A DNA stretch of 64,000 nucleotides. It comes from an uncultured Bacteroidales bacterium (lineage in GTDB: Bacteria > Bacteroidota > Bacteroidia > Bacteroidales > Bacteroidaceae). Under the pieces are notes generated by a model. It worked only from the letters and a program-made list of their open reading frames with translations, ran no database searches and had not been told where the DNA came from. Within the stretch, counting starts at the first letter, position 1. Each line of letters begins with the position of its first letter. The stretch spans positions 1,439-65,438 of the forward strand of contig CACZSQ010000073.1 of NCBI GenBank assembly GCA_902783885.1. The letters run 5' to 3'. The translations under genes and the position numbers were made by a program. Below are positions 1 to 64,000 of the stretch, in pieces.

Positions 1-2523
1 GGTTGCATTAGTCAGTGCATTGACGATAGCATCAAGGTCTGTCTGAGACATGGCCACGCTTTGATCAACGGCCTTGGCAGCTCTGAGTGCTGCAATTGCT
101 TCAACATTGTTGTATGGAGCATACTCACCTTCGTCAAAACCAAGAACCTTGTCATTAGTTGCATCGATAGCAGCGTTCAGAGCTGTATAGTCATCTGTTG
201 TGACATCGCCTGCAGTCAGTCTAAAGTTGTCAGCCTTGATAAAGCTGGCATCACTGCCATCCTGACTCTTCGTATTGCTGGCCTTGATGACAACATCATC
301 AGCATCTGCAAGCGTGAACACTACGTGCACCGTATTGCCCACTGTCTTGTCACCAGTAACGGTTATAGAATTGGTAGTTTCGTTGGCGGCAAGAACCAGA
401 GACTCACCATTGAAACCTGCGAGGAGAGCGCTCAAGGTATAAGTGCCTGCAGGCAGGTTCTTGATGGTCTGAGAAACATTGTTTTCAGCAGTACCGCCCC
501 AAGAGTTAAAGAGGTAGCTGCCATCCACACCAGAGGTGGTGTATGTAACATTGCTATTAGGGCATACTTTAGTGTCATAGCGGCTTTCAGCACTCCATCC
601 TGTCATGTCTCCTGTCTCGAAGCTAGGGTTGATGATAGCGGAAGTGTAATCAGTAGCAGATGCAGCAGCCAAAGCAGCTATCTCGGCAGCCTGATACTCT
701 GCGTAAATGTCGTCTGCTGTAGTCTCATTGGTATAGGTTCCGCTGTTATATTTTGCGCGAATGCCTGCAGCAGCTGTTGTTGCCGTCCATCCTTCAACCT
801 TTGTGATGGCTGCATCGAGAGCTGTATATACGCTCTTACTTTCATTAGCGGCTATCAGAGCTCCATTCAAAGCATTGTAATTATCAAGAGTCTTGCTGCC
901 AATGAAGGTGCTCTTGGCTGTGGCTAAAGCGCTCTTGATGGTGGCATTATAGACAGCATCATCAAGAGCTTCAACGTTAGCGATGATGGTATTAGCGTCA
1001 GCCTCTGACACGATTACATCACCGATGCGATACACGAGGTAATTGTCAATCCACAACTTGGCACCATTACCAGAACCTGCAGTAGAGGTGGTGAAGCCGA
1101 CATTGAAGTTGATATCAGCAGTCTTGGCCACATCGAACTCAAAGGCTTGAGCAATCCATTCGCCCGTAGCTGCGCTGTTGAGACTGGAGAAAACGAATGC
1201 ATTGGTTGTGCCATAGAAGTCGCCTGCAGCGCCGCTCACACCCGTGTAGTTGCTTGCTATACCCGTATTGGTGTGTTGATTGATGACTTCATAGTAAAGC
1301 AGATAACGACCAGAAGGGAGTTCATTTATTGTCTGCTGATAGCGGGCTTGGTCTCCCCAACCTGCAGAGAGGTGTAATGCGGCGCCATCGCTTTCACCGA
1401 GCATGTCAGCTGCAGGAGGTGTGGTAGAGTTTGTACTCCATCCATTGGCAGGCATTGCAGTACCATATTCAGAGGTGGTACCCTGAGCTGCAGTATTGTT
1501 GAACTTTGAGTACTGAGTCCATCCTGTGACATCATAGAGATAACCATGATCACCAGTGTTGGCACTCATATCCTTCGTGTTATCAGGATTGGAAGTAGCA
1601 GTAGAGAGGGTGCCACTATAAATGGTGTTGCCCTCGCCGTCAAGAGTGTTGTTAGGTGTTGTATCAAAATTTCCGTTTGCCAAAGCAACAGGAGTTGCTC
1701 CGCTCAAAGCGGTTGTAATTGCTGAGCTAAGAGCATCACTTGCATCGTTGCACTCGGCAGAGGTGGTTGCCGCATCAAGCACTCCCTGTGCTGTCGTAAT
1801 AGCAGTACCTAGGGTTGCATCACTCAGTACACTGTTCAAGGCCGTGGCCTTCTTGATATATCCGCCAAGTTTTGTTCGGGCAGCAGCAAGATTGGGATCT
1901 GTCCAAGTGATAGTTATGTCATCATAGAATACGGCAGGGGCACCACTTCCTGTTTTATTGTTTCCTTGTACGCCAATTTGTATCTTACCCGTAGTTTCTT
2001 CCGTAAGAGTAAATGAAACACTCTCGGTAGTCCACGTTGATGATGTGAACGTTGTGCTGGAAACCAGGTATTCTTTACTAGCAGTTACAAAACCAAAACG
2101 GGAAGTACCGTAATTATTGGTTTCAGAGCTAAGATAGTGGTCAACAGTAAGAGTATAATAACCTGCAGGCAAAGTAATATTACCACTTTGGATCTTGACA
2201 TCATCCGCCCATCCAGCTATAATGCCAAGGGTATTGCCAGAAACCGTTGAACCGTCCTTCTTGGTGCTGGGAGTAGTGGAATTTGCCACCTTCACTCCGC
2301 CACCATAAGCGGTCACAGCAATTGTGGTGTAACTGCCACTACTAGTCTTAGTCCATCCGCTAGAGGAGTAGTCTTTCATTGTCTTGGCGGCTACATTAGA
2401 AGTTTCTGCTGTACAGTCGTCAAAACCGGCATTTGTCAAATACGTAGACGTTACGTCAGTTTGCGCCCACGTGGCGACGGAGCATAGGAATGCGCCAATC
2501 GCGAAAAGTAGTTTTCTTTTCAT
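1..2523 (-). CDS. Secreted surface repeat protein, first 841 codons only (3' end lies beyond the window start)
   Basis: Missing from the ORF track because its stop is off-window. I scanned plus-strand triplets 1-3 ... 2521-2523 and found no TTA/CTA/TCA, so the minus frame is open. ATG at 2523-2521 gives MKRKLLFAIGAFLCSVATWAQ (signal peptide). Interior NPSFETGDMTGWS and QTIKNLPAGTYTL motifs match modules in the 3087..6791 and 7287..10727 products. Confidence 0.75.
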   Translation of the reverse strand, partial: MKRKLLFAIGAFLCSVATWAQTDVTSTYLTNAGFDDCTAETSNVAAKTMKDYSSSGWTKTSSGSYTTIAVTAYGGGVKVANSTTPSTKKDGSTVSGNTLGIIAGWADDVKIQSGNITLPAGYYTLTVDHYLSSETNNYGTSRFGFVTASKEYLVSSTTFTSSTWTTESVSFTLTEETTGKIQIGVQGNNKTGSGAPAVFYDDITITWTDPNLAAARTKLGGYIKKATALNSVLSDATLGTAITTAQGVLDAATTSAECNDASDALSSAITTALSGATPVALANGNFDTTPNNTLDGEGNTIYSGTLSTATSNPDNTKDMSANTGDHGYLYDVTGWTQYSKFNNTAAQGTTSEYGTAMPANGWSTNSTTPPAADMLGESDGAALHLSAGWGDQARYQQTINELPSGRYLLYYEVINQHTNTGIASNYTGVSGAAGDFYGTTNAFVFSSLNSAATGEWIAQAFEFDVAKTADINFNVGFTTSTAGSGNGAKLWIDNYLVYRIGDVIVSEADANTIIANVEALDDAVYNATIKSALATAKSTFIGSKTLDNYNALNGALIAANESKSVYTALDAAITKVEGWTATTAAAGIRAKYNSGTYTNETTADDIYAEYQAAEIAALAAASATDYTSAIINPSFETGDMTGWSAESRYDTKVCPNSNVTYTTSGVDGSYLFNSWGGTAENNVSQTIKNLPAGTYTLSALLAGFNGESLVLAANETTNSITVTGDKTVGNTVHVVFTLADADDVVIKASNTKSQDGSDASFIKADNFRLTAGDVTTDDYTALNAAIDATNDKVLGFDEGEYAPYNNVEAIAALRAAKAVDQSVAMSQTDLDAIVNALTNAT

Positions 2524-2577
2524 AGATTAACAGAATTAAATGAGTTATTTAGTTTGTAGTTTATGCAAAAAATCGTA

Positions 2578-2585
2578 CAAAAATA
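2578..2585 (-). promoter_or_regulatory. Bacteroidota -7 promoter motif (TAttTTTG on minus strand)
   Basis: Plus-strand caaaaata, 55 nt upstream of the ATG at 2523. Matches the TAnnTTTG consensus known for Bacteroides/Prevotella sigma-A promoters. Confidence 0.4.
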
Positions 2586-2744
2586 CTCATTAAGTGTGAG
2601 TTGGACAACAAAAAAGCAAAAAAAATGCACCTTCTCCTACCTTTTTGCCCTCGACACCAAACATTGCCCGCACTCGGGGATACGGAAAGGAACTTAAATC
2701 CAACATAAATCAAAACTTAAATGATTTTATGATCATATGACCTG

Positions 2745-2931
2745 CCTACATACACTGGCGACGTATTGGGTTGTGCATCAGGTGATTAAGTCTCAAACAG
2801 TGGTTATTTAGGGTACACTCAGGGTACACTGAGGTTACACGGGGAATGATACTTGAGTGTAGCCTGAGTGTACCCTAAATCGGTATTTAATCAACAGAGA
2901 ATCACCCGACTAGATGTCGAATGTATGTAGG
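2745..2931. repeat. Long imperfect palindrome (~187 bp) with a perfect 18-bp inner stem
   Basis: atttagggtacactcagg (2806-2823) is the exact reverse complement of cctgagtgtaccctaaat (2863-2880). Outer arms cctacataca (2745-2754) / tgtatgtagg (2922-2931) and ggtgatt / aatcacc extend the symmetry. The inner part is a tandem gggtacactca / gggtacactga word. Confidence 0.7.
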
Positions 2932-2982
2932 CTGTTCGCATTGCCATAAATTTCTTCAGTTCATGAACGAGCGGTCTTGTGC

Positions 2983-3070
2983 GCTGAAGATGCAGATCTT
3001 ATGGCCTGAAGATCTAGGTCTTCATCGCTTAAGACCTGCATCTTATGGCCGTAAGACCTAGGTCTTCATA
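2983..3070. repeat. Tandem array of 4 x 22-bp hairpin-forming units (gaaga-N-tctt family)
   Basis: Units are gctgaagatgcagatcttatgg, cctgaagatctaggtcttcatc, gcttaagacctgcatcttatgg and ccgtaagacctaggtcttcata. aagacctaggtctt is a perfect palindrome. The array lies 17 bp beyond the 3' end of the GH53 gene. The same family recurs at 46527-46702. Confidence 0.75.
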
Positions 3071-3086
3071 GTATTTCCTGGCAATA

Positions 3087-6000
3087 CTATCTTACAATCA
3101 GTTTCTTGCCGTTAACGATGTTGATGCCTTTCTGCAACTGCTGCAGCCGCTGACCGGCGAGATTGTAAACAGAGCCCCCAAGCCCACTGAAGGGCTGTGT
3201 AAGGTCTTTGTCCGTTGTCCTTGGTCCATCCTCAATGTCTGTGATGCCCACGGGGAGTATGCCCGCAGCAGCATCGCCGCTGACCTCACGCACGCTGGCA
3301 GGACCATAGCCCGTCAGCGTGAAGTCGTCGAACGTACACCATACATCTCCCTCGTTATAGACCATGACGCCGATGGCGAGCGTGCCGTCGGTCACCTTGG
3401 TGGTCACCTCGTAGCGATGGGCATTGCCGGGCAGGGCGTCAGCAGCCTCCACGAGTACATTGTCGTTGCCGGCAAAGACAACAGTCGTCTGAGCCCTGTT
3501 GGTATATGCGGTTACACCCAGCGTATAGGTGCCGTTGGGCAGGCCGGTAAGCGTTTGCTCCACGCGGTACGCCTGCGGCCAAGAATCCCACAGGTTCAGG
3601 TAGGCACTGCCGTGGTCGGACATGGCGCTCACGCCATCCCCCCAGCTGCCTGCAGCCTCGAAGGTGTCCATGTCGCCGTTCACATTCTCCCAGCCCGTAG
3701 TGCCGTCCTCGAAGTCGGGATTCACGATATATACGGTATAATCCATGGGGTTCTCGTCCGATGCCTCGCCTGCCGGCAAGCGCAGGTCGTGGACGGCAGC
3801 CTCAATCTGGTTCATGGCCGTCTGCATCTGCTCGCTGTTCTCAAAGCTCTCTTCGGCCAGTTTCTTCTCCACCTCTGCGTAGAGGGTTTCTGCTCTCTGG
3901 TAAGCATCGGGGGCACTGCTGGTGGCATAAGTCTCAAGACACTGCTTCAGATAATCCTTCAGCTCCACGAGCTGGTCGAAGAGATTGAGCGTAGCCTGAC
4001 CTTTGCTCATGGCGTCCTTGAGTCCCTGGATCACCGCCTCCACCTCTTGCGTGGAACTCTCTACAGCCTCGAGTGTCGGCGTTGCCGTCTTGGTGATGTA
4101 GTCGTCCAGCTGGTTCTGGTCGAACTCCCAGTAGGAATACTTCTCCTCGTTGGCCGTATTGATGGTAGCCTCCAGCTTGTCGTAGGCGGCCACATTGTCG
4201 TTGCATGCTCCCAGCGCATCCAGGAAAGCCTGCACGTAGGTCATGAGCGTCTCGTCCAGTGCAGCATTCTTCAGGTTCTCCAGCGCCTGCTCATAGGCCG
4301 CCACGAGGGTAGCCTGACAGCGCGCGCCGTCGAAGCTGGGCGCCTGTTCGATGCTCTTCTGCACCCAGGCGGCGTAGGCATCCTCGCCGGCACCGAAGTA
4401 GAGCAGACGGACGTTGTCCATCGCGCCCCAGAGGGCTCCTGTGAGCTCGCCGTAGTAACCAAGCTGCAGGGTGCCGTCGGTGACGAGTGTGGTCATCGTG
4501 TAGTCCTGGCCATACTGAGTATCGCCGATTTTACCGTTGTTGACAGGTGTCTTCACATCGCCTGCGAAGACATAGCCGCCCTCCGCATCGGCGAAGGCAG
4601 CGATGGTCACCTCATACACGCCGTTGGGCAGACCCGTGATGGTCTGCGAGGCCATGGGGCCTGTGAAAGCGTCGCCGTGCCAGAGGTTCAGATAGCACTG
4701 GCCCGTGAAGCTGGTGCCGTCAACGACGTCGGCCCATCCCTTGCTGACGGTGTCGTAATGCTCGAAGGTGCTGACCCCGCCGTTCACCCAGCCGTCGATG
4801 CCGTCTTCGAAGCCGGGGTTCTGGATGTAGCGCGTCATGTCGATGGGGTTCTCGGGTGTCACGTTCTCCTGATAGTATTCGCTGAAGCGCTGCAGCAGGG
4901 CGCTGATAGCCTCGGACAGCTGTTCGTAGCTCAGGCTCAGGTTATGGTAGGCATTGTAGGCATCATCGAGGTCGCTGATGCCTATCTCCTCGGCCTCCTG
5001 GATGAGCGCCAGCAGTTCCTGCGAGCGGTCGTAGATGCGGAGCTGGTACTCGTAGGTACGGTAGTCTTCCTCCAGCACCACCATCCACTCGTTCTGGTCG
5101 AACTCCGATGCGGCGGCATAGATGATACCCGTTCCGGTAGCTATGCCCTCGCCGGTTTCCTCATCCGCGTGGTAAGTGTCAACGTAGTTGGGATCGAGCG
5201 CCACATAGTAGTCCTCGAAGTCGCCGCTGTGCTTCACAGTGGCGTTTGTCTCGGCGCCATAGATGCGAAAGGCTTTGTTCTCAGTAGGCTCCACACAGAA
5301 ATAGTGGTCCTCGCGCGTACGTGCGCCGTCGGTATATAGGTGGTATGTCAGCGTGCTTGGGTCAGCCTCCTTGTCATATTCCAGGAAAGCATAGTACCAC
5401 TGCCCCTTCTGGGGGTGATAGTTGCTGATTTCGTAGATATATACTTCGTCGCCCTGGGTCTCGCCTGTGGGGTTGAAGGAGAGGGGGATGCCGCGCTCCG
5501 AGAGCGAGACATGTGTTCCCCAGTCGTTGCCATAGCTGTAGAACAGGTTGGTGGCCTTGTGCAGGAGATAGACGACCTGGTTGGAGCGGAAGTCCGACAC
5601 GGGGCCTCTGTAGGTGGGTACCGTGCGGTCGCCTATCACATCGCCGCCGCTGCCTACGAAAGCCTTCAGCTCGGTCAGGGCAGCCATGGCGCGATGCGAC
5701 GTGTTGTCCCACAAGCCGCGGTTCAGCCAGTAGGACAGCACGCCGTCTTCGGGGCCGGTGCCGTTCTCTTCGGGGAACCAGTAGTAGAGGCCGTTGACAT
5801 TGGCGTGCTTCTTCAGTTCTGCCACGAGGTCGCGGATGAACGCGGCCTGGCCCGCCGGCGTAATAGGCCATGTGGAAGAGAAATCGTATTTCGTGCCGGC
5901 GTCGGCTCCGGGCTGATGCTGGTAGTAATAGCCCGTCTCCACAATCTGCACCTTCTTGTCGGGGAAGTCGGTGGCCAGCATATTCAGCGACTGCGAGAGC

Positions 6001-6791
6001 ACATCCAGCGAGTTGTGCCAGAAGGGATAGTACGAAAGGCCGATGACGTCGTAGTCCACGGCTGCCAGCTTGTTATAGAACAGCTTCAGGATGCTGGGCT
6101 GGCCGGAGCGCTCGCAATGGATCATGACCTTGGCCTGCGGGCACACCTCACGGCAGGCACGCGAAGCCTGGTTCAGGAGATTCACGAAGCGCGTCCAGTT
6201 GGCCTCGGGAGAGTTGGAGAGGCAACGGTTGGCGCTCGACGTATGGTCGGCGCTCCACAGCATACCATAGCTAATCTCATTACCCGTCTGGATGAAGTCG
6301 GGTGCCGCGCCCTCGTCCACGAGTCGCTGCAGGCACTCCTTAGTATAATCGTACACGCGCGCGAGGAGCTGTGTCTCGGTCAGGTCGGCCCACGCCGCAG
6401 GTATCCACTGGTTCGAGGGGTCTGCCCAGCTGTCGGTGTACTGGATATCCAGCAGGACGGCGAAGCCCTCAGCCTTCAGGCGCTTGCAGAAGCGCACCAC
6501 ATAATCCAGGTCCTGGCACACCTGCACATCGGCGTTGCCGTCGTTATCCACCCCCTTGGGGTTCACGAACAGTCGCACGCGGGCAGCATTCCAGCCCACC
6601 TCGACGCCTCCCAAGTACTTCACCACATCGCTGATGCGCCGGTTCTGGAGGTCGTAGTAATCCACTCCATGATCCTCGTAGCTCTGTAACAAGGATATGT
6701 CACCTCCGACGTACATCTCCTGTGCGCGGAGCGACAGCCCCTGCCCACCTACCATAGCGAGCAGGAACCATACAAATAACAATTTTTTCAT
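3087..6791 (-). CDS. GH53 endo-beta-1,4-galactanase with two CBM-like modules and a T9SS-type C-terminal sorting tail
   Basis: GGDISLLQSYEDHGVDYYD, YTDSWADPSNQWIPAAW, GNEISYGMLW and VQIVETGYYY fit the GH53 (clan GH-A) pattern with two catalytic Glu. Two later modules start NPGFEDGIDGW and NPDFEDGTTGW. The protein ends VYNLAGQRLQQLQKGINIVNGKKLIVR. I moved the start to MKKLLFVWFLLAMVGG (ATG at 6791), downstream of the promoter motif. Confidence 0.85.
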   Translation of the reverse strand: MKKLLFVWFLLAMVGGQGLSLRAQEMYVGGDISLLQSYEDHGVDYYDLQNRRISDVVKYLGGVEVGWNAARVRLFVNPKGVDNDGNADVQVCQDLDYVVRFCKRLKAEGFAVLLDIQYTDSWADPSNQWIPAAWADLTETQLLARVYDYTKECLQRLVDEGAAPDFIQTGNEISYGMLWSADHTSSANRCLSNSPEANWTRFVNLLNQASRACREVCPQAKVMIHCERSGQPSILKLFYNKLAAVDYDVIGLSYYPFWHNSLDVLSQSLNMLATDFPDKKVQIVETGYYYQHQPGADAGTKYDFSSTWPITPAGQAAFIRDLVAELKKHANVNGLYYWFPEENGTGPEDGVLSYWLNRGLWDNTSHRAMAALTELKAFVGSGGDVIGDRTVPTYRGPVSDFRSNQVVYLLHKATNLFYSYGNDWGTHVSLSERGIPLSFNPTGETQGDEVYIYEISNYHPQKGQWYYAFLEYDKEADPSTLTYHLYTDGARTREDHYFCVEPTENKAFRIYGAETNATVKHSGDFEDYYVALDPNYVDTYHADEETGEGIATGTGIIYAAASEFDQNEWMVVLEEDYRTYEYQLRIYDRSQELLALIQEAEEIGISDLDDAYNAYHNLSLSYEQLSEAISALLQRFSEYYQENVTPENPIDMTRYIQNPGFEDGIDGWVNGGVSTFEHYDTVSKGWADVVDGTSFTGQCYLNLWHGDAFTGPMASQTITGLPNGVYEVTIAAFADAEGGYVFAGDVKTPVNNGKIGDTQYGQDYTMTTLVTDGTLQLGYYGELTGALWGAMDNVRLLYFGAGEDAYAAWVQKSIEQAPSFDGARCQATLVAAYEQALENLKNAALDETLMTYVQAFLDALGACNDNVAAYDKLEATINTANEEKYSYWEFDQNQLDDYITKTATPTLEAVESSTQEVEAVIQGLKDAMSKGQATLNLFDQLVELKDYLKQCLETYATSSAPDAYQRAETLYAEVEKKLAEESFENSEQMQTAMNQIEAAVHDLRLPAGEASDENPMDYTVYIVNPDFEDGTTGWENVNGDMDTFEAAGSWGDGVSAMSDHGSAYLNLWDSWPQAYRVEQTLTGLPNGTYTLGVTAYTNRAQTTVVFAGNDNVLVEAADALPGNAHRYEVTTKVTDGTLAIGVMVYNEGDVWCTFDDFTLTGYGPASVREVSGDAAAGILPVGITDIEDGPRTTDKDLTQPFSGLGGSVYNLAGQRLQQLQKGINIVNGKKLIVR

Positions 6792-6815
6792 GTTCAAAAA
6801 ACCATATTTATGCTG

Positions 6816-6823
6816 CAAAGGTA
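6816..6823 (-). promoter_or_regulatory. -7 promoter motif (TAccTTTG on minus strand)
   Basis: Plus-strand caaaggta, 25 nt upstream of the ATG at 6791. Confidence 0.5.
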
Positions 6824-6870
6824 ACGCCTTTCCCCCACCCGACCAAATTTTCATTCCATTTTTCACAAAC

Positions 6871-6906
6871 GAAGCCCTGCGGACAACCTCGTGTCCGCAG
6901 GGCTTC
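6871..6906 (-). terminator. Perfect 15-bp stem hairpin ending the 7287..10727 / small-ORF transcription unit
   Basis: gaagccctgcggaca - acctcg - tgtccgcagggcttc. It sits 51 nt downstream of the small ORF stop. The trailing T-run is weak (gtttgtg on the minus strand). Confidence 0.6.
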
Positions 6907-6956
6907 TATTACCAATAGCCAATAGCCAAAAGCTAACAGCTAATTGCCCAAATCGC

Positions 6957-7160
6957 TTACTTACTCCAGTCGTCGTTCCAGACGTTATAGTCCGAACGGC
7001 TGCCGCGGTCGCCTTTAACGTCACTGGTCATGCCACCACCGGAGTGACCACCATAGGTTACATTAACGTTTCCTACCATGTTAGCAGAGACATCAAGGAC
7101 ATGCTCCTGAGCGCTCAGCTGCATGATCTCTGTGCTGGGGATGATATATGTCTTTTTCAT
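6957..7160 (-). CDS. Small conserved hypothetical protein (67 aa), paralogue of 40403..40579
   Basis: MKKTYIIPSTEIMQLSAQ...GGHSGGGMTSDVKGDRGSRSDYNVWNDDWSK. It shares the N-terminus, a Gly-rich centre, a VK.DR motif and a W.DD.W end with the 58-aa ORF downstream of the GH95 gene. No signal peptide. Confidence 0.55.
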   Translation of the reverse strand: MKKTYIIPSTEIMQLSAQEHVLDVSANMVGNVNVTYGGHSGGGMTSDVKGDRGSRSDYNVWNDDWSK

Positions 7161-7286
7161 AATCGTATTACCTTAATATTATATTATTCTTTCACACGAA
7201 TGTCCACGAATGGGTACACTAATAATCATCAATATTTTTGGTCATTACATGTATCTAATTCATGGCCATTTGTGTGAAAACTAATT

Positions 7287-10200
7287 TTATTTCACGAGCA
7301 CTTTCTTGCCATTGACAATATTGATGCCCTTCTGCAGCTTCTGCAGACGCTGGCCAGCCAGATTGAAGATAGTAGCATCATTGTCATTGTTGACATCAGC
7401 GCTAATACCCTCGATAGCGGTAGCTACGCCGTCGATGAACAAAGCAGCCTTCACATTACCACCAACCTTCTTCTTGAAGTATGCGCGGAAAGGCTTAGCA
7501 GTATCGTTGATGCCCTCTGACTGGAAGACTTTCTGGACATTATCCTTCGTAGCGAGGAAGAAGTCACCTGCAGCAAATGTGGTAAGCTCATAGACACCGA
7601 CATAGTCAAAGTTAGTACCCTCGGCGATAGTCGTTGCAGGAGCCTCAGGAGCCTCGATGGTCACACCTTCAATCACCTTTTTTGTTGCAGCGGAAGTAGC
7701 CTTAACCAAAACAGGAACGTTAGCTGTGATAGCACCAGAGCCGACTGTGGTGAAGGTAAGTTCAATAGAGTTCGTATTTGCGCTGTTCTCACTGTAGCTA
7801 TAAACCTCAGCACCAGAGCCAAAGACAGCCTGAACCTGAACAGCGGTGAGGTCGAAGGGCAGAACAACAGTGTTATAACCCTCCTTGATACCGCGCTGTA
7901 AGGTCACGGTAGCCAGTTCACCATCATTGGAAGCGATAGTGGAAGCCATATTGTCGTCATCGGAGAGCGTAATCTTCGTGGTCTTGTCCTCATCGGAAAG
8001 GAGTTCAGCATCTGCGAGAGAAACCCAATTCCACTTCAAATCGGAACTTACATTGATAGTCAATGTAACATCACCAGCCTCGCTGACGGTGAAGGGCAGG
8101 AAACGCCACTGCCAACCAGCACCCTTGTTGTCCTCGGTATTAGCACCAGCGCTCTTGCGGAAAGTGTCACTGTCAGACCAGCTTGCAACACCAGCAGTGG
8201 TAATACCACGTGTGTTGTTACCTGCAGTCGGTAAAGTAACGGTGTTGGCTGTAGCAGATGAGGCTATCGTACCATTACTGTCAACAGAGCCACGGGCAGC
8301 AAGCTTCAGTACATAGTTACCTGCGGGCAGATTGTTGGCAACCTTCGTATAGGTTACAGACCAGTTACTGCTATACCATCCACGTGCTGATTGCTCATAA
8401 TAAGTACGGGTGGTGTTGCTCCAGTGTTCGGAGTTGAGAGTCTGAGGATCAACAGGTGTGTCTCCATGCTCAGCATCAAGAGCTGTTCCTGTCCATGTGC
8501 TAAAGTCACCAATCTTTGAAGTGAGAGAGTACTGGTACTCAGTAGCTACCTTATTATACTGAGCCACGTTCAGGTTCTGAACAGCCGTAACGGCCTCAGC
8601 AGCTGTGGTGGGAGCAGCAACATCGAGGTCTGAGCCCCAGAGTGTGATGGTCTCCTGCTTGTATGCTACGTAAGCATTATAGGATGGAGCAGCAGCATTG
8701 AATGTCTGAAGAGCAGTTTGCAGCGCGTTAATCTTAGCGGTGTATGTAGCCTTGAGGTTGGAACCTGCTGGAGTGTCTGCAATAGCGGCATTAAGTGCTG
8801 TAAGTTCAGTTCCTGTCACATTGGCATTAGTGGTCTTTGCCGTGTTTGCATCATTGACAAGTGCTGTCCATTGATCCTCATAAACAGAATAGTCAGGAGC
8901 GCCATAGTACTTCAGCGTGAAGTCGCGGAAGATGGTCCATTTGTCGGTCTGGGTGTCTTGGTTGTCGATACCAATCTCAACATCGCCAGCGGTCTCAATA
9001 AGGAACTTCAGAGCGACCTTACCATTGCCATTATCGAAATAGGTTTTGGCATCAGCCATGGTATTCACAACTGTGCTCGCTACACCAGGAATCAAAATCT
9101 TATCCTCGCCAGCATAGAAATAAGTGCTGAAGTCACCTTGTCCGCCACGGTGGAAACCGGTTACGCCGAACTCCCATGTACCAGGGGTGAGAGCAAGCGT
9201 CTGATAGAACTTGAAGTTAGCATTATAAAACTCTGTCTCGCCGTAGTTGGTGGTAGGACCATTACCTGATTGCTTCTCTGTTGTCCAGAATTCTGTGTTC
9301 TGGCTAACAGATGCATTGTCAACCATGACGGCAGTTACGTCAATACCTGCTGCGGGAACTGTCACGTTGGGCAGTTCATCAAGGAATGCAGCGCGAAGGG
9401 TGGGGATAGCAGCGTCTATAGCAGCTGTTGTGGTAGCAGCATTGACTGCCGCATCGGCTGAAGATGTGTCAGTTGAAGGAGCAATAGCCAGAGCGGCTGT
9501 CTTAATGCTGTTGTAACGAGCATAGCTTGCAATAATAGCGGCATCAGCGTTAGCGCTGACAGCATTGTTGATAGCAGTGATAGCTGCGCTATATTCATCA
9601 CCAGTCTCGTACTCTTTGTTATTTGCCGTGATTGCAGCAGAGATGTTTGCGTAAACTGCTGCGGGGAGCTGAGATTCATAAGCTTGAGCAGCTGAGACAG
9701 CAGCAGCAAGAGCATTCACATATTCAGTCAAATCAATAGGACCATAGTATTGAATCTGAATATTATCCCAAATACACCAGAGAGCCGTATTGTTGTCAAG
9801 GTGAGTGCCTACTTTGAGATCACCACCAGCATAGGTGGTCTTTGCGCTCCAGTTTGTCATATATGAGCCAGCTGTAAAAGAAGTAGAAGCAGCACTCATA
9901 CTGCCTTCATCACCAGTTTTTGCAGGGAATGTCACCTTTGCATCACCTACATAAAAATAAGGAAGGTCTGTATTATTGCTGCCATCCTGGCGATAGAAAG
10001 CCTGACCACGAACAGCATAATAGCCTTTGGGGGCATCAGCAACAGTCTGAGCGAAATCGAAAGCTACATGGAAAGACTCAACACAGAAATTGGTATTGTC
10101 ACCCGCATTGTTTTTGTTTGTTGCGCCAGGGAAAGTCCAAGTCCAAGCTGCATCATAAGCAGGCAACTTATAGCGACCAAACTCAGCATTTTTGAGCAAG

Positions 10201-10727
10201 AATGTTGCATCTACAGGATTACTGTCATCGGCATTAGCCATAGCGTTCAGACGATCTTGTTTAGATACAAGAACCCATTGAGCATTATCACCTGTTTGAG
10301 TGTTGAATACCACAGTAGTACCCGTACCAGAATAAGACAAGTTATCAGAACCATTCTGTATGTAGTATGCTTTAACACCATCTGAACGAGTTGCTGCTGT
10401 AAAAGTGAAATAAGCGGCACTCTCGCCATCCATATAGCCACCTGTACTCAAATAGCCAGGACCGTTATCTTTGCTATTTGTTCGCGTCTCAGTGTTCATG
10501 ATAGCATACTTACCATCAGACAATTCAAGCGTTGAATAGAAGCCGCCAGCTTCAACAAGGGAAGCTTGAGTGCCCCAGCTATTACCACTTGAGAGCCACT
10601 TTCCAGTTCCGATGTTATAGAGGTAGAAGTTACCTGCTGCAACATCATTGCCTGTCCACGTCTGAGCGCTTGCGCCCATCGTGACCATAGCCGCGATAGC
10701 GGCCAAGAAGAGTTTGATTTTCTTCAT
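7287..10727 (-). CDS. Large T9SS-type surface protein with CBM-like modules and Ala-rich helical linkers
   Basis: Signal peptide MKKIKLFLAAIAAMVTMGASAQ. Has LLKNAEFG / NLPAGNYVL type modules and long Ala-rich repeats. Ends IFNLAGQRLQKLQKGINIVNGKKVLVK, nearly identical to the GH53 tail. Confidence 0.8.
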   Translation of the reverse strand: MKKIKLFLAAIAAMVTMGASAQTWTGNDVAAGNFYLYNIGTGKWLSSGNSWGTQASLVEAGGFYSTLELSDGKYAIMNTETRTNSKDNGPGYLSTGGYMDGESAAYFTFTAATRSDGVKAYYIQNGSDNLSYSGTGTTVVFNTQTGDNAQWVLVSKQDRLNAMANADDSNPVDATFLLKNAEFGRYKLPAYDAAWTWTFPGATNKNNAGDNTNFCVESFHVAFDFAQTVADAPKGYYAVRGQAFYRQDGSNNTDLPYFYVGDAKVTFPAKTGDEGSMSAASTSFTAGSYMTNWSAKTTYAGGDLKVGTHLDNNTALWCIWDNIQIQYYGPIDLTEYVNALAAAVSAAQAYESQLPAAVYANISAAITANNKEYETGDEYSAAITAINNAVSANADAAIIASYARYNSIKTAALAIAPSTDTSSADAAVNAATTTAAIDAAIPTLRAAFLDELPNVTVPAAGIDVTAVMVDNASVSQNTEFWTTEKQSGNGPTTNYGETEFYNANFKFYQTLALTPGTWEFGVTGFHRGGQGDFSTYFYAGEDKILIPGVASTVVNTMADAKTYFDNGNGKVALKFLIETAGDVEIGIDNQDTQTDKWTIFRDFTLKYYGAPDYSVYEDQWTALVNDANTAKTTNANVTGTELTALNAAIADTPAGSNLKATYTAKINALQTALQTFNAAAPSYNAYVAYKQETITLWGSDLDVAAPTTAAEAVTAVQNLNVAQYNKVATEYQYSLTSKIGDFSTWTGTALDAEHGDTPVDPQTLNSEHWSNTTRTYYEQSARGWYSSNWSVTYTKVANNLPAGNYVLKLAARGSVDSNGTIASSATANTVTLPTAGNNTRGITTAGVASWSDSDTFRKSAGANTEDNKGAGWQWRFLPFTVSEAGDVTLTINVSSDLKWNWVSLADAELLSDEDKTTKITLSDDDNMASTIASNDGELATVTLQRGIKEGYNTVVLPFDLTAVQVQAVFGSGAEVYSYSENSANTNSIELTFTTVGSGAITANVPVLVKATSAATKKVIEGVTIEAPEAPATTIAEGTNFDYVGVYELTTFAAGDFFLATKDNVQKVFQSEGINDTAKPFRAYFKKKVGGNVKAALFIDGVATAIEGISADVNNDNDATIFNLAGQRLQKLQKGINIVNGKKVLVK

Positions 10728-10788
10728 TTGTTTGTTAATTAATAATTAGTTTTTATGATTATTTTCAATGTCTTCGACAAAAACGGCG

Positions 10789-10796
10789 CAAAAGTA
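10789..10796 (-). promoter_or_regulatory. -7 promoter motif (TActTTTG on minus strand)
   Basis: Plus-strand caaaagta, 62 nt upstream of the ATG at 10727. Confidence 0.4.
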
Positions 10797-10894
10797 CAAA
10801 TAAAGTGTGAAATATACAATAAATAATACAAACTTTTTTCAAAAGACACCTATTTAGATAATAAAGAGCAATGAAAAATGAAGAATGAATTAAA

Positions 10895-11008
10895 CCACGA
10901 ATTACACAAATATCACGAATCACATGTCCTATTGATAGGATTCAATTATATCGAATTTCTCAAATTCTTAGCGCGCTCGGCTCGAAGAGACGCTTGACAC
11001 TTCAAGAA
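10895..11008 (+). mobile_element. Degenerate copy of the cacgaatt-word MITE-like element with a nested cgctcggc...cttcaagaa module
   Basis: ccacgaattacacaaatatcacgaatcacatgtcctattgataggattcaattatatcgaatttc aligns with the left half of 14025-14283. Relative to that copy it carries an extra segment, cgctcggctcgaagagacgcttgacacttcaagaa (10974-11008). Confidence 0.55.
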
Positions 11009-11186
11009 AGGCTGCGCGGCTTTCGAGTGAGAGAAAACAATCCACAACAATATCCAACAATTTATTGCAACAATAATCAATAATTAAATTTCTGCGCTCT
11101 CTGCAAGCAAACATTAGCACAATTCGCACAATTCGCCGACAAATACACCAACGGCTAAACCGAAAAACATAACGGTTAATTACACT

Positions 11187-11219
11187 CGCTCGGCCAAAGG
11201 ACGCTTGACACTTCAAGAA
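11187..11219 (+). repeat. Second intergenic copy of the cgctcggc...gacgcttgacacttcaagaa module
   Basis: cgctcggccaaaggacgcttgacacttcaagaa. Compare 10974-11008 and the coding copy at 59587-59621. Confidence 0.7.
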
Positions 11220-11260
11220 TTATGCGAATTAATTTCAGAACAAGGATACACGGTTAATTT

Positions 11261-11344
11261 ATCAAGAATTAGAGAATTGGAGAATATTTCTCAAGATGCA
11301 ATACTCTGTCTTATGAATTGATGAGAATGAATAGAATGTCTTTT
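11261..11344 (+). repeat. 84-bp direct repeat R1, copy a
   Basis: atcaagaattagagaattggagaatatttctcaagatgcaatactctgtcttatgaattgatgagaatgaatagaatgtctttt is identical by eye to 11979-12063. Its first 18 nt recur inverted at about 11370-11388. Confidence 0.8.
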
Positions 11345-11408
11345 GCTTTGCAAAAGCTGGTAAAATCTTTAATTCTCTAATTCTTGATAATTGAAGTTTC
11401 GGATAAAA

Positions 11409-11462
11409 TTCTCCACCACAGATTGCACGGATTACACTGATTCTTGTCCTCTTGATTTCAAA
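11409..11462 (+). repeat. cacagatt-word repeat Y, copy 1
   Basis: ttctccaccacagattgcacggattacactgattcttgtcctcttgatttcaaa. It has the same architecture as the MITE left end (ccac + 3 x 9-bp words + tgtcct.ttgat core). Confidence 0.7.
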
Positions 11463-11556
11463 GTTAGAAAAGGAAAGCAGTCTTCTACAACTGCCAGTGC
11501 TGTTACGCAGTTTGGACTTTTCACACCGTTTTTTTGGCCGTTCGAAAGATTATCTC

Positions 11557-11564
11557 TACCTTTG
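11557..11564 (+). promoter_or_regulatory. -7 promoter motif TAccTTTG
   Basis: 29 nt upstream of the ATG at 11593. Confidence 0.45.
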
Positions 11565-11592
11565 TGGCGGAAAGTCATTAAATGAGCACTTT

Positions 11593-11832
11593 ATGACACA
11601 GACTTATCAAGAAAAGGCGACTGCTTTTAATCCTATGCAACTACAGTTGCTTCGGATGTTCTCTTATGTCAAGACCGAAGAACAGCTCAAGGAAATCAAG
11701 ACTGCCTTATGTGATTTTTTCTTCAAGCGTGTGGAGGAAGGTATGGATAGGCTAACAGAGCAAGGCGAATGGAGTCAAGAGAAGGAGGAGGCCATCCTGA
11801 CAGAACATCTACGAACCCCATACAAATATTGA
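11593..11832 (+). CDS. Small antitoxin-like protein (79 aa)
   Basis: MTQTYQEKATAFNPMQLQLLRMFSYVKTEEQLKEIKTALCDFFFKRVEEGMDRLTEQGEWSQEKEEAILTEHLRTPYKY. It resembles the small helical proteins I recall upstream of PIN-domain toxins in Bacteroidota. Its stop overlaps the next ATG (TGATG). The track start at 11452 lies inside repeat Y, so I used the ATG after the promoter motif. Confidence 0.5.
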   Translation: MTQTYQEKATAFNPMQLQLLRMFSYVKTEEQLKEIKTALCDFFFKRVEEGMDRLTEQGEWSQEKEEAILTEHLRTPYKY

Positions 11833-11969
11833 TGAAAAGAATTGTTCTTGATTTCTCCACCACAGATTACACAGATTACACTGATTCTTGTCCTCTTGAT
11901 TTCAAAAATTCATTCTATATTACACTGATTCAAGTTTCGGATGTAAACAACTTGTTGTCTGTAAGGTAA
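11832..11969 (+). pseudogene. Probable remnant of a PIN-like toxin gene, reduced to MKRIVLD then repeat sequence
   Basis: The ATG overlaps the antitoxin stop. The first 7 codons, MKRIVLD, look like a VapC/PIN N-terminus. From codon 8 onward the sequence is repeat Y copy 2. Confidence 0.3.
11853..11906 (+). repeat. cacagatt-word repeat Y, copy 2
   Basis: ttctccaccacagattacacagattacactgattcttgtcctcttgatttcaaa. Two mismatches to copy 1. Confidence 0.7.
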
Positions 11970-11978
11970 TTTATTGCT

Positions 11979-12063
11979 ATCAAGAATTAGAGAATTGGAG
12001 AATATTTCTCAAGATGCAATACTCTGTCTTATGAATTGATGAGAATGAATAGAATGTCTTTTT
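11979..12063 (+). repeat. 84-bp direct repeat R1, copy b
   Basis: Identical by eye to 11261-11344. Confidence 0.8.
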
Positions 12064-12205
12064 GGATTCGCCTCAACATCGCGATGTTATAAAGATCACT
12101 TCGCCGTATTGTGCGGTGTGCGTTACTTTCGTGTTAAAAAATTATTTTGTTCGGCTGCGTTTTCTCTTTTCACCTTGAATTTTTCCTTATTAACTAATTA
12201 TTCCG

Positions 12206-12213
12206 TACCTTTG
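12206..12213 (+). promoter_or_regulatory. -7 promoter motif TAccTTTG, only 8 nt before the ATG
   Basis: gtacctttgcggcgaaATG. This implies a leaderless or very short-leader transcript. Confidence 0.35.
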
Positions 12214-12220
12214 CGGCGAA

Positions 12221-13999
12221 ATGCAGAAGCAATGGAGCGATATCATTGAGTGGCGGCAGCGCCATGTGCGGGACAAGCAGTTCATGCTCTTCCTGGCATT
12301 CGTCATCGGCGTACTCACGGCGCTGGCGGGCCTGCTGCTGAAATGGATTATCCACCAGATAGGCTACCTGCTGACCCACCAATTCTCCATCACGGGCGCC
12401 AACTGGCTCTACCTGCTCTACCCCGTCATCGGTATCCTGATAACAGGACTCTTCGTGCGCTACGTGGTGCGCGATGATATCGGCCACGGCATCACCAAGA
12501 TTCTCTATGCCATCGCCCGCAAGAAAAGCCGCATCAAAGGGCACAACACATGGTCCAGCGTCATCGCATCGGGTATCACCATCGGCTTCGGCGGCTCGGT
12601 GGGCGCCGAGGCTCCTATCGTGCTCACCGGCTCAGCCATCGGCAGCAATCTGGGGCAGCTGTTCCGCCTCGACTCCAAGAAGATGATGCTCCTCGTGGGC
12701 TGCGGGGCGGCAGGTGCCGTGTCGGGCATCTTCAAGGCACCCATCGCAGGTCTGGTGTTCACGCTGGAGGTGCTGATGATCGACTTCACGCTGGGCAGCC
12801 TGCTGCCTCTGCTGGTGTCGTGTGTGACAGCGGCGGCCGTGACCTTTGCCATCTCCGGCATGGGTAACCTCTTTGAGTTCCATCTGGTGAACGCCTTCAC
12901 CATCGAGCGCGTGCCGGCCTACCTGCTGCTGGGCATCTTCTGCGGACTGGTATCACTGTATTTCACGAGGGTGATGAACTGGCTCGAGGACCAGTTCCGA
13001 CGGCTTGGGGCACCATGGAAACGCTTCCTGGTGGCAAGCCCCATCCTGAGCGTGCTCATCTTCCTGTTCCCGTCGCTCTACGGCGAGGGCTACGAGATGA
13101 TACGCCTCCTGCTCAACGGCCAAGGGCCTGCCGACTGGAACCAGGTGCTGGAGGGCTCTTTCTTCTATGCTGCACCACAGTTGCTGCTGCTCTATCTGGC
13201 GGGCATCATCCTGTTCAAGGTGTTTGCCACCACGGCCACCAACAGCGGAGGCGGCTGCGGCGGTACCTTCGCCCCCAGCCTCTTCCTCGGCTGCGTGTCG
13301 GGCTTCCTCTTCGCCTCGCTCTGGAACCTCATGGACGACGTACCCGCCGTGCCGGAGAACAACTTCGCCCTGCTGGGCATGGCCGGACTGATGAGCGGCG
13401 TCATGCACGCACCTCTGACGGGCATCTTCCTCATCGCCGAACTCACGGGCGGCTACGGTCTGTTCCTGCCGCTGATGATGGTGGCCACAACGGCCTACCT
13501 GACCATCATCATGTTCGAGCCCCACAGCATCTACACGATGCGACTGGCACGCAAAGGACAGCTGGTGACCCACAACAAAGACCACGCCATCCTCACACTG
13601 ATGTCGATGGATTCGGTCATTGAGCGCTATGAGGAGCACCTGCACCCGGGCGATGACCTCCGTGAAATCGTACGACAGATATCATCCTCGGAACGTGACA
13701 TCTTCCCCGTGGTAGATGACGCCGGCAAGCTGCTGGCGGTGCTGGTGCTGGACCGCGTGCGCCACGTGATGTTCCGCACCGAACTCTACCATCGCCTCCA
13801 CGTAAGCGACCTGATGTCACCCTGCGCAGGCCGCCTCAACGTGGGCGACCCCATGGAGGTGGTCGTCAGCGCCTTCGACAAGACCAAAGCATGGACGCTG
13901 CCCGTCGTGGATGACGAGGGTGTCTTCGTGGGCTTCATACGCCGCAGCCACGTCTTCGCCGCCTACAGAGCTATGATGCAGGACCTATCAGAAGAATAG
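12221..13999 (+). CDS. ClC family voltage-gated chloride channel / H+-Cl- antiporter with a C-terminal CBS pair
   Basis: GSVGAEAPIVLTGSAIG, GIFKAPIAG and GGGCGGTFAPSLFLG are ClC selectivity-filter type motifs. Multiple TM segments. The C-terminal ~140 aa look like a CBS pair. Confidence 0.85.
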   Translation: MQKQWSDIIEWRQRHVRDKQFMLFLAFVIGVLTALAGLLLKWIIHQIGYLLTHQFSITGANWLYLLYPVIGILITGLFVRYVVRDDIGHGITKILYAIARKKSRIKGHNTWSSVIASGITIGFGGSVGAEAPIVLTGSAIGSNLGQLFRLDSKKMMLLVGCGAAGAVSGIFKAPIAGLVFTLEVLMIDFTLGSLLPLLVSCVTAAAVTFAISGMGNLFEFHLVNAFTIERVPAYLLLGIFCGLVSLYFTRVMNWLEDQFRRLGAPWKRFLVASPILSVLIFLFPSLYGEGYEMIRLLLNGQGPADWNQVLEGSFFYAAPQLLLLYLAGIILFKVFATTATNSGGGCGGTFAPSLFLGCVSGFLFASLWNLMDDVPAVPENNFALLGMAGLMSGVMHAPLTGIFLIAELTGGYGLFLPLMMVATTAYLTIIMFEPHSIYTMRLARKGQLVTHNKDHAILTLMSMDSVIERYEEHLHPGDDLREIVRQISSSERDIFPVVDDAGKLLAVLVLDRVRHVMFRTELYHRLHVSDLMSPCAGRLNVGDPMEVVVSAFDKTKAWTLPVVDDEGVFVGFIRRSHVFAAYRAMMQDLSEE

Positions 14000-14024
14000 G
14001 AAAACACTCTTATATTTGTAGCAC

Positions 14025-14283
14025 CACGAATTTCACGAATTTCACGAATTAGTTAAAATACATGTCCTATTGATATGATTCAATTTATATCGAATTTCAC
14101 GAATTCTTGGCGAAAGGCTTCGCGGCTTTCGAAGGACAAGCATCGGGTAGCTCCTTGGTTAGGTAACATTACGGCTTCACTCGGAGCCCCCCCCGCGTAG
14201 CGGCTCCGCTAAAATTCGTGAAATTCGTTATAATCAGCACTATGCGCCAGCCAAGAAATTTGTGTAATTCGTGAAATTCGTGG
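14025..14283. mobile_element. MITE-like element (~259 bp) whose terminal inverted repeats are tandem cacgaatt words
   Basis: The left end ccacgaatttcacgaatt is the exact reverse complement of the right end aattcgtgaaattcgtgg (14266-14283). The acatgtcctattgata core is shared with 10895 and 15358. The element has no coding capacity. Confidence 0.7.
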
Positions 14284-14328
14284 TATAGAAAGAACATCCA
14301 AAACTTTAATCTTTGATATTTAAGCAGT

Positions 14329-15348
14329 ATGTTGCGTATTATATTCATGGGCACACCGGAGTTCGCGGTGGAGAGCCTGAGGAAATTAGTTGAGAACAAG
14401 TACAACGTGGTGGCAGTGGTCACGATGCCCGACAAGCCGGTGGGGCGCCATCACGACACGTTGCAGGCATCGCCCGTCAAGCAATACGCGGTGGAGCACG
14501 GCATCCCCGTGCTGCAACCGGAGCGTCTGAAGGATGAGGCGTTTCTGGAGGAACTGCGCAGCTACCATGCCGACCTGCAGGTGGTCGTGGCCTTCAGGAT
14601 GCTGCCTGAGGTCGTGTGGGCCATGCCCCCGAAGGGGACCTTCAACCTCCATGCAGCGCTGCTGCCACAGTACCGCGGCGCAGCGCCCATCAACTGGGCA
14701 GTCATCAATGGCGAGACGGAGACGGGCGTGACGACGTTCTTCCTCGATCACGACATCGACACTGGACGCATCATCCATCGCGTGCCGGCACCCATCGGCG
14801 AGCGCGACACCGTAGGCGATGTCTATGAGCGGCTGATGAACCTCGGCGCCGACCTGGTGCTGAAAACCATCGATGAAATCGAAGCTGGTGACGTGCAGAC
14901 AACAGACCAGGAGGCTCTGATACAAGCATCAGCTGCAGAACAGGATTCTGCATCCGACAGCGCGGGTGTCCTACGCCCTGCGCCCAAGCTCACCCGCGAG
15001 AACACGCGCATCTGCTGGGCAGAACACACGGTGAAATCGGCTTACGACTTCATCCGTGGCCTGTCACCCTACCCCGCAGCATGGACCATCCTCCGCACCG
15101 CCGACGGCAAGGAGACACCGCTCAAGATCTATTTCGCCGAGAAAGTTTCTGAAGAAGAAGCCGCGCACATCAACGCAGAGCTGCAGCCACAGCCCCAATC
15201 TTCATTATTCATTATTCATTGTTCATTAGTTATCTCACTCCGCGACGGCTACCTGCGCCTCACCGACATCCAACTGGCAGGCAAGAAACGTATGCCCGCC
15301 AGCGACTTCCTGCGAGGCGCACACTTAGACGGTGCCACCCTCATCTGA
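14329..15348 (+). CDS. fmt: Methionyl-tRNA formyltransferase
   Basis: MLRIIFMGTPEFAV, VVTMPDKPVGR, FNLHAALLPQYRGAAPINWAVINGETETGVTTF and LAGKKRM are classic Fmt motifs. Confidence 0.9.
   Translation: MLRIIFMGTPEFAVESLRKLVENKYNVVAVVTMPDKPVGRHHDTLQASPVKQYAVEHGIPVLQPERLKDEAFLEELRSYHADLQVVVAFRMLPEVVWAMPPKGTFNLHAALLPQYRGAAPINWAVINGETETGVTTFFLDHDIDTGRIIHRVPAPIGERDTVGDVYERLMNLGADLVLKTIDEIEAGDVQTTDQEALIQASAAEQDSASDSAGVLRPAPKLTRENTRICWAEHTVKSAYDFIRGLSPYPAAWTILRTADGKETPLKIYFAEKVSEEEAAHINAELQPQPQSSLFIIHCSLVISLRDGYLRLTDIQLAGKKRMPASDFLRGAHLDGATLI
15201..15229 (+). repeat. 7-bp word array (ttcatta x4) inside fmt
   Basis: ttcattattcattattcattgttcatta encodes SSLFIIHCSLV in the Fmt C-terminal domain. Related aatgaa words occur intergenically at about 10868-10890 and 11320-11335. 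Confidence 0.6.
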
Positions 15349-15357
15349 CTCAAAGCA

Positions 15358-15462
15358 CCACGAATTTCACGAATTGCACGAATTACATGTCCTATTGATA
15401 TCATTCTAATAATCATAGGTATCAGCTTGCTAAGAAATTCGTGCAATTCGTGTAATTCGTGG
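15358..15462. mobile_element. Short MITE-like element (~105 bp), same family as 14025-14283
   Basis: The left end ccacgaatttcacgaattgcacgaatt is inverted at the right end aattcgtgcaattcgtgtaattcgtgg. It has the same acatgtcctattgata core and the same flanking tatagaaagaacat. It lies between the convergent fmt and xylanase genes. Confidence 0.7.
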
Positions 15463-15488
15463 TATAGAAAGAACATTCGATAGTTCAA

Positions 15489-21502
<6,014 letters not shown>

Positions 21503-21536
21503 CGCTAAAAGAGCGGTCGTGGAGACATTTACATCG

Positions 21537-21544
21537 CAAAAATA
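21537..21544 (-). promoter_or_regulatory. -7 promoter motif (TAttTTTG on minus strand)
   Basis: Plus-strand caaaaata, 35 nt upstream of the ATG at 21502. Confidence 0.45.
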
Positions 21545-21758
21545 GCACAAATTCGATGAAAGTGTGTCATATTCGTCGGCAAAATGTATCTTTTTGTAAA
21601 AAAAAAGCTTTTTTGTTTGGCAGTTTCGCGAAAAACCTAGACCTTTGCCGCCGATATGCGGTAAAAAACGCCGATTATCACCAGAACATTATCAATTATT
21701 CACCAAATTCGTCATTGCCTATAGAAAGACATTACTCCAAACCAACTTGTAGAAAGTA

Positions 21759-22355
21759 ATGCAAAACTTGAACACAGAGACAGACGCACTCCTCGTCAAG
21801 CTCTATGAAGAAGGTAATGATGAAGCATTTGATGTTCTTCTCGCCCGCTACCAGAAAGCCATCTTCGGATATATCTATTCGATGGTGAAGGACCGTGAAT
21901 GGGCCAACGACCTTTTCCAAGACACTTTCGTGCGCGTCATTACGCGAATCCGCAGCCATCAATATACCGAGAATGGCAAGTTTGCGTCGTGGGTCATGCG
22001 CATCGCCCATAACCTGATGATTGATAGTACGCGTCAGCGCAAACCCTTCGTGGAGCCCAGCGATCAGCAGGAGAAAGAACGTCTCTTCGACAAAGCCGGC
22101 CTGATGGTAGGGAATGTAGAAATGGACTATCACAACGAGCAGACCTTCAATACGCTCGCCGAGATGATCAGCCGCCTGCCGAAGCCTCAGCAGGAGATTG
22201 TGCAGATGCGCATGTACGACCAGATGTCCTTCAAGGAGATTGCCGAGAAACTCGGCTGCAGCATCAACACCGCCCTCGGTCGTATGCGCTATGCCATCCT
22301 CAACCTGCGCAAGATGTCTGCCACCAGAGATCTTACTCTCATGGAAATGGAATGA
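21759..22355 (+). CDS. ECF-type sigma-70 family RNA polymerase sigma factor
   Basis: 198 aa. Region 2-like FDVLLARYQKAIFGYIYSMVKDREWANDLFQDTFVRVI and region 4-like QQEIVQMRMYDQMSFKEIAEKLGCSINTALGRMRYAILNLRK. Confidence 0.85.
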   Translation: MQNLNTETDALLVKLYEEGNDEAFDVLLARYQKAIFGYIYSMVKDREWANDLFQDTFVRVITRIRSHQYTENGKFASWVMRIAHNLMIDSTRQRKPFVEPSDQQEKERLFDKAGLMVGNVEMDYHNEQTFNTLAEMISRLPKPQQEIVQMRMYDQMSFKEIAEKLGCSINTALGRMRYAILNLRKMSATRDLTLMEME

Positions 22356-22371
22356 CACCTATATTATATAT

Positions 22372-22600
<229 letters not shown>

Positions 22601-22785
22601 AAATATGGCGGGAATGTGAAGCTTAGGCATCACATTCCCGTTTCTTTTGTTGCAGGTTTGATAAAATGCACACAAAAACCCACTTTTTGATGCCAAAATG
22701 ATTCAATTATTACGTCTTTTCATGATTTTTTGTATCGAAAAGGCAATTTTTTTACATTTATTATGGTTCTTTTATAAAAATGTTA

Positions 22786-22793
22786 TACTTTTG
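22786..22793 (+). promoter_or_regulatory. -7 promoter motif TActTTTG
   Basis: 45 nt upstream of the SusC ATG at 22838. Confidence 0.5.
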
Positions 22794-22837
22794 CCACGTT
22801 TTTTGTAAAAACTACACTCAATAATAATTATTCATCT

Positions 22838-25800
22838 ATGAAAAAAAGAGTAACAATGCTTTTGGCAAGCCTCTTCCTCTTCGTGGGGGGAGCCCTTGCT
22901 CAAGAGACCATCAAGGGCACCGTCATCTCTGCCGATGACGGTGAACCGCTCCCTGGTGCGTCTGTTAAGATTCTCGGTGAAAAAACCGGCACCATCACAA
23001 ACATCGATGGTGAATTCACAATCGAAGTGCCCAACAGCGACACTCGTCTGGAGTTCTCGCACATCGGCATGAAGAGCCGCATCATCCGTGGCCGCACGGG
23101 TATGCGCATCGCCCTCGACTCCGACAATCAGTTGCTGGACGAGGTGATGGTTGTGGCATACGGTACGGCTAAGAAGTCGTCTTTCACGGGTTCTGCTGCC
23201 ATGGTGAAGTCTGAGGACATCGCCAAGATGCAAGTGAACAACCCTGTGGACGCCCTGCGCGGCAAGGTGGCCGGCGTGCAGCTGACCAACAGCAGCGGCG
23301 CCCCCGGACAGACGTCACCGACCATCCGCATCCGCGGTATCAACTCCATCAATGCCGGCACAGCTCCTTTGTATGTCATCGACGGCGTGCCCACAGGTTC
23401 TAACTTCGACCTCAACAACCTCAATGCTCAGGATATTGAGAGCATGAGCGTGCTGAAGGATGCTGCCGCCAGTGCCCTTTACGGTGCACGCGGTGCCAAT
23501 GGTGTCATCCTCATCACCACCAAGAAAGGTCGCCAGGGCAGCACCAGCATCACCGTAGATGCCAAGTGGGGTTCCAACTCCAGAGGCGTGCCCAACTACG
23601 ACGTCATCACCGACCCGGGCCAGTACTACGAGATGTGGTACGGTGCTTTGAACTCCTATGCCAAGAACGGTCTCGGCTACAACGACAACCAGGCATACAT
23701 CTGGGCCAACCAGCATCTGACCACCAACGATGCTCCCGGTCTGGGTTATAACGTCTTTACCGTTCCCGACGGCCAGAACCTCATCGGACGCAGCGGCCGC
23801 CTCAACCCCAATGCCACTCTCGGTCGCCTGCACACCTATAAAGATAAGCAGTATATGCTTTATCCCGATAACTGGGCAGATGAGACCTATCGCAACGGCC
23901 TGCGCCAGGAATACAGCGTCACCGCTAATGGCAGCAACGACAAGGCCAGTTTCTACACATCAGCCAACTACCTGAAGAACGAGGGTATCGTTCGCGAGTC
24001 AAGCTTCGAGCGCTTCACCGGCCGTTTGAAGGCCGACTATCAGCTTCGCCCCTGGTTGAAGCTCGCCGGCAACTTCGGCTACACCCACTACAAAACCAAA
24101 CAGAGCACGCCCGATGACGAAGGTTCTGCCGGTTCCAGTGGCAACCTGTTCGCCGTCAACACGATGGCTCCTATCTATCCCCTGTATGTCCGCGATGCCG
24201 CCGGCAACATCATCCACGATCCCCTCACGGGCATCTCCATGTATGACTACGGTACAAGCGCTGTCACCAACAACACCATTATCGGTCTGGACCGCCCTGC
24301 TACGGCTATGGGCTCGGGCAACCCCGTTGCTGCCAGCCAGCTGGACAAGGTGTACTATATCGGTAATGCCTTCAATGCTAACGGTACCGCCGAGATTCGC
24401 TTCCTCAAGGACTTCAAGTTCACAAGCTCCAACTCTGTCTTCATCGACGAGAGCCGCTCTACATCGACATCCAACCCCTATTATGGACAGTATGTTGCCA
24501 ATAACGGCACCATCTACAAGTCTCAGGGACGCACCATCAGCACCAATTTCCTGCAGCAGTTAGACTGGAGCCACAGCTTTGGCAAACACAATGTAGATCT
24601 GATGGTCGCTCACGAGTCTTACCGCTTCGTTAGTGATGTTGTCAGCGGTAACAAGAGTAATCAGTTCAACCCCGACAACGACGAGCTCTCCGGCGCTGTC
24701 ATCGTAGGTTCCACGAACTCTTCTGAAAGCGAGTACAACACCGAAGGTTTCCTCGGTCGCGCACAGTACAACTTCAACGAGAAGTACTTCCTGAGCGGCA
24801 GCTTCCGTCGCGATGCATCCTCACGCTTCCACCCCGACCACCGCTGGGGTAACTTCTGGAGCGCAGGTGCAGCCTGGCTGCTGAACAAGGAGAGTTTCCT
24901 GAAGAATGTGAAGTGGATTGATGAACTGAAATTCAAGGCCAGCTACGGTGAGCAGGGTAACGACAACCTGCCTTACAGCTACCTCTACACCACCACCTAC
25001 GCTATCGAGAACTCCAACGACAACGTCTCTCTCGTGCCCAACATCAAGGGTAATGAGAATATCACCTGGGAAACCGTGAGCACGTTCAACACGGGCTTCG
25101 ACTTCAGCCTGTGGAAAGGCCGTCTCTCCGGTGGCATCGAGTTCTACTACAAGAAGACGCGCGATATGCTCTACGCCTTCTCACTCCCGACCTCCTTCGG
25201 CTTCACCTACTATTATGATAACATCGGTGATATGCGCAACAGCGGTATTGAGTTGGAACTCCGTGGCGACCTCATTCGCACACAGGACATCACCCTCAGC
25301 CTCTATGCCAACGCTGCTTCGAACAGCAACAAAATCACCTTCATGCCCGAGGAGAACAAAACCACAGAGTGCGACGGCGTTCAGGGTTACGTCAGCGGTA
25401 GCTATTTCATCGGTGAGGGCGAGAGCATGTACAACTACCGCCTCCGCAAGTTTGCAGGCGTTGACCCCGAAACCGGTGTGGCACAATACTGGCGCGACGT
25501 GAAAGACGCCAGCGGCAATGTCATCGGCGAGGAGAAGGTCACCAATCCCTCTGACGCCACCTATCACCTCTGCGGCAGCGCCCTGCCCACATGGACCGGC
25601 GGCTTCGGCCTGAACTTCGAGGCCAAGGGCATCGACTTCAGCATGGACTTCGGCTACCAGCTCGGCGGCCAGATGTACGACAACGGCTATGCCGACGTGA
25701 TGGGCGTGGACAAAGGACAGGCCATCCACAAGGACATGATGAACGCCTGGAACCCCACCAACAAGTACTCCGACATTCCCCGTTATTACTACAACGAGAA

Positions 25801-26065
25801 ATATGCCCCCAATTATGCTTCCGACCGCTTCCTCATCAGCTCCAACTACCTCAGCCTGAACAACATCACACTGGGCTACACCCTTCCTGTGACGCTGACC
25901 AGCAAGATTGGTCTCTCCAAGGTTCGCTTCTATGCCACTGCAGACAATGTCTGGGTATGGAGCAAGCGCAAGGGCCTCGACCCCCGCATGAGCCTGACAG
26001 CAGGTTCTAGCGCCTACTACACAGCTGTTCGCACCATCTCTGGCGGTGTCAGCGTAACCTTCTAA
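22838..26065 (+). CDS. SusC/RagA family TonB-linked outer membrane protein
   Basis: 1075 aa. Signal peptide, then a CarboxypepD_reg-like IKGTVISADDGEPLPGASVKILGEKTGTITNIDGEFTIEV, a TonB-box-like DEVMVVAYGTAKK, a plug and a large barrel. Ends GGVSVTF. No STN signalling domain. Confidence 0.9.
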   Translation: MKKRVTMLLASLFLFVGGALAQETIKGTVISADDGEPLPGASVKILGEKTGTITNIDGEFTIEVPNSDTRLEFSHIGMKSRIIRGRTGMRIALDSDNQLLDEVMVVAYGTAKKSSFTGSAAMVKSEDIAKMQVNNPVDALRGKVAGVQLTNSSGAPGQTSPTIRIRGINSINAGTAPLYVIDGVPTGSNFDLNNLNAQDIESMSVLKDAAASALYGARGANGVILITTKKGRQGSTSITVDAKWGSNSRGVPNYDVITDPGQYYEMWYGALNSYAKNGLGYNDNQAYIWANQHLTTNDAPGLGYNVFTVPDGQNLIGRSGRLNPNATLGRLHTYKDKQYMLYPDNWADETYRNGLRQEYSVTANGSNDKASFYTSANYLKNEGIVRESSFERFTGRLKADYQLRPWLKLAGNFGYTHYKTKQSTPDDEGSAGSSGNLFAVNTMAPIYPLYVRDAAGNIIHDPLTGISMYDYGTSAVTNNTIIGLDRPATAMGSGNPVAASQLDKVYYIGNAFNANGTAEIRFLKDFKFTSSNSVFIDESRSTSTSNPYYGQYVANNGTIYKSQGRTISTNFLQQLDWSHSFGKHNVDLMVAHESYRFVSDVVSGNKSNQFNPDNDELSGAVIVGSTNSSESEYNTEGFLGRAQYNFNEKYFLSGSFRRDASSRFHPDHRWGNFWSAGAAWLLNKESFLKNVKWIDELKFKASYGEQGNDNLPYSYLYTTTYAIENSNDNVSLVPNIKGNENITWETVSTFNTGFDFSLWKGRLSGGIEFYYKKTRDMLYAFSLPTSFGFTYYYDNIGDMRNSGIELELRGDLIRTQDITLSLYANAASNSNKITFMPEENKTTECDGVQGYVSGSYFIGEGESMYNYRLRKFAGVDPETGVAQYWRDVKDASGNVIGEEKVTNPSDATYHLCGSALPTWTGGFGLNFEAKGIDFSMDFGYQLGGQMYDNGYADVMGVDKGQAIHKDMMNAWNPTNKYSDIPRYYYNEKYAPNYASDRFLISSNYLSLNNITLGYTLPVTLTSKIGLSKVRFYATADNVWVWSKRKGLDPRMSLTAGSSAYYTAVRTISGGVSVTF

Positions 26066-26090
26066 CACGAACTCTCATTCCATTTAAGAT

Positions 26091-27713
26091 ATGAAGACAA
26101 TGAAAAAATATATTTATTCACTTCTCACGGTGGGGGTTGCATCGATGGCGCTTGTCAACACAAGCTGCATCGAGGAAGTAGTGCCCACCACCGTCGCCAC
26201 GACAGAGCAGGTTGGCGCCAGCGCCAAGTCCACGGAAGGACTGCTCTTCGCCATGCCGCAGTACCTCAATGCCGGTAACGATGACTATCACTTCCAGTTC
26301 GGCTACGGCTGCATGATTCACGTCCGCGACGTGATGACAGGTGATATGCCTATCACCTTCCATGACTACGACTGGTTCTCACCTTGGACTGAGAACGATG
26401 GTCTCTCCAAGAACCTGGCCCGTTCCAGCTACATCTACAACTACTATTACAAGCTTGTGCAGACGGCCAACAACCTCATCAGCGTTGTCAATCCCGAGTC
26501 TGCCAGCGAAGAGACGCTCGGCAACCTGGGTGCTGCCCTCGCCTATCGCGCCATGACCTATCTGGATCTCGCACGTATGTATGAGTTCCTGCCCAACGAC
26601 AAAATCAATGGTGTGAACGCCGACGGCAACAATGTCACAGGCCTCACTGTTCCTATTGTCCGCGAGACCACTACAGAGGAGCAATCCCGCAATAACCCGC
26701 GCGTGACACACCAAGCCATGTACGACTTCATCCTGGCTGACCTGGAGAATGCCGAGAAGTACATCGTCGGCTTCAAGCAGACGAGCAAGACGTTCCCGCA
26801 TCTCGATGCCGTCTATGGTCTGAAAGCCCGCCTCTATATGTGGAACGAGGACTATGCCAATGCAGAGAAGTATGCCCGCCTGGCTATCAACGAGGCCAAG
26901 AATCTGAAGACTGTTCCCATGACAGAAAAGGAATGCCTCGACACCAAGACTGGCTTCAACGACATCACCAAGTGGATGTGGGGTGCACAGCAGACCTCCG
27001 AGGACTACACCGTCCAAACCGGTATCATCAACTGGACCAGCTGGATGAGCAACGAGACCTCCTTCGGCTACGCATCTGCCGGTCCGTACGTGATGATTGA
27101 CAAGAGCCTCTACGACAAGATTGCCGGCTCCGACTTCCGCAAGCGTATGTTCAAGGCCCCCAAGGGCTCACCCCTCTACGGCAAGAGCGAATATCTGGAT
27201 GCTGAAGCCGCAGAGAGCTATCCCGACTATGCCTCCCTCAAGTTCCGTCCCAATGCCGGCGAGATGGAGGACTACAAGACCGGTGCTGCCAGCGCCTTCC
27301 CCCTCATGCGTGTTGAGGAGATGTACCTCATCGAGGCCGAGGCTGCTGCCCAGCAGGATCCCGGACGTGGCGTCAGCCTGATTAACTCGTTCATGAAGAA
27401 CTTCCGCGACCCAAGCTACAACTGCAAGGCCGCTACGAAGGACGATGTGGTTCAGGAAATCGTGCTTCAGAAGCGCATCGAGCTCTGGGGCGAAGGCCAC
27501 ACCTTCTTTGACATCAAGCGTCTGAATATGCCTGTCACCCGTTCCTATCCCGGTACGAACTACGACGACAGCAAAGCTTGGTTCAACACCACGACACGTC
27601 CGGCATGGATGAACTTCGTGATTTCACAGAGCGAGGAAGACAACAACAACGGCGTTGTCGGATGGAACAACCCCGACACCAGCGGTTGCTACGATGTTGT
27701 CGCTCAGGAGTAA
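26091..27713 (+). CDS. SusD/RagB family nutrient-binding outer membrane lipoprotein
   Basis: 540 aa, immediately after SusC. Lipoprotein-type signal (LVNTSC). Helical TPR-like composition with motifs such as AYRAMTYLDLARMY and LQKRIELWGEGHTFFDIKR. Confidence 0.8.
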   Translation: MKTMKKYIYSLLTVGVASMALVNTSCIEEVVPTTVATTEQVGASAKSTEGLLFAMPQYLNAGNDDYHFQFGYGCMIHVRDVMTGDMPITFHDYDWFSPWTENDGLSKNLARSSYIYNYYYKLVQTANNLISVVNPESASEETLGNLGAALAYRAMTYLDLARMYEFLPNDKINGVNADGNNVTGLTVPIVRETTTEEQSRNNPRVTHQAMYDFILADLENAEKYIVGFKQTSKTFPHLDAVYGLKARLYMWNEDYANAEKYARLAINEAKNLKTVPMTEKECLDTKTGFNDITKWMWGAQQTSEDYTVQTGIINWTSWMSNETSFGYASAGPYVMIDKSLYDKIAGSDFRKRMFKAPKGSPLYGKSEYLDAEAAESYPDYASLKFRPNAGEMEDYKTGAASAFPLMRVEEMYLIEAEAAAQQDPGRGVSLINSFMKNFRDPSYNCKAATKDDVVQEIVLQKRIELWGEGHTFFDIKRLNMPVTRSYPGTNYDDSKAWFNTTTRPAWMNFVISQSEEDNNNGVVGWNNPDTSGCYDVVAQE

Positions 27714-27745
27714 ATAATGTGTAATACCGTAAAAAAGAAAGAACG

Positions 27746-29662
27746 ATGAAAAAATTATATATTTATCCTCTTGCATTGGCATTTGCCGCCTTCGCTCTTG
27801 CTGCCTGCTCCGGCGACGACGACGAACTGGCTCCAGGCGAATGGAATGCTGCTGAGAACTATGCCAATGTAGCGTTCGAGAAGCTGCAGACCAGCGAGGA
27901 ACTGGACCCTGCTGATGCCACCGATGCCTTTATCAAGGTAACACGCCAGAACACCAGTGGCGCTATCACAGTCCCCGTCAAGATTGTCACCAACACTGAC
28001 GATGTCTTCACCGTGGATCCCCTCACCTTCGCCGATGGCGAGGCCGAGGCCAACCTGTCCTTCCACTTCCCCGATGCCGAGGTGGGCAAGCCCTACACCT
28101 TGGAAGTTGAGATTAGTGACCCGAAATTCGTATCTGAATACACCTCTGTTTCCACCTATTCCTACACGGTGACTCGTGTGAAGTGGAACGATGTCAGCTA
28201 CATTATCAACAACGGGCAGAAGATATACGGCTATGCAGCCTATACCGAAGATTTGGTAACAACCTTCTTTGCAGTACCCAACATCACGTTCCCTACACGT
28301 TTGCAGGAGCGCGATGATATGCCCGGCTACTTCCGTATGGTGAACACCTACGGTGCCAACTATCCCGCCCTTGAAGAAGGCCAATGGGATCCGGAGAATG
28401 ATTACTACATCTACATCGATGCCACCGATCCTGACAAAGTATATATTCCAGAAGCTTGCAACACCGGTATGGATGTGAACTATGGCTTCTGCTATGTATG
28501 GAGTATGGTAGGTCTCGGCATGAAGCGTGAAAGACAGGATTACATTGACGGTAACTATGGCACCTATGAAAATGGTGTCATCACCTTCCCGAAGGGTGCC
28601 CTGCTCTTTGGTATGGAAAAATATAACGACCTCGGCTTCTATGATTCCAATAACAATGGCGCTTTCAGACTTGTTGTAGATCCTGACAAGGACCTCTACG
28701 TGGCAGATCCGAGAACAGACTTCACCTTTGAGAACGAATTCCTTGGAACGTTGAACTCCTCGCTGTTGGTGGCCAAACGCGACGCCATGTTCCAGAAAGG
28801 CACTTGCGTCAATGACAAGGATGACTGCGACAAGCGCTTTGAAGAAGAGTATGGCACTCTCTATCGCCTGCAGGCACCCTACGCCAATGGCTACGACCTC
28901 CTGTTCGCCATCGATGACAAGGGCATCGTGAGTGTTCCCACAGGTCTGGAGAAGCAAATCACTGGCATGAAATCCGTCAACAAGGACGTGTTCGCAGCCA
29001 TCAACGGCGGAGCTTCATCCTACGATGCAGAAGGACAATACCTCAAACTCACTATCGAATTCTTCGATGAGAACGGTCTGAGTCTCGGCGAGTTCGTTGA
29101 AGAGCTCACCTACAAGCCCGTCTGGAATCAAGTAGGAACAGGCACCTACACCTATTGGGCGTGGGACGGCGAAGAAGCTGAACCCGATCCTGGTTACACC
29201 TTCTCCAAGCGCCCCGATAAGGATGATGCATACCGCATTGACGAGTGGTTCTATGGCGCACCATTGGAGTTCACCTGGGATCAAGAGACCAATGCCTTGA
29301 CAGTTCCTTTCCAAAGCACAGAACACAAGGAGGAAGGTGAAATGATATACGTGGCTGACTACAACACCTGGACTGGAAGCGATAGTGAGCAAACGCAGAG
29401 CTACTTCGATTCCGAAAAGAATACGTTCATGTTCTTCATGGTTTATGGAACAGAAGAACAAGGATGGTATGCGGACTGGGAAACCTTCGAAGTCGAATTC
29501 ACAGAAGGCGGTAACGTCAAGGCGAAGTTAATCAGCAGCCGTCCCGCCTTCAGGGGAATGAAACTCCAGAAGAAATACAAGTGGAATCCTCTGGCACGTC
29601 TTACTCCTAAGAAGAATTTGAAGCAGATTCGTCTTCGCAAAGACGCTCAACCCCTGAGATAA
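27746..29662 (+). CDS. Surface lipoprotein of unknown function (third gene of the SusC/D locus)
   Basis: 638 aa. Lipobox LAACSGDDDE. No catalytic motif recognised. Its position matches SusE/F-like accessory glycan- or protein-binding lipoproteins. Confidence 0.6.
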   Translation: MKKLYIYPLALAFAAFALAACSGDDDELAPGEWNAAENYANVAFEKLQTSEELDPADATDAFIKVTRQNTSGAITVPVKIVTNTDDVFTVDPLTFADGEAEANLSFHFPDAEVGKPYTLEVEISDPKFVSEYTSVSTYSYTVTRVKWNDVSYIINNGQKIYGYAAYTEDLVTTFFAVPNITFPTRLQERDDMPGYFRMVNTYGANYPALEEGQWDPENDYYIYIDATDPDKVYIPEACNTGMDVNYGFCYVWSMVGLGMKRERQDYIDGNYGTYENGVITFPKGALLFGMEKYNDLGFYDSNNNGAFRLVVDPDKDLYVADPRTDFTFENEFLGTLNSSLLVAKRDAMFQKGTCVNDKDDCDKRFEEEYGTLYRLQAPYANGYDLLFAIDDKGIVSVPTGLEKQITGMKSVNKDVFAAINGGASSYDAEGQYLKLTIEFFDENGLSLGEFVEELTYKPVWNQVGTGTYTYWAWDGEEAEPDPGYTFSKRPDKDDAYRIDEWFYGAPLEFTWDQETNALTVPFQSTEHKEEGEMIYVADYNTWTGSDSEQTQSYFDSEKNTFMFFMVYGTEEQGWYADWETFEVEFTEGGNVKAKLISSRPAFRGMKLQKKYKWNPLARLTPKKNLKQIRLRKDAQPLR

Positions 29663-29690
29663 GCAGGACATTATCAGACCCTATCATCAA

Positions 29691-29732
29691 GAGGCTGTGT
29701 CATGGAAGTGGCACAGCCTCTTTCGTTGTTTT
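29691..29732 (+). terminator. Rho-independent terminator
   Basis: gaggctgtg - loop - cacagcctc, followed by tttcgttgtttt. Confidence 0.65.
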
Positions 29733-29856
29733 ATGTCCCGTATAGATGTTAAATTGTGTTTTTATTCGTTTTTTCTTGCATCATTCAAGAATTTTACCGA
29801 ACTTTGCCACGATAATATGCCAAAATAGGGTTTAATACAATTAATTTTCTATACTT

Positions 29857-31650
29857 ATGAAGAAACTGATTCTTTCCGCCCTCGTTCTGTTGTGCGCCAG
29901 CAGCCTCATGGCTACCGACCGCACCACCAACGAGATGAAGGCCATTGCCGCCCAACAGCTTCTGGGTGCCGGCGTGAAGGCCGCAGGCAAGGGGCAAGCC
30001 CTCAAACTGACCTGTGTGCAGGAGGATTCCTCTTTCGCCATCTATACTCCCGAGAACAATGCCGGCTTCGTCATCGTGAGCCGCGATGACTCGGTATTAC
30101 CGGTTCTGGCTTACTCCACAACCTCTTTTGATGCCAATAATGTGCCTTCCGACCTGCAATGGTGGCTCGAACGTACGTCAAAATGTCTGGAGACATACCG
30201 TGCCAAGGGTCGGAAAGTTCCTGTGTGGGAATCTGGTTTTGAACCCATTGCTCCCATGATGACGACGAAATGGGGACAAGAAGACTTCTTCAATACCATG
30301 ACTCCAATATTCAGCGATAAACATGCCATGACAGGTTGCGTGGCTACGACCATGGCGCAGGTCATGAACTACAACCAGTGGCCCACAAGCGCCAACTTCA
30401 CTGGTTATTATTTCACCGAAACACCTAATGATCCATACAACCCGACGAATTATGAGACGGCCACCGTCAGCAGCACCTATGTCTGGCCGCTGCCAGACTT
30501 TTTCGGGCAGTATTATCCTGATGGTTATGCGCCTGGTACGGGGCCGTCATATATGAATCAAGGGAAGACACCGAGCAAAAGGGTTGCCACACTGATGCGC
30601 GACTGCGGTTACTCTGTCGGCATGCAGTATTCACCCAATGGCAGCGGTGCACAAATCCGCGATGCCGCCTATGCATTTGTCAGCTTTTTCGGATATCCTG
30701 CAGAGAGCGTCAAATACAGGATGAAGAATAATCGGTTTCAAGATAGCGCTCCCTTCTACAGAGACCGCGAATGGCTGCAGATTATTGCCAATGAGCTCAG
30801 ATGCGGTTCACCTGTCATCTACGGCGCTCAGGATGATTCAGGAAAGGGCGGACACGCTTTCGTGTTCCATGGAATGGACGAGGACGGACGTGTCTATGTC
30901 AACTGGGGATGGAACGGAAGGAATGATGGTTATTATGCTTTCAACTATCTAAATACCGACATCGGAGATTTCAATACCGATATGGACATGGTTACCGGTA
31001 TCCGTCCGAAAGCAGAGGAAACAGACGGAATCGAATCGTTGTTCGTATCTTTGGATACATACTCCTTCAAATGGGATCCCACACAGCCTTATCCTTTGCA
31101 ATTAGAAGTTCCAGGCGATCTATATTACTATTCCACCAATAACGACTTCTTCGGGCAAATCTATGTTGTCTTTGAGGATCTCACCGACGGTAGCGTCATT
31201 CATGAGGTTTACGTGGACATTATTTCCCTGGGTTGGGAACCGATGGCTATCGGAAGCGGTTTGATTGGTCTTGACGGTGGGTGTGAGACAGAGTTAGTCG
31301 AAGGTCACCACTATCGTGCCTACTTGGCCAGCAAAACACAAGGTGAGAAAGGCTACAGCCCTGTGCGCATTCCCGGTGGTGCTGTTGCTCACACCCTCTA
31401 CGTAGATACCGAAGGAGTTGTCAGCGTTGTAGGAACCGAGTTTATGGAAGTGCCGGAAATCATTCCCACAGCCGTGAAGGATGTGCGCAACGCCGAAGAG
31501 ACCGTCAATGCGGACGTCACCTACGTGTATGACCTGCAGGGCCGCCTCGTACACCGCGCACCCACCTCTTCGTTCAACCTCTGGAACGTTCCCGCCCGCG
31601 GCGTCCTTGTCATCAAGCAAGGCAACAAGACCCGCAAGGTCGTACGCTAA
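29857..31650 (+). CDS. C10 family cysteine peptidase (streptopain/interpain-like) with a T9SS-type C-terminal tail
   Basis: KWGQEDFFNTMTP, MTGCVATTMAQVMNYNQWP (catalytic Cys context), GGHAFVFHGMDEDGRVYVNWGWNG (catalytic His context). Ends VYDLQGRLVHRAP...GVLVIKQGNKTRKVVR. Confidence 0.8.
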   Translation: MKKLILSALVLLCASSLMATDRTTNEMKAIAAQQLLGAGVKAAGKGQALKLTCVQEDSSFAIYTPENNAGFVIVSRDDSVLPVLAYSTTSFDANNVPSDLQWWLERTSKCLETYRAKGRKVPVWESGFEPIAPMMTTKWGQEDFFNTMTPIFSDKHAMTGCVATTMAQVMNYNQWPTSANFTGYYFTETPNDPYNPTNYETATVSSTYVWPLPDFFGQYYPDGYAPGTGPSYMNQGKTPSKRVATLMRDCGYSVGMQYSPNGSGAQIRDAAYAFVSFFGYPAESVKYRMKNNRFQDSAPFYRDREWLQIIANELRCGSPVIYGAQDDSGKGGHAFVFHGMDEDGRVYVNWGWNGRNDGYYAFNYLNTDIGDFNTDMDMVTGIRPKAEETDGIESLFVSLDTYSFKWDPTQPYPLQLEVPGDLYYYSTNNDFFGQIYVVFEDLTDGSVIHEVYVDIISLGWEPMAIGSGLIGLDGGCETELVEGHHYRAYLASKTQGEKGYSPVRIPGGAVAHTLYVDTEGVVSVVGTEFMEVPEIIPTAVKDVRNAEETVNADVTYVYDLQGRLVHRAPTSSFNLWNVPARGVLVIKQGNKTRKVVR

Positions 31651-31658
31651 GAGCTTAA

Positions 31659-31724
31659 CGCTTTTGCCATTGGTGGCAAATGCTTTTGCCATTGGTGGTA
31701 AATGCTTTTGCCATTGGTGGAAAA
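31659..31724. repeat. 3 x 22-bp tandem hairpin units
   Basis: cgcttttgccattggtggcaaa, tgcttttgccattggtggtaaa, tgcttttgccattggtggaaaa. tttgcca-ttgg-tggcaaa is a palindrome. The array starts 9 nt after the C10 stop. Confidence 0.85.
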
Positions 31725-31728
31725 ACCA

Positions 31729-31774
31729 AACACGTATATACGTTATTGCAAAAACGTATATACGTGTTTTTTTT
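31729..31774 (+). terminator. Rho-independent terminator (15-bp perfect stem plus T-run)
   Basis: aacacgtatatacgt - tattgcaaaa - acgtatatacgtgtt, followed by tttttt. Confidence 0.8.
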
Positions 31775-31994
31775 AACCCGTTGCACAATAAAGGCATTTG
31801 TGTGCGCGTTGTACCTATATAAAATATATTCACCTACACTCACATCTGCCTATGGAGCAAGATTTACTCGTTACCGTGGAGCTGGATCCCTTCATCTTCA
31901 CACAAGACTTATCGGATTACGACGCCTTAGGGCTTGAACCAGAAGAATCGTCTGTGCAGTATGTGCGCAATTTCGCCCGTCAATTCCGCCCGTT

Positions 31995-32648
31995 ATGAAT
32001 CTGATAGCACCCTCTCTCTTAGCAGCCAACTTTGCCAATCTGCAAGGTGAAATGGAGTGGTTCAACCGTTCCGAGGCCGACTGGCTGCACCTCGATGTGA
32101 TGGACGGTGTTTTCGTCCCCAACATCTCTTTCGGTTTCCCCGTACTGGAGCACGTGGCACGCCTGACCGACAAGCCTCTGGATGTGCATCTGATGATTGT
32201 ACAGCCCGAGAAATTCATCTCACAGGTGCGCGACCTCGGCGCGGCTGTCATGAACGTTCATCAAGAGGCCTGCGTGCACCTTCACCGCACCATCCAACAG
32301 ATTCACGAAGCAGGCATGAAAGCTGCCGTGACGCTGAATCCATCGACCTCCATCACGACCTTGGAAGATATCATCTGCGATGTCGATGTGGTGATGCTCA
32401 TGACCGTGAACCCAGGCTTCGGCGCTCAGAAGTTCATCGAGCACAGTCTGGACAAAGTGCGTCGTCTGCGTCAGATGATACAAGCCACCGGTTCAAAGGC
32501 GCTCATCGAAGTAGATGGCGGTGTCAACCGCAAGACAGCACCGCTGCTGGCACAGGCCGGCGTTGATGTCTTTGTCACGGGCAGCGCTGTCTATGGTGCT
32601 GAAAATCCTGTGGAAGAGGTAAAACTATTGAAGCAGCTCACGGCTTAA
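31995..32648 (+). CDS. rpe: Ribulose-phosphate 3-epimerase
   Basis: IAPSLLAANFANLQGE, WLHLDVMDGVFVPNISFG, MTVNPGFGAQKF, VDGGV. Confidence 0.9.
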   Translation: MNLIAPSLLAANFANLQGEMEWFNRSEADWLHLDVMDGVFVPNISFGFPVLEHVARLTDKPLDVHLMIVQPEKFISQVRDLGAAVMNVHQEACVHLHRTIQQIHEAGMKAAVTLNPSTSITTLEDIICDVDVVMLMTVNPGFGAQKFIEHSLDKVRRLRQMIQATGSKALIEVDGGVNRKTAPLLAQAGVDVFVTGSAVYGAENPVEEVKLLKQLTA

Positions 32649-34379
32649 CCCCACGCGCAAGGCTCCCTGCACAGCCACGTCATAGACGTGCCAATGAACA
32701 CGCCATGCCTCATGCGCCAATGCCCTGCGCTGCCAACGCGGCAGGCTGGCATCCAACACTAACAGGCGTGGGACATAGAGCGCTGTCAGACATCCTAAGC
32801 GTCCTCCCTTGAAGCCGCGCGTGATCCATACGACATCTGTCTTTTCGGCTTTTCGATCCGCAGAAAAGGCTTTCTCCCCTACTCTGTGGTTCACCATCAC
32901 CACTCGCAGGCGTCCCATCACAAAGCCCCGACTTCCCCGCAGGAGTCGGGGCTTTGCCGTCAGACGACGCTGCCAAAAGTCGCGACGGATGTAATAGAGT
33001 CCCGAGTCAGCCTTTTCGGGTTCCGGCATCAGCAGCCAGCTTTGTGAGGGCGAAGCTATGAGATGAAGCGCGGGACATGAACGGCGGTTGTAAATCACCA
33101 GTTGCGGTTCAGCCTTCCGGCTCCAAAAGTCCTTGACCACCGCACCGGGCCAATGGCTCACGGATGTCATCATCCACATCATGGCATAGACAATCCATGA
33201 CAAAGGCACAGACAAGAGCGAAGCTGCTGCCGGCCACAACACTGACAGCACAAGCACGGTGAATGCGAGGACGATAAACAGCGTTGTAAATGGTATCAAC
33301 GCGATGCTCACCACGGCACCATAGACGGGTATCTGATGGAAATAAAATGCCACGAGCGGAAAGGTCAGCAACTGCGCACAGAGCGAGACGGCAAAGGTGG
33401 TGAAGGGCCACAGCAGCCAGTAACGCTCCAGCCAGAAAATCTGATAGCGCCAACGGTCGAAGAACCACATATACAAAGGTCTATAGAACAGCAGGATGCC
33501 TGCCACAGAGAGGAAAGAGAGCTGAGCACCCACATCAAACAGGTACATCGGACGCACAAGCAGCAGGATGATACCTGTCAGCAGGAGATGCTGCAACGGG
33601 TCACCATAACGGTTCAGCAAGCTGGCACAGATGAACAGCGAGGTCATCGTAGCTGCGCGAACGAGGGAGGTGGGCATACCCGTGAGCCAGGCGTACATCC
33701 ACGCAAACATCAACACCGATACGCCGAGGACATAGCGCCAACGGGAGCAGAGGAAACGACCGTTCATGAGTTGCAGAAACAGTCCCACAATGATTCCTAA
33801 ATGCAGTCCCGAGAGCGCCAGCAGATGGCTGGCTCCGGCATCGGCAAACAGTTCGCGCGTGTCACGCGTCAGCAACGAACGGTCGCCAAGAGTCATCGCG
33901 GCAACCACAGCACGGGTCTTTTCCTCCATCCCAAGAGCACTCATTCGCTGCAGCAAACGCCGTCCTATCTCCGTTCTATCTCCGTGGTTACTCCGTGTTT
34001 GCGCCCCTTTCACCCAGCACCATCGCACGTAGTCAAATTCATCAGGGTTTCCAGGATTCACGGGGCGGCCTTCTACTGCCCACGCCTGATGCTGACGCTC
34101 GGCGGCCAGCGCATAGCGTCCGAAACCGAGCACAAGGAAAAACACGAAGGTCAGAAGCGGGAACCATGTGCGCTGCGAGAAGATGGAGGATTGTTCTTCT
34201 GAGCGATAGCAAAACCAAGCCACGACAGTCAGCAGGACGCTGGCCATCCAAGGCGCTGTCACCACACAATCCGAGCGACGGGACGGGACGCCGAGCCATA
34301 AGGCATCGTAAAGCAGGAAATCAGCAAGGACCACTCCGGCTATCAGTGCAAAGAAAGCTATGACAACCGGGCGGCTCAT
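32625..34379 (-). CDS. comEC: ComEC/Rec2 family competence membrane protein (no metallo-beta-lactamase domain)
   Basis: Polytopic membrane protein containing FADAGASHLLALSGLHLGII, the ComEC competence-domain signature. 584 aa. Confidence 0.75.
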   Translation of the reverse strand: MSRPVVIAFFALIAGVVLADFLLYDALWLGVPSRRSDCVVTAPWMASVLLTVVAWFCYRSEEQSSIFSQRTWFPLLTFVFFLVLGFGRYALAAERQHQAWAVEGRPVNPGNPDEFDYVRWCWVKGAQTRSNHGDRTEIGRRLLQRMSALGMEEKTRAVVAAMTLGDRSLLTRDTRELFADAGASHLLALSGLHLGIIVGLFLQLMNGRFLCSRWRYVLGVSVLMFAWMYAWLTGMPTSLVRAATMTSLFICASLLNRYGDPLQHLLLTGIILLLVRPMYLFDVGAQLSFLSVAGILLFYRPLYMWFFDRWRYQIFWLERYWLLWPFTTFAVSLCAQLLTFPLVAFYFHQIPVYGAVVSIALIPFTTLFIVLAFTVLVLSVLWPAAASLLSVPLSWIVYAMMWMMTSVSHWPGAVVKDFWSRKAEPQLVIYNRRSCPALHLIASPSQSWLLMPEPEKADSGLYYIRRDFWQRRLTAKPRLLRGSRGFVMGRLRVVMVNHRVGEKAFSADRKAEKTDVVWITRGFKGGRLGCLTALYVPRLLVLDASLPRWQRRALAHEAWRVHWHVYDVAVQGALRVGLSRELLQ

Positions 34380-34391
34380 CAGGAATAGGAA

Positions 34392-34970
34392 CTAAAAGAG
34401 CAGAAGCCCCACAAGAGCGCAGAAGAGAATGACGCGAATGGCATTCATCTTATAGTATTGGCACGCGATAAACGTCAGCAAGAAGATTGCGACGCTAATC
34501 CAGAAGTGCCAGGGCGACTCTGCAGGCGTGGAGAAGTTGTCAGGCGTCATCAGCAGCAAGCAGGCTGCTGCCAACAAGCCGACGACCGCAGGGCGAAGGC
34601 CCATAAACACGTGCTCCACCACCGGATGATGCTTGTACTTCATCAGGAACTTGGAAATCAGAATCATCAGGATCAGGGACGGCAGGATGACCGCGAACGT
34701 AGCCGTAGCGCTGCCAAGGATGCCCATCCAATGGGTGCCGCCGGCATTGACAATCGCGGTGTAGCCTACATAAGTGGCGGAATTGATACCGATAGGCCCG
34801 GGTGTCATCTGCGAGATGGCCACGATGTCCGTGAACTCGCCCATCGTCATCCACTGGTGGGCAGTGACCACTTCGCCCTGAATCATCGACAGCATGGCAT
34901 AGCCGCCGCCGAAGCCGAACAGTCCGATGAGAAAGAAGGTATAGAAAAGCTGAAGATAAAGATAAAGCAT
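34392..34970 (-). CDS. Chromate transporter family protein (half-size)
   Basis: FGGGYAMLSMIQGEVV...MTPGPIGINSATYVGY. Typical ChrA-family half, paired with the upstream half. Confidence 0.8.
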   Translation of the reverse strand: MLYLYLQLFYTFFLIGLFGFGGGYAMLSMIQGEVVTAHQWMTMGEFTDIVAISQMTPGPIGINSATYVGYTAIVNAGGTHWMGILGSATATFAVILPSLILMILISKFLMKYKHHPVVEHVFMGLRPAVVGLLAAACLLLMTPDNFSTPAESPWHFWISVAIFLLTFIACQYYKMNAIRVILFCALVGLLLF

Positions 34971-34982
34971 AGGAAAAGGCTT

Positions 34983-35540
34983 CTATTGAGGATTAAGGCC
35001 TAACTTTCCGTACAAATAGCCGCCGAGGCCGGCTACGACAATCACCCATACGGGCGAGACGCCGAAGGCCCAGATGAAGAAGGCGCAGAGGACGGGAATC
35101 CAGAAATTGTATCGGTTGATCTGTGCCGTTTGAGCCATCCTGAACGTAGGCGCAGCAATGAGAGCGACGACACACGGACGGATGCCGCGGAAGGCACGTG
35201 CCACCCAGACATTATCCTGGAACTGACGGAAAAAGAGAGCTATGGACAGGATGATGAGGAACGACGGCAGAGCGCACCCCAGCGTAGCGAGGAGAGCACC
35301 CCAAGTGCCCTTGAGCTTGTAGCCGATGAAGATGGCTATGTTCACGGCAAAGACACCCGGGCACGACTGCGCGACAGCCATCAGGTCGAGCAGTTCCTCA
35401 CGCGAGAGCCATTGCTTCTCCTCAACCACCTTCTGCTCAATCAACGGTATCATGGCATAGCCGCCCCCGATGGTGAAGAGGCCGATGTGAAAGAACGTGG
35501 AGAACAGAGATACGTTATGAAAGGGGGATGTCATAGACAT
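34983..35540 (-). CDS. Chromate transporter family protein (half-size)
   Basis: IGGGYAMIPLIEQKVVEEKQWLSREELLDLMAVAQSCPGVFAVNIA. Confidence 0.8.
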   Translation of the reverse strand: MSMTSPFHNVSLFSTFFHIGLFTIGGGYAMIPLIEQKVVEEKQWLSREELLDLMAVAQSCPGVFAVNIAIFIGYKLKGTWGALLATLGCALPSFLIILSIALFFRQFQDNVWVARAFRGIRPCVVALIAAPTFRMAQTAQINRYNFWIPVLCAFFIWAFGVSPVWVIVVAGLGGYLYGKLGLNPQ

Positions 35541-35556
35541 TTTTACTTAAACGTGA

Positions 35557-35564
35557 CAAAGGTA
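35557..35564 (-). promoter_or_regulatory. -7 promoter motif (TAccTTTG on minus strand)
   Basis: Plus-strand caaaggta, 17 nt upstream of the ATG at 35540. Confidence 0.4.
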
Positions 35565-35667
35565 GTGCAAATCCCACATATTGGCAAAAGAACACGCATT
35601 TTTTTCTTTTTTAGATGAGGTGAAAAGGAAAGTGGTAAAAAAATTTGCCGTTATCGACGAATCCGCT

Positions 35668-35675
35668 TATCTTTG
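35668..35675 (+). promoter_or_regulatory. -7 promoter motif TAtcTTTG
   Basis: 34 nt upstream of the ATG at 35709. Confidence 0.5.
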
Positions 35676-35708
35676 CACCAATTGAAACCTCAAAAACATT
35701 ATAACCTC

Positions 35709-38700
35709 ATGAAAAGTCTAACACGTATTCTTACTACACTTTGTATGCTGTTTGTCTGCACAACAGCTTGGTCGGTGGATTATCTCCTGTCTGTAGGCGA
35801 CAAGGGAAATACCATGACCCCAGCCACCTCCACCTCGGATGATACCCATTGGTATCTGGTCACCCAGATCAGAGGAGGCGAATCCGTGATGTACGATGCC
35901 GGTGCAGGTACAAAGTTGATGCGTGCTTCAACAGAACAGACCGCCGCGTCATTCAATGGCACGCTGAAATCCGATGCTGGCAACTACCTCGTGCGATTCC
36001 TCGAAACAGGAACAACGGGCGTCTATAACATTCAGTTTGCCAACGGACGTTATATTACCAGCAGCCTGACTACTGGCACAACGCCTGGCAACTATTTCTT
36101 CTACAACATCAACGACGAGGCCGGCCACTTTGGATGGAACCTAACCACCGACGGAACAACCTACGGAAGCATCGTTGACAACAATGGAGCAACCTACACA
36201 CTTGCTTTCTGGGAAAGTGGTAAGGTCACCTCGACTGGTGGCAACAACGACTGGTATATCTATCCTGTAGAATTAGCTGAAGTCACGACAGCTACATTCG
36301 ACGTTGTCATCACTGGTGCGCCGTCAGGCGGTGGACTGATCTATAAAGGGACGACGTACCTGCATGGCGGAACGATGGTAGCGCCCATCAATCTTTCTGC
36401 AGATGCCCTCACAGCCTTAAGTATCAACGGATACGCTGGTGTTGCGAGCATCAGCGGCACCACCATCACCGTCACCTACTACGACCAATCCATTTACAAG
36501 TGGTACACGATCAAGAACCACAATGGTGCCTACCTCAGCCTGAACAGCGACTACACGGATGGCAGCGGCAACCTGAAGATTACTAACACCACTACTCCCA
36601 CCGACCTCAAAGCCCTGTGGCGCGTAGAGGACCAGGGTAACGGCACCGTCCGCTTCTACAACTACACAACTGGCCCCGTCAAGGTGCTGGGTATGTCGGG
36701 CAGCGAAGCCAATGCCCGCGCCACGATGGTGGACGCATCGCTCACGGCTAGCGATGCCACCTACACCACATATTTCTCCTTCTACGACGCTTCGAAATAT
36801 CCTACGGGCGAAGCCTCATACATTCGAAAGGGCAGTTCGGGCAACAACTACTGGAACAAGCGCGGCGACTATCTCGCTTTGTGGAACGCGGGCGGTGCCG
36901 TAGGCGATAACGGTTCCACCTTCTACTTTGAAGTGCAAAGCGTTCACACCGATGCTGATTACTTCTCGACATCGGCAGAGACAGCTAAGTACTTCGGCAT
37001 AAAGTTCAAAGCCGGAACTGTGTATATCGGCGAGGGTGAGAGCCTTGGCGACCTGCTTATCACCAAGGGGGTATTCAATACCGTATGGGCGCTGATTGGC
37101 GATGCTTCAAGTTTCAAGCTCCTCAGCCGCGACGGACATTATGTCGCTGTCAAGCACACCACGAGCGACTTCTGCTACACGGTAGCCACCGCAGCCCAGG
37201 CCACAAACTTCACGCTCATTAGCAATTCCGATGGCTCGTTTGAGATTGCACGCAAGGGCAACACGGGCACCACTTTTAATCCTTGGGGCGGCATGGCTGC
37301 CGGCAAGAACATCGGCTTCTGGAGTGCCGGCGACAACAGCAACAAGCTGACGCTGATAGATGAAGCTGAAATGCCTATCTTCGACTACCATTTGGTGAAC
37401 GGCGGCACGCGTCCAACAGACATCAGCACGCTGAGCCTATGGTATGACTTCCCTGCCACACTGGCCGGTTCCGCCCATCCCTGGATGGAATATGGCCTGC
37501 CCATCGGTAATGGGCAGGTGGGAGCCACGCTGCTGGGCGGCGTAATGCAGGACGAAATCATCCTCAACGAGAAGACCCTTTACAACGGCTCACCGACAGA
37601 CTGGGGCGAGCACGGCAAATACGCCTGCTTGGGCAAAATCCTCGTGGACGACCTCAGCGGAATGGGATCTATTATGGATAATAGCAAGCCCATCAACGAC
37701 TACACACGCTATCTCGACATAGAGAAGGGCGTGGCAGGTGTTGACTTCACCAGCTCGACAGGCACACACTACACACGCCGCTATCTCGTCTCAGCTCCCC
37801 ACCGCGTGATGGCTGCCCGCTACGTGGCCGACGGCAGCGAGCCGTTGCACTTGCGTTTCAGCTACGAGCCCGATGCTTACATCAATGCTTCGGCAGCGAC
37901 CTACAGCGGCAATAGTGGAACCTTCGGCGGCAAACTGAAGACCGTCAGCTACAGCACGGAAATGCGTGTCGTGGCCACAGGAGGCACGGTGACCACAACT
38001 AGCGAAGGCATAGAAGTGGATGGGGCTACAGAGATTGTTCTTTACATGACCGCGGCCACCAACTTCGATGACAGCACACCAACATTTGTCAATGGTACAC
38101 GCAATGACGTAGCGGCTGCCAACAGCCTGTTGCTTGATGCTGCTATTTCCGATGGATGGGGCAAGGTGTACAATGATCATGTGGCACAGTTCTCTGAGCT
38201 CATGGGACGCGTGAGCCTGCAACTGGGCGATGCAGCCAGCACAATGATTACCAAGGATTTGGTTGACAATTATGCTACAGCAGCCAATCGCACGAAAGCA
38301 GATGGCCTCTTCCTCGAGCAACTCTACTTCCAGTATGGTCGTTATCTCGAAATCAGTTGCAACAACGTGCTCATCAACGCACCTGCTAACCTGCAAGGTA
38401 TCTGGAATGACGACAGTAACACCAATTTCTGGCACTGCGACATTCACACCGATGTAAACGTGCAGATGAACTACTGGCCTGCTGAAATCACCAACCTTAG
38501 CACCATGCACCTGCCCTTCCTAAACAACATCATCAGCAACGCAGGCGATGACTATAACTTCCACACCGTGGCAAAACGCTACAAAAGCGGCGTGCGCGGT
38601 TGGATGGTTCCCACCGAGACAAATATCTTCGGCGGCACATCGTCGTGGATGGCATTCCAAATTAAGAGCCTCGCAGCGTGGAACTGCTCGCATCTCTGGC

Positions 38701-40382
38701 AACACTACCGCTACACACTCGACCGCGATTTCCTGCGTCGTGCCTTGCCCGCAATGCTCACAGCTGCACAATTCCTCAAAGATATCAGTACCAAGGCTAC
38801 CGACGGCACATACTTTGTTGCCGACGAATACTCACCTGAGCACGGGCCTTCCGGCCACTCCACGGCTTTTGCACAGCAGAACACCGCAGAGGTCGTGCGC
38901 AGCGTCATCGAAGGTGCCGAGGCATTAGGAACTGACTCTCCCATCTCCGCTACCGACCTACAGGAAATGCGCGACTTCTGGGAGGTGCTTGACAAGGGAC
39001 TCCACACCGAAATATATAATGGAAAGACCTGCTTAAGTGAATGGGCAGACCTCACGCTGAACTCACAAGGCGATGCCGCCGGTCACCGCCACCTCAGTCA
39101 CCTCATGGCCCTCTATCCTTATAGCCAAGTGTCTGCTTACGCCAAGGATGACGAAGGCAAACGACTCTACGAGGCGGCCGTGAACTCTCTGCTCGTGCGC
39201 AATGCCACCGACGTCACTGGTTGGTCTGGCGGATGGAAGGTGAATCTTTTCGCCCGCGCCCTGAAAGGAGACGATGCACGCGCTGTGTTCGCTCTCATGC
39301 TCAAGCATAGCAGGAGCTACGTCATCGCAATGTCGGGTCAAGGCGGTTGCTACTATAACCTCTGGGATGCCCATTCTCCCTTCCAGATCGACGGAAACTT
39401 TGGCTACACTTCCGGCGTAGCAGAGATGCTCCTGCAGAGTTATGATGGAGCTATCCACTTGTTGCCGGCACTGCCAACCGCATGGGCCAGCGGTAGCGTC
39501 AATGGCCTCAAAGCTGTGGGCGATTTCACCGTGGATCAGGCTTGGACAAACAGCAAGCTGACCTCTGCCACCATTACAAGTTGCAAAGGTCAAAAATGTA
39601 CCGTTAACTATCCTGGTATAGCCAAAGCCACAGTCACATACGCAGGCGAGCGCATTGCTGTCGAAGTGATTTCGGCTGATGAGATTGCCTTCGACACACA
39701 AGTTGGAGCCTCCTACGCCCTCGACATGCAGCACCTCACCATTCGCGAGAGCGACACCACACCGGCAACCGCTGCCGCTGGCGTCGATGTAACCCTTGAG
39801 CGCACGCTGGCTGCAAATGTCTGGCAGGGCTTCTCCATCCCTTTTGCCCTCACGGAGGAACAAATAGCTTCCTCCGCGCTGGCAGGAACTGATATTGTAG
39901 AGCTGACCAGCGAAGATGAGAACACGCTGAACTTCTCTGTTACTAAAGCCATCAGTGCTGGAATGCCATACTTCGTCCGTCCTATAGCCGATGTTGAGAA
40001 CCCTGAATTTAACGGAGTCAACATTACCGAACCGGAAGGAAAATCCGTTGACACAGGAACTTTCAGTTTCGTAGCACAGACCTACAAGAAAGTTCTGCCT
40101 ACTGACGGCTCTGTGGCCTATCTCAGCAAGGACACGGGCGCTCTGAAGAAGTTGACATCGGGAGGACTGTCAGGACTGCGTTCCTATTTTCTGCTGCCCA
40201 TAGGCGCAGAAGTCAAACTGATGATTAACGGCATTGAGACCGGCATCGGAAAGATTGACGGTAATCAGAATCTGCGAATGAACACAAAGCCTTGGTTCAC
40301 CCTCAGTGGTGCGCGCCTCAACGGACAGCCTACCCAGAAAGGAATCTATATCCAGCGCAGTAATAAGATGTTGGTTAAATAA
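35709..40382 (+). CDS. GH95 family glycoside hydrolase (alpha-L-fucosidase/galactosidase type) with a ~560-aa N-terminal extension and a T9SS-type tail
   Basis: LWYDFPA...[20 protein letters not shown]...LNEKTLYNG and [10 protein letters not shown]...[19 protein letters not shown] are GH95 signatures. Signal peptide [22 protein letters not shown] (ATG at 35709; the track start is a TTG at 35673). Ends [29 protein letters not shown]. Confidence 0.8.
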
Positions 40383-40402
40383 ATCTTAAATAAGGACCGA
40401 CT

Positions 40403-40579
40403 ATGAAGAAGACATATTTGTCACCCACTACAAACGGGTTGACCATCGAAGCACAATGCCAGCTCCTTGCCAACAGTTTCGTTGACAACAAGATCAACGT
40501 TGACACCTCCAAAATGGAAGGTGGCGACGGAAGCGATGGTGTAAAAGCAGATCGCAACTGGGATGATATTTGGGAATGA
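40403..40579 (+). CDS. Small conserved hypothetical protein (58 aa), paralogue of 6957..7160
   Basis: Below the ORF-track size cut-off. My translation is MKKTYLSPTTNGLTIEAQCQLLANSFVDNKINVDTSKMEGGDGSDGVKADRNWDDIWE. It starts 20 nt after the GH95 stop and is followed by a strong terminator. Confidence 0.5.
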   Translation: MKKTYLSPTTNGLTIEAQCQLLANSFVDNKINVDTSKMEGGDGSDGVKADRNWDDIWE

Positions 40580-40604
40580 TTGATAACATAAGCCCTAAAA
40601 GAAG

Positions 40605-40639
40605 AAGTCGGGAGCATTGTTCAGATGCTCCCGACTTTT
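40605..40639. terminator. Bidirectional hairpin terminator between the small ORF (+) and purL (-)
   Basis: aagtcgggagcat - tgttcag - atgctcccgactt, followed by tta. Confidence 0.7.
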
Positions 40640-40649
40640 ATTCTATCAC

Positions 40650-43600
40650 CTAAGCGTGTTCTTCGCACCACTTACGGGCGTTGACAAATGCCTCAATCCA
40701 AGGCGTAAGCTCATCACGGCTGCGGTTGGAAGGATAGAAAGCGCATTGCCAAGGGAAGATCGCACGTTCCAGGTGAGGCATCATCGCCAGATGACGGCCG
40801 TCAGCCGAGCAGAGGCCTGCCACGCTATAATCAGAACCATTGGGATTGCCAGGATATTCGTCGTAGCTGTACTTGGCCACCACATGATATGCGCTCTCGG
40901 GTTGCGGCAAATGGAACTTGCCCTCGCCGTGAGCCACCCAAATGCCGAGTTTGCTGCCAGCCAGAGAGCACAGCATCACGCTGTTGTTCTCAGGGATGGT
41001 GACGCCGAGGAAGGCGGACTCAAACTTGTGCGAAGTGTTGTGGAGCATTGTGGCCCCCCTTACGGCCCCCGAGGGGGCTTCTATTGTTTTGCTATTAGAG
41101 GACTTTACATCCGTGTCCCCCTCGGGGGATAACAGGGGGGCCAGCTCTAGGAGCCCCAACTCCACCATCAGCTGGCAGCCGTTACAGATACCGAGCGAAA
41201 GGGTGTCTGGACGAGCATAGAAGCGGTCGAGTGCTGCCTTGGCTTTGGGATTATACAGGAAGGCACCTGCCCACCCCTTCGCTGAGCCGAGGACGTCAGA
41301 GTTCGAGAAACCGCCGCAGAAGACAATCATCTGCACCTCATCCAGCGTCTCGCGGCCAGTAATGAGGTCGGTCATCATGACATCCTTCACGTCGAAGCCT
41401 GCAAGATAAAGGCTGTAGGCCATCTCGCGCTCACCATTCGTGCCTTTCTCACGGATGATGGCAGCACGAGGAGACCCAGCCCTCTGCCCCATACGAGGGA
41501 GGGAGATGGGGGTGGGTTTTATTTTCCACACGAGTGGCTGCTGCTTATAATTCTTATAGCGGGCATCAGCGCAGCCGTTCATGCTTTGCTTCGTATCGAG
41601 TTGATAGGAAGGACGATACCAGATGTCACGCAGTTCATCTATGTCAAGGGTTTCCTCAAAACCGCCCTTGCGGATGCGCAGCGAGCGTTCCCTTGCAGGT
41701 ACACCTATATATATATAGCCTACACCAGCCTCATCCATCAGCTTCTTGAATTCATCTTCGTGCTTGGTGCTGACCTGCACAACGACGCCAGGATTCTCGG
41801 CAAAGAGAATCTTCGTGATGTCCTCGCTTGCAAAATTGTTGAGATTCACTTTCATGCCACCCTTCGTATTGGCAAAGCACATCTCCAGAAGAGTGGTGAT
41901 GAGACCGCCGGCGCTGATGTCGTGTCCCGCCAGCAGCAAACCCTTCTTCACGCATTCCTGCACGGCATCAAAGGCATCGCGGAAATACTCAGGATTTGTG
42001 CACGTGGGCACATCTGAGCCCACTTTGCCATGAGCCTGGGCATAAGCGCTACCACCGAGGCGCAACTCGTCAAACGAGAAGTCGATATGATAGAGGGCAC
42101 TTTTGGGCTCGTCAGCCAGCACTGGGCTCACCACCTTGCGGATATCGCTGACCTCGCTACCGGAGGTGACGATGACGGTTCCAGGGGCAATAACCTTCGT
42201 GCCATCGGGATATTTCTGAGTCATGGAGAGGCTGTCCTTGCCTGTCGGGACATTGATTTCCAAAGCACAGCAGAATTCGGAGAGCGCTTCAACAGCTTTA
42301 TACAAGCGGGCGTCCTCACCCTTCTGTGAGCGGCACGGCCACATCCAGTTGGCACTGAGGCTGACGCTGTCAAGGCCTTCAGCCAACGGTGCCCACACGA
42401 TATTCGTCAAGCTCTCAGCCACAGAGAGGACAGAGCCTGCTGCGGGGTCTGCAAGGCCTGCCTGCGGGGCATGGCCCAAGGCGGTAGCGATACCCTTGCG
42501 CCCCTGATAGTCAAGGGCAACGACACCGCAATCCGACAGCGGCAGTTGCAGTTCGCCCTGGCACTGCTGGCGTGCCACCTTGCCCGTCACCGAGCGATCG
42601 ACCTTGTTCGTCAGCCAATCTTTGCAGGCAACAGCTTCGAGCGAGAGAACGCTCTCTATCATAGGCCCAATGGGGCTCATGGGGCTTATAGGATATTCAA
42701 CAGGCTGGTATTTACGCTCGACGGTCTCATCGACCATCACCGTCTTAGGCGAATGGCCGAACATCTGAGCCACGTCAAGGTCGAAGGGGCGAACGCCGTC
42801 GGCCTGTTCGAATGCGAAATGGGCATCGCCCGTGGTCTCACCGACGACATAAAGCGGAGCACGTTCGCGCTCAGCAATCTTGCGCACATGGTCGAGATGC
42901 TCTTCCTGAATGAGCAGTCCCATGCGCTCCTGGCTCTCGTTGGCAATAATCTCTTTGCTGGAGAGCGTAGGGTCGCCGATAGGGAGCTTTGACATATCAA
43001 TGAGTCCGCCGCACTCCTCCACCAGCTCGCTGAGGCAGTTGACGTGGCCTGCCGAACCGTGGTCGTGAATGCTGACGATGGGATTCACATCCTCTTCGCA
43101 CAAAGAGCGAACAAGGTTGTAGGCGCGCTTCTGCATCTCGGGGTTGGCTCGCTGGACAGCATTCAGCTCGATGCCGCTGCTGTAGCGACCTGTATCCACG
43201 CTGGACACAGAGCCTCCACCCAAGCCGATGCGGTAGTTGTCACCGCCAACGACGACAATCTTATTGCCCTTCTCAGGTGTGCCCTTCAAACAGTCGCGTT
43301 TGGTGCCATACCCCACGCCGCCTGCCAGCATGATGACCTTGTCGTAGCCATACTGCTCACCATTCTCTTCATGTTCGAAGGTGAGCACAGAGCCTGTTAT
43401 CAGCGGCTGACCGAACTTATTGCCGAAGTCGCTGGCTCCGTTGGAAGCCTTGATGAGAATCTGTTCAGGGGTCTGATAAAGCCATTTGCGAGGAGCCATC
43501 CCCTGCCCATCAAGGGCTAGGGGCTTCGGATAGGAAGTCATGTACACCGCCGTTCCGGCAATAGGCCATGAACCGACGCCACCGCCCATGCGGTCACGGA

Positions 43601-44417
43601 TTTCTCCGCCCGTGCCTGTGGAGGCTCCGTTGAAAGGTTCCACCGTCGTAGGGAAGTTGTGTGTCTCGGCCTTAATGCTGATGACACTCTCAATCTCCTT
43701 CACGCGGAACCAGTCGCTGGTGGAGTGGTCGGCAGGAGCGAACTGCTCCACGACAGGCCCCTCAGCAAAAGCCACATTATCTTTATAAGCAGAGATGATC
43801 TTGTGGGGGTTCTCCTGCGTCGTGCGCTTAATCATCTGGAAAAGGCTGCTGGGCATCTCCTTGCCGTCGATGATGAACGTGCCGCCGAAGATCTTGTGGC
43901 GGCAGTGCTCGCTGTTGATCTGAGCGAAGCCAAACACCTCGCTGTCCGTGAGCTTGCGTCCGAGCTGCCCCTCCACCTTGTGCAGGTATTCTATTTCCTC
44001 GGGCGAGAGCGCCAAGCCTTCCTGCTCGTTGTACTCCTCCAGATTCTCAATCGTCAGAATAGGAGCCGGCTCAATATCCACCGTGAAAATATTCTGGTCG
44101 AGCCCGTCGTACAGGCGCTGAAGCATAGGATCGTAATCCTCTCCCCCACGGGGAGAGTTAGAGAGGGGCCAATATTCCTCTATTCTCTGGATACCCTGAA
44201 TGGCCATGTTCTGGGTGATTTCCACAGCGTTGGTGCTCCAAGGGGTTATCATCTCGCGACGAGGTCCTACGAACCGCCCGTCGATTGCCTGGACTTCCAA
44301 GAACGTGGCATCGCCGTAGAGCCAGCAAAGTTTCTGAATATCCTCAGCGGTGAGCTGACGGCCTGCCTGAGTGGCGATAATGGACTGCTGCGGAGTCCTG
44401 AAAAAGAATATAGCCAT
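40650..44417 (-). CDS. purL: Phosphoribosylformylglycinamidine synthase, single-chain large form
   Basis: 1255 aa. [41 protein letters not shown] and the C-terminal amidotransferase GICNGCQLM ... HNTSHKFES ... AHGEG. I moved the start to [11 protein letters not shown] (ATG at 44417), downstream of the promoter motif. Confidence 0.9.
   Translation of the reverse strand: [1255 protein letters not shown]
41052..41142. mobile_element. ~90-bp palindromic (MITE/RPE-like) element in frame within the purL amidotransferase domain
   Basis: The left end ggcccccct tac ggcccccgagggggc and the right end gtccccctcgggggat aac aggggggcc are inverted copies. The segment encodes about [30 protein letters not shown], between [17 protein letters not shown] and [12 protein letters not shown]. 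Confidence 0.6.
42658..42693. repeat. 4 units of the 9-bp CNTATRRGG word, in frame inside purL
   Basis: atcataggc ccaatgggg ctcatgggg cttatagga. It encodes [12 protein letters not shown], a different reading frame of the word from the helicase copy. Confidence 0.75.
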
Positions 44418-44458
44418 TATATATGAGATATTTATGTGTCTGGTGGTTATTTTGTGCG

Positions 44459-44466
44459 CAAAGATA
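44459..44466 (-). promoter_or_regulatory. -7 promoter motif (TAtcTTTG on minus strand)
   Basis: Plus-strand caaagata, 42 nt upstream of the purL ATG at 44417. Confidence 0.5.
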
Positions 44467-44562
44467 CGGTTAAAAAGTGAGAAAAACACACGGACACGGC
44501 GGTTTTTGGGCGGAAAAAGGAAAAAAAACGATGAATTGTTTGGAGTGAAACTCATTTTAACA

Positions 44563-44570
44563 TACCTTTG
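44563..44570 (+). promoter_or_regulatory. -7 promoter motif TAccTTTG
   Basis: 46 nt upstream of the ATG at 44616. Confidence 0.5.
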
Positions 44571-44615
44571 CGCCTATAAGTATTAATTTTTTTAATCATT
44601 AACACTTCTCTTCCT

Positions 44616-45404
44616 ATGAAAAAAATCTCCTCTTGCATCGTTCTGTTGCTGATGATTACCAGCAGCGCGAAGGCACAGTACGTAGATGACAACATGCTCT
44701 TCAACCATCTTGGTGCTAGTGTTTCGTTGGGTCTTGACGGTATCGGCATCGAAGTCTCCACGACTGCTACACAATGGGCAGGTGTTCGTGCGGGTATCAG
44801 CTTCTTCCCGAACATCTCTTACAGCCTTAGCGACATTAACTATAAACGCCACAACAAAGATGGTAAGTTAGGTCTGGATGCCACATTCAAGAAAGTCGAT
44901 GGTAAGATCCTCATTGACGGTTATCCTTTTGGTTCGAAGTCATCTTTCCACATTACCGCAGGTCTGTTCTTCGGTAACAGCGAATTCTTGACTGTTGACT
45001 TGAAGGAAGATCCCAATGTACCCATCGATGGTGGTATTGTTCCACCTGCGGACCGCAACCCCATCGGTTATGCCATTGACCCTGATGAGAACGGTATTAT
45101 CAAACTTCGCATGAAGTACAACAGCGTCAAGCCATACATCGGTATCGGTATCGGTCGTGCTGTTCCCAAGGCTGGCAAGCGCATAGCTGTCGCAGCAGAC
45201 CTCGGCGTGCAGTTCCATGGAACTCCGAAGGTACAAGCCTATTCACCTGAAGGCACTGGCTGGATGGACATTGAAGCTGAAGACTTCTATAGCATTGTGG
45301 AGAAAGAGAAGGATCAGGAAGACATCAAAGATGCTTTCGACATCATCGAAAAGGTTAAAGTATGGCCTGTCCTGAACATCCGTATCACAGGTCGTATTTT
45401 CTAA
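44616..45404 (+). CDS. Putative outer-membrane beta-barrel protein
   Basis: Signal peptide MKKISSCIVLLLMITSSAKAQ. Alternating beta-strand pattern. C-terminal ...NIRITGRIF with a terminal Phe, typical of OMPs. Confidence 0.55.
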   Translation: MKKISSCIVLLLMITSSAKAQYVDDNMLFNHLGASVSLGLDGIGIEVSTTATQWAGVRAGISFFPNISYSLSDINYKRHNKDGKLGLDATFKKVDGKILIDGYPFGSKSSFHITAGLFFGNSEFLTVDLKEDPNVPIDGGIVPPADRNPIGYAIDPDENGIIKLRMKYNSVKPYIGIGIGRAVPKAGKRIAVAADLGVQFHGTPKVQAYSPEGTGWMDIEAEDFYSIVEKEKDQEDIKDAFDIIEKVKVWPVLNIRITGRIF

Positions 45405-45448
45405 TCTCAAATTGATTTCATTTTTAACCCTTAAAAATAAAGTAAACT

Positions 45449-46438
45449 ATGAAACTGAACAAAATTTTCTGGGCTCTGATGGTAGTAGCTCTGCCTCTCA
45501 GCTTTACTGCGTGCAGCAGCAGCGATGACGATGGAGTAAACAATGACACTACTCCATATACGTATCAAACCCCTAAGAACAAAGCCGCTCAGGGTAAATA
45601 CGTCTTTCCCATAAACAACAATACTTATGAAGGCTATGCCTCTGTGAGCTTAGATGCTAACAAGACTATCGCCATGAAGTTCCCGAAGAAACAAAGCCTC
45701 GTAAAGGCTTTCACACGCACTGAAGGACAAGAAGAATTTGATTATCTCTTCGGTGACTACGTGAAAGCCGGCAACGTATATACCATCTATGTTGGTGGAG
45801 CCAAATGGGGAACGGTGACTATCACAAGCTCTAATGGAAAATATTACATCAAGATTGAGCCAGTGAAGACAGAAGATGCCGACATGCAAGTCAGCGATGT
45901 TGAAGCTGATAAAGCTAAAACCGTCGAACAAAGTGATGATACTGACAAACTGTGCCGCACATGGCGTCCTATCGGCATACGCATACTTGTTTTAGAAAAA
46001 GGTAAAGCCTATGACACCAGTAAATTCAAAGCTGTCAATGAATGTAGCTTTGAAGCTGTGAAAAAAGCTGCTGCAGACGAAAACTGTACCATTGACGAGG
46101 AATTCGGCGATGGTTACCTGATGACAGCAGTAAGCTTTAACAATGCTGGTGATATGACTATCAAGTTCAACGAAGAAAAAAACAGCTATGTAGCTAATTG
46201 GAGTTGGAAGAACAAAGATGCAGGTGCTAACCCCAGATACATCAATACCACCTGGAGCAAGAAGCAATCCAACAACACCGAGGACAACCAATTCATTCCT
46301 AACGAGGCTTCCATTCTGTACCAGACAGGAAACTTCAAAGGAGAATGCTGGGTTCAGTTCAGAAAGGATATTGAGAGCAATGATAAGAAGACTTATGACG
46401 TCACACTCATCGTTCGCCTGAGAGATATGGCAGAATAA
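45449..46438 (+). CDS. Hypothetical lipoprotein
   Basis: Lipobox LSFTACSSSDDDG. 329 aa. No recognisable catalytic motif. Confidence 0.55.
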   Translation: MKLNKIFWALMVVALPLSFTACSSSDDDGVNNDTTPYTYQTPKNKAAQGKYVFPINNNTYEGYASVSLDANKTIAMKFPKKQSLVKAFTRTEGQEEFDYLFGDYVKAGNVYTIYVGGAKWGTVTITSSNGKYYIKIEPVKTEDADMQVSDVEADKAKTVEQSDDTDKLCRTWRPIGIRILVLEKGKAYDTSKFKAVNECSFEAVKKAAADENCTIDEEFGDGYLMTAVSFNNAGDMTIKFNEEKNSYVANWSWKNKDAGANPRYINTTWSKKQSNNTEDNQFIPNEASILYQTGNFKGECWVQFRKDIESNDKKTYDVTLIVRLRDMAE

Positions 46439-46465
46439 TCCACACCATCATCCCATCAATAAATT

Positions 46466-46492
46466 GCCCCGCTCGTTTGAGCGGGGCTTTTT
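46466..46492 (+). terminator. Rho-independent terminator
   Basis: gccccgctc - gtttg - gagcggggc, followed by ttttt. Confidence 0.8.
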
Positions 46493-46526
46493 GTTGATGT
46501 CTTTCGGAAGACAAAAATCTTAGAGG

Positions 46527-46702
46527 GTGAAGGATGAATCCTTATGGCGAGAAGATTTAAACCTTATCGGCAGAAGGATTAAACCTTATGGGCAGAGGAT
46601 TTATATCTTACGGTATGAAGATGCGGGTCTTACGGCTTGAAGATATAGGTCTTCAGGCCTGAAGACCTGCATCTTCTGCCATGAAGACCTGCACCTTAGA
46701 AC
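46527..46702. repeat. Tandem array of 8 x ~22-bp hairpin-forming units (gaaga-N-tctt family)
   Basis: gtgaaggatgaatccttatggc, gagaagatttaaaccttatcggc, agaaggattaaaccttatgggc, agaggatttatatcttacggt, atgaagatgcgggtcttacggc, ttgaagatataggtcttcaggc, ctgaagacctgcatcttctgcc, atgaagacctgcaccttagaac. The last unit supplies the stop codon of 46696..47037. Confidence 0.8.
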
Positions 46703-47037
46703 TCAAGCTCGTCGAGCTTGATATCGGTGCGATCGTATTCGGGGCGCTGTTCCACGGGACCTTGCTGCTCGTTGATGAACTTCATGGCATCGGCAAGGCT
46801 GGTGGTGAACTTCTCAAAATCCTCGGGATAGACGAAAATCTTGTGCTTCTCAAAGTTGAACTGAGGCATGTCAGGGTCACCGCTGACAATCTTCTTGCTC
46901 TCTGTAAGCGAGAGATACATATCCCCACGGCTATTCTGCTTGACATCCACATAATAAATGCGCTTTCCTGCTTTCACGGCACGTGAAAAGAGGATGTCTT
47001 TCTCCCCATGCCCGAACGTGTTCTGATTTTCTTTCAT
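46696..47037 (-). CDS. PUR-alpha-like / DUF3276 nucleic-acid-binding protein
   Basis: ILFSRAVKAGKRIYYVDVKQNSRGDMYLSLTESKK...KHKIFVYPEDFEKF matches the Bacteroidota PUR-repeat family as I recall it. Confidence 0.6.
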   Translation of the reverse strand: MKENQNTFGHGEKDILFSRAVKAGKRIYYVDVKQNSRGDMYLSLTESKKIVSGDPDMPQFNFEKHKIFVYPEDFEKFTTSLADAMKFINEQQGPVEQRPEYDRTDIKLDELEF

Positions 47038-47072
47038 GTTTTGAATACTAATGATTATAGGATTTCAAGTGC

Positions 47073-47080
47073 CAAAAGTA
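47073..47080 (-). promoter_or_regulatory. -7 promoter motif (TActTTTG on minus strand)
   Basis: Plus-strand caaaagta, 36 nt upstream of the ATG at 47037. Confidence 0.5.
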
Positions 47081-47154
47081 CGTATAAATTGCCAAACACC
47101 ATAAAAATATTGAAAAAAAATGGCGGTGAAGGCTATTTTTTGCCTTATAATATG

Positions 47155-47162
47155 TACTTTTG
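47155..47162 (+). promoter_or_regulatory. -7 promoter motif TActTTTG
   Basis: 32 nt upstream of the nusB ATG at 47194. Confidence 0.5.
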
Positions 47163-47193
47163 CACGCTAAAACATTGATAGCAGTCGATCATT

Positions 47194-48150
47194 ATGATAA
47201 ATAGAGAACTCATCCGCCTGAAGGTCGTACAGATGACCTATGCGTATTACCAAAACGGTAACAACAAGTTAGACGCTGCTGAGAAAGAATTGTTCTTCAG
47301 TCTCTCCAAGGCATACGACCTGTATCTGTATATGCTGGAGCTGATGGTGGAGATTACCCGCATGGCGGAGCGTGCATTGATTACCGCTACGCAACGTGCA
47401 CAGCGTCTGGGCGAGAGCGAGATGCCTGACGCACGCTTCGTGAACAACCAGTTTATTGCTCAGTTGCGCGTGAACCACCAGCTCACGGATTTCATCGAGA
47501 GTCAGAAGAAAACGTGGGCCGACGAGGAAGATTTTGTCCGTCGGATGTACAAACTGGTGATTGAGAGCGACATCTATAAGGAATGGATGCAGAAGACGAC
47601 TCCCCCCACCTACGATGAAGACCGCGAGCTGTGGCGCAAGCTGTACAAGGAACTGCTTGTCGATAACGATGATTTGGATCAGTTGCTTGAGGAGAAGAGT
47701 GTCTATTGGAACGACGACCGCTTTATCGTGGACACGTTTGTACTCAAGAGCATCAAGCGTTTTGAGAAGAAGAACGGCGCCAATCAACAACTCTTGCCCG
47801 AATATCGCGACGAGGACGACAAGGAGTTTGCCCGCCGGCTGTTCCGCGCTTCGCTCTTGGGCGCCGACAACTATCGCATGATGATTACGCAATCGCTGCA
47901 TAACTGGGAATTGGAGCGTGTGGCCCTCATGGATCTCGTCATCCTGCAGACAGCGCTGGCGGAGATGATGACGTTCCCGCAGATACCTCTCGTGGTGACC
48001 ATCAACGAATATGTGGATATAGCCAAATTCTATTCCACTCCCCGCAGCGGCGGCTATATCAACGGCACACTCGACACGATTGCCCGCCGACTCATAGAGG
48101 AAGGGAAGCTGAAGAAGACGCTCTCGCAGGGAGAGAAGAGTGAGAAGTAA
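47194..48150 (+). CDS. nusB: Transcription antitermination factor NusB (long Bacteroidota form)
   Basis: MINRELIRLKVVQMTYAYYQ N-terminus and the C-terminal NusB fold segment ...INEYVDIAKFYSTPRSGGYINGTLD. Conserved nusB-yajC-ybbR-coaE gene order. Confidence 0.8.
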   Translation: MINRELIRLKVVQMTYAYYQNGNNKLDAAEKELFFSLSKAYDLYLYMLELMVEITRMAERALITATQRAQRLGESEMPDARFVNNQFIAQLRVNHQLTDFIESQKKTWADEEDFVRRMYKLVIESDIYKEWMQKTTPPTYDEDRELWRKLYKELLVDNDDLDQLLEEKSVYWNDDRFIVDTFVLKSIKRFEKKNGANQQLLPEYRDEDDKEFARRLFRASLLGADNYRMMITQSLHNWELERVALMDLVILQTALAEMMTFPQIPLVVTINEYVDIAKFYSTPRSGGYINGTLDTIARRLIEEGKLKKTLSQGEKSEK

Positions 48151-48180
48151 CAAATATAACAAAATAATATTCAAACACTT

Positions 48181-48492
48181 ATGACTTTATTGCAAGCAAC
48201 TCAAGGCGACGGCGGCATGGGCATGATCCTGATGCTGGTGGCCATGTTCGCCATCATGTATTTCTTCATGATTCGTCCGCAACAGAAGAAACAGAAGGAA
48301 ATACAGAACTTCCGCAAGAGCATCGAGAAGGGGCAGGAAGTGGTGACCGCCGGCGGCATCTACGGCATCGTTCGCGACATTGACGATGTGAACAACATCC
48401 TCATCATCGAGGTGGCAAACGGTGTCCGTCTGCGCGTCGATCGCAACTCCGTCTTCGCTTCAGCAGCAGCCACGGAGAACTACGCCAAGTAA
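48181..48492 (+). CDS. yajC: Preprotein translocase subunit YajC
   Basis: MFAIMYFFMIRPQQKKQKE...GQEVVTAGGIYGIV. Confidence 0.85.
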   Translation: MTLLQATQGDGGMGMILMLVAMFAIMYFFMIRPQQKKQKEIQNFRKSIEKGQEVVTAGGIYGIVRDIDDVNNILIIEVANGVRLRVDRNSVFASAAATENYAK

Positions 48493-48507
48493 GCACCTCC
48501 CCAGCTT

Positions 48508-49506
48508 ATGGATCGCGAACGCCTCCATTTCATCAGCGAGAGCATCAAAACCTTCCTGCTCAGCAAGAAAAGCAGGGAGCTCCTGGTGTTTTTATTTTTC
48601 CTGGCCGTGTCAGCTACCTTCTGGCTGATGCAGACGCTGCATGAGGAATATGAGATGGAAGTGCACATTCCTCTGACGCTGACAGACATCCCTGTGGGCG
48701 TGGTCGTCACCACGGAACCTCCGTCGGAAATTTCCGTGAGGGTCAAGGATCGCGGGTCCTCGCTGCTGAACTACTATTTCAACCGTTCCGAACGCGTGGT
48801 GGAACTGCCTTTTGCGAGCCACGACCGCGGCATAGGCGACGACCATGTGCTGCTCAGCCACTCCGAGGTGCAGAAGCTGATTCTGCCCAAGCTGCTCCCT
48901 TCGACGCGCATCATAGCCATCCGCCCCGACACATTGGATTACTACTACACGCGCGGCATCGAGAAGCGCGTTCCCGTGACCTTCCGCGGACACATCGTCA
49001 CCGACCCGCTGCACTATCTGGCCGGAGTGAAACTCAATCCCGACACCGTCACTGTGTGGGGAAGTGCCGCGATGCTCGACTCGCTGCACAGCGTCTCCAC
49101 CGCAGCCACGAACCTGCTCGACCTCACGGAGAGCACAACACGCATGATTCCCATAGCTACCCAGCGAGGCATCAAAACCAAGCCTGTTGAGGTGTTGGTC
49201 ACGGCAGAGGTGGATTTTCTGGTGGACAAGCAAGTCAAGGTTCCCGTCGTGGGGACAAACTTCCCCGGCGGCTATGTGCTGCGCACATTCCCTCCCACAG
49301 TCACCGTGTCATTCTGCGTGGGTTCCCGCAACTACAAGAGCATCACAGCCGACAACTTTGTCCTCACAGCCACCTATGAGGATCTGATAGCGCAAAAAGA
49401 CTCCCTGCTGACGCTACAGCTACGCTCCATCCCCGAAGGTGTCAGCCAGGTGAAGATATCTCCCGACCGGGTACAATTCCTCATCGAGCAGTCAGACAAC
49501 GAATGA
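48508..49506 (+). CDS. YbbR-like domain-containing protein
   Basis: A single N-terminal TM segment followed by repeated beta-rich domains. The position between yajC and coaE matches other Bacteroidales as I recall them. Confidence 0.55.
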   Translation: MDRERLHFISESIKTFLLSKKSRELLVFLFFLAVSATFWLMQTLHEEYEMEVHIPLTLTDIPVGVVVTTEPPSEISVRVKDRGSSLLNYYFNRSERVVELPFASHDRGIGDDHVLLSHSEVQKLILPKLLPSTRIIAIRPDTLDYYYTRGIEKRVPVTFRGHIVTDPLHYLAGVKLNPDTVTVWGSAAMLDSLHSVSTAATNLLDLTESTTRMIPIATQRGIKTKPVEVLVTAEVDFLVDKQVKVPVVGTNFPGGYVLRTFPPTVTVSFCVGSRNYKSITADNFVLTATYEDLIAQKDSLLTLQLRSIPEGVSQVKISPDRVQFLIEQSDNE

Positions 49507-50105
49507 GAATCGGTCTCACAGGCGGAATTGGAGCAGGCAAGAGTTATGTATCACGCCTGCTGACAGCAGAATGCGGGATTCCCGTATATGACTGCGACCG
49601 CGAAGCCAAACGCCTCATGACCGCCTCGCCGGCTATTCAGCAACAGCTGAGGGCGCTGGTGGGCACCGAAGCCTATCTGCCAGACGGAGAGCTCAACAAG
49701 CCGCTTATGGCAGCCTACCTCTTCACCAACGAAGAGCATCAGAAGGCCGTGAACGCTATCGTTCATCCTGCTGTCAGAGCCGACTTCAAGCGATGGGCAG
49801 CCGAGCAGGAACAGGCAGGAGCGCCTGCCGTAGCTATCGAAAGCGCCATCCTTGTGGAAGCCGGCTTCACAGACCTGGCTGAGAAGATTATCGTCGTGGA
49901 AGCGCCTCTTTCCTTACGTCTGCAACGCGTCATGCAACGCGACGGAGCCACCGAGCAGCAGGTTCGCGCCCGCATGGCTCGACAGTTGAGCGATGAAGAG
50001 CGACGACAGGCAGCCGACTTCATCATCGAGAACGACGGCAGAGACATTACCGAACAACTGAAACATTATACATCAACAATCATACAACAAAAACATCATG
50101 CTTGA
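49503..50105 (+). CDS. coaE: Dephospho-CoA kinase
   Basis: MRIGLTGGIGAGKSYV P-loop. 200 aa. ATGA overlap with the upstream gene. Confidence 0.85.
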   Translation: MRIGLTGGIGAGKSYVSRLLTAECGIPVYDCDREAKRLMTASPAIQQQLRALVGTEAYLPDGELNKPLMAAYLFTNEEHQKAVNAIVHPAVRADFKRWAAEQEQAGAPAVAIESAILVEAGFTDLAEKIIVVEAPLSLRLQRVMQRDGATEQQVRARMARQLSDEERRQAADFIIENDGRDITEQLKHYTSTIIQQKHHA

Positions 50106-50538
50106 GACAATTTTAGCTATCGCAGGCAAGCCAGGCCTCTATAAACTGGTTTCACGCGGCAACCGCAGCCTCATCGTGGAAAGTATCGATGATAAGCACC
50201 ATCGTATGCCCGCCTTCGCCACCGACCGCGTCATCTCCCTGGCCGATATCGCCATGTATTCTGACACCGAAGAGGTGCCCTTGGCTGACATCCTGACCAG
50301 CATGAAAGAGAAGGAGAAGGGTGCCGTGTGCAGCCTCGACTGCAAGAAGGCTTCCAAGGAACAGCTCTTCGACTATTTCGCAGAAATCCTTCCCAACTTC
50401 GACCGCGACCGCGTGCACCCCTCTGACGTGAAGAAACTCATCCAGTGGTATGACATCCTCATCGGCGCCGGCCTCGACGACTTCTCGAAGATGGCTCCCA
50501 CCGAGGGCGACAACATCGACGACCGGAAGGAGAAATAA
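50098..50538 (+). CDS. DUF5606-like hypothetical protein
   Basis: The MLETILAIAGKPGLYKLVSRGNRSLIVESI N-terminus resembles the conserved Bacteroidales protein found after coaE. From memory only. Confidence 0.45.
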   Translation: MLETILAIAGKPGLYKLVSRGNRSLIVESIDDKHHRMPAFATDRVISLADIAMYSDTEEVPLADILTSMKEKEKGAVCSLDCKKASKEQLFDYFAEILPNFDRDRVHPSDVKKLIQWYDILIGAGLDDFSKMAPTEGDNIDDRKEK

Positions 50539-50542
50539 AAAG

Positions 50543-51688
50543 TTGGCTGGTATCTACGTACACGTCCCGTTCTGCCGCTCCCGCTGCATCTACTGCGACT
50601 TCTACTCCACCACGAGAGAGGAGGAGATGGCAGCCTACACGGATGCTCTGTGCTGCGAACTCAAAGGACGGCAGGCAGAGCTTGCGAACGAGCACGTAGG
50701 AACCATCTATTTCGGCGGGGGAACACCTTCGCTCCTGCCCTCTTCACTACTTCAGCGGATAATAGACACTATCTGTATCCATTATGATGTAGCCGAGGAT
50801 GCTGAAATCACGCTGGAAATGAATCCAGACGATTCTGTTGATGTGGCCACTTTGAGCCGCATCAACAGAATTTCTTTAGGTGTCCAGACCTTCAACGACA
50901 AACTGCTGCGCCTGCTCCGCCGGCGACACGACAGCACCACCGCAATAGCAGCGGTAAAGAAGTTGCAGGCAGCAGGCATAGGCAATATCAGCATCGACCT
51001 CATCTACGGCCTTCCAGGGCAGACAATGGAGACATGGGAGCATGATCTCCAGCAGGCTTTCGCTTTAGGAATCCAGCATCTGTCAGCCTATGCGCTAAGC
51101 TACGAGGAGGGCACGCTGCTGAGCCGCTGGCGAGAGGCAGGGAAAATTCAAGAGGCCAGCGACGAGCTGGAAGTGGCGATGTTCGAACGTCTGTGCCAAT
51201 GCGCCCGCAAAGCAGGCTTCGAGCACTATGAGATCTCTAACTTCGCCCTGCCGCATTTCTACTCCCACCACAACAGCAGCTACTGGACAGGCAGTCCCTA
51301 CGCCGGCTTCGGTCCCGGAGCCCACAGCTACGACGGTGTCCGCACGCGACGAGCCAACCGCCCAGACCTGAGCCGTTATCTGCAACTGATGACTCATGAA
51401 GGCGTTAATCCCATGACCGATGAACAGTTGGCTGATTTTGAGCAGCTGAGCACAGCAGAGCTCTATGACGAAGCTGTGATGTGCGGATTGCGCACAAGCA
51501 GAGGCATCAACCTTGCACACTTGAAGGAGCGGTTCGGAGAGGCACGCCTTCAAGAACTATTGAGCCAAGCTCAAACGCATCTGCGCCAAGGGCGCCTGAA
51601 ACTGACAGACGGTTGCCTGCGCCTGACAGAACAATCGCTCATGATCTCCGATGACATCATGAGCGACTTGATGGCAGTCTCTGCCTAA
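50543..51688 (+). CDS. hemW: Radical SAM heme chaperone HemW / oxygen-independent coproporphyrinogen oxidase-like protein
   Basis: AGIYVHVPFCRSRCIYCDFYS (CxxxCxxC), GGGTPS, HISAYALSYEEGT. I prefer the TTG start at 50543 just after the upstream stop. The track start at 50450 would overlap DUF5606 by 89 nt. Confidence 0.75.
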   Translation: MAGIYVHVPFCRSRCIYCDFYSTTREEEMAAYTDALCCELKGRQAELANEHVGTIYFGGGTPSLLPSSLLQRIIDTICIHYDVAEDAEITLEMNPDDSVDVATLSRINRISLGVQTFNDKLLRLLRRRHDSTTAIAAVKKLQAAGIGNISIDLIYGLPGQTMETWEHDLQQAFALGIQHLSAYALSYEEGTLLSRWREAGKIQEASDELEVAMFERLCQCARKAGFEHYEISNFALPHFYSHHNSSYWTGSPYAGFGPGAHSYDGVRTRRANRPDLSRYLQLMTHEGVNPMTDEQLADFEQLSTAELYDEAVMCGLRTSRGINLAHLKERFGEARLQELLSQAQTHLRQGRLKLTDGCLRLTEQSLMISDDIMSDLMAVSA

Positions 51689-51708
51689 AACAAAACTTTT
51701 AAGGGAGC

Positions 51709-54279
51709 TTAGAAAGGATAACCTACGGCTATGTGGAAGCCGAGGCTGTCCCAGAAGCGCCGCATGTTGTAATATCCCTTGCGCCCCGTGTCGTATGGCG
51801 CATGAATACCCACACCTATATCGAAGCGGAGGACAAGGAAGTCCAGATCATAGCGGAAGCCGAGGCCAGTGCCCAGCGCCAGATCCTCGGCAAAGCGCTT
51901 GGCATCGATAGCACCACCGGGACGAGCCTCATCGGGTTGCATGAGCCATACATTACCCACATCAAGAAAGACGGCTCCATCCAGGCCGCCGACGAGCGGG
52001 AAGCGGTACTCCACGTTGGCCTCCAGCTTGAGGTCGCCCACCTGATCCACATAGCTCCAGCTGGTGTTAGCGGGATGATAGCGTCCAGGGCCTATGGAGC
52101 GTACGGCAAAAGCGCGGATGCTGTTGGCGCCGCCGACATTGAAGAGGTCTGCATAGGGCGCCATGGTGCTGTTTCCATAACTCCAGACAGCTCCTGCAAA
52201 GAGGCGTGTGGCAATCGCCGAACGCGGTGTCAGCTGGAATGTCTCGCGCCACTCTCCCGTAAGCTTGAAGAACTGTGCAAAAGGCACATTGAAGAGCTTC
52301 TTATTGCGTTCTTGGCGTCCCTCACCGGCTAACGAATAAAGCGTGTTCGTGATATTACCTGCTTGCTTGGTGCCCAGGATGATTGTGCGTTGATGCCCGT
52401 CGCGCCAGCGTCGCTGATAGGTGAGCGAATAGGCCATGGACGGCACGAGCTGGTCGCGCATAGAGACGTAAAGAGCCTGATTGGTATTTAGGATTTCGTC
52501 GAAGCGGGCCGAGCGGTGCGCGAGCATCGTGTAGTCGAGGCGGAAAGGTGTCAGCTCATGGCGGAAGCGTCGCGAGCGTCGGTAAGTGTAGGTGACGCGC
52601 GTGCCCATGCTCACCATCTGGAAATAACCGGAACGATTGAGCCAGTTGACATCAAGTTTATAGTTTGTCGTTGCCTCGGCACGGCGGTTGAGCGCATCAG
52701 CCAATCCGAAGAACTGGATGCGAGGATAGGTGAGCGTGGTGGAAGCCCCGAGCTCATAGGAGTTGAGGAGGCTGCGGTCGGACTCTGCTTCGAGCACCGT
52801 AGCGCCAGTCTGCCATTCATAGCTGCCATAAATCTTGAAGTTGACCGTCTCGGCACCACGGAAAGCATTGCGCTTGGTCATGCCGTAGGAAAGACCCGGC
52901 CCGAGGAGTCCGTTGCTCTTGTTGGTCACCTTGGCTTCGAACTCGCTGTCCCAGGGCTTGTCGAGAATGGCAAAGATGTTGACATCGAGCGTGTCGCAGG
53001 TGGCCGAGGTGTCACGCGGCACATAAGTCATCTGCACATTGGAGAAGACGCCCATGCCCGCGAGTTTGTCCTGAATCAATTCATGGAGTCTCTGGCGGTA
53101 GAGCGAGCCGCGCTTGTAGAACAAGTTGTGGCGGATGGCGGCCAGGCGTATGGGCTGGCGCCGTGACTGATGCTTATACGCCCAATAGTAGGTGAAGTCG
53201 TGGTCGGTTAAGCTGTCGTTGACCTCCCGTGCAGCGTAGGGAAACACGGTGACGGTGGTCTTTCCCATATAGAACTGGTTGCGTGCCTGTGCTGGCATGT
53301 CGGCACGCGGTCTCACCTGCAAGTGTACGGTTTGCGGCGTCTGCAACGTATCAGCGCGAAAGGCAATAAACTCGGGACGGAAGAAATAGTAGCCATTGTT
53401 GCGGAAGTGCCCGCTCAAGCGTGTACGCTCGGCGTCGAGATTGATGATGCTGAATCCTTCGCCCGTATGAAGCGTTGTCTCGGGCATTGTCCGGCGGATG
53501 ATGCTGTCGGTGAGCCCTGTGAAATTCTGGTATTCGATGTTTCCGAGCCTGAAGAGGGGGCCGGGGTAGATAGAGTATCCGATAGAAGCCTGCAGCGAGT
53601 CACGCTCGTCGGTGAAGACCTCATAAGCGGCACTGCCATGAAAGAATCCATAGTTGCGCAGCGTCTGCTGTGCCACCTGTGTGCGCAGACGCGGGTTGGC
53701 CATCGTGATGGTGCGTGGCGTGGAGGCGAAGGTGTTGAGCATCCATCGTCCGAACTTGGTATGTGAGTCAGCATAGCGGTTGTGTATTCCGAGACCGATA
53801 CTGAACGGCCACCGCGTGGTGGAGCTTCCGAATATGGCTCCATTGGGGGCGTAGGCCAATGCCGCATCCACCTCCTCGCGCACAGTAGCGGTAGCCTCGC
53901 TAAGCAGTTCTGCCTCGCGCAGGAGCGAGTCGCGCTGGTCGCGTGTAAGCTGTTCGCTATGGCGTATCGTCTCACGAATCTGCTTGGCATCCATCTGTCC
54001 GCTAAAGAGACCGTCCACCATCTTGTAAGCATCAGCCATAGCGGTGATAACACCTGTGGAATCCCTCGCCGTACGCCCTTTCCTGCCCTCGGCACGATGG
54101 CCATAGGCAATCTCACTGATGCCCGTATAGAGTTGCTCTCCCTCACCCAGATGCAGCTGCGAGGAGCACGATGCAAGAAAAAGCGCGAGGAGCAGAATGG
54201 CTGCACGGCCACTCCACCTGAAGGCGGGAAATGAAGACCCTCGAAGGTTCGCTGTTATATGTCTCTTGTTTAAAAACAT
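51709..54279 (-). CDS. BamA/TamA family outer membrane protein
   Basis: 856 aa from MFLNKRHI (ATG at 54279). Lipoprotein-like LFLASCSS, then POTRA-like repeats and a surface-antigen barrel ending IAVGYPF. It starts 2 nt after the TamB-like gene. Confidence 0.7.
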   Translation of the reverse strand: MFLNKRHITANLRGSSFPAFRWSGRAAILLLALFLASCSSQLHLGEGEQLYTGISEIAYGHRAEGRKGRTARDSTGVITAMADAYKMVDGLFSGQMDAKQIRETIRHSEQLTRDQRDSLLREAELLSEATATVREEVDAALAYAPNGAIFGSSTTRWPFSIGLGIHNRYADSHTKFGRWMLNTFASTPRTITMANPRLRTQVAQQTLRNYGFFHGSAAYEVFTDERDSLQASIGYSIYPGPLFRLGNIEYQNFTGLTDSIIRRTMPETTLHTGEGFSIINLDAERTRLSGHFRNNGYYFFRPEFIAFRADTLQTPQTVHLQVRPRADMPAQARNQFYMGKTTVTVFPYAAREVNDSLTDHDFTYYWAYKHQSRRQPIRLAAIRHNLFYKRGSLYRQRLHELIQDKLAGMGVFSNVQMTYVPRDTSATCDTLDVNIFAILDKPWDSEFEAKVTNKSNGLLGPGLSYGMTKRNAFRGAETVNFKIYGSYEWQTGATVLEAESDRSLLNSYELGASTTLTYPRIQFFGLADALNRRAEATTNYKLDVNWLNRSGYFQMVSMGTRVTYTYRRSRRFRHELTPFRLDYTMLAHRSARFDEILNTNQALYVSMRDQLVPSMAYSLTYQRRWRDGHQRTIILGTKQAGNITNTLYSLAGEGRQERNKKLFNVPFAQFFKLTGEWRETFQLTPRSAIATRLFAGAVWSYGNSTMAPYADLFNVGGANSIRAFAVRSIGPGRYHPANTSWSYVDQVGDLKLEANVEYRFPLVGGLDGAVFLDVGNVWLMQPDEARPGGAIDAKRFAEDLALGTGLGFRYDLDFLVLRFDIGVGIHAPYDTGRKGYYNMRRFWDSLGFHIAVGYPF

Positions 54280-54280
54280 A

Positions 54281-57200
54281 TCATTTCTTCTTTCTAAAGA
54301 GGAACAAGTCACCGACGCGCTCGGTCTTGCGACGAAGCACCAAGCCGGCGCCCATCTCCGTGATTTCGCCGTCGAGGAGGCTCTCGTAGTTCTTGTCGTA
54401 GAACACGTTGACATAGCGGCTGCCGCCCTGATCGAGGCGGTACTCGATGCTGATATTGTCAATCATGCTCTGCCCCGTGTTGGTGGCATTCTCGCCGGTG
54501 CTGACCTTTCCGCCCACGATGACGCTGATGCGGTTGCCCCAGAAGCGCTTGGCAAATCGGAAGCTGTAGTCAGTGGTGGTGGCGCCCGTGGCCGCATTGG
54601 TTCCCTGTTCTACGCCCATACTGATATCGACGCTCTTGAGCGCTTTGTTGGTGATGTTCGAAATCTGACTCTGGAGGAACGAGTTGAGGGCGTTCTGCCC
54701 TGTGACGCCGCCTCCTGTCAGCGAACCGGCATCGTTGATGTACATACCCGTGGCCAGCATCGTCACAGCCAGACGCCCACGCTGCTCAGGGCTCATGGTG
54801 CTCAGTTCATTCTGTATGTAGGAGTCTTCGGGCGCTTCCAGGGTAAACTCGAGCCCGAGGTCCTGCAGAGTGCGTGTGATGTTCATACCCACGTCGAAGT
54901 TGACGCTTCGCGGCTGCTCGTTCTCGGTGATGGTAGTGCGCACACGCTCACTGGCCGACAAGTTGAGCGACGGGTTCATCAGCGGTCCCCGGAACTCCAC
55001 GTAGCTGCCACTCTTGATAACGAACTCCTTGAGGGGGATAACCATCATGGTGTACTTCATCATACCTCGGTTGATGGTGTAGCGTCCGTTCAGCTGCAGG
55101 TCTTTATCCGGCGAATATGTCATCAACAGGTCTCCGCCGCCCTCTACATCCACATAGCTGGAGCCATCGGGGCTCAGGAGGCAGTGCGCCACAGCCGCAT
55201 CGGCAATATTGACGCTCATGGAGATGTTCAGGTGCTGCGGATTTGCGGTAGCAGCGGGGGCCACATAGAGCGTGTCGGTGAAATCCACGAACTCCACGAG
55301 CTCCGAGAGGTGGTCGGTAGTAGTGAGCGGTGAATCGGTGAGCAGATAGGTGACATCTGTGCTGCCCAGTACGCCGAGCTTACCCTTGATGTTCAAGTCG
55401 TCAAGTGTGCCCCGGAGCATGGCACTGAAATCCACAAACACCTTACCATAGGCAATGGCTTTTGGTGACTTGGGGGCATTGATGAGTTCGAAGTTATGTG
55501 CCGCCATCGTGGTGTTGACGGTGATGCGCTCGGTGTCGGAAAAGTTGATGGTGCCGTCCATCGTGAAAGGCGTAGCGCCTGTGGAATAGATGTTGATGCG
55601 GTCGAGGTTGAGTTGGCTATTACGGATGGTGATGGTGTCATCCTCTACCCTCAGATTGAGACTGTACGGGTCGGAGAGGATCTTCAAGCCAGAAGTGGTC
55701 AGGAGTCCGTCAACCGAGGGCTTGGACGTGCTCCCGCCCACGTGAATATTGCCGATGGCCACGCCTTCGAGACGCGCCATGTTGTCGGGGATGAAGCCGT
55801 TGGCCAGCGCAAAGGGCAATCGGTTCAGTTCTGCATCCACGTCGATGACGCCATCGGTTTCGTTGGGCGTGTAGGAACCGCGGAAGGCCGCCACGGGAAC
55901 GCCCATCTGCAACAGGTTTCCATCGATGAAATGGGTCCCGTCGGCATTGGGGAGATAGACGGCCTCAAGGCCCACGGGTCCGAGCGTTGCCTGCTCATAG
56001 CGCAGGTTATCGATGCTGAGGTCTGTGGAGACGCTTATGGCTTCGCCCTTCTGGATGAGGTGGGCATCACCCTCGAGGAAGCCACCTAAACGCGGCATAT
56101 AAGGTACTACGCTCGACAACTCTCCCAAGTTGAAATGGGAGATGGCCACGGAGAGGTCTTGCAGCGCCTCGCTGTTGGGCGAAGAGTAGATCTTCAATCC
56201 CGTGCCGTCGTCGGCCACGAGATTGATATCTGCGTCAATGCGGTTGCCTTTGGTGAGCATGATATAGTTGTCGGCATTGAGCCGGAAACTGCGGTAGGCA
56301 AGCATGGGAGAGAGCGGTGTCAGGTGGAGCCGCAAGGTGTCGTTGGCCACACGTCCTTGCAAGCCCATGTCAACGCCCTTGCGCCCCTTGTCGTCGAAAT
56401 AGACAAGGTTGGCACTGGCAACGCCATCGCGGTCAATGCTGGCATTGAGGCGGCTGTCAAAGGTGAAATGTGGGTTACGCCGCCCGTTGTGGACGCGTGC
56501 ATCCATTCTCACACTGGTGGAATCCTGATAGAGATGAGCCTGAATCGTGTCGAGTTGCATCCCCGGCAGGGCAAACTTGTAGATATGTCCTCCTCCATTG
56601 ATGCCGATGAGCGGGTCGAGATTGATGCCCATGCGAATGTCCTCAAAGCCGTAGCCCATAGCCGAGAGGAAGTCGTGGACGATGTTCTGTTCGCCCATCT
56701 GCAGGCGCATATCAATCTGCGGCAGGCGCTTCGTCAGTGCCTCCTCATCGAAGCGGCGCTCCTCCATCTGCCGGTTGAGTTCATCCATGAAGTGGCCCAG
56801 CTGTCCGGCCAGGCGGTCGTAGCCGGTGTGCCCTCTCAGGCGCAGGCTCATATCTCCGCTGTTCAATGTGGCATAAGTGGTGTCAGAGGCCAGATAGGCT
56901 TCCAGCCCCACGTCCTCCGGTCGGAAGACGGAGTCCTGATGCATCAGCACGATATCGTTGATGAATCCCTCGATGCGGTGGCGGTCTTTCAGGTTAGTAC
57001 TTCCGTCCATGTGCAGGCACATGGATGCTTTGACGGGCTGTTCCACCAATCCAAGCGCCTGCAGGTCGGCACGTGAGAGGTCGAGGCCAAAGGTGAGGTG
57101 GCAGAGTGCATCGCGGAAACTGTTGGTAAGCATAGTACTCACGTCGGCCTGAGCTATCAGAATCGGATTGTCGATGCTCAGGCGTGCCGTTCCCTTGCCG

Positions 57201-58771
57201 TCGCGCAGCAGCGCCTGCATGGCCGTCCCATGGAGTTGGAGACTGTCATAGGTGAGTTCCTGCACGAGCGCCTCTGCCTCCAGACGTGTGGCACGGCTGA
57301 AGAAATCAGTTCCTACGCCGCGTGCCGAAGCGGTGGCGGAAAGCGGACCCAGCGGCAAACCGGGCATGAAATGTGTCAGTTGCAGGCGCTGCAGTTGCAG
57401 GCGTGCATCGTAGGTCATGGGGTCACTGATGTCCAGCTGAACGTCGAGGTTGGCGATTCCCCTGTCCTCGCGCAGATGACTCTGGGTAGCTATGCGTGAG
57501 CCGTGAACCGTAGCCTTACCGCCCAACTGCATCGGCGGCAACAGGATTCCGTCCAGGGCTCCATCGGCCATGCCGCGCACCCATGCGATATCCCGTGTCT
57601 GAATATTATATAGGATGTCACCGCCACGGGCCAGCGAATCCATCAGCTGTTCCAAAGAGCCGCGCGCGTCAGCATGAATGCTGCCAGGCAGGTTCGCCTC
57701 GGCCTGGGTAAGGATCAGATGATCTACATTCCCTGCCAACGCCACGCTGACGTGCAGCAACCGGTCGGGATAGGCCTTAGCGAATGAGGCGGGTAGCATA
57801 TCTCCCGCTGCACGCAGAAGGTCGGCCTTGGCCAGTGTTGTCCGCAAGCTAACATCCAATCCCCCACCCTGTCCGGCTTCCAGCGCACGGAAATCGATGT
57901 CGGCGGCAGCGTTTACCTTGGAGCCGGGCAGCGTGAGCGCCATCGACGGCAGTGCCAAGTGGGCCCTTTCGCCGTCGAAAGCGATGTTCTTGGCCGTGAG
58001 TAGCAGCGAGTCTGCGCGCATGGGCAAAGCGTCCCGCACGGCATCGCCTGCCATCCACAGCGCAGCACGCTCTGCCTGCAAACGTGCCTCGCCAACCTGA
58101 TAAAGCTGACTCCCAAGGTCCAGCTGTATGTCTTGCGCTGAAAAATGCTCCACCGCCGCGCGCGCCACCATGGCCGAGTCGCCAGGCATGGCAAATCGTA
58201 TGCGAGCATCCTCGATGTGTGCTTCAGCAAGTCCAATCACCCACTCCAAGGGTGCGCTCTCGGTGGTGTCCACTACGGTCGTGTCGCGCATCTCAATGTC
58301 TATGTTCAGCCCTCTGGCAAGCAGATGATCCATGTTCACCTTCTGGTCAGCAAGTTCAACGTCGTCCTTGAGTGTAAGCAAGTCGAGGCGCCCGCGGATG
58401 CCTGCAACGGCTATCATGTCCTTGGTGTCGAGAGCTACGTCATGGAGGCTCAGCTCTTCCACGTTGATGCTGCCGTTTAAGATGCGCGTGAACGCCAGAT
58501 CCACGACAGCCTGGCGCGCTGCCACTACCGTGTCCCCATCGGTGTCGAGCACCATGAAGTCCTGCAGGCGCAGGTCCGCAATCGGCTGGAGACGCAGTCG
58601 CCCGATGCGTATGTCCAGGCCAGTGATCTCAGAGGCATAAGCCGTAGCCTTCCGCACTGCGAAGTCCTGTACGGGGGGGATATATAGAAGTATTGCGACC
58701 AGGAGCAGCAGCCCGAAGGGGATTGCCACCGCTATACCTGCCCACATGAGGAAACGTTTCATTAGTTTCAT
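54281..58771 (-). CDS. Translocation and assembly module TamB-like protein
   Basis: ~1496 aa. N-terminal TM anchor MKLMKRFLMWAGIAVAIPFGLLLLVAILLYIPP, a long beta-rich body and a DUF490-like C-terminus. Paired with the TamA-like gene. Confidence 0.75.
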   Translation of the reverse strand: MKLMKRFLMWAGIAVAIPFGLLLLVAILLYIPPVQDFAVRKATAYASEITGLDIRIGRLRLQPIADLRLQDFMVLDTDGDTVVAARQAVVDLAFTRILNGSINVEELSLHDVALDTKDMIAVAGIRGRLDLLTLKDDVELADQKVNMDHLLARGLNIDIEMRDTTVVDTTESAPLEWVIGLAEAHIEDARIRFAMPGDSAMVARAAVEHFSAQDIQLDLGSQLYQVGEARLQAERAALWMAGDAVRDALPMRADSLLLTAKNIAFDGERAHLALPSMALTLPGSKVNAAADIDFRALEAGQGGGLDVSLRTTLAKADLLRAAGDMLPASFAKAYPDRLLHVSVALAGNVDHLILTQAEANLPGSIHADARGSLEQLMDSLARGGDILYNIQTRDIAWVRGMADGALDGILLPPMQLGGKATVHGSRIATQSHLREDRGIANLDVQLDISDPMTYDARLQLQRLQLTHFMPGLPLGPLSATASARGVGTDFFSRATRLEAEALVQELTYDSLQLHGTAMQALLRDGKGTARLSIDNPILIAQADVSTMLTNSFRDALCHLTFGLDLSRADLQALGLVEQPVKASMCLHMDGSTNLKDRHRIEGFINDIVLMHQDSVFRPEDVGLEAYLASDTTYATLNSGDMSLRLRGHTGYDRLAGQLGHFMDELNRQMEERRFDEEALTKRLPQIDMRLQMGEQNIVHDFLSAMGYGFEDIRMGINLDPLIGINGGGHIYKFALPGMQLDTIQAHLYQDSTSVRMDARVHNGRRNPHFTFDSRLNASIDRDGVASANLVYFDDKGRKGVDMGLQGRVANDTLRLHLTPLSPMLAYRSFRLNADNYIMLTKGNRIDADINLVADDGTGLKIYSSPNSEALQDLSVAISHFNLGELSSVVPYMPRLGGFLEGDAHLIQKGEAISVSTDLSIDNLRYEQATLGPVGLEAVYLPNADGTHFIDGNLLQMGVPVAAFRGSYTPNETDGVIDVDAELNRLPFALANGFIPDNMARLEGVAIGNIHVGGSTSKPSVDGLLTTSGLKILSDPYSLNLRVEDDTITIRNSQLNLDRINIYSTGATPFTMDGTINFSDTERITVNTTMAAHNFELINAPKSPKAIAYGKVFVDFSAMLRGTLDDLNIKGKLGVLGSTDVTYLLTDSPLTTTDHLSELVEFVDFTDTLYVAPAATANPQHLNISMSVNIADAAVAHCLLSPDGSSYVDVEGGGDLLMTYSPDKDLQLNGRYTINRGMMKYTMMVIPLKEFVIKSGSYVEFRGPLMNPSLNLSASERVRTTITENEQPRSVNFDVGMNITRTLQDLGLEFTLEAPEDSYIQNELSTMSPEQRGRLAVTMLATGMYINDAGSLTGGGVTGQNALNSFLQSQISNITNKALKSVDISMGVEQGTNAATGATTTDYSFRFAKRFWGNRISVIVGGKVSTGENATNTGQSMIDNISIEYRLDQGGSRYVNVFYDKNYESLLDGEITEMGAGLVLRRKTERVGDLFLFRKKK

Positions 58772-58786
58772 ACTACTTTTCGAGTG

Positions 58787-58794
58787 CAAAAGTA
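58787..58794 (-). promoter_or_regulatory. -7 promoter motif (TActTTTG on minus strand)
   Basis: Plus-strand caaaagta, 16 nt upstream of the ATG at 58771. Confidence 0.4.
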
Positions 58795-58837
58795 GTGATT
58801 TTTTTTAGCTTATGTGAAAAAAGTGTGAGTTTTTACA

Positions 58838-58845
58838 TACCTTTG
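58838..58845 (+). promoter_or_regulatory. -7 promoter motif TAccTTTG
   Basis: 20 nt upstream of the ATG at 58865. Confidence 0.45.
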
Positions 58846-58864
58846 TCGCAAAATCGTGTTTTCT

Positions 58865-60604
58865 ATGGTTCAAGACATACAATTACGCGTGCTGCCGCGT
58901 GTTGCAGCCACCGATGCCAGCATTCGTGAGCTGGTGCTTCAGGAACTGGGATCTGGTGCACAAGAGTTACGTGACCTACGGGTGATTCGCCGCAGCATCG
59001 ATGCGCGCCAGCGACAGGTGATGGTGAATCTCACGGTGCGTGCGTGGCTGAACGAGGAGCCCACGGCAGCATTCCCACAGGTGGAGTACCGCGATGTTTC
59101 AGGGTGTCCGCAGGTGATTGTCGTGGGCGCGGGCCCAGGTGGCCTGTTCGCAGCACTGCGCTTGATAGAACTAGGGTTGCGCCCCATCGTCGTTGAACGC
59201 GGCAAGGATGTTCACGCGCGCAAACTCGATTTGGCACGAATTGCCCGCGAGCACAGTGTCAACCCCGAAAGCAACTACAGCTTCGGCGAAGGCGGCGCAG
59301 GAGCCTACTCCGACGGCAAGCTCTACACGCGCTCCAAGAAACGTGGCTCAGTGGAGAAGATCCTGAACGTGTTCTGCCAGCATGGGGCCTCCACCAACAT
59401 CCTCATTGATGCCCACCCCCACATCGGCACCGACCGCCTGCCGCGCGTCATCGAGAACATACGCAACACCATTCTCCGCTGCGGCGGCGAAGTGCATTTC
59501 CAGACCCGCATGACCCGTCTCATCATCGAGGGTAACCGCGTCATCGGCATCGAGGCACAAAGTTCTTTGACCGGCGAAGGACTCTCCGCTCGGCCCAACG
59601 GGACGCTTGACCCTTCAAGAACTATTAACTCTCCGCTCGGCGCTTGCGACGCTTTGCTCTGCGAAGAACTATTAACCTTCACTGGCCCCGTCATCCTCGC
59701 CACAGGCCATTCCGCTCGCGATGTCTATCGCCTGCTGGCCAACAGCGGCATCGAGATTGAAGCCAAAGGCATCGCCGTGGGCGTGCGCCTAGAGCATCCT
59801 GCACAGCTCATCGACCAGATACAGTATCACAGCCGCGAAGGTCGCGGACGCTGGCTTCCGGCAGCGGAATATGCCTATGTACAGCAGTGCGGCGGGCGTG
59901 GTGTCTATAGTTTCTGCATGTGTCCGGGCGGCTTCGTGGTTCCTGCGGCCACAGGTCCCGAGCAGGTCGTCGTCAACGGCATGAGCCCCAGTAACCGAGG
60001 CGGGCGCTGGAGCAACTCTGGCATGGTCGTGGAGATACGCCCCGAGGACCTCATGGAAATAGACAATGGGCAATGGGCCATGGATCATGGAGAGAATCAT
60101 TGTCAGCCATCAGTTGACAATCCTCAATTACAAATGCTCCTCTTTCAGGAACATCTCGAGCATCTCGCCTGGCAGCAGGGCGGGCGCCGGCAGACAGCCC
60201 CCGCACAGCGCATGGCTGACTTCGTGAACGGAAGACTGAGCGCCGACCTGCCCGCGAGCAGCTATGCCCCTGGCCTCGTGGCCTCACCCCTCCACTTTTG
60301 GATGCCCCGCTTCATCAGCGAGCGCCTGCAAGAAGGCTTCCGTGCCTTCGGGCGCAAGAGCCATGGTTTCCTCACCAACGAGGCCACCCTCATCGGTGTG
60401 GAGACGCGCACCTCTTCGCCCGTGAGAATCCTGCGAGATGCTGACACCCTGCACCACATCCGCCTCGAAGGCCTCTACCCCTGCGGCGAGGGAGCCGGCT
60501 ATGCCGGCGGTATCGTCAGTGCCGCGATCGACGGGGAACGCTGTGCCGATGCCGTGGCTCAATCATACCGCCTACAAACATTCGGCATTGTACAGAGATC
60601 CTAG
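58865..60604 (+). CDS. NAD(P)/FAD-dependent oxidoreductase (COG2509-like)
   Basis: VIVVGAGPGGLFAALRL dinucleotide-binding motif, FGEGGAGAYSDGKLYTRSKKRG, ILATGHSARD, GEGAGYAGGIVSAA. Confidence 0.7.
   Translation: MVQDIQLRVLPRVAATDASIRELVLQELGSGAQELRDLRVIRRSIDARQRQVMVNLTVRAWLNEEPTAAFPQVEYRDVSGCPQVIVVGAGPGGLFAALRLIELGLRPIVVERGKDVHARKLDLARIAREHSVNPESNYSFGEGGAGAYSDGKLYTRSKKRGSVEKILNVFCQHGASTNILIDAHPHIGTDRLPRVIENIRNTILRCGGEVHFQTRMTRLIIEGNRVIGIEAQSSLTGEGLSARPNGTLDPSRTINSPLGACDALLCEELLTFTGPVILATGHSARDVYRLLANSGIEIEAKGIAVGVRLEHPAQLIDQIQYHSREGRGRWLPAAEYAYVQQCGGRGVYSFCMCPGGFVVPAATGPEQVVVNGMSPSNRGGRWSNSGMVVEIRPEDLMEIDNGQWAMDHGENHCQPSVDNPQLQMLLFQEHLEHLAWQQGGRRQTAPAQRMADFVNGRLSADLPASSYAPGLVASPLHFWMPRFISERLQEGFRAFGRKSHGFLTNEATLIGVETRTSSPVRILRDADTLHHIRLEGLYPCGEGAGYAGGIVSAAIDGERCADAVAQSYRLQTFGIVQRS
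59561..59677 (+). repeat. Repeat-derived segment in frame inside the oxidoreductase ORF
   Basis: It contains cgctcggcccaacgggacgcttgacccttcaagaa (59587-59621), about 30/35 identical to the intergenic copies at 10974 and 11187. It also has a 13-bp perfect direct repeat, aagaactattaac, at 59617-59629 and 59664-59676. It encodes about SSLTGEGLSARPNGTLDPSRTINSPLGACDALLCEELL. Confidence 0.65.
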
Positions 60605-60627
60605 TCAGGACAAGTGATTACGAGAAA

Positions 60628-61080
60628 TTAGAGGTCCTGCTTGTCGATATCTATCTTGCGGAGATAGAACTTCACTTTGGCACACAACTCGTCGAAGTGG
60701 CGCTCCATCTCCATCACCGTGCGCTGCTGTGCGTAGTAGGCCTGGTTCGTTTGCCCGTTCTCGCGAGGAAGCATCTGCTTGAAGTCGGCGCGGGCGGCAT
60801 CAAGCATCTGTTCATAGTGCGCTACGCTGTCGCGGGTGGCCAGAAGCTCCACGCTGTCGAGCGTCAGAATGGCTGCGCGGCGCGTCTGTAGCGCTGTGGG
60901 ATGTTGTTTGCGCAAGTCGAGGATAGTGGCACGCGCGCTGTCATAGTTCTTTTCGGAGAGCTGTTGACGGGCATCGGCGAGCATCTGCTGGGCGGCCACC
61001 TCTGCAACATTGGAGGCAGGTTTGCAGGCGAAGATAGCCAGCGTGGCCATGGCGAGACCTATGGTGTGACGGATTTTCAT
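60628..61080 (-). CDS. Hypothetical helical lipoprotein
   Basis: MKIRHTIGLAMATLAIFACKP lipobox (ATG at 61080). 150 aa. Confidence 0.5.
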   Translation of the reverse strand: MKIRHTIGLAMATLAIFACKPASNVAEVAAQQMLADARQQLSEKNYDSARATILDLRKQHPTALQTRRAAILTLDSVELLATRDSVAHYEQMLDAARADFKQMLPRENGQTNQAYYAQQRTVMEMERHFDELCAKVKFYLRKIDIDKQDL

Positions 61081-61088
61081 TTCGGACA

Positions 61089-61096
61089 CAAATGTA
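61089..61096 (-). promoter_or_regulatory. -7 promoter motif (TAcaTTTG on minus strand), 9 nt before the ATG
   Basis: Plus-strand caaatgta. Would give a leaderless or very short-leader mRNA. Confidence 0.3.
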
Positions 61097-61175
61097 GCCG
61101 ATTCTTCTGAGACCGCAGATGGGCGACCGCATCTTTTATCCTCGTTTAACGTTGAAGGCAACGCTTTAACGTTTT

Positions 61176-62780
61176 TTAGGTGGTGATGCCGAGTTTTTTT
61201 GCCTTTTCGATGATGAAGGCAAGGGCGGCGTCGTGGTCGTTGGGGATGAGGCCGTCGAGGATGGCGTCCTTGACGGCTGTCTTGAGGGTGCCCACCTCAC
61301 GGGAGGGCGGCAGATGGAAGTGCTCCATGATCTCCTCGCCGCTGACGGGCGGCTGGAAGTTGCGGATACGGTCGCGTTCCTCGAGGTCGATGAGCTTCTG
61401 GCGCACGAGCTTGAAGTTGTCGAGGAAGCGTTGCTTGCGCTGCTCGTTCTTGCTGGTGATGTCCGCCTCGCACAGCAGCATCAGGTCGTCAATGTCGTCG
61501 CCCGCCTCAAACAGCAGGCGTCGCACAGCGCTGTCAGTCACTTCGTCGTCAGCGATGGCGATGGGGCGCATGTGCAGCGACACCAGCTTCTGCACATACT
61601 TCATCCGCTCGTCCATCGGCAGCTTCAGGCGCCGGAAAATCTGCGGCACCATCTTCTCGCCAATATAATTATGGTTATGGAACGTCCAGCCCAGCTGCGG
61701 GTCCCAACGCTTCGACTTCGGTTTCCCGATATCGTGCAGCAGCGCCGCCCAGCGCAGCCAGACAGACTCCTCTTTATCTCCCCTTCCTGACGGGAGGGGT
61801 TGGGTCTGCTGTTTCTTCACGACATTCGTCAGCACCTCAAGCGTGTGCCAGAAGTTGTCTTTGTGGGCGCGGCCGTTGACAGTGTCTATACCCTGGAGAG
61901 CGTAGAGCTCGGGGAAGATGAGTTCCAGGAGGCCGCATTGGAACAACAGCTCAAAGCCTCGTGCGGGGCTGTCAGAAGCCATGATTTTCTGCAGCTCGTC
62001 AATGATGCGCTCGCCGGAGATGATCTTGATGCGCTCGCGGTTGCGGTTGAGCGCCTCGAACGTCTCGGGCTCAATCTCGAAATTCAGCTGCGTGGCAAAG
62101 CGGATGCAGCGCATCATGCGCAGCGGGTCGTCGGAGAAGGTTACGTCGGGGTCCAGTGGTGTCGCTATGAGACGGTCCTGCATGTCCCACACACCGTCGA
62201 AGGGATCTACCAACTCGCCGAAGCGCGCCGTGTTCAGGCAGATGGCCATGGCGTTGATGGTGAAGTCGCGCCGCTGCTGGTCATCCTCCAAGGTGCCGTC
62301 CTCAACAATGGGCTTGCGGGAGTCGTGGCTGTAGCTCTCGCGGCGCGCGCCGACAAACTCCAGCTCGATAGTTGCTTCGCAACGGTCAGAGTCGCTTCGC
62401 GACGGTGAAGGTTGCTTCGCAACGGTGAGTAGTTCCTCACCCTTCTCACCTCTAACCGCACCGCAGGTGCTTTCACCTCTCACCGCGCAGAAGGCGCTTT
62501 CACCAATAAAAGCTTTCACCTGCGCCGTGCCGAAGTTCCTGAAGACGCTCACGTGTGCGCCGCGCCCAAGGCGCCTGGCCACAGCCTTGGCCAGCTCTAT
62601 GCCGCTGCCCACGCACACCACATCGATGTCCTTGGACGGCCGTTCCAGGAACAGGTCGCGGACATAACCGCCCACGACATAACACTCCACGCCCTGTTCA
62701 TCGGCCACCTGCCCAATGAGTTCAAACACAGGGTTTTCGCGAAGCAGAAGAGTCAACTGTTGCCGGTCTAAAAGTCTCAT
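61176..62780 (-). CDS. CCA tRNA nucleotidyltransferase / poly(A) polymerase family protein with an HD domain
   Basis: YVVGGYVRDLFLERPSKDIDVVCVG, FGTA...IELEFVGARRESY, RDFTINAMA, LLHDIGKP (HD). Confidence 0.8.
   Translation of the reverse strand: MRLLDRQQLTLLLRENPVFELIGQVADEQGVECYVVGGYVRDLFLERPSKDIDVVCVGSGIELAKAVARRLGRGAHVSVFRNFGTAQVKAFIGESAFCAVRGESTCGAVRGEKGEELLTVAKQPSPSRSDSDRCEATIELEFVGARRESYSHDSRKPIVEDGTLEDDQQRRDFTINAMAICLNTARFGELVDPFDGVWDMQDRLIATPLDPDVTFSDDPLRMMRCIRFATQLNFEIEPETFEALNRNRERIKIISGERIIDELQKIMASDSPARGFELLFQCGLLELIFPELYALQGIDTVNGRAHKDNFWHTLEVLTNVVKKQQTQPLPSGRGDKEESVWLRWAALLHDIGKPKSKRWDPQLGWTFHNHNYIGEKMVPQIFRRLKLPMDERMKYVQKLVSLHMRPIAIADDEVTDSAVRRLLFEAGDDIDDLMLLCEADITSKNEQRKQRFLDNFKLVRQKLIDLEERDRIRNFQPPVSGEEIMEHFHLPPSREVGTLKTAVKDAILDGLIPNDHDAALAFIIEKAKKLGITT
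62370..62507. repeat. 138-nt in-frame repeat segment inside the CCA-enzyme ORF, built from tandem words in inverted arms
   Basis: gttgcttcgcaacggt occurs twice and agtcgcttcgcgacggt once. These face ttctcacctctaaccgcaccgcaggtgc and tttcacctctcaccgcgcagaaggcgc, which are about 75% reverse-complementary. The segment encodes IGESAFCAVRGESTCGAVRGEKGEELLTVAKQPSPSRSDSDRCEAT, between FGTAQVKAF and IELEFVGARRESY. Confidence 0.7.
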
Positions 62781-62799
62781 GATGCGTTCTTAACGGCCG

Positions 62800-62807
62800 C
62801 AAAGATA
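62800..62807 (-). promoter_or_regulatory. -7 promoter motif (TAtcTTTG on minus strand)
   Basis: Plus-strand caaagata, 20 nt upstream of the ATG at 62780. Confidence 0.45.
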
Positions 62808-62870
62808 CAACTTATTCAGTAAAAAGTTTTCTCTAATCGCACTTTTCTTCGTGATTTCTTTTGTGTGAAA

Positions 62871-62972
62871 GCGATTAATCGCTCTGCTACCCTCCACGTT
62901 CCAGCCGAATCTTTGGATGCCTATCGGAATACTGCGCCTTGGAGCGGCTTCGGAGCAAAAGTAGCACTATAG
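62871..62972 (+). pseudogene. C-terminal fragment of a BspA-like leucine-rich-repeat surface protein
   Basis: The frame reads AINRSATLHVPAESLDAYRNTAPWSGFGAKVAL then stop, and has no start codon (an in-frame TAA sits at 62820). The L.VPA.S...Y....W..F motif is the usual end of Bacteroidota BspA-type LRR proteins. Confidence 0.4.
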
Positions 62973-63080
62973 AAAAGCGGGGCAATGTCGTTCAACCGAC
63001 ACGGCCCCGTTTCATTGCCCATTGATGAAAAACGCAATTTGTGACATTTGAGATTGTGACAAATGAGACGCTGGCCGCCC

Positions 63081-64000
63081 TCATGCATCATGCGTGGTTT
63101 TCTGCCATCGACCGTCGTCGGTGGGGCGCAGCCACCCCGCCTTGCACCATCTCCACACGATGGTGCGCATCGCTGAAGGCGCGAATCCGTCGCCCTTCAA
63201 TGAAGCCAGTTCGCTGAGCGTGAACGTGGACGGCAGGCGGTCGAAGATGCGGCTGTTGCGCGTGTTGTATCTGCTCTGGCTAGCGGCTTCGGTGTAGTTC
63301 TGCATCAGGGTAGGGCCGAACAGCTCCATCTGTTTCTCCAGCACATAGTCGGCCATCATCAGGGCAAAATCCACGGCAGCTTTCGTCTCGCGTTGCGACA
63401 GCAGCACATGCACCACTCCGCAACGGAATCCGATGACGGCGGCACGCTTGCGGTAGATGTCCTTCACGCGGTCCAGGTCGCGTGCAGCCTCCAGACGCTT
63501 CTCCTCCACCCATGTCGCCATAGCGCGGCGCAGGCGTGGGGTGTCGATGAATCCATTTGCCGCGCGCAGCAGCTCCACAGCCCGTTCCACGTTCTCCTCT
63601 GCCTGTGGCGGCAGGGCGCAGTACTTAGGCATCTCGGCGAACAGCCCGCTGGGCATTTCCGCCACCATCACGCGCGAGGAAAGTCCGTTCTCAATATTGT
63701 CGCGTGTGAAACACTTCCTGAAAGCGCCGTAGGTGCCGAGGATGCTCCAGTTGTAGGCCACGCGCACCATGCCCGACTCTGCCTGGTCCGAGTTGTAGTC
63801 CTGCCCCCATATACCGTGGTCGAAGGCCATGCGGTAGATGTCGTATTTGGCAGCCCATGAGCCGGCACCATTGCTCTTGCGCAGCGTGTCCAGCTCCTCG
63901 CCGAAGCTGTAGAGGGTGTGCTCCTGGGCGTTCTTCATCCGTCGCAACAGCGTGGAGCAGGAGATGGTCACGGGCACTTCCCTCACCAGCACCTTCGGGT
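63081..64000 (-). CDS. DUF3987-like (mobile-element primase/helicase-associated) protein, 5' end beyond the window
   Basis: The frame is open to position 64000. YSFGEELDTLRKSNGAGSWAAKYDIYRMAFDHGIWGQDY and the later helical part resemble the DUF3987/VirE-associated proteins of Bacteroidales integrative elements. From memory only. Confidence 0.45.
   Translation of the reverse strand, partial: PKVLVREVPVTISCSTLLRRMKNAQEHTLYSFGEELDTLRKSNGAGSWAAKYDIYRMAFDHGIWGQDYNSDQAESGMVRVAYNWSILGTYGAFRKCFTRDNIENGLSSRVMVAEMPSGLFAEMPKYCALPPQAEENVERAVELLRAANGFIDTPRLRRAMATWVEEKRLEAARDLDRVKDIYRKRAAVIGFRCGVVHVLLSQRETKAAVDFALMMADYVLEKQMELFGPTLMQNYTEAASQSRYNTRNSRIFDRLPSTFTLSELASLKGDGFAPSAMRTIVWRWCKAGWLRPTDDGRWQKTTHDA

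Follow-up and report, generated by a model that had tools for sequence, protein, structure and literature searches.

Translated, in-frame repeat DNA at a recurrent insertion site in the head domain of a CCA-adding-type tRNA nucleotidyltransferase from rumen Bacteroidaceae

The window, which is the whole 64-kb stretch of DNA analysed (64,000 nucleotides), carries on its minus strand an intact gene for a tRNA nucleotidyltransferase whose coding sequence contains two loops of variable sequence. The features of this locus were:

61176-62780, minus strand: gene for a 534-aa class II tRNA nucleotidyltransferase (CCA-adding type) with a C-terminal HD domain (based on ORF, Pfam, NCBIfam, and PDB)
61764-61817, minus strand: second variable loop, in the HD domain, KKQQTQPLPSGRGDKEES
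61780-61799, minus strand: hairpin CCCCTCCC-GTCA-GGAAGGGG in the HD-domain loop
62364-62513, minus strand: 50-codon loop (residues 90-139) between strands FGTAQVK and LEFVGAR; 5 codons in relatives
62370-62507, minus strand: inserted DNA of about 135-138 nt, delimited by comparison with an empty site
62371-62429, minus strand: three tandem 20-nt units (62371-62390, 62391-62410, and 62411-62429), coding strand YTSACCGTYGCGAAGCRAC, each with a 5-bp/3-nt GCGAAGC-type mini-hairpin
62424-62441, minus strand: central hairpin GGTGAG-GAACTA-CTCACC, at which the word orientation inverts
62432-62450, minus strand: degenerate third 27-nt unit
62451-62504, minus strand: two full 27-nt units, GGTGAAAGC..GGTKAGA, of nine codons each (GESAFCAVR and GESTCGAVR)
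62508-62522, minus strand: native flank CAGGTGAAAGCTTTT

Three Pfam domains (PF01743, PF12627, and PF01966) were detected in the ORF, and both sequence and fold matches in the PDB were to CCA/CC/A-adding enzymes of Aquifex and Thermotoga. All catalytic motifs of the insert-bearing enzyme were intact, including motif A GGYVRD..DID (VVGGYVRDLFLERPSKDIDVV) and motif B RRDFTINA, and residue E141 was invariant. In this family a flexible loop that precedes motif B, after the strand-5 region, is required for A addition and is missing in CC-adding enzymes. This feature was present as the 22-residue ESYSHDSRKPIVEDGTLEDDQQ, which aligned without gaps to the A-adding enzyme of A. aeolicus. Among insert-bearing strains, pN/pS of the gene was approximately 0.02-0.05, and the gene is under strong purifying selection. 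Judged from these sequence features, the insert-bearing protein has probably retained its enzyme activity. The best NCBIfam match, TIGR02692, scored 328.8 bits against a cutoff of 438.8, and no curated CCA equivalog cutoff was reached; the insert splits the score and the Bacteroidota type is divergent. The match to PF01743 (PolyA_pol head, E = 1.4e-21) extended over residues 33-205 for a profile of 126 positions, which agreed with an earlier, sequence-only reading of this DNA that an inserted segment divides the catalytic head.

The insert was in frame and without stop codons, and encoded residues 90-137, with a loop of 46 residues. That reading had described a 138-nt segment at 62370-62507 with three direct copies of a word, and these were recovered by TRF as an array of period 20 with 3.0 copies (82% matches, score 83). 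An 18-nt word of the insert occurred three times in the window, each time inside the insert, against a chance expectation of 0.10; none of 100 shuffles matched this count. In each 20-nt unit a 5-bp stem enclosed a 3-nt loop (GTTGC-TTC-GCAAC), and copy 2 carried a compensated stem (GTCGC-TTC-GCGAC). The oligonucleotide d(GCGAAGC) forms an extra-stable mini-hairpin, and every 20-nt unit has GCGAAGC on the coding strand. The three units encode three different peptides, and at 3 × 20 = 60 nt their array preserves the reading frame. A second set of two to three word copies had also been noted and was found to be a 27-nt unit, present in 2.2 copies at 62446-62504 (84% matches); the internal peptide repeats predicted for the 46 residues were those of GESAFCAVR and GESTCGAVR. 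An extra partial copy of the 27-nt unit, GCTTTCACCT at 62512-62521, belongs to the native flank. Of this flank, AGGTGAAAGC recurs in phase within the 27-nt array and CGCAGGTG recurs inverted (CACCTGCG) within unit 2. Sharing of 8-mers between insert and flanks overall was not significant (p = 0.12).

The proposal that the second word set is roughly the reverse complement of the first held only loosely, since the best local match was 17/20 with gaps and was equalled in 28 of 1000 shuffles. A long imperfect hairpin, suggested on the same occasion, was not the preferred fold: the minimum-energy fold of the insert consisted of local mini-hairpins (-58 kcal/mol), whereas a duplex of left and right arms reached only -47.8 kcal/mol. 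With six such local mini-hairpins, the insert as a whole folded moderately better than shuffled sequences, with z of about -3 to -3.5.

An AlphaFold2 (AF2) model gave strands at residues 85-92 and 136-145 around a segment with pLDDT of 24-29. The insert lies between strands 4 and 5 of the nucleotidyltransferase head, at the tip of the beta-hairpin that they form. The 46-residue loop was predicted to be disordered, with pLDDT below 50 for residues 95-134, in a model of mediocre quality (mean pLDDT 69.9). In a HMMER alignment, the A-adding enzyme of A. aeolicus (1VFG/4WBY) matched the sequence flanking the insert on either side and had only 3 residues at the turn. Homologues and the PDB alignment thereby corrected the normal distance between the flanking motifs, previously put at 10-15 residues, to 3-5, and the insert replaces this 3-5-residue turn at a structurally permissive site. 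The functional beta-turn of CCA enzymes lies between strands 3 and 4 (PMC7730189); its equivalent, RNFG 81-84, was unaffected by the insert, as was the flexible loop upstream of motif B. Only 3-4 residues separate the base of the insert from E139/E141, which are invariant and belong to the catalytic sheet; because of this proximity, some influence on catalysis is possible.

The same insert was found in five independent rumen assemblies from different studies. All five had three 20-nt copies, that is, no copy-number variation of the phase-variable kind. Comparison with homologues confined the 46-residue loop to one species-level cluster, and it was not found in CCA enzymes of other families of Bacteroidales. 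An empty site, GCTCAGTCTATCGAA, was identified at locus L133, and further empty sites at L009, L136, and L137. Since the closest sister lineage (93% nucleotide identity) and most relatives either lacked the insert or carried unrelated sequence in its place, the insert is dispensable. Among strains that do carry it, no other stretch of the gene varied less, with 0 synonymous changes over 150 nt where 7.7-10 would be expected (P between 4e-5 and 4e-4), whereas pS in the surrounding sequence was about 0.25. The insert is bracketed by the gene's two longest invariant tracts (226-345 and 347-425); the remainder is a recombination-like mosaic. Absence of synonymous change coincided almost exactly with the insert; the identical native flank downstream measured 8 nt only. 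A recombination sweep would account for such invariance, but constraint on the nucleotide sequence, or gene conversion repeated from a master copy as yet unseen, fits it equally well.

The strand 4-5 turn is a hot spot for insertion. In 87 of the 120 closest homologues it comprised 5 residues, and in 32 it was longer (6-50 residues), with up to 45 extra residues. The inserts in these 32 were unrelated in sequence and rich in hairpins or repeats. Among 93 loci, loops of 10 aa or longer came in 20 distinct forms, many of which folded far better than shuffled sequences (z down to -7.4), and loop sequence showed no conservation between lineages. The loop in the HD domain behaved like the head-domain turn, as a second site of variable inserts, and both cca loops have taken up inserts independently on many occasions, from at least four repeat types. 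Copies of the A, G, and R insert types also occurred in intergenic DNA and within other ORFs; in the window, R-type copies were located in a neighboring gene (59581-59676) and in an intergenic region (10972-11224). At a related locus, L004, an R-type element lies directly beside native sequence similar to the heptamer words of the element. The inserts of L004 and L005 were also considered as duplicated codons of the flanking strand, which was rejected when they proved to be copies of the dispersed R-type element. The core of the 20-nt unit matched the R-type core at 15 of 17 positions (AGAGTCGCTTCGCGACG versus AGCGTCGCTTCGCGCCG; empirical p of about 0.02). Hairpin richness was a general property of repeat DNA in these genomes. 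Comparison of the divergence of a repeat in a FAD gene with that of its flanks was uninformative, because the strains were too similar there (2.1% difference).

No second copy of the insert was found in the window or the adjoining 8.8 kb (approximately 73 kb of this genome in all), nor in L001 or 1.33 Mb of related loci. The idea that the words recur elsewhere in the genome thus found no match within reachable sequence, which counts against dispersed words. A search of GTDB representatives (596 Gb) with a 16-nt degenerate word, too short a pattern for that volume, yielded among the matches listed only chance matches in unrelated phyla. Viral contigs, plasmids, and phages showed no match to the insert. 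A six-frame peptide search matched only the protein itself; this negative result carries little weight, because the same type of search with R-type peptides missed proteins known to hold them. In Rfam, nothing reached the gathering score, the best match being CRISPR-DR20 (19.6 bits versus 42). A CRISPR array was rejected, as the 20-nt units are contiguous and without spacers, while repeats in such arrays measure 24-48 nt. Scans of the insert for promoter and terminator sites gave no such site, terminal inverted repeats of at least 12 nt were absent (the longest inverted pair in the insert was 11 nt at 82%), and no target-site duplication was present at the two insert junctions.

On balance, these results favor, by a modest degree of confidence, a tolerated, translated, in-frame passenger of repeat DNA that probably grew in place and spread by recombination among strains. 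Being predicted to be disordered and situated at a permissive turn, the loop would be a passenger with no working role in the enzyme. General mechanisms of sequence change include quasipalindrome or template-switch mutation as well as replication slippage stimulated by hairpins. The insert may have been seeded at the native GGTGAAAGC, with template switching generating inverted copies and replication slippage at the stable mini-hairpins then generating tandem copies. Growth in situ is suggested by the register of the 27-nt array, which matches that of the native flank, and by an inverted copy of the flank in unit 2; the case depends on one junction 10-mer and its phase. Such mechanisms also leave behind direct and inverted junction copies and tandem arrays that continue the phase of the native flank, although they usually produce small corrections or duplications, and a fixed block of several units and 138 nt in an essential gene is unusual for them. 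Exactly three 20-nt units would be found because only in-frame, stop-free versions survive in such a gene. Subsequent passage among strains by homologous recombination is likely and would explain the near-identity of the insert while a quarter of the synonymous sites around it differ. More broadly, in rumen Prevotella-like Bacteroidaceae short hairpin and tandem repeats would accumulate between genes and be installed repeatedly in a few tolerant protein loops.

With a clearly lower probability, the insert could belong to a dispersed family of mobile palindromic elements (RPE-, REP-cluster-, or MITE-like), other copies of which lie in the unread part of the genome, and could have integrated in frame, perhaps through microhomology of terminal GGTGAR words with the target. 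For other inserts at both sites, membership of dispersed families has been demonstrated, in L004 the R-type element likewise adjoins flank similar to its own words, the 20-nt core resembles the R-type core, and near-identity in diverged strains is expected from recent insertion or master-copy conversion. This account has to contend with the absence of a second copy from the window, the 8.8 kb beyond, the 1.33 Mb of related loci, and the viral, plasmid, and phage sequences, with a six-frame search (a weak test) that matched only its own protein, and with the lack of terminal inverted repeats of at least 12 nt and of a target-site duplication. The complete absence of synonymous substitutions against 8-10 expected, in a tract that coincides with the insert, the one compensatory stem change between paralogous units, and folding z of about -3 on both strands would also be consistent with a functional nucleic-acid element, such as an mRNA structure that tunes translation or decay of cca or a protein-binding DNA site. 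Such a function appears improbable for a segment that matches no Rfam family, holds no promoter- or terminator-like site, is absent or replaced in the 93%-identical sister lineage and most relatives, and shares its hairpin richness with repeat DNA of these genomes generally.

An adaptive protein feature, either a tRNA- or partner-binding arm beside the primer-positioning beta-turn or a surface under diversifying selection that evades toxins or phages, is very unlikely. The site adjoins the beta-turn region, in other CCA enzymes the affinity for tRNA is tuned by residues beside that turn (PMC7730189), and two hypervariable loops occur in many rumen lineages; yet the inserted sequences are repeat DNA also present in intergenic regions and unrelated genes, their peptides are frame-dependent by-products (three units, three peptides), and the loop is predicted by AF2 to be disordered and is not conserved between lineages. 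The source is a metagenome assembly, in which repeats are prone to misassembly, but an identical insert in five independent assemblies and an intact 534-codon ORF under strong purifying selection leave hardly any room for an artefact or a pseudogene. Removal of the segment as an intron, as an intein, or by translational bypass is equally implausible: no Rfam intron family matched, and the 46 residues begin with AFIG and end with CEAT, without the Cys/Ser...His-Asn ends of inteins. Finally, it is conceivable, though improbable, that an active process in rumen Prevotella-like bacteria writes hairpin and tandem-repeat cassettes into a small set of defined loops of housekeeping genes that permit insertion. 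Examples would then be the loop of the FAD protein and both cca loops, and nucleotide identity across strains would result from site-specific re-insertion, master-copy conversion, or a DNA or RNA function. If true, this would be a targeted system for in-frame repeat insertion and not a random build-up of junk.

Rickettsia was the first genus in which repeat DNA was noted to have colonized essential genes in frame, and in-frame repeat DNA in genes has already been seen in other bacteria. The Rickettsia palindromic elements (RPE) are said to have been presented in 2000, by Ogata et al., as in-frame repeat DNA in genes. Intragenic REP clusters encode 43-82 aa, and their targets include genes for RNA-handling enzymes (Di Nocera et al., 2013; PMC3733652). 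As with RPE and intragenic REPs, the insert is short, hairpin-forming repeat DNA, in frame in a conserved gene of an often essential kind, and translated as an extra peptide that does not destroy the host protein. Unlike these multi-copy dispersed families, it had no second copy in approximately 73 kb plus 1.33 Mb; its host is a rumen Bacteroidaceae, and colonization has struck two loops of a single gene again and again. CGTC/GTAG REPs have an 8-9-bp stem, a 4-5-nt loop, an unpaired tag, and a CCA-like tail, and are mostly inverted dimers (PMC3733652), whereas the units of the insert are 5-bp/3-nt hairpins in head-to-tail arrays, with CGTC only in unit 2, inside the stem. Bacterial MITEs such as Nezha (reviewed in PMC10969869) are small, non-autonomous inserts that can be in frame in an ORF and can fold. 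The insert shares its small size, frame, and secondary structure with these elements, but is built of tandem units, without 15-30-bp terminal inverted repeats, target-site duplication, or a cognate transposase. In other class II CCA-adding enzymes, core elements of the head domain also evolve unusually fast (flexible loop, PMC2910056; beta-turn, PMC7730189). The insert lies in a different turn, that of strands 4-5, for which no function is described; among the PDB matches, no described enzyme had tens of extra residues at this turn (3 in 1VFG).

These results indicated that colonization of essential genes by repeat DNA now extends to free-living gut Bacteroidota, where it recurs at hot spots. 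Inserts of this kind also affect annotation, as they push proteins under curated family cutoffs (329 versus 439 bits in this case). The head of an essential tRNA-maturation enzyme tolerates, at one turn, tens of residues that are predicted to be disordered, and the variation among relatives provides a natural map of a permissive insertion site that may be useful for engineering of CCA-adding enzymes.

The minus-strand cca ORF at 61176-62780 encodes a 534-residue protein, predicted to be a class II tRNA nucleotidyltransferase, in which a Pfam profile search identified a PolyA_pol head domain, a PolyA_pol RNA-binding domain and an HD domain. Its best curated match was the actinobacterial-type CCA tRNA nucleotidyltransferase model, with a score below the model's cutoff, and the nearest solved structures by sequence and fold were the Aquifex aeolicus A-adding and CC-adding enzymes and the Thermotoga CCA-adding enzyme. 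Motif A (VVGGYVRDLFLERPSKDIDVV), motif B (RRDFTINA) and the 22-residue flexible loop between them were intact. The 46-residue insert (62370-62507) does split the catalytic head, as proposed in the sequence-only reading: the head-domain match covered 173 residues on a 126-position profile, with the surplus at residues 90-137, between FGTAQVK and IELEFVGAR.

The A. aeolicus A-adding enzyme aligned on either side of the insert, with 3 residues between FGTAHLK and LKLEF (HMMER). An AlphaFold2 model of moderate quality (mean pLDDT 69.9), used for secondary-structure boundaries only, placed strands at residues 76-80, 85-92 and 136-145, and pLDDT values of 24-29 indicated disorder at residues 95-134. 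The functional beta-turn of CCA-adding enzymes, between strands 3 and 4, places the primer 3' end (PMC7730189). Its equivalent here is RNFG (residues 81-84) and the insert therefore occupies the following turn, between strands 4 and 5 (site 1), 3-4 residues before the invariant E139/E141. The insert thus interrupts the catalytic sheet in sequence, without touching any described functional element.

Tandem-repeat analysis yielded two arrays, with a central hairpin at the change of word type:

62371-62429, minus (gene) strand: three 20-nt units
62424-62441: central hairpin GGTGAG-GAACTA-CTCACC, the boundary between GGTGAR words on one side and YTCACC words on the other
62446-62504, minus (gene) strand: 2.2 units of 27 nt

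The direct word copies noticed earlier were recovered as the three 20-nt units, and an 18-nt word occurred three times in the window, always within the insert (0.10 expected). On the coding strand, every 20-nt unit contained GTYGC-GAA-GCRAC, a 5-bp stem closed by a 3-nt loop; in the middle unit the stem was compensated. The 27-nt units also held small hairpins (e.g., GCACC-TGC-GGTGC), and the segment folded approximately 3 standard deviations better than shuffles on both strands. The proposed reverse-complement relation between the two word sets was weak, since the best match (17/20, with gaps) was equalled by 28 of 1000 shuffles. Nor did a long hairpin find support: the left/right duplex (-47.8 kcal/mol) was less stable than the local hairpins (-58 kcal/mol). 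The 27-nt units encode a peptide repeat (GESAFCAVR/GESTCGAVR). As 20 is not a multiple of 3, each of the three 20-nt units is read as a different peptide, and the reading frame is kept with exactly three copies.

The window comes from a cattle-rumen metagenome scaffold, and the same insert recurred in four more assemblies, obtained from other samples and by other studies. It was carried by three lineages with a pairwise gene divergence of 4.7-6.8% of nucleotides, in which pS (0.22-0.28) relative to pN (0.004-0.015) indicated strong purifying selection on the insert-bearing gene. The 150-nt loop showed one non-synonymous change (E to K) and no synonymous difference in any pair, against 7.7-10 expected (Poisson P between 4e-5 and 4e-4). 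In a three-way comparison, the longest two invariant tracts (coding nt 226-345 and 347-425) were adjacent and jointly enclosed the insert (268-417); the third longest measured 49 nt. An equally close fourth lineage (locus L002, 93% nucleotide identity) had a different turn, 30 nt longer (VNRRNGRSTSNELIE), and two slightly more distant loci (L133, L009) had an empty 5-codon turn. Together, these results indicated that the insert is either young relative to its alleles or kept constant at the nucleotide level. Upstream of cca, strains with the same insert differed (locus L001, 1-9700, versus L130/L131, 1-2000): one encoded an AlwI-type restriction enzyme and two D12 methyltransferases and others a HicA/HicB pair, so that cca adjoins a variable island.

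Among the 120 closest homologues, which come from Bacteroidaceae MAGs and are 68-100% identical, site 1 was a 5-residue turn in 87, a 4-residue turn in one and a longer loop of 6-50 residues in 32, the longer loops being mutually unrelated in sequence. Among the 93 loci with DNA, 20 distinct loops measured 10 residues or more (maximum 76); all five loci labelled human gut had the short turn. Most long inserts contained internal repeats and folded far better than shuffles. Folding was most extreme in locus L139 (z = -6.65 for insert plus flanks, -7.4 for the insert alone), whose tandem 24-nt words on one arm are the reverse complement of words on the other. Site 2, an HD-domain loop between LEVLTNVV and LWLRWAALLHDIGKP that ranges from 5 to about 90 residues among relatives, behaves like site 1. 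In the window it is the following feature:

61764-61817, minus strand: site-2 loop, with hairpin CCCCTCCC-GTCA-GGAAGGGG at 61780-61799

Some relatives carried THPQQ and RPTPE tandem repeats at site 2, and L192, L196 and P0007 each had one motif at both sites of a single cca gene. The cca gene of locus L177 contained two copies (97.6% identical) of an 84-nt segment (913-996), one within the HD-domain loop and the other upstream of site 1, at a third position.

Several of the other inserts were members of dispersed repeat families: one AT-rich (AACGTTTAAACG), one GC-rich (ACCCACCCC..CCCCTCCCGTCAGGGAGGGG) and one termed the R type (GAGTTCTTGAAGGGTCAAGCGTCCCGTTGGGCCGAGCG, with AGTTGAG heptamers on its flanks). 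Depending on the genome, each family was found at site 1 or at site 2, and also intergenically and within unrelated long ORFs. The window contained the R type, which forms the site-1 insert of loci L004 and L005, as well as 22-nt hairpin units arrayed head to tail between genes:

59581-59676, plus strand: in-frame R-type insert (47 nt x 2), which adds 36 residues to the FAD-dependent (DUF8436) product of the neighbouring gene 58856-60604
10972-11012 and 11184-11224: intergenic R-type copies
2997-3066, 46529-46697 and 31660-31724: 22-nt arrays

The L129 orthologue lacked the FAD-gene insert, and in L004 a different repeat took its place. The 22-nt arrays (TCTTATGGCCTGAAGACCTAGG at two loci; GCTTTTGCCATTGGTGGAAAAT in 3 copies) resembled the 20-nt units of cca in style and had no Rfam match. 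These inserts and arrays indicated that the genome tends to build arrays, at times in frame in tolerant loops. Both intergenic R-type copies lie within 10728-12220, 1.5 kb of intergenic DNA composed of a mosaic of small repeats, among them a perfect 85-nt direct repeat (11260-11344/11978-12062), a 54-nt repeat (11409/11853) and a 30-nt inverted pair. The AGTTGAG heptamer, which also flanks R-type elements in relatives (e.g., L002 585-641), occurred 21 times in intergenic 22372-22515. Further 9-nt tandem arrays were located at 18004-18113 (ATAGGGCAT, 12 copies), where two large minus-strand ORFs meet, and at 20480-20535 (GGGCGTATA, 6 copies), within ORF 18110-21550.

Growth of the insert in situ was ranked first among its possible origins. 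The native flank and the 27-nt array share one register, the junction AGGTGAAAGC being the start of every unit, and unit 2 of the array holds CACCTGCG, an inverted copy of the native CGCAGGTG preceding it. Such an in-register array with an inverted flank copy is the expected trace of template switching and subsequent slippage; general k-mer sharing between insert and flanks was not significant (p = 0.12). That the insert is instead a dispersed element with unseen copies elsewhere, to which a weak resemblance between its 20-nt unit and the R-type core (15/17; empirical p about 0.02) would point, was considered unlikely and ranked second: whereas the AT-rich, GC-rich and R families are dispersed, the insert words had no second copy in the window, in 8.8 kb beyond it or in 1.33 Mb of related loci. 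Viral, plasmid and phage collections gave no match, and a six-frame protein search returned only the insert's own protein, a weak test, as the same tool missed known positives in a later search. Among the matches listed, a 16-nt hairpin word had three exact matches within 3 kb in Idiomarina seosinensis (NZ_CP085211.1, 3325-6295), an unrelated gammaproteobacterium; these may represent a REP-like family with the GCGAAGC mini-hairpin in common, probably by convergence.

A role of the insert as nucleic acid would account for the absent synonymous changes, but was judged improbable, more so than a dispersed origin, since searches of the insert for Rfam families, promoters and terminators gave no signal and close relatives can dispense with the element. 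Nothing pointed to a role for the enzyme either, as judged from the predicted disorder of the loop, the sister lineages without insert and a peptide that is a frame-dependent by-product.

Rickettsia palindromic elements are repeat DNA carried in frame in genes. REPs inside genes have likewise been described (PMC3733652). The window's genome resembles both systems in carrying repeat arrays in frame in tolerant loops. The insert behaves like both kinds of insertion but differs in its unit architecture, and no second copy of it was found in the sequence searched. The repeat insert in cca is a real observation, and its best description is a passenger of translated repeat DNA, lodged at a hot spot for recurrent in-frame insertion into cca in rumen Bacteroidaceae.
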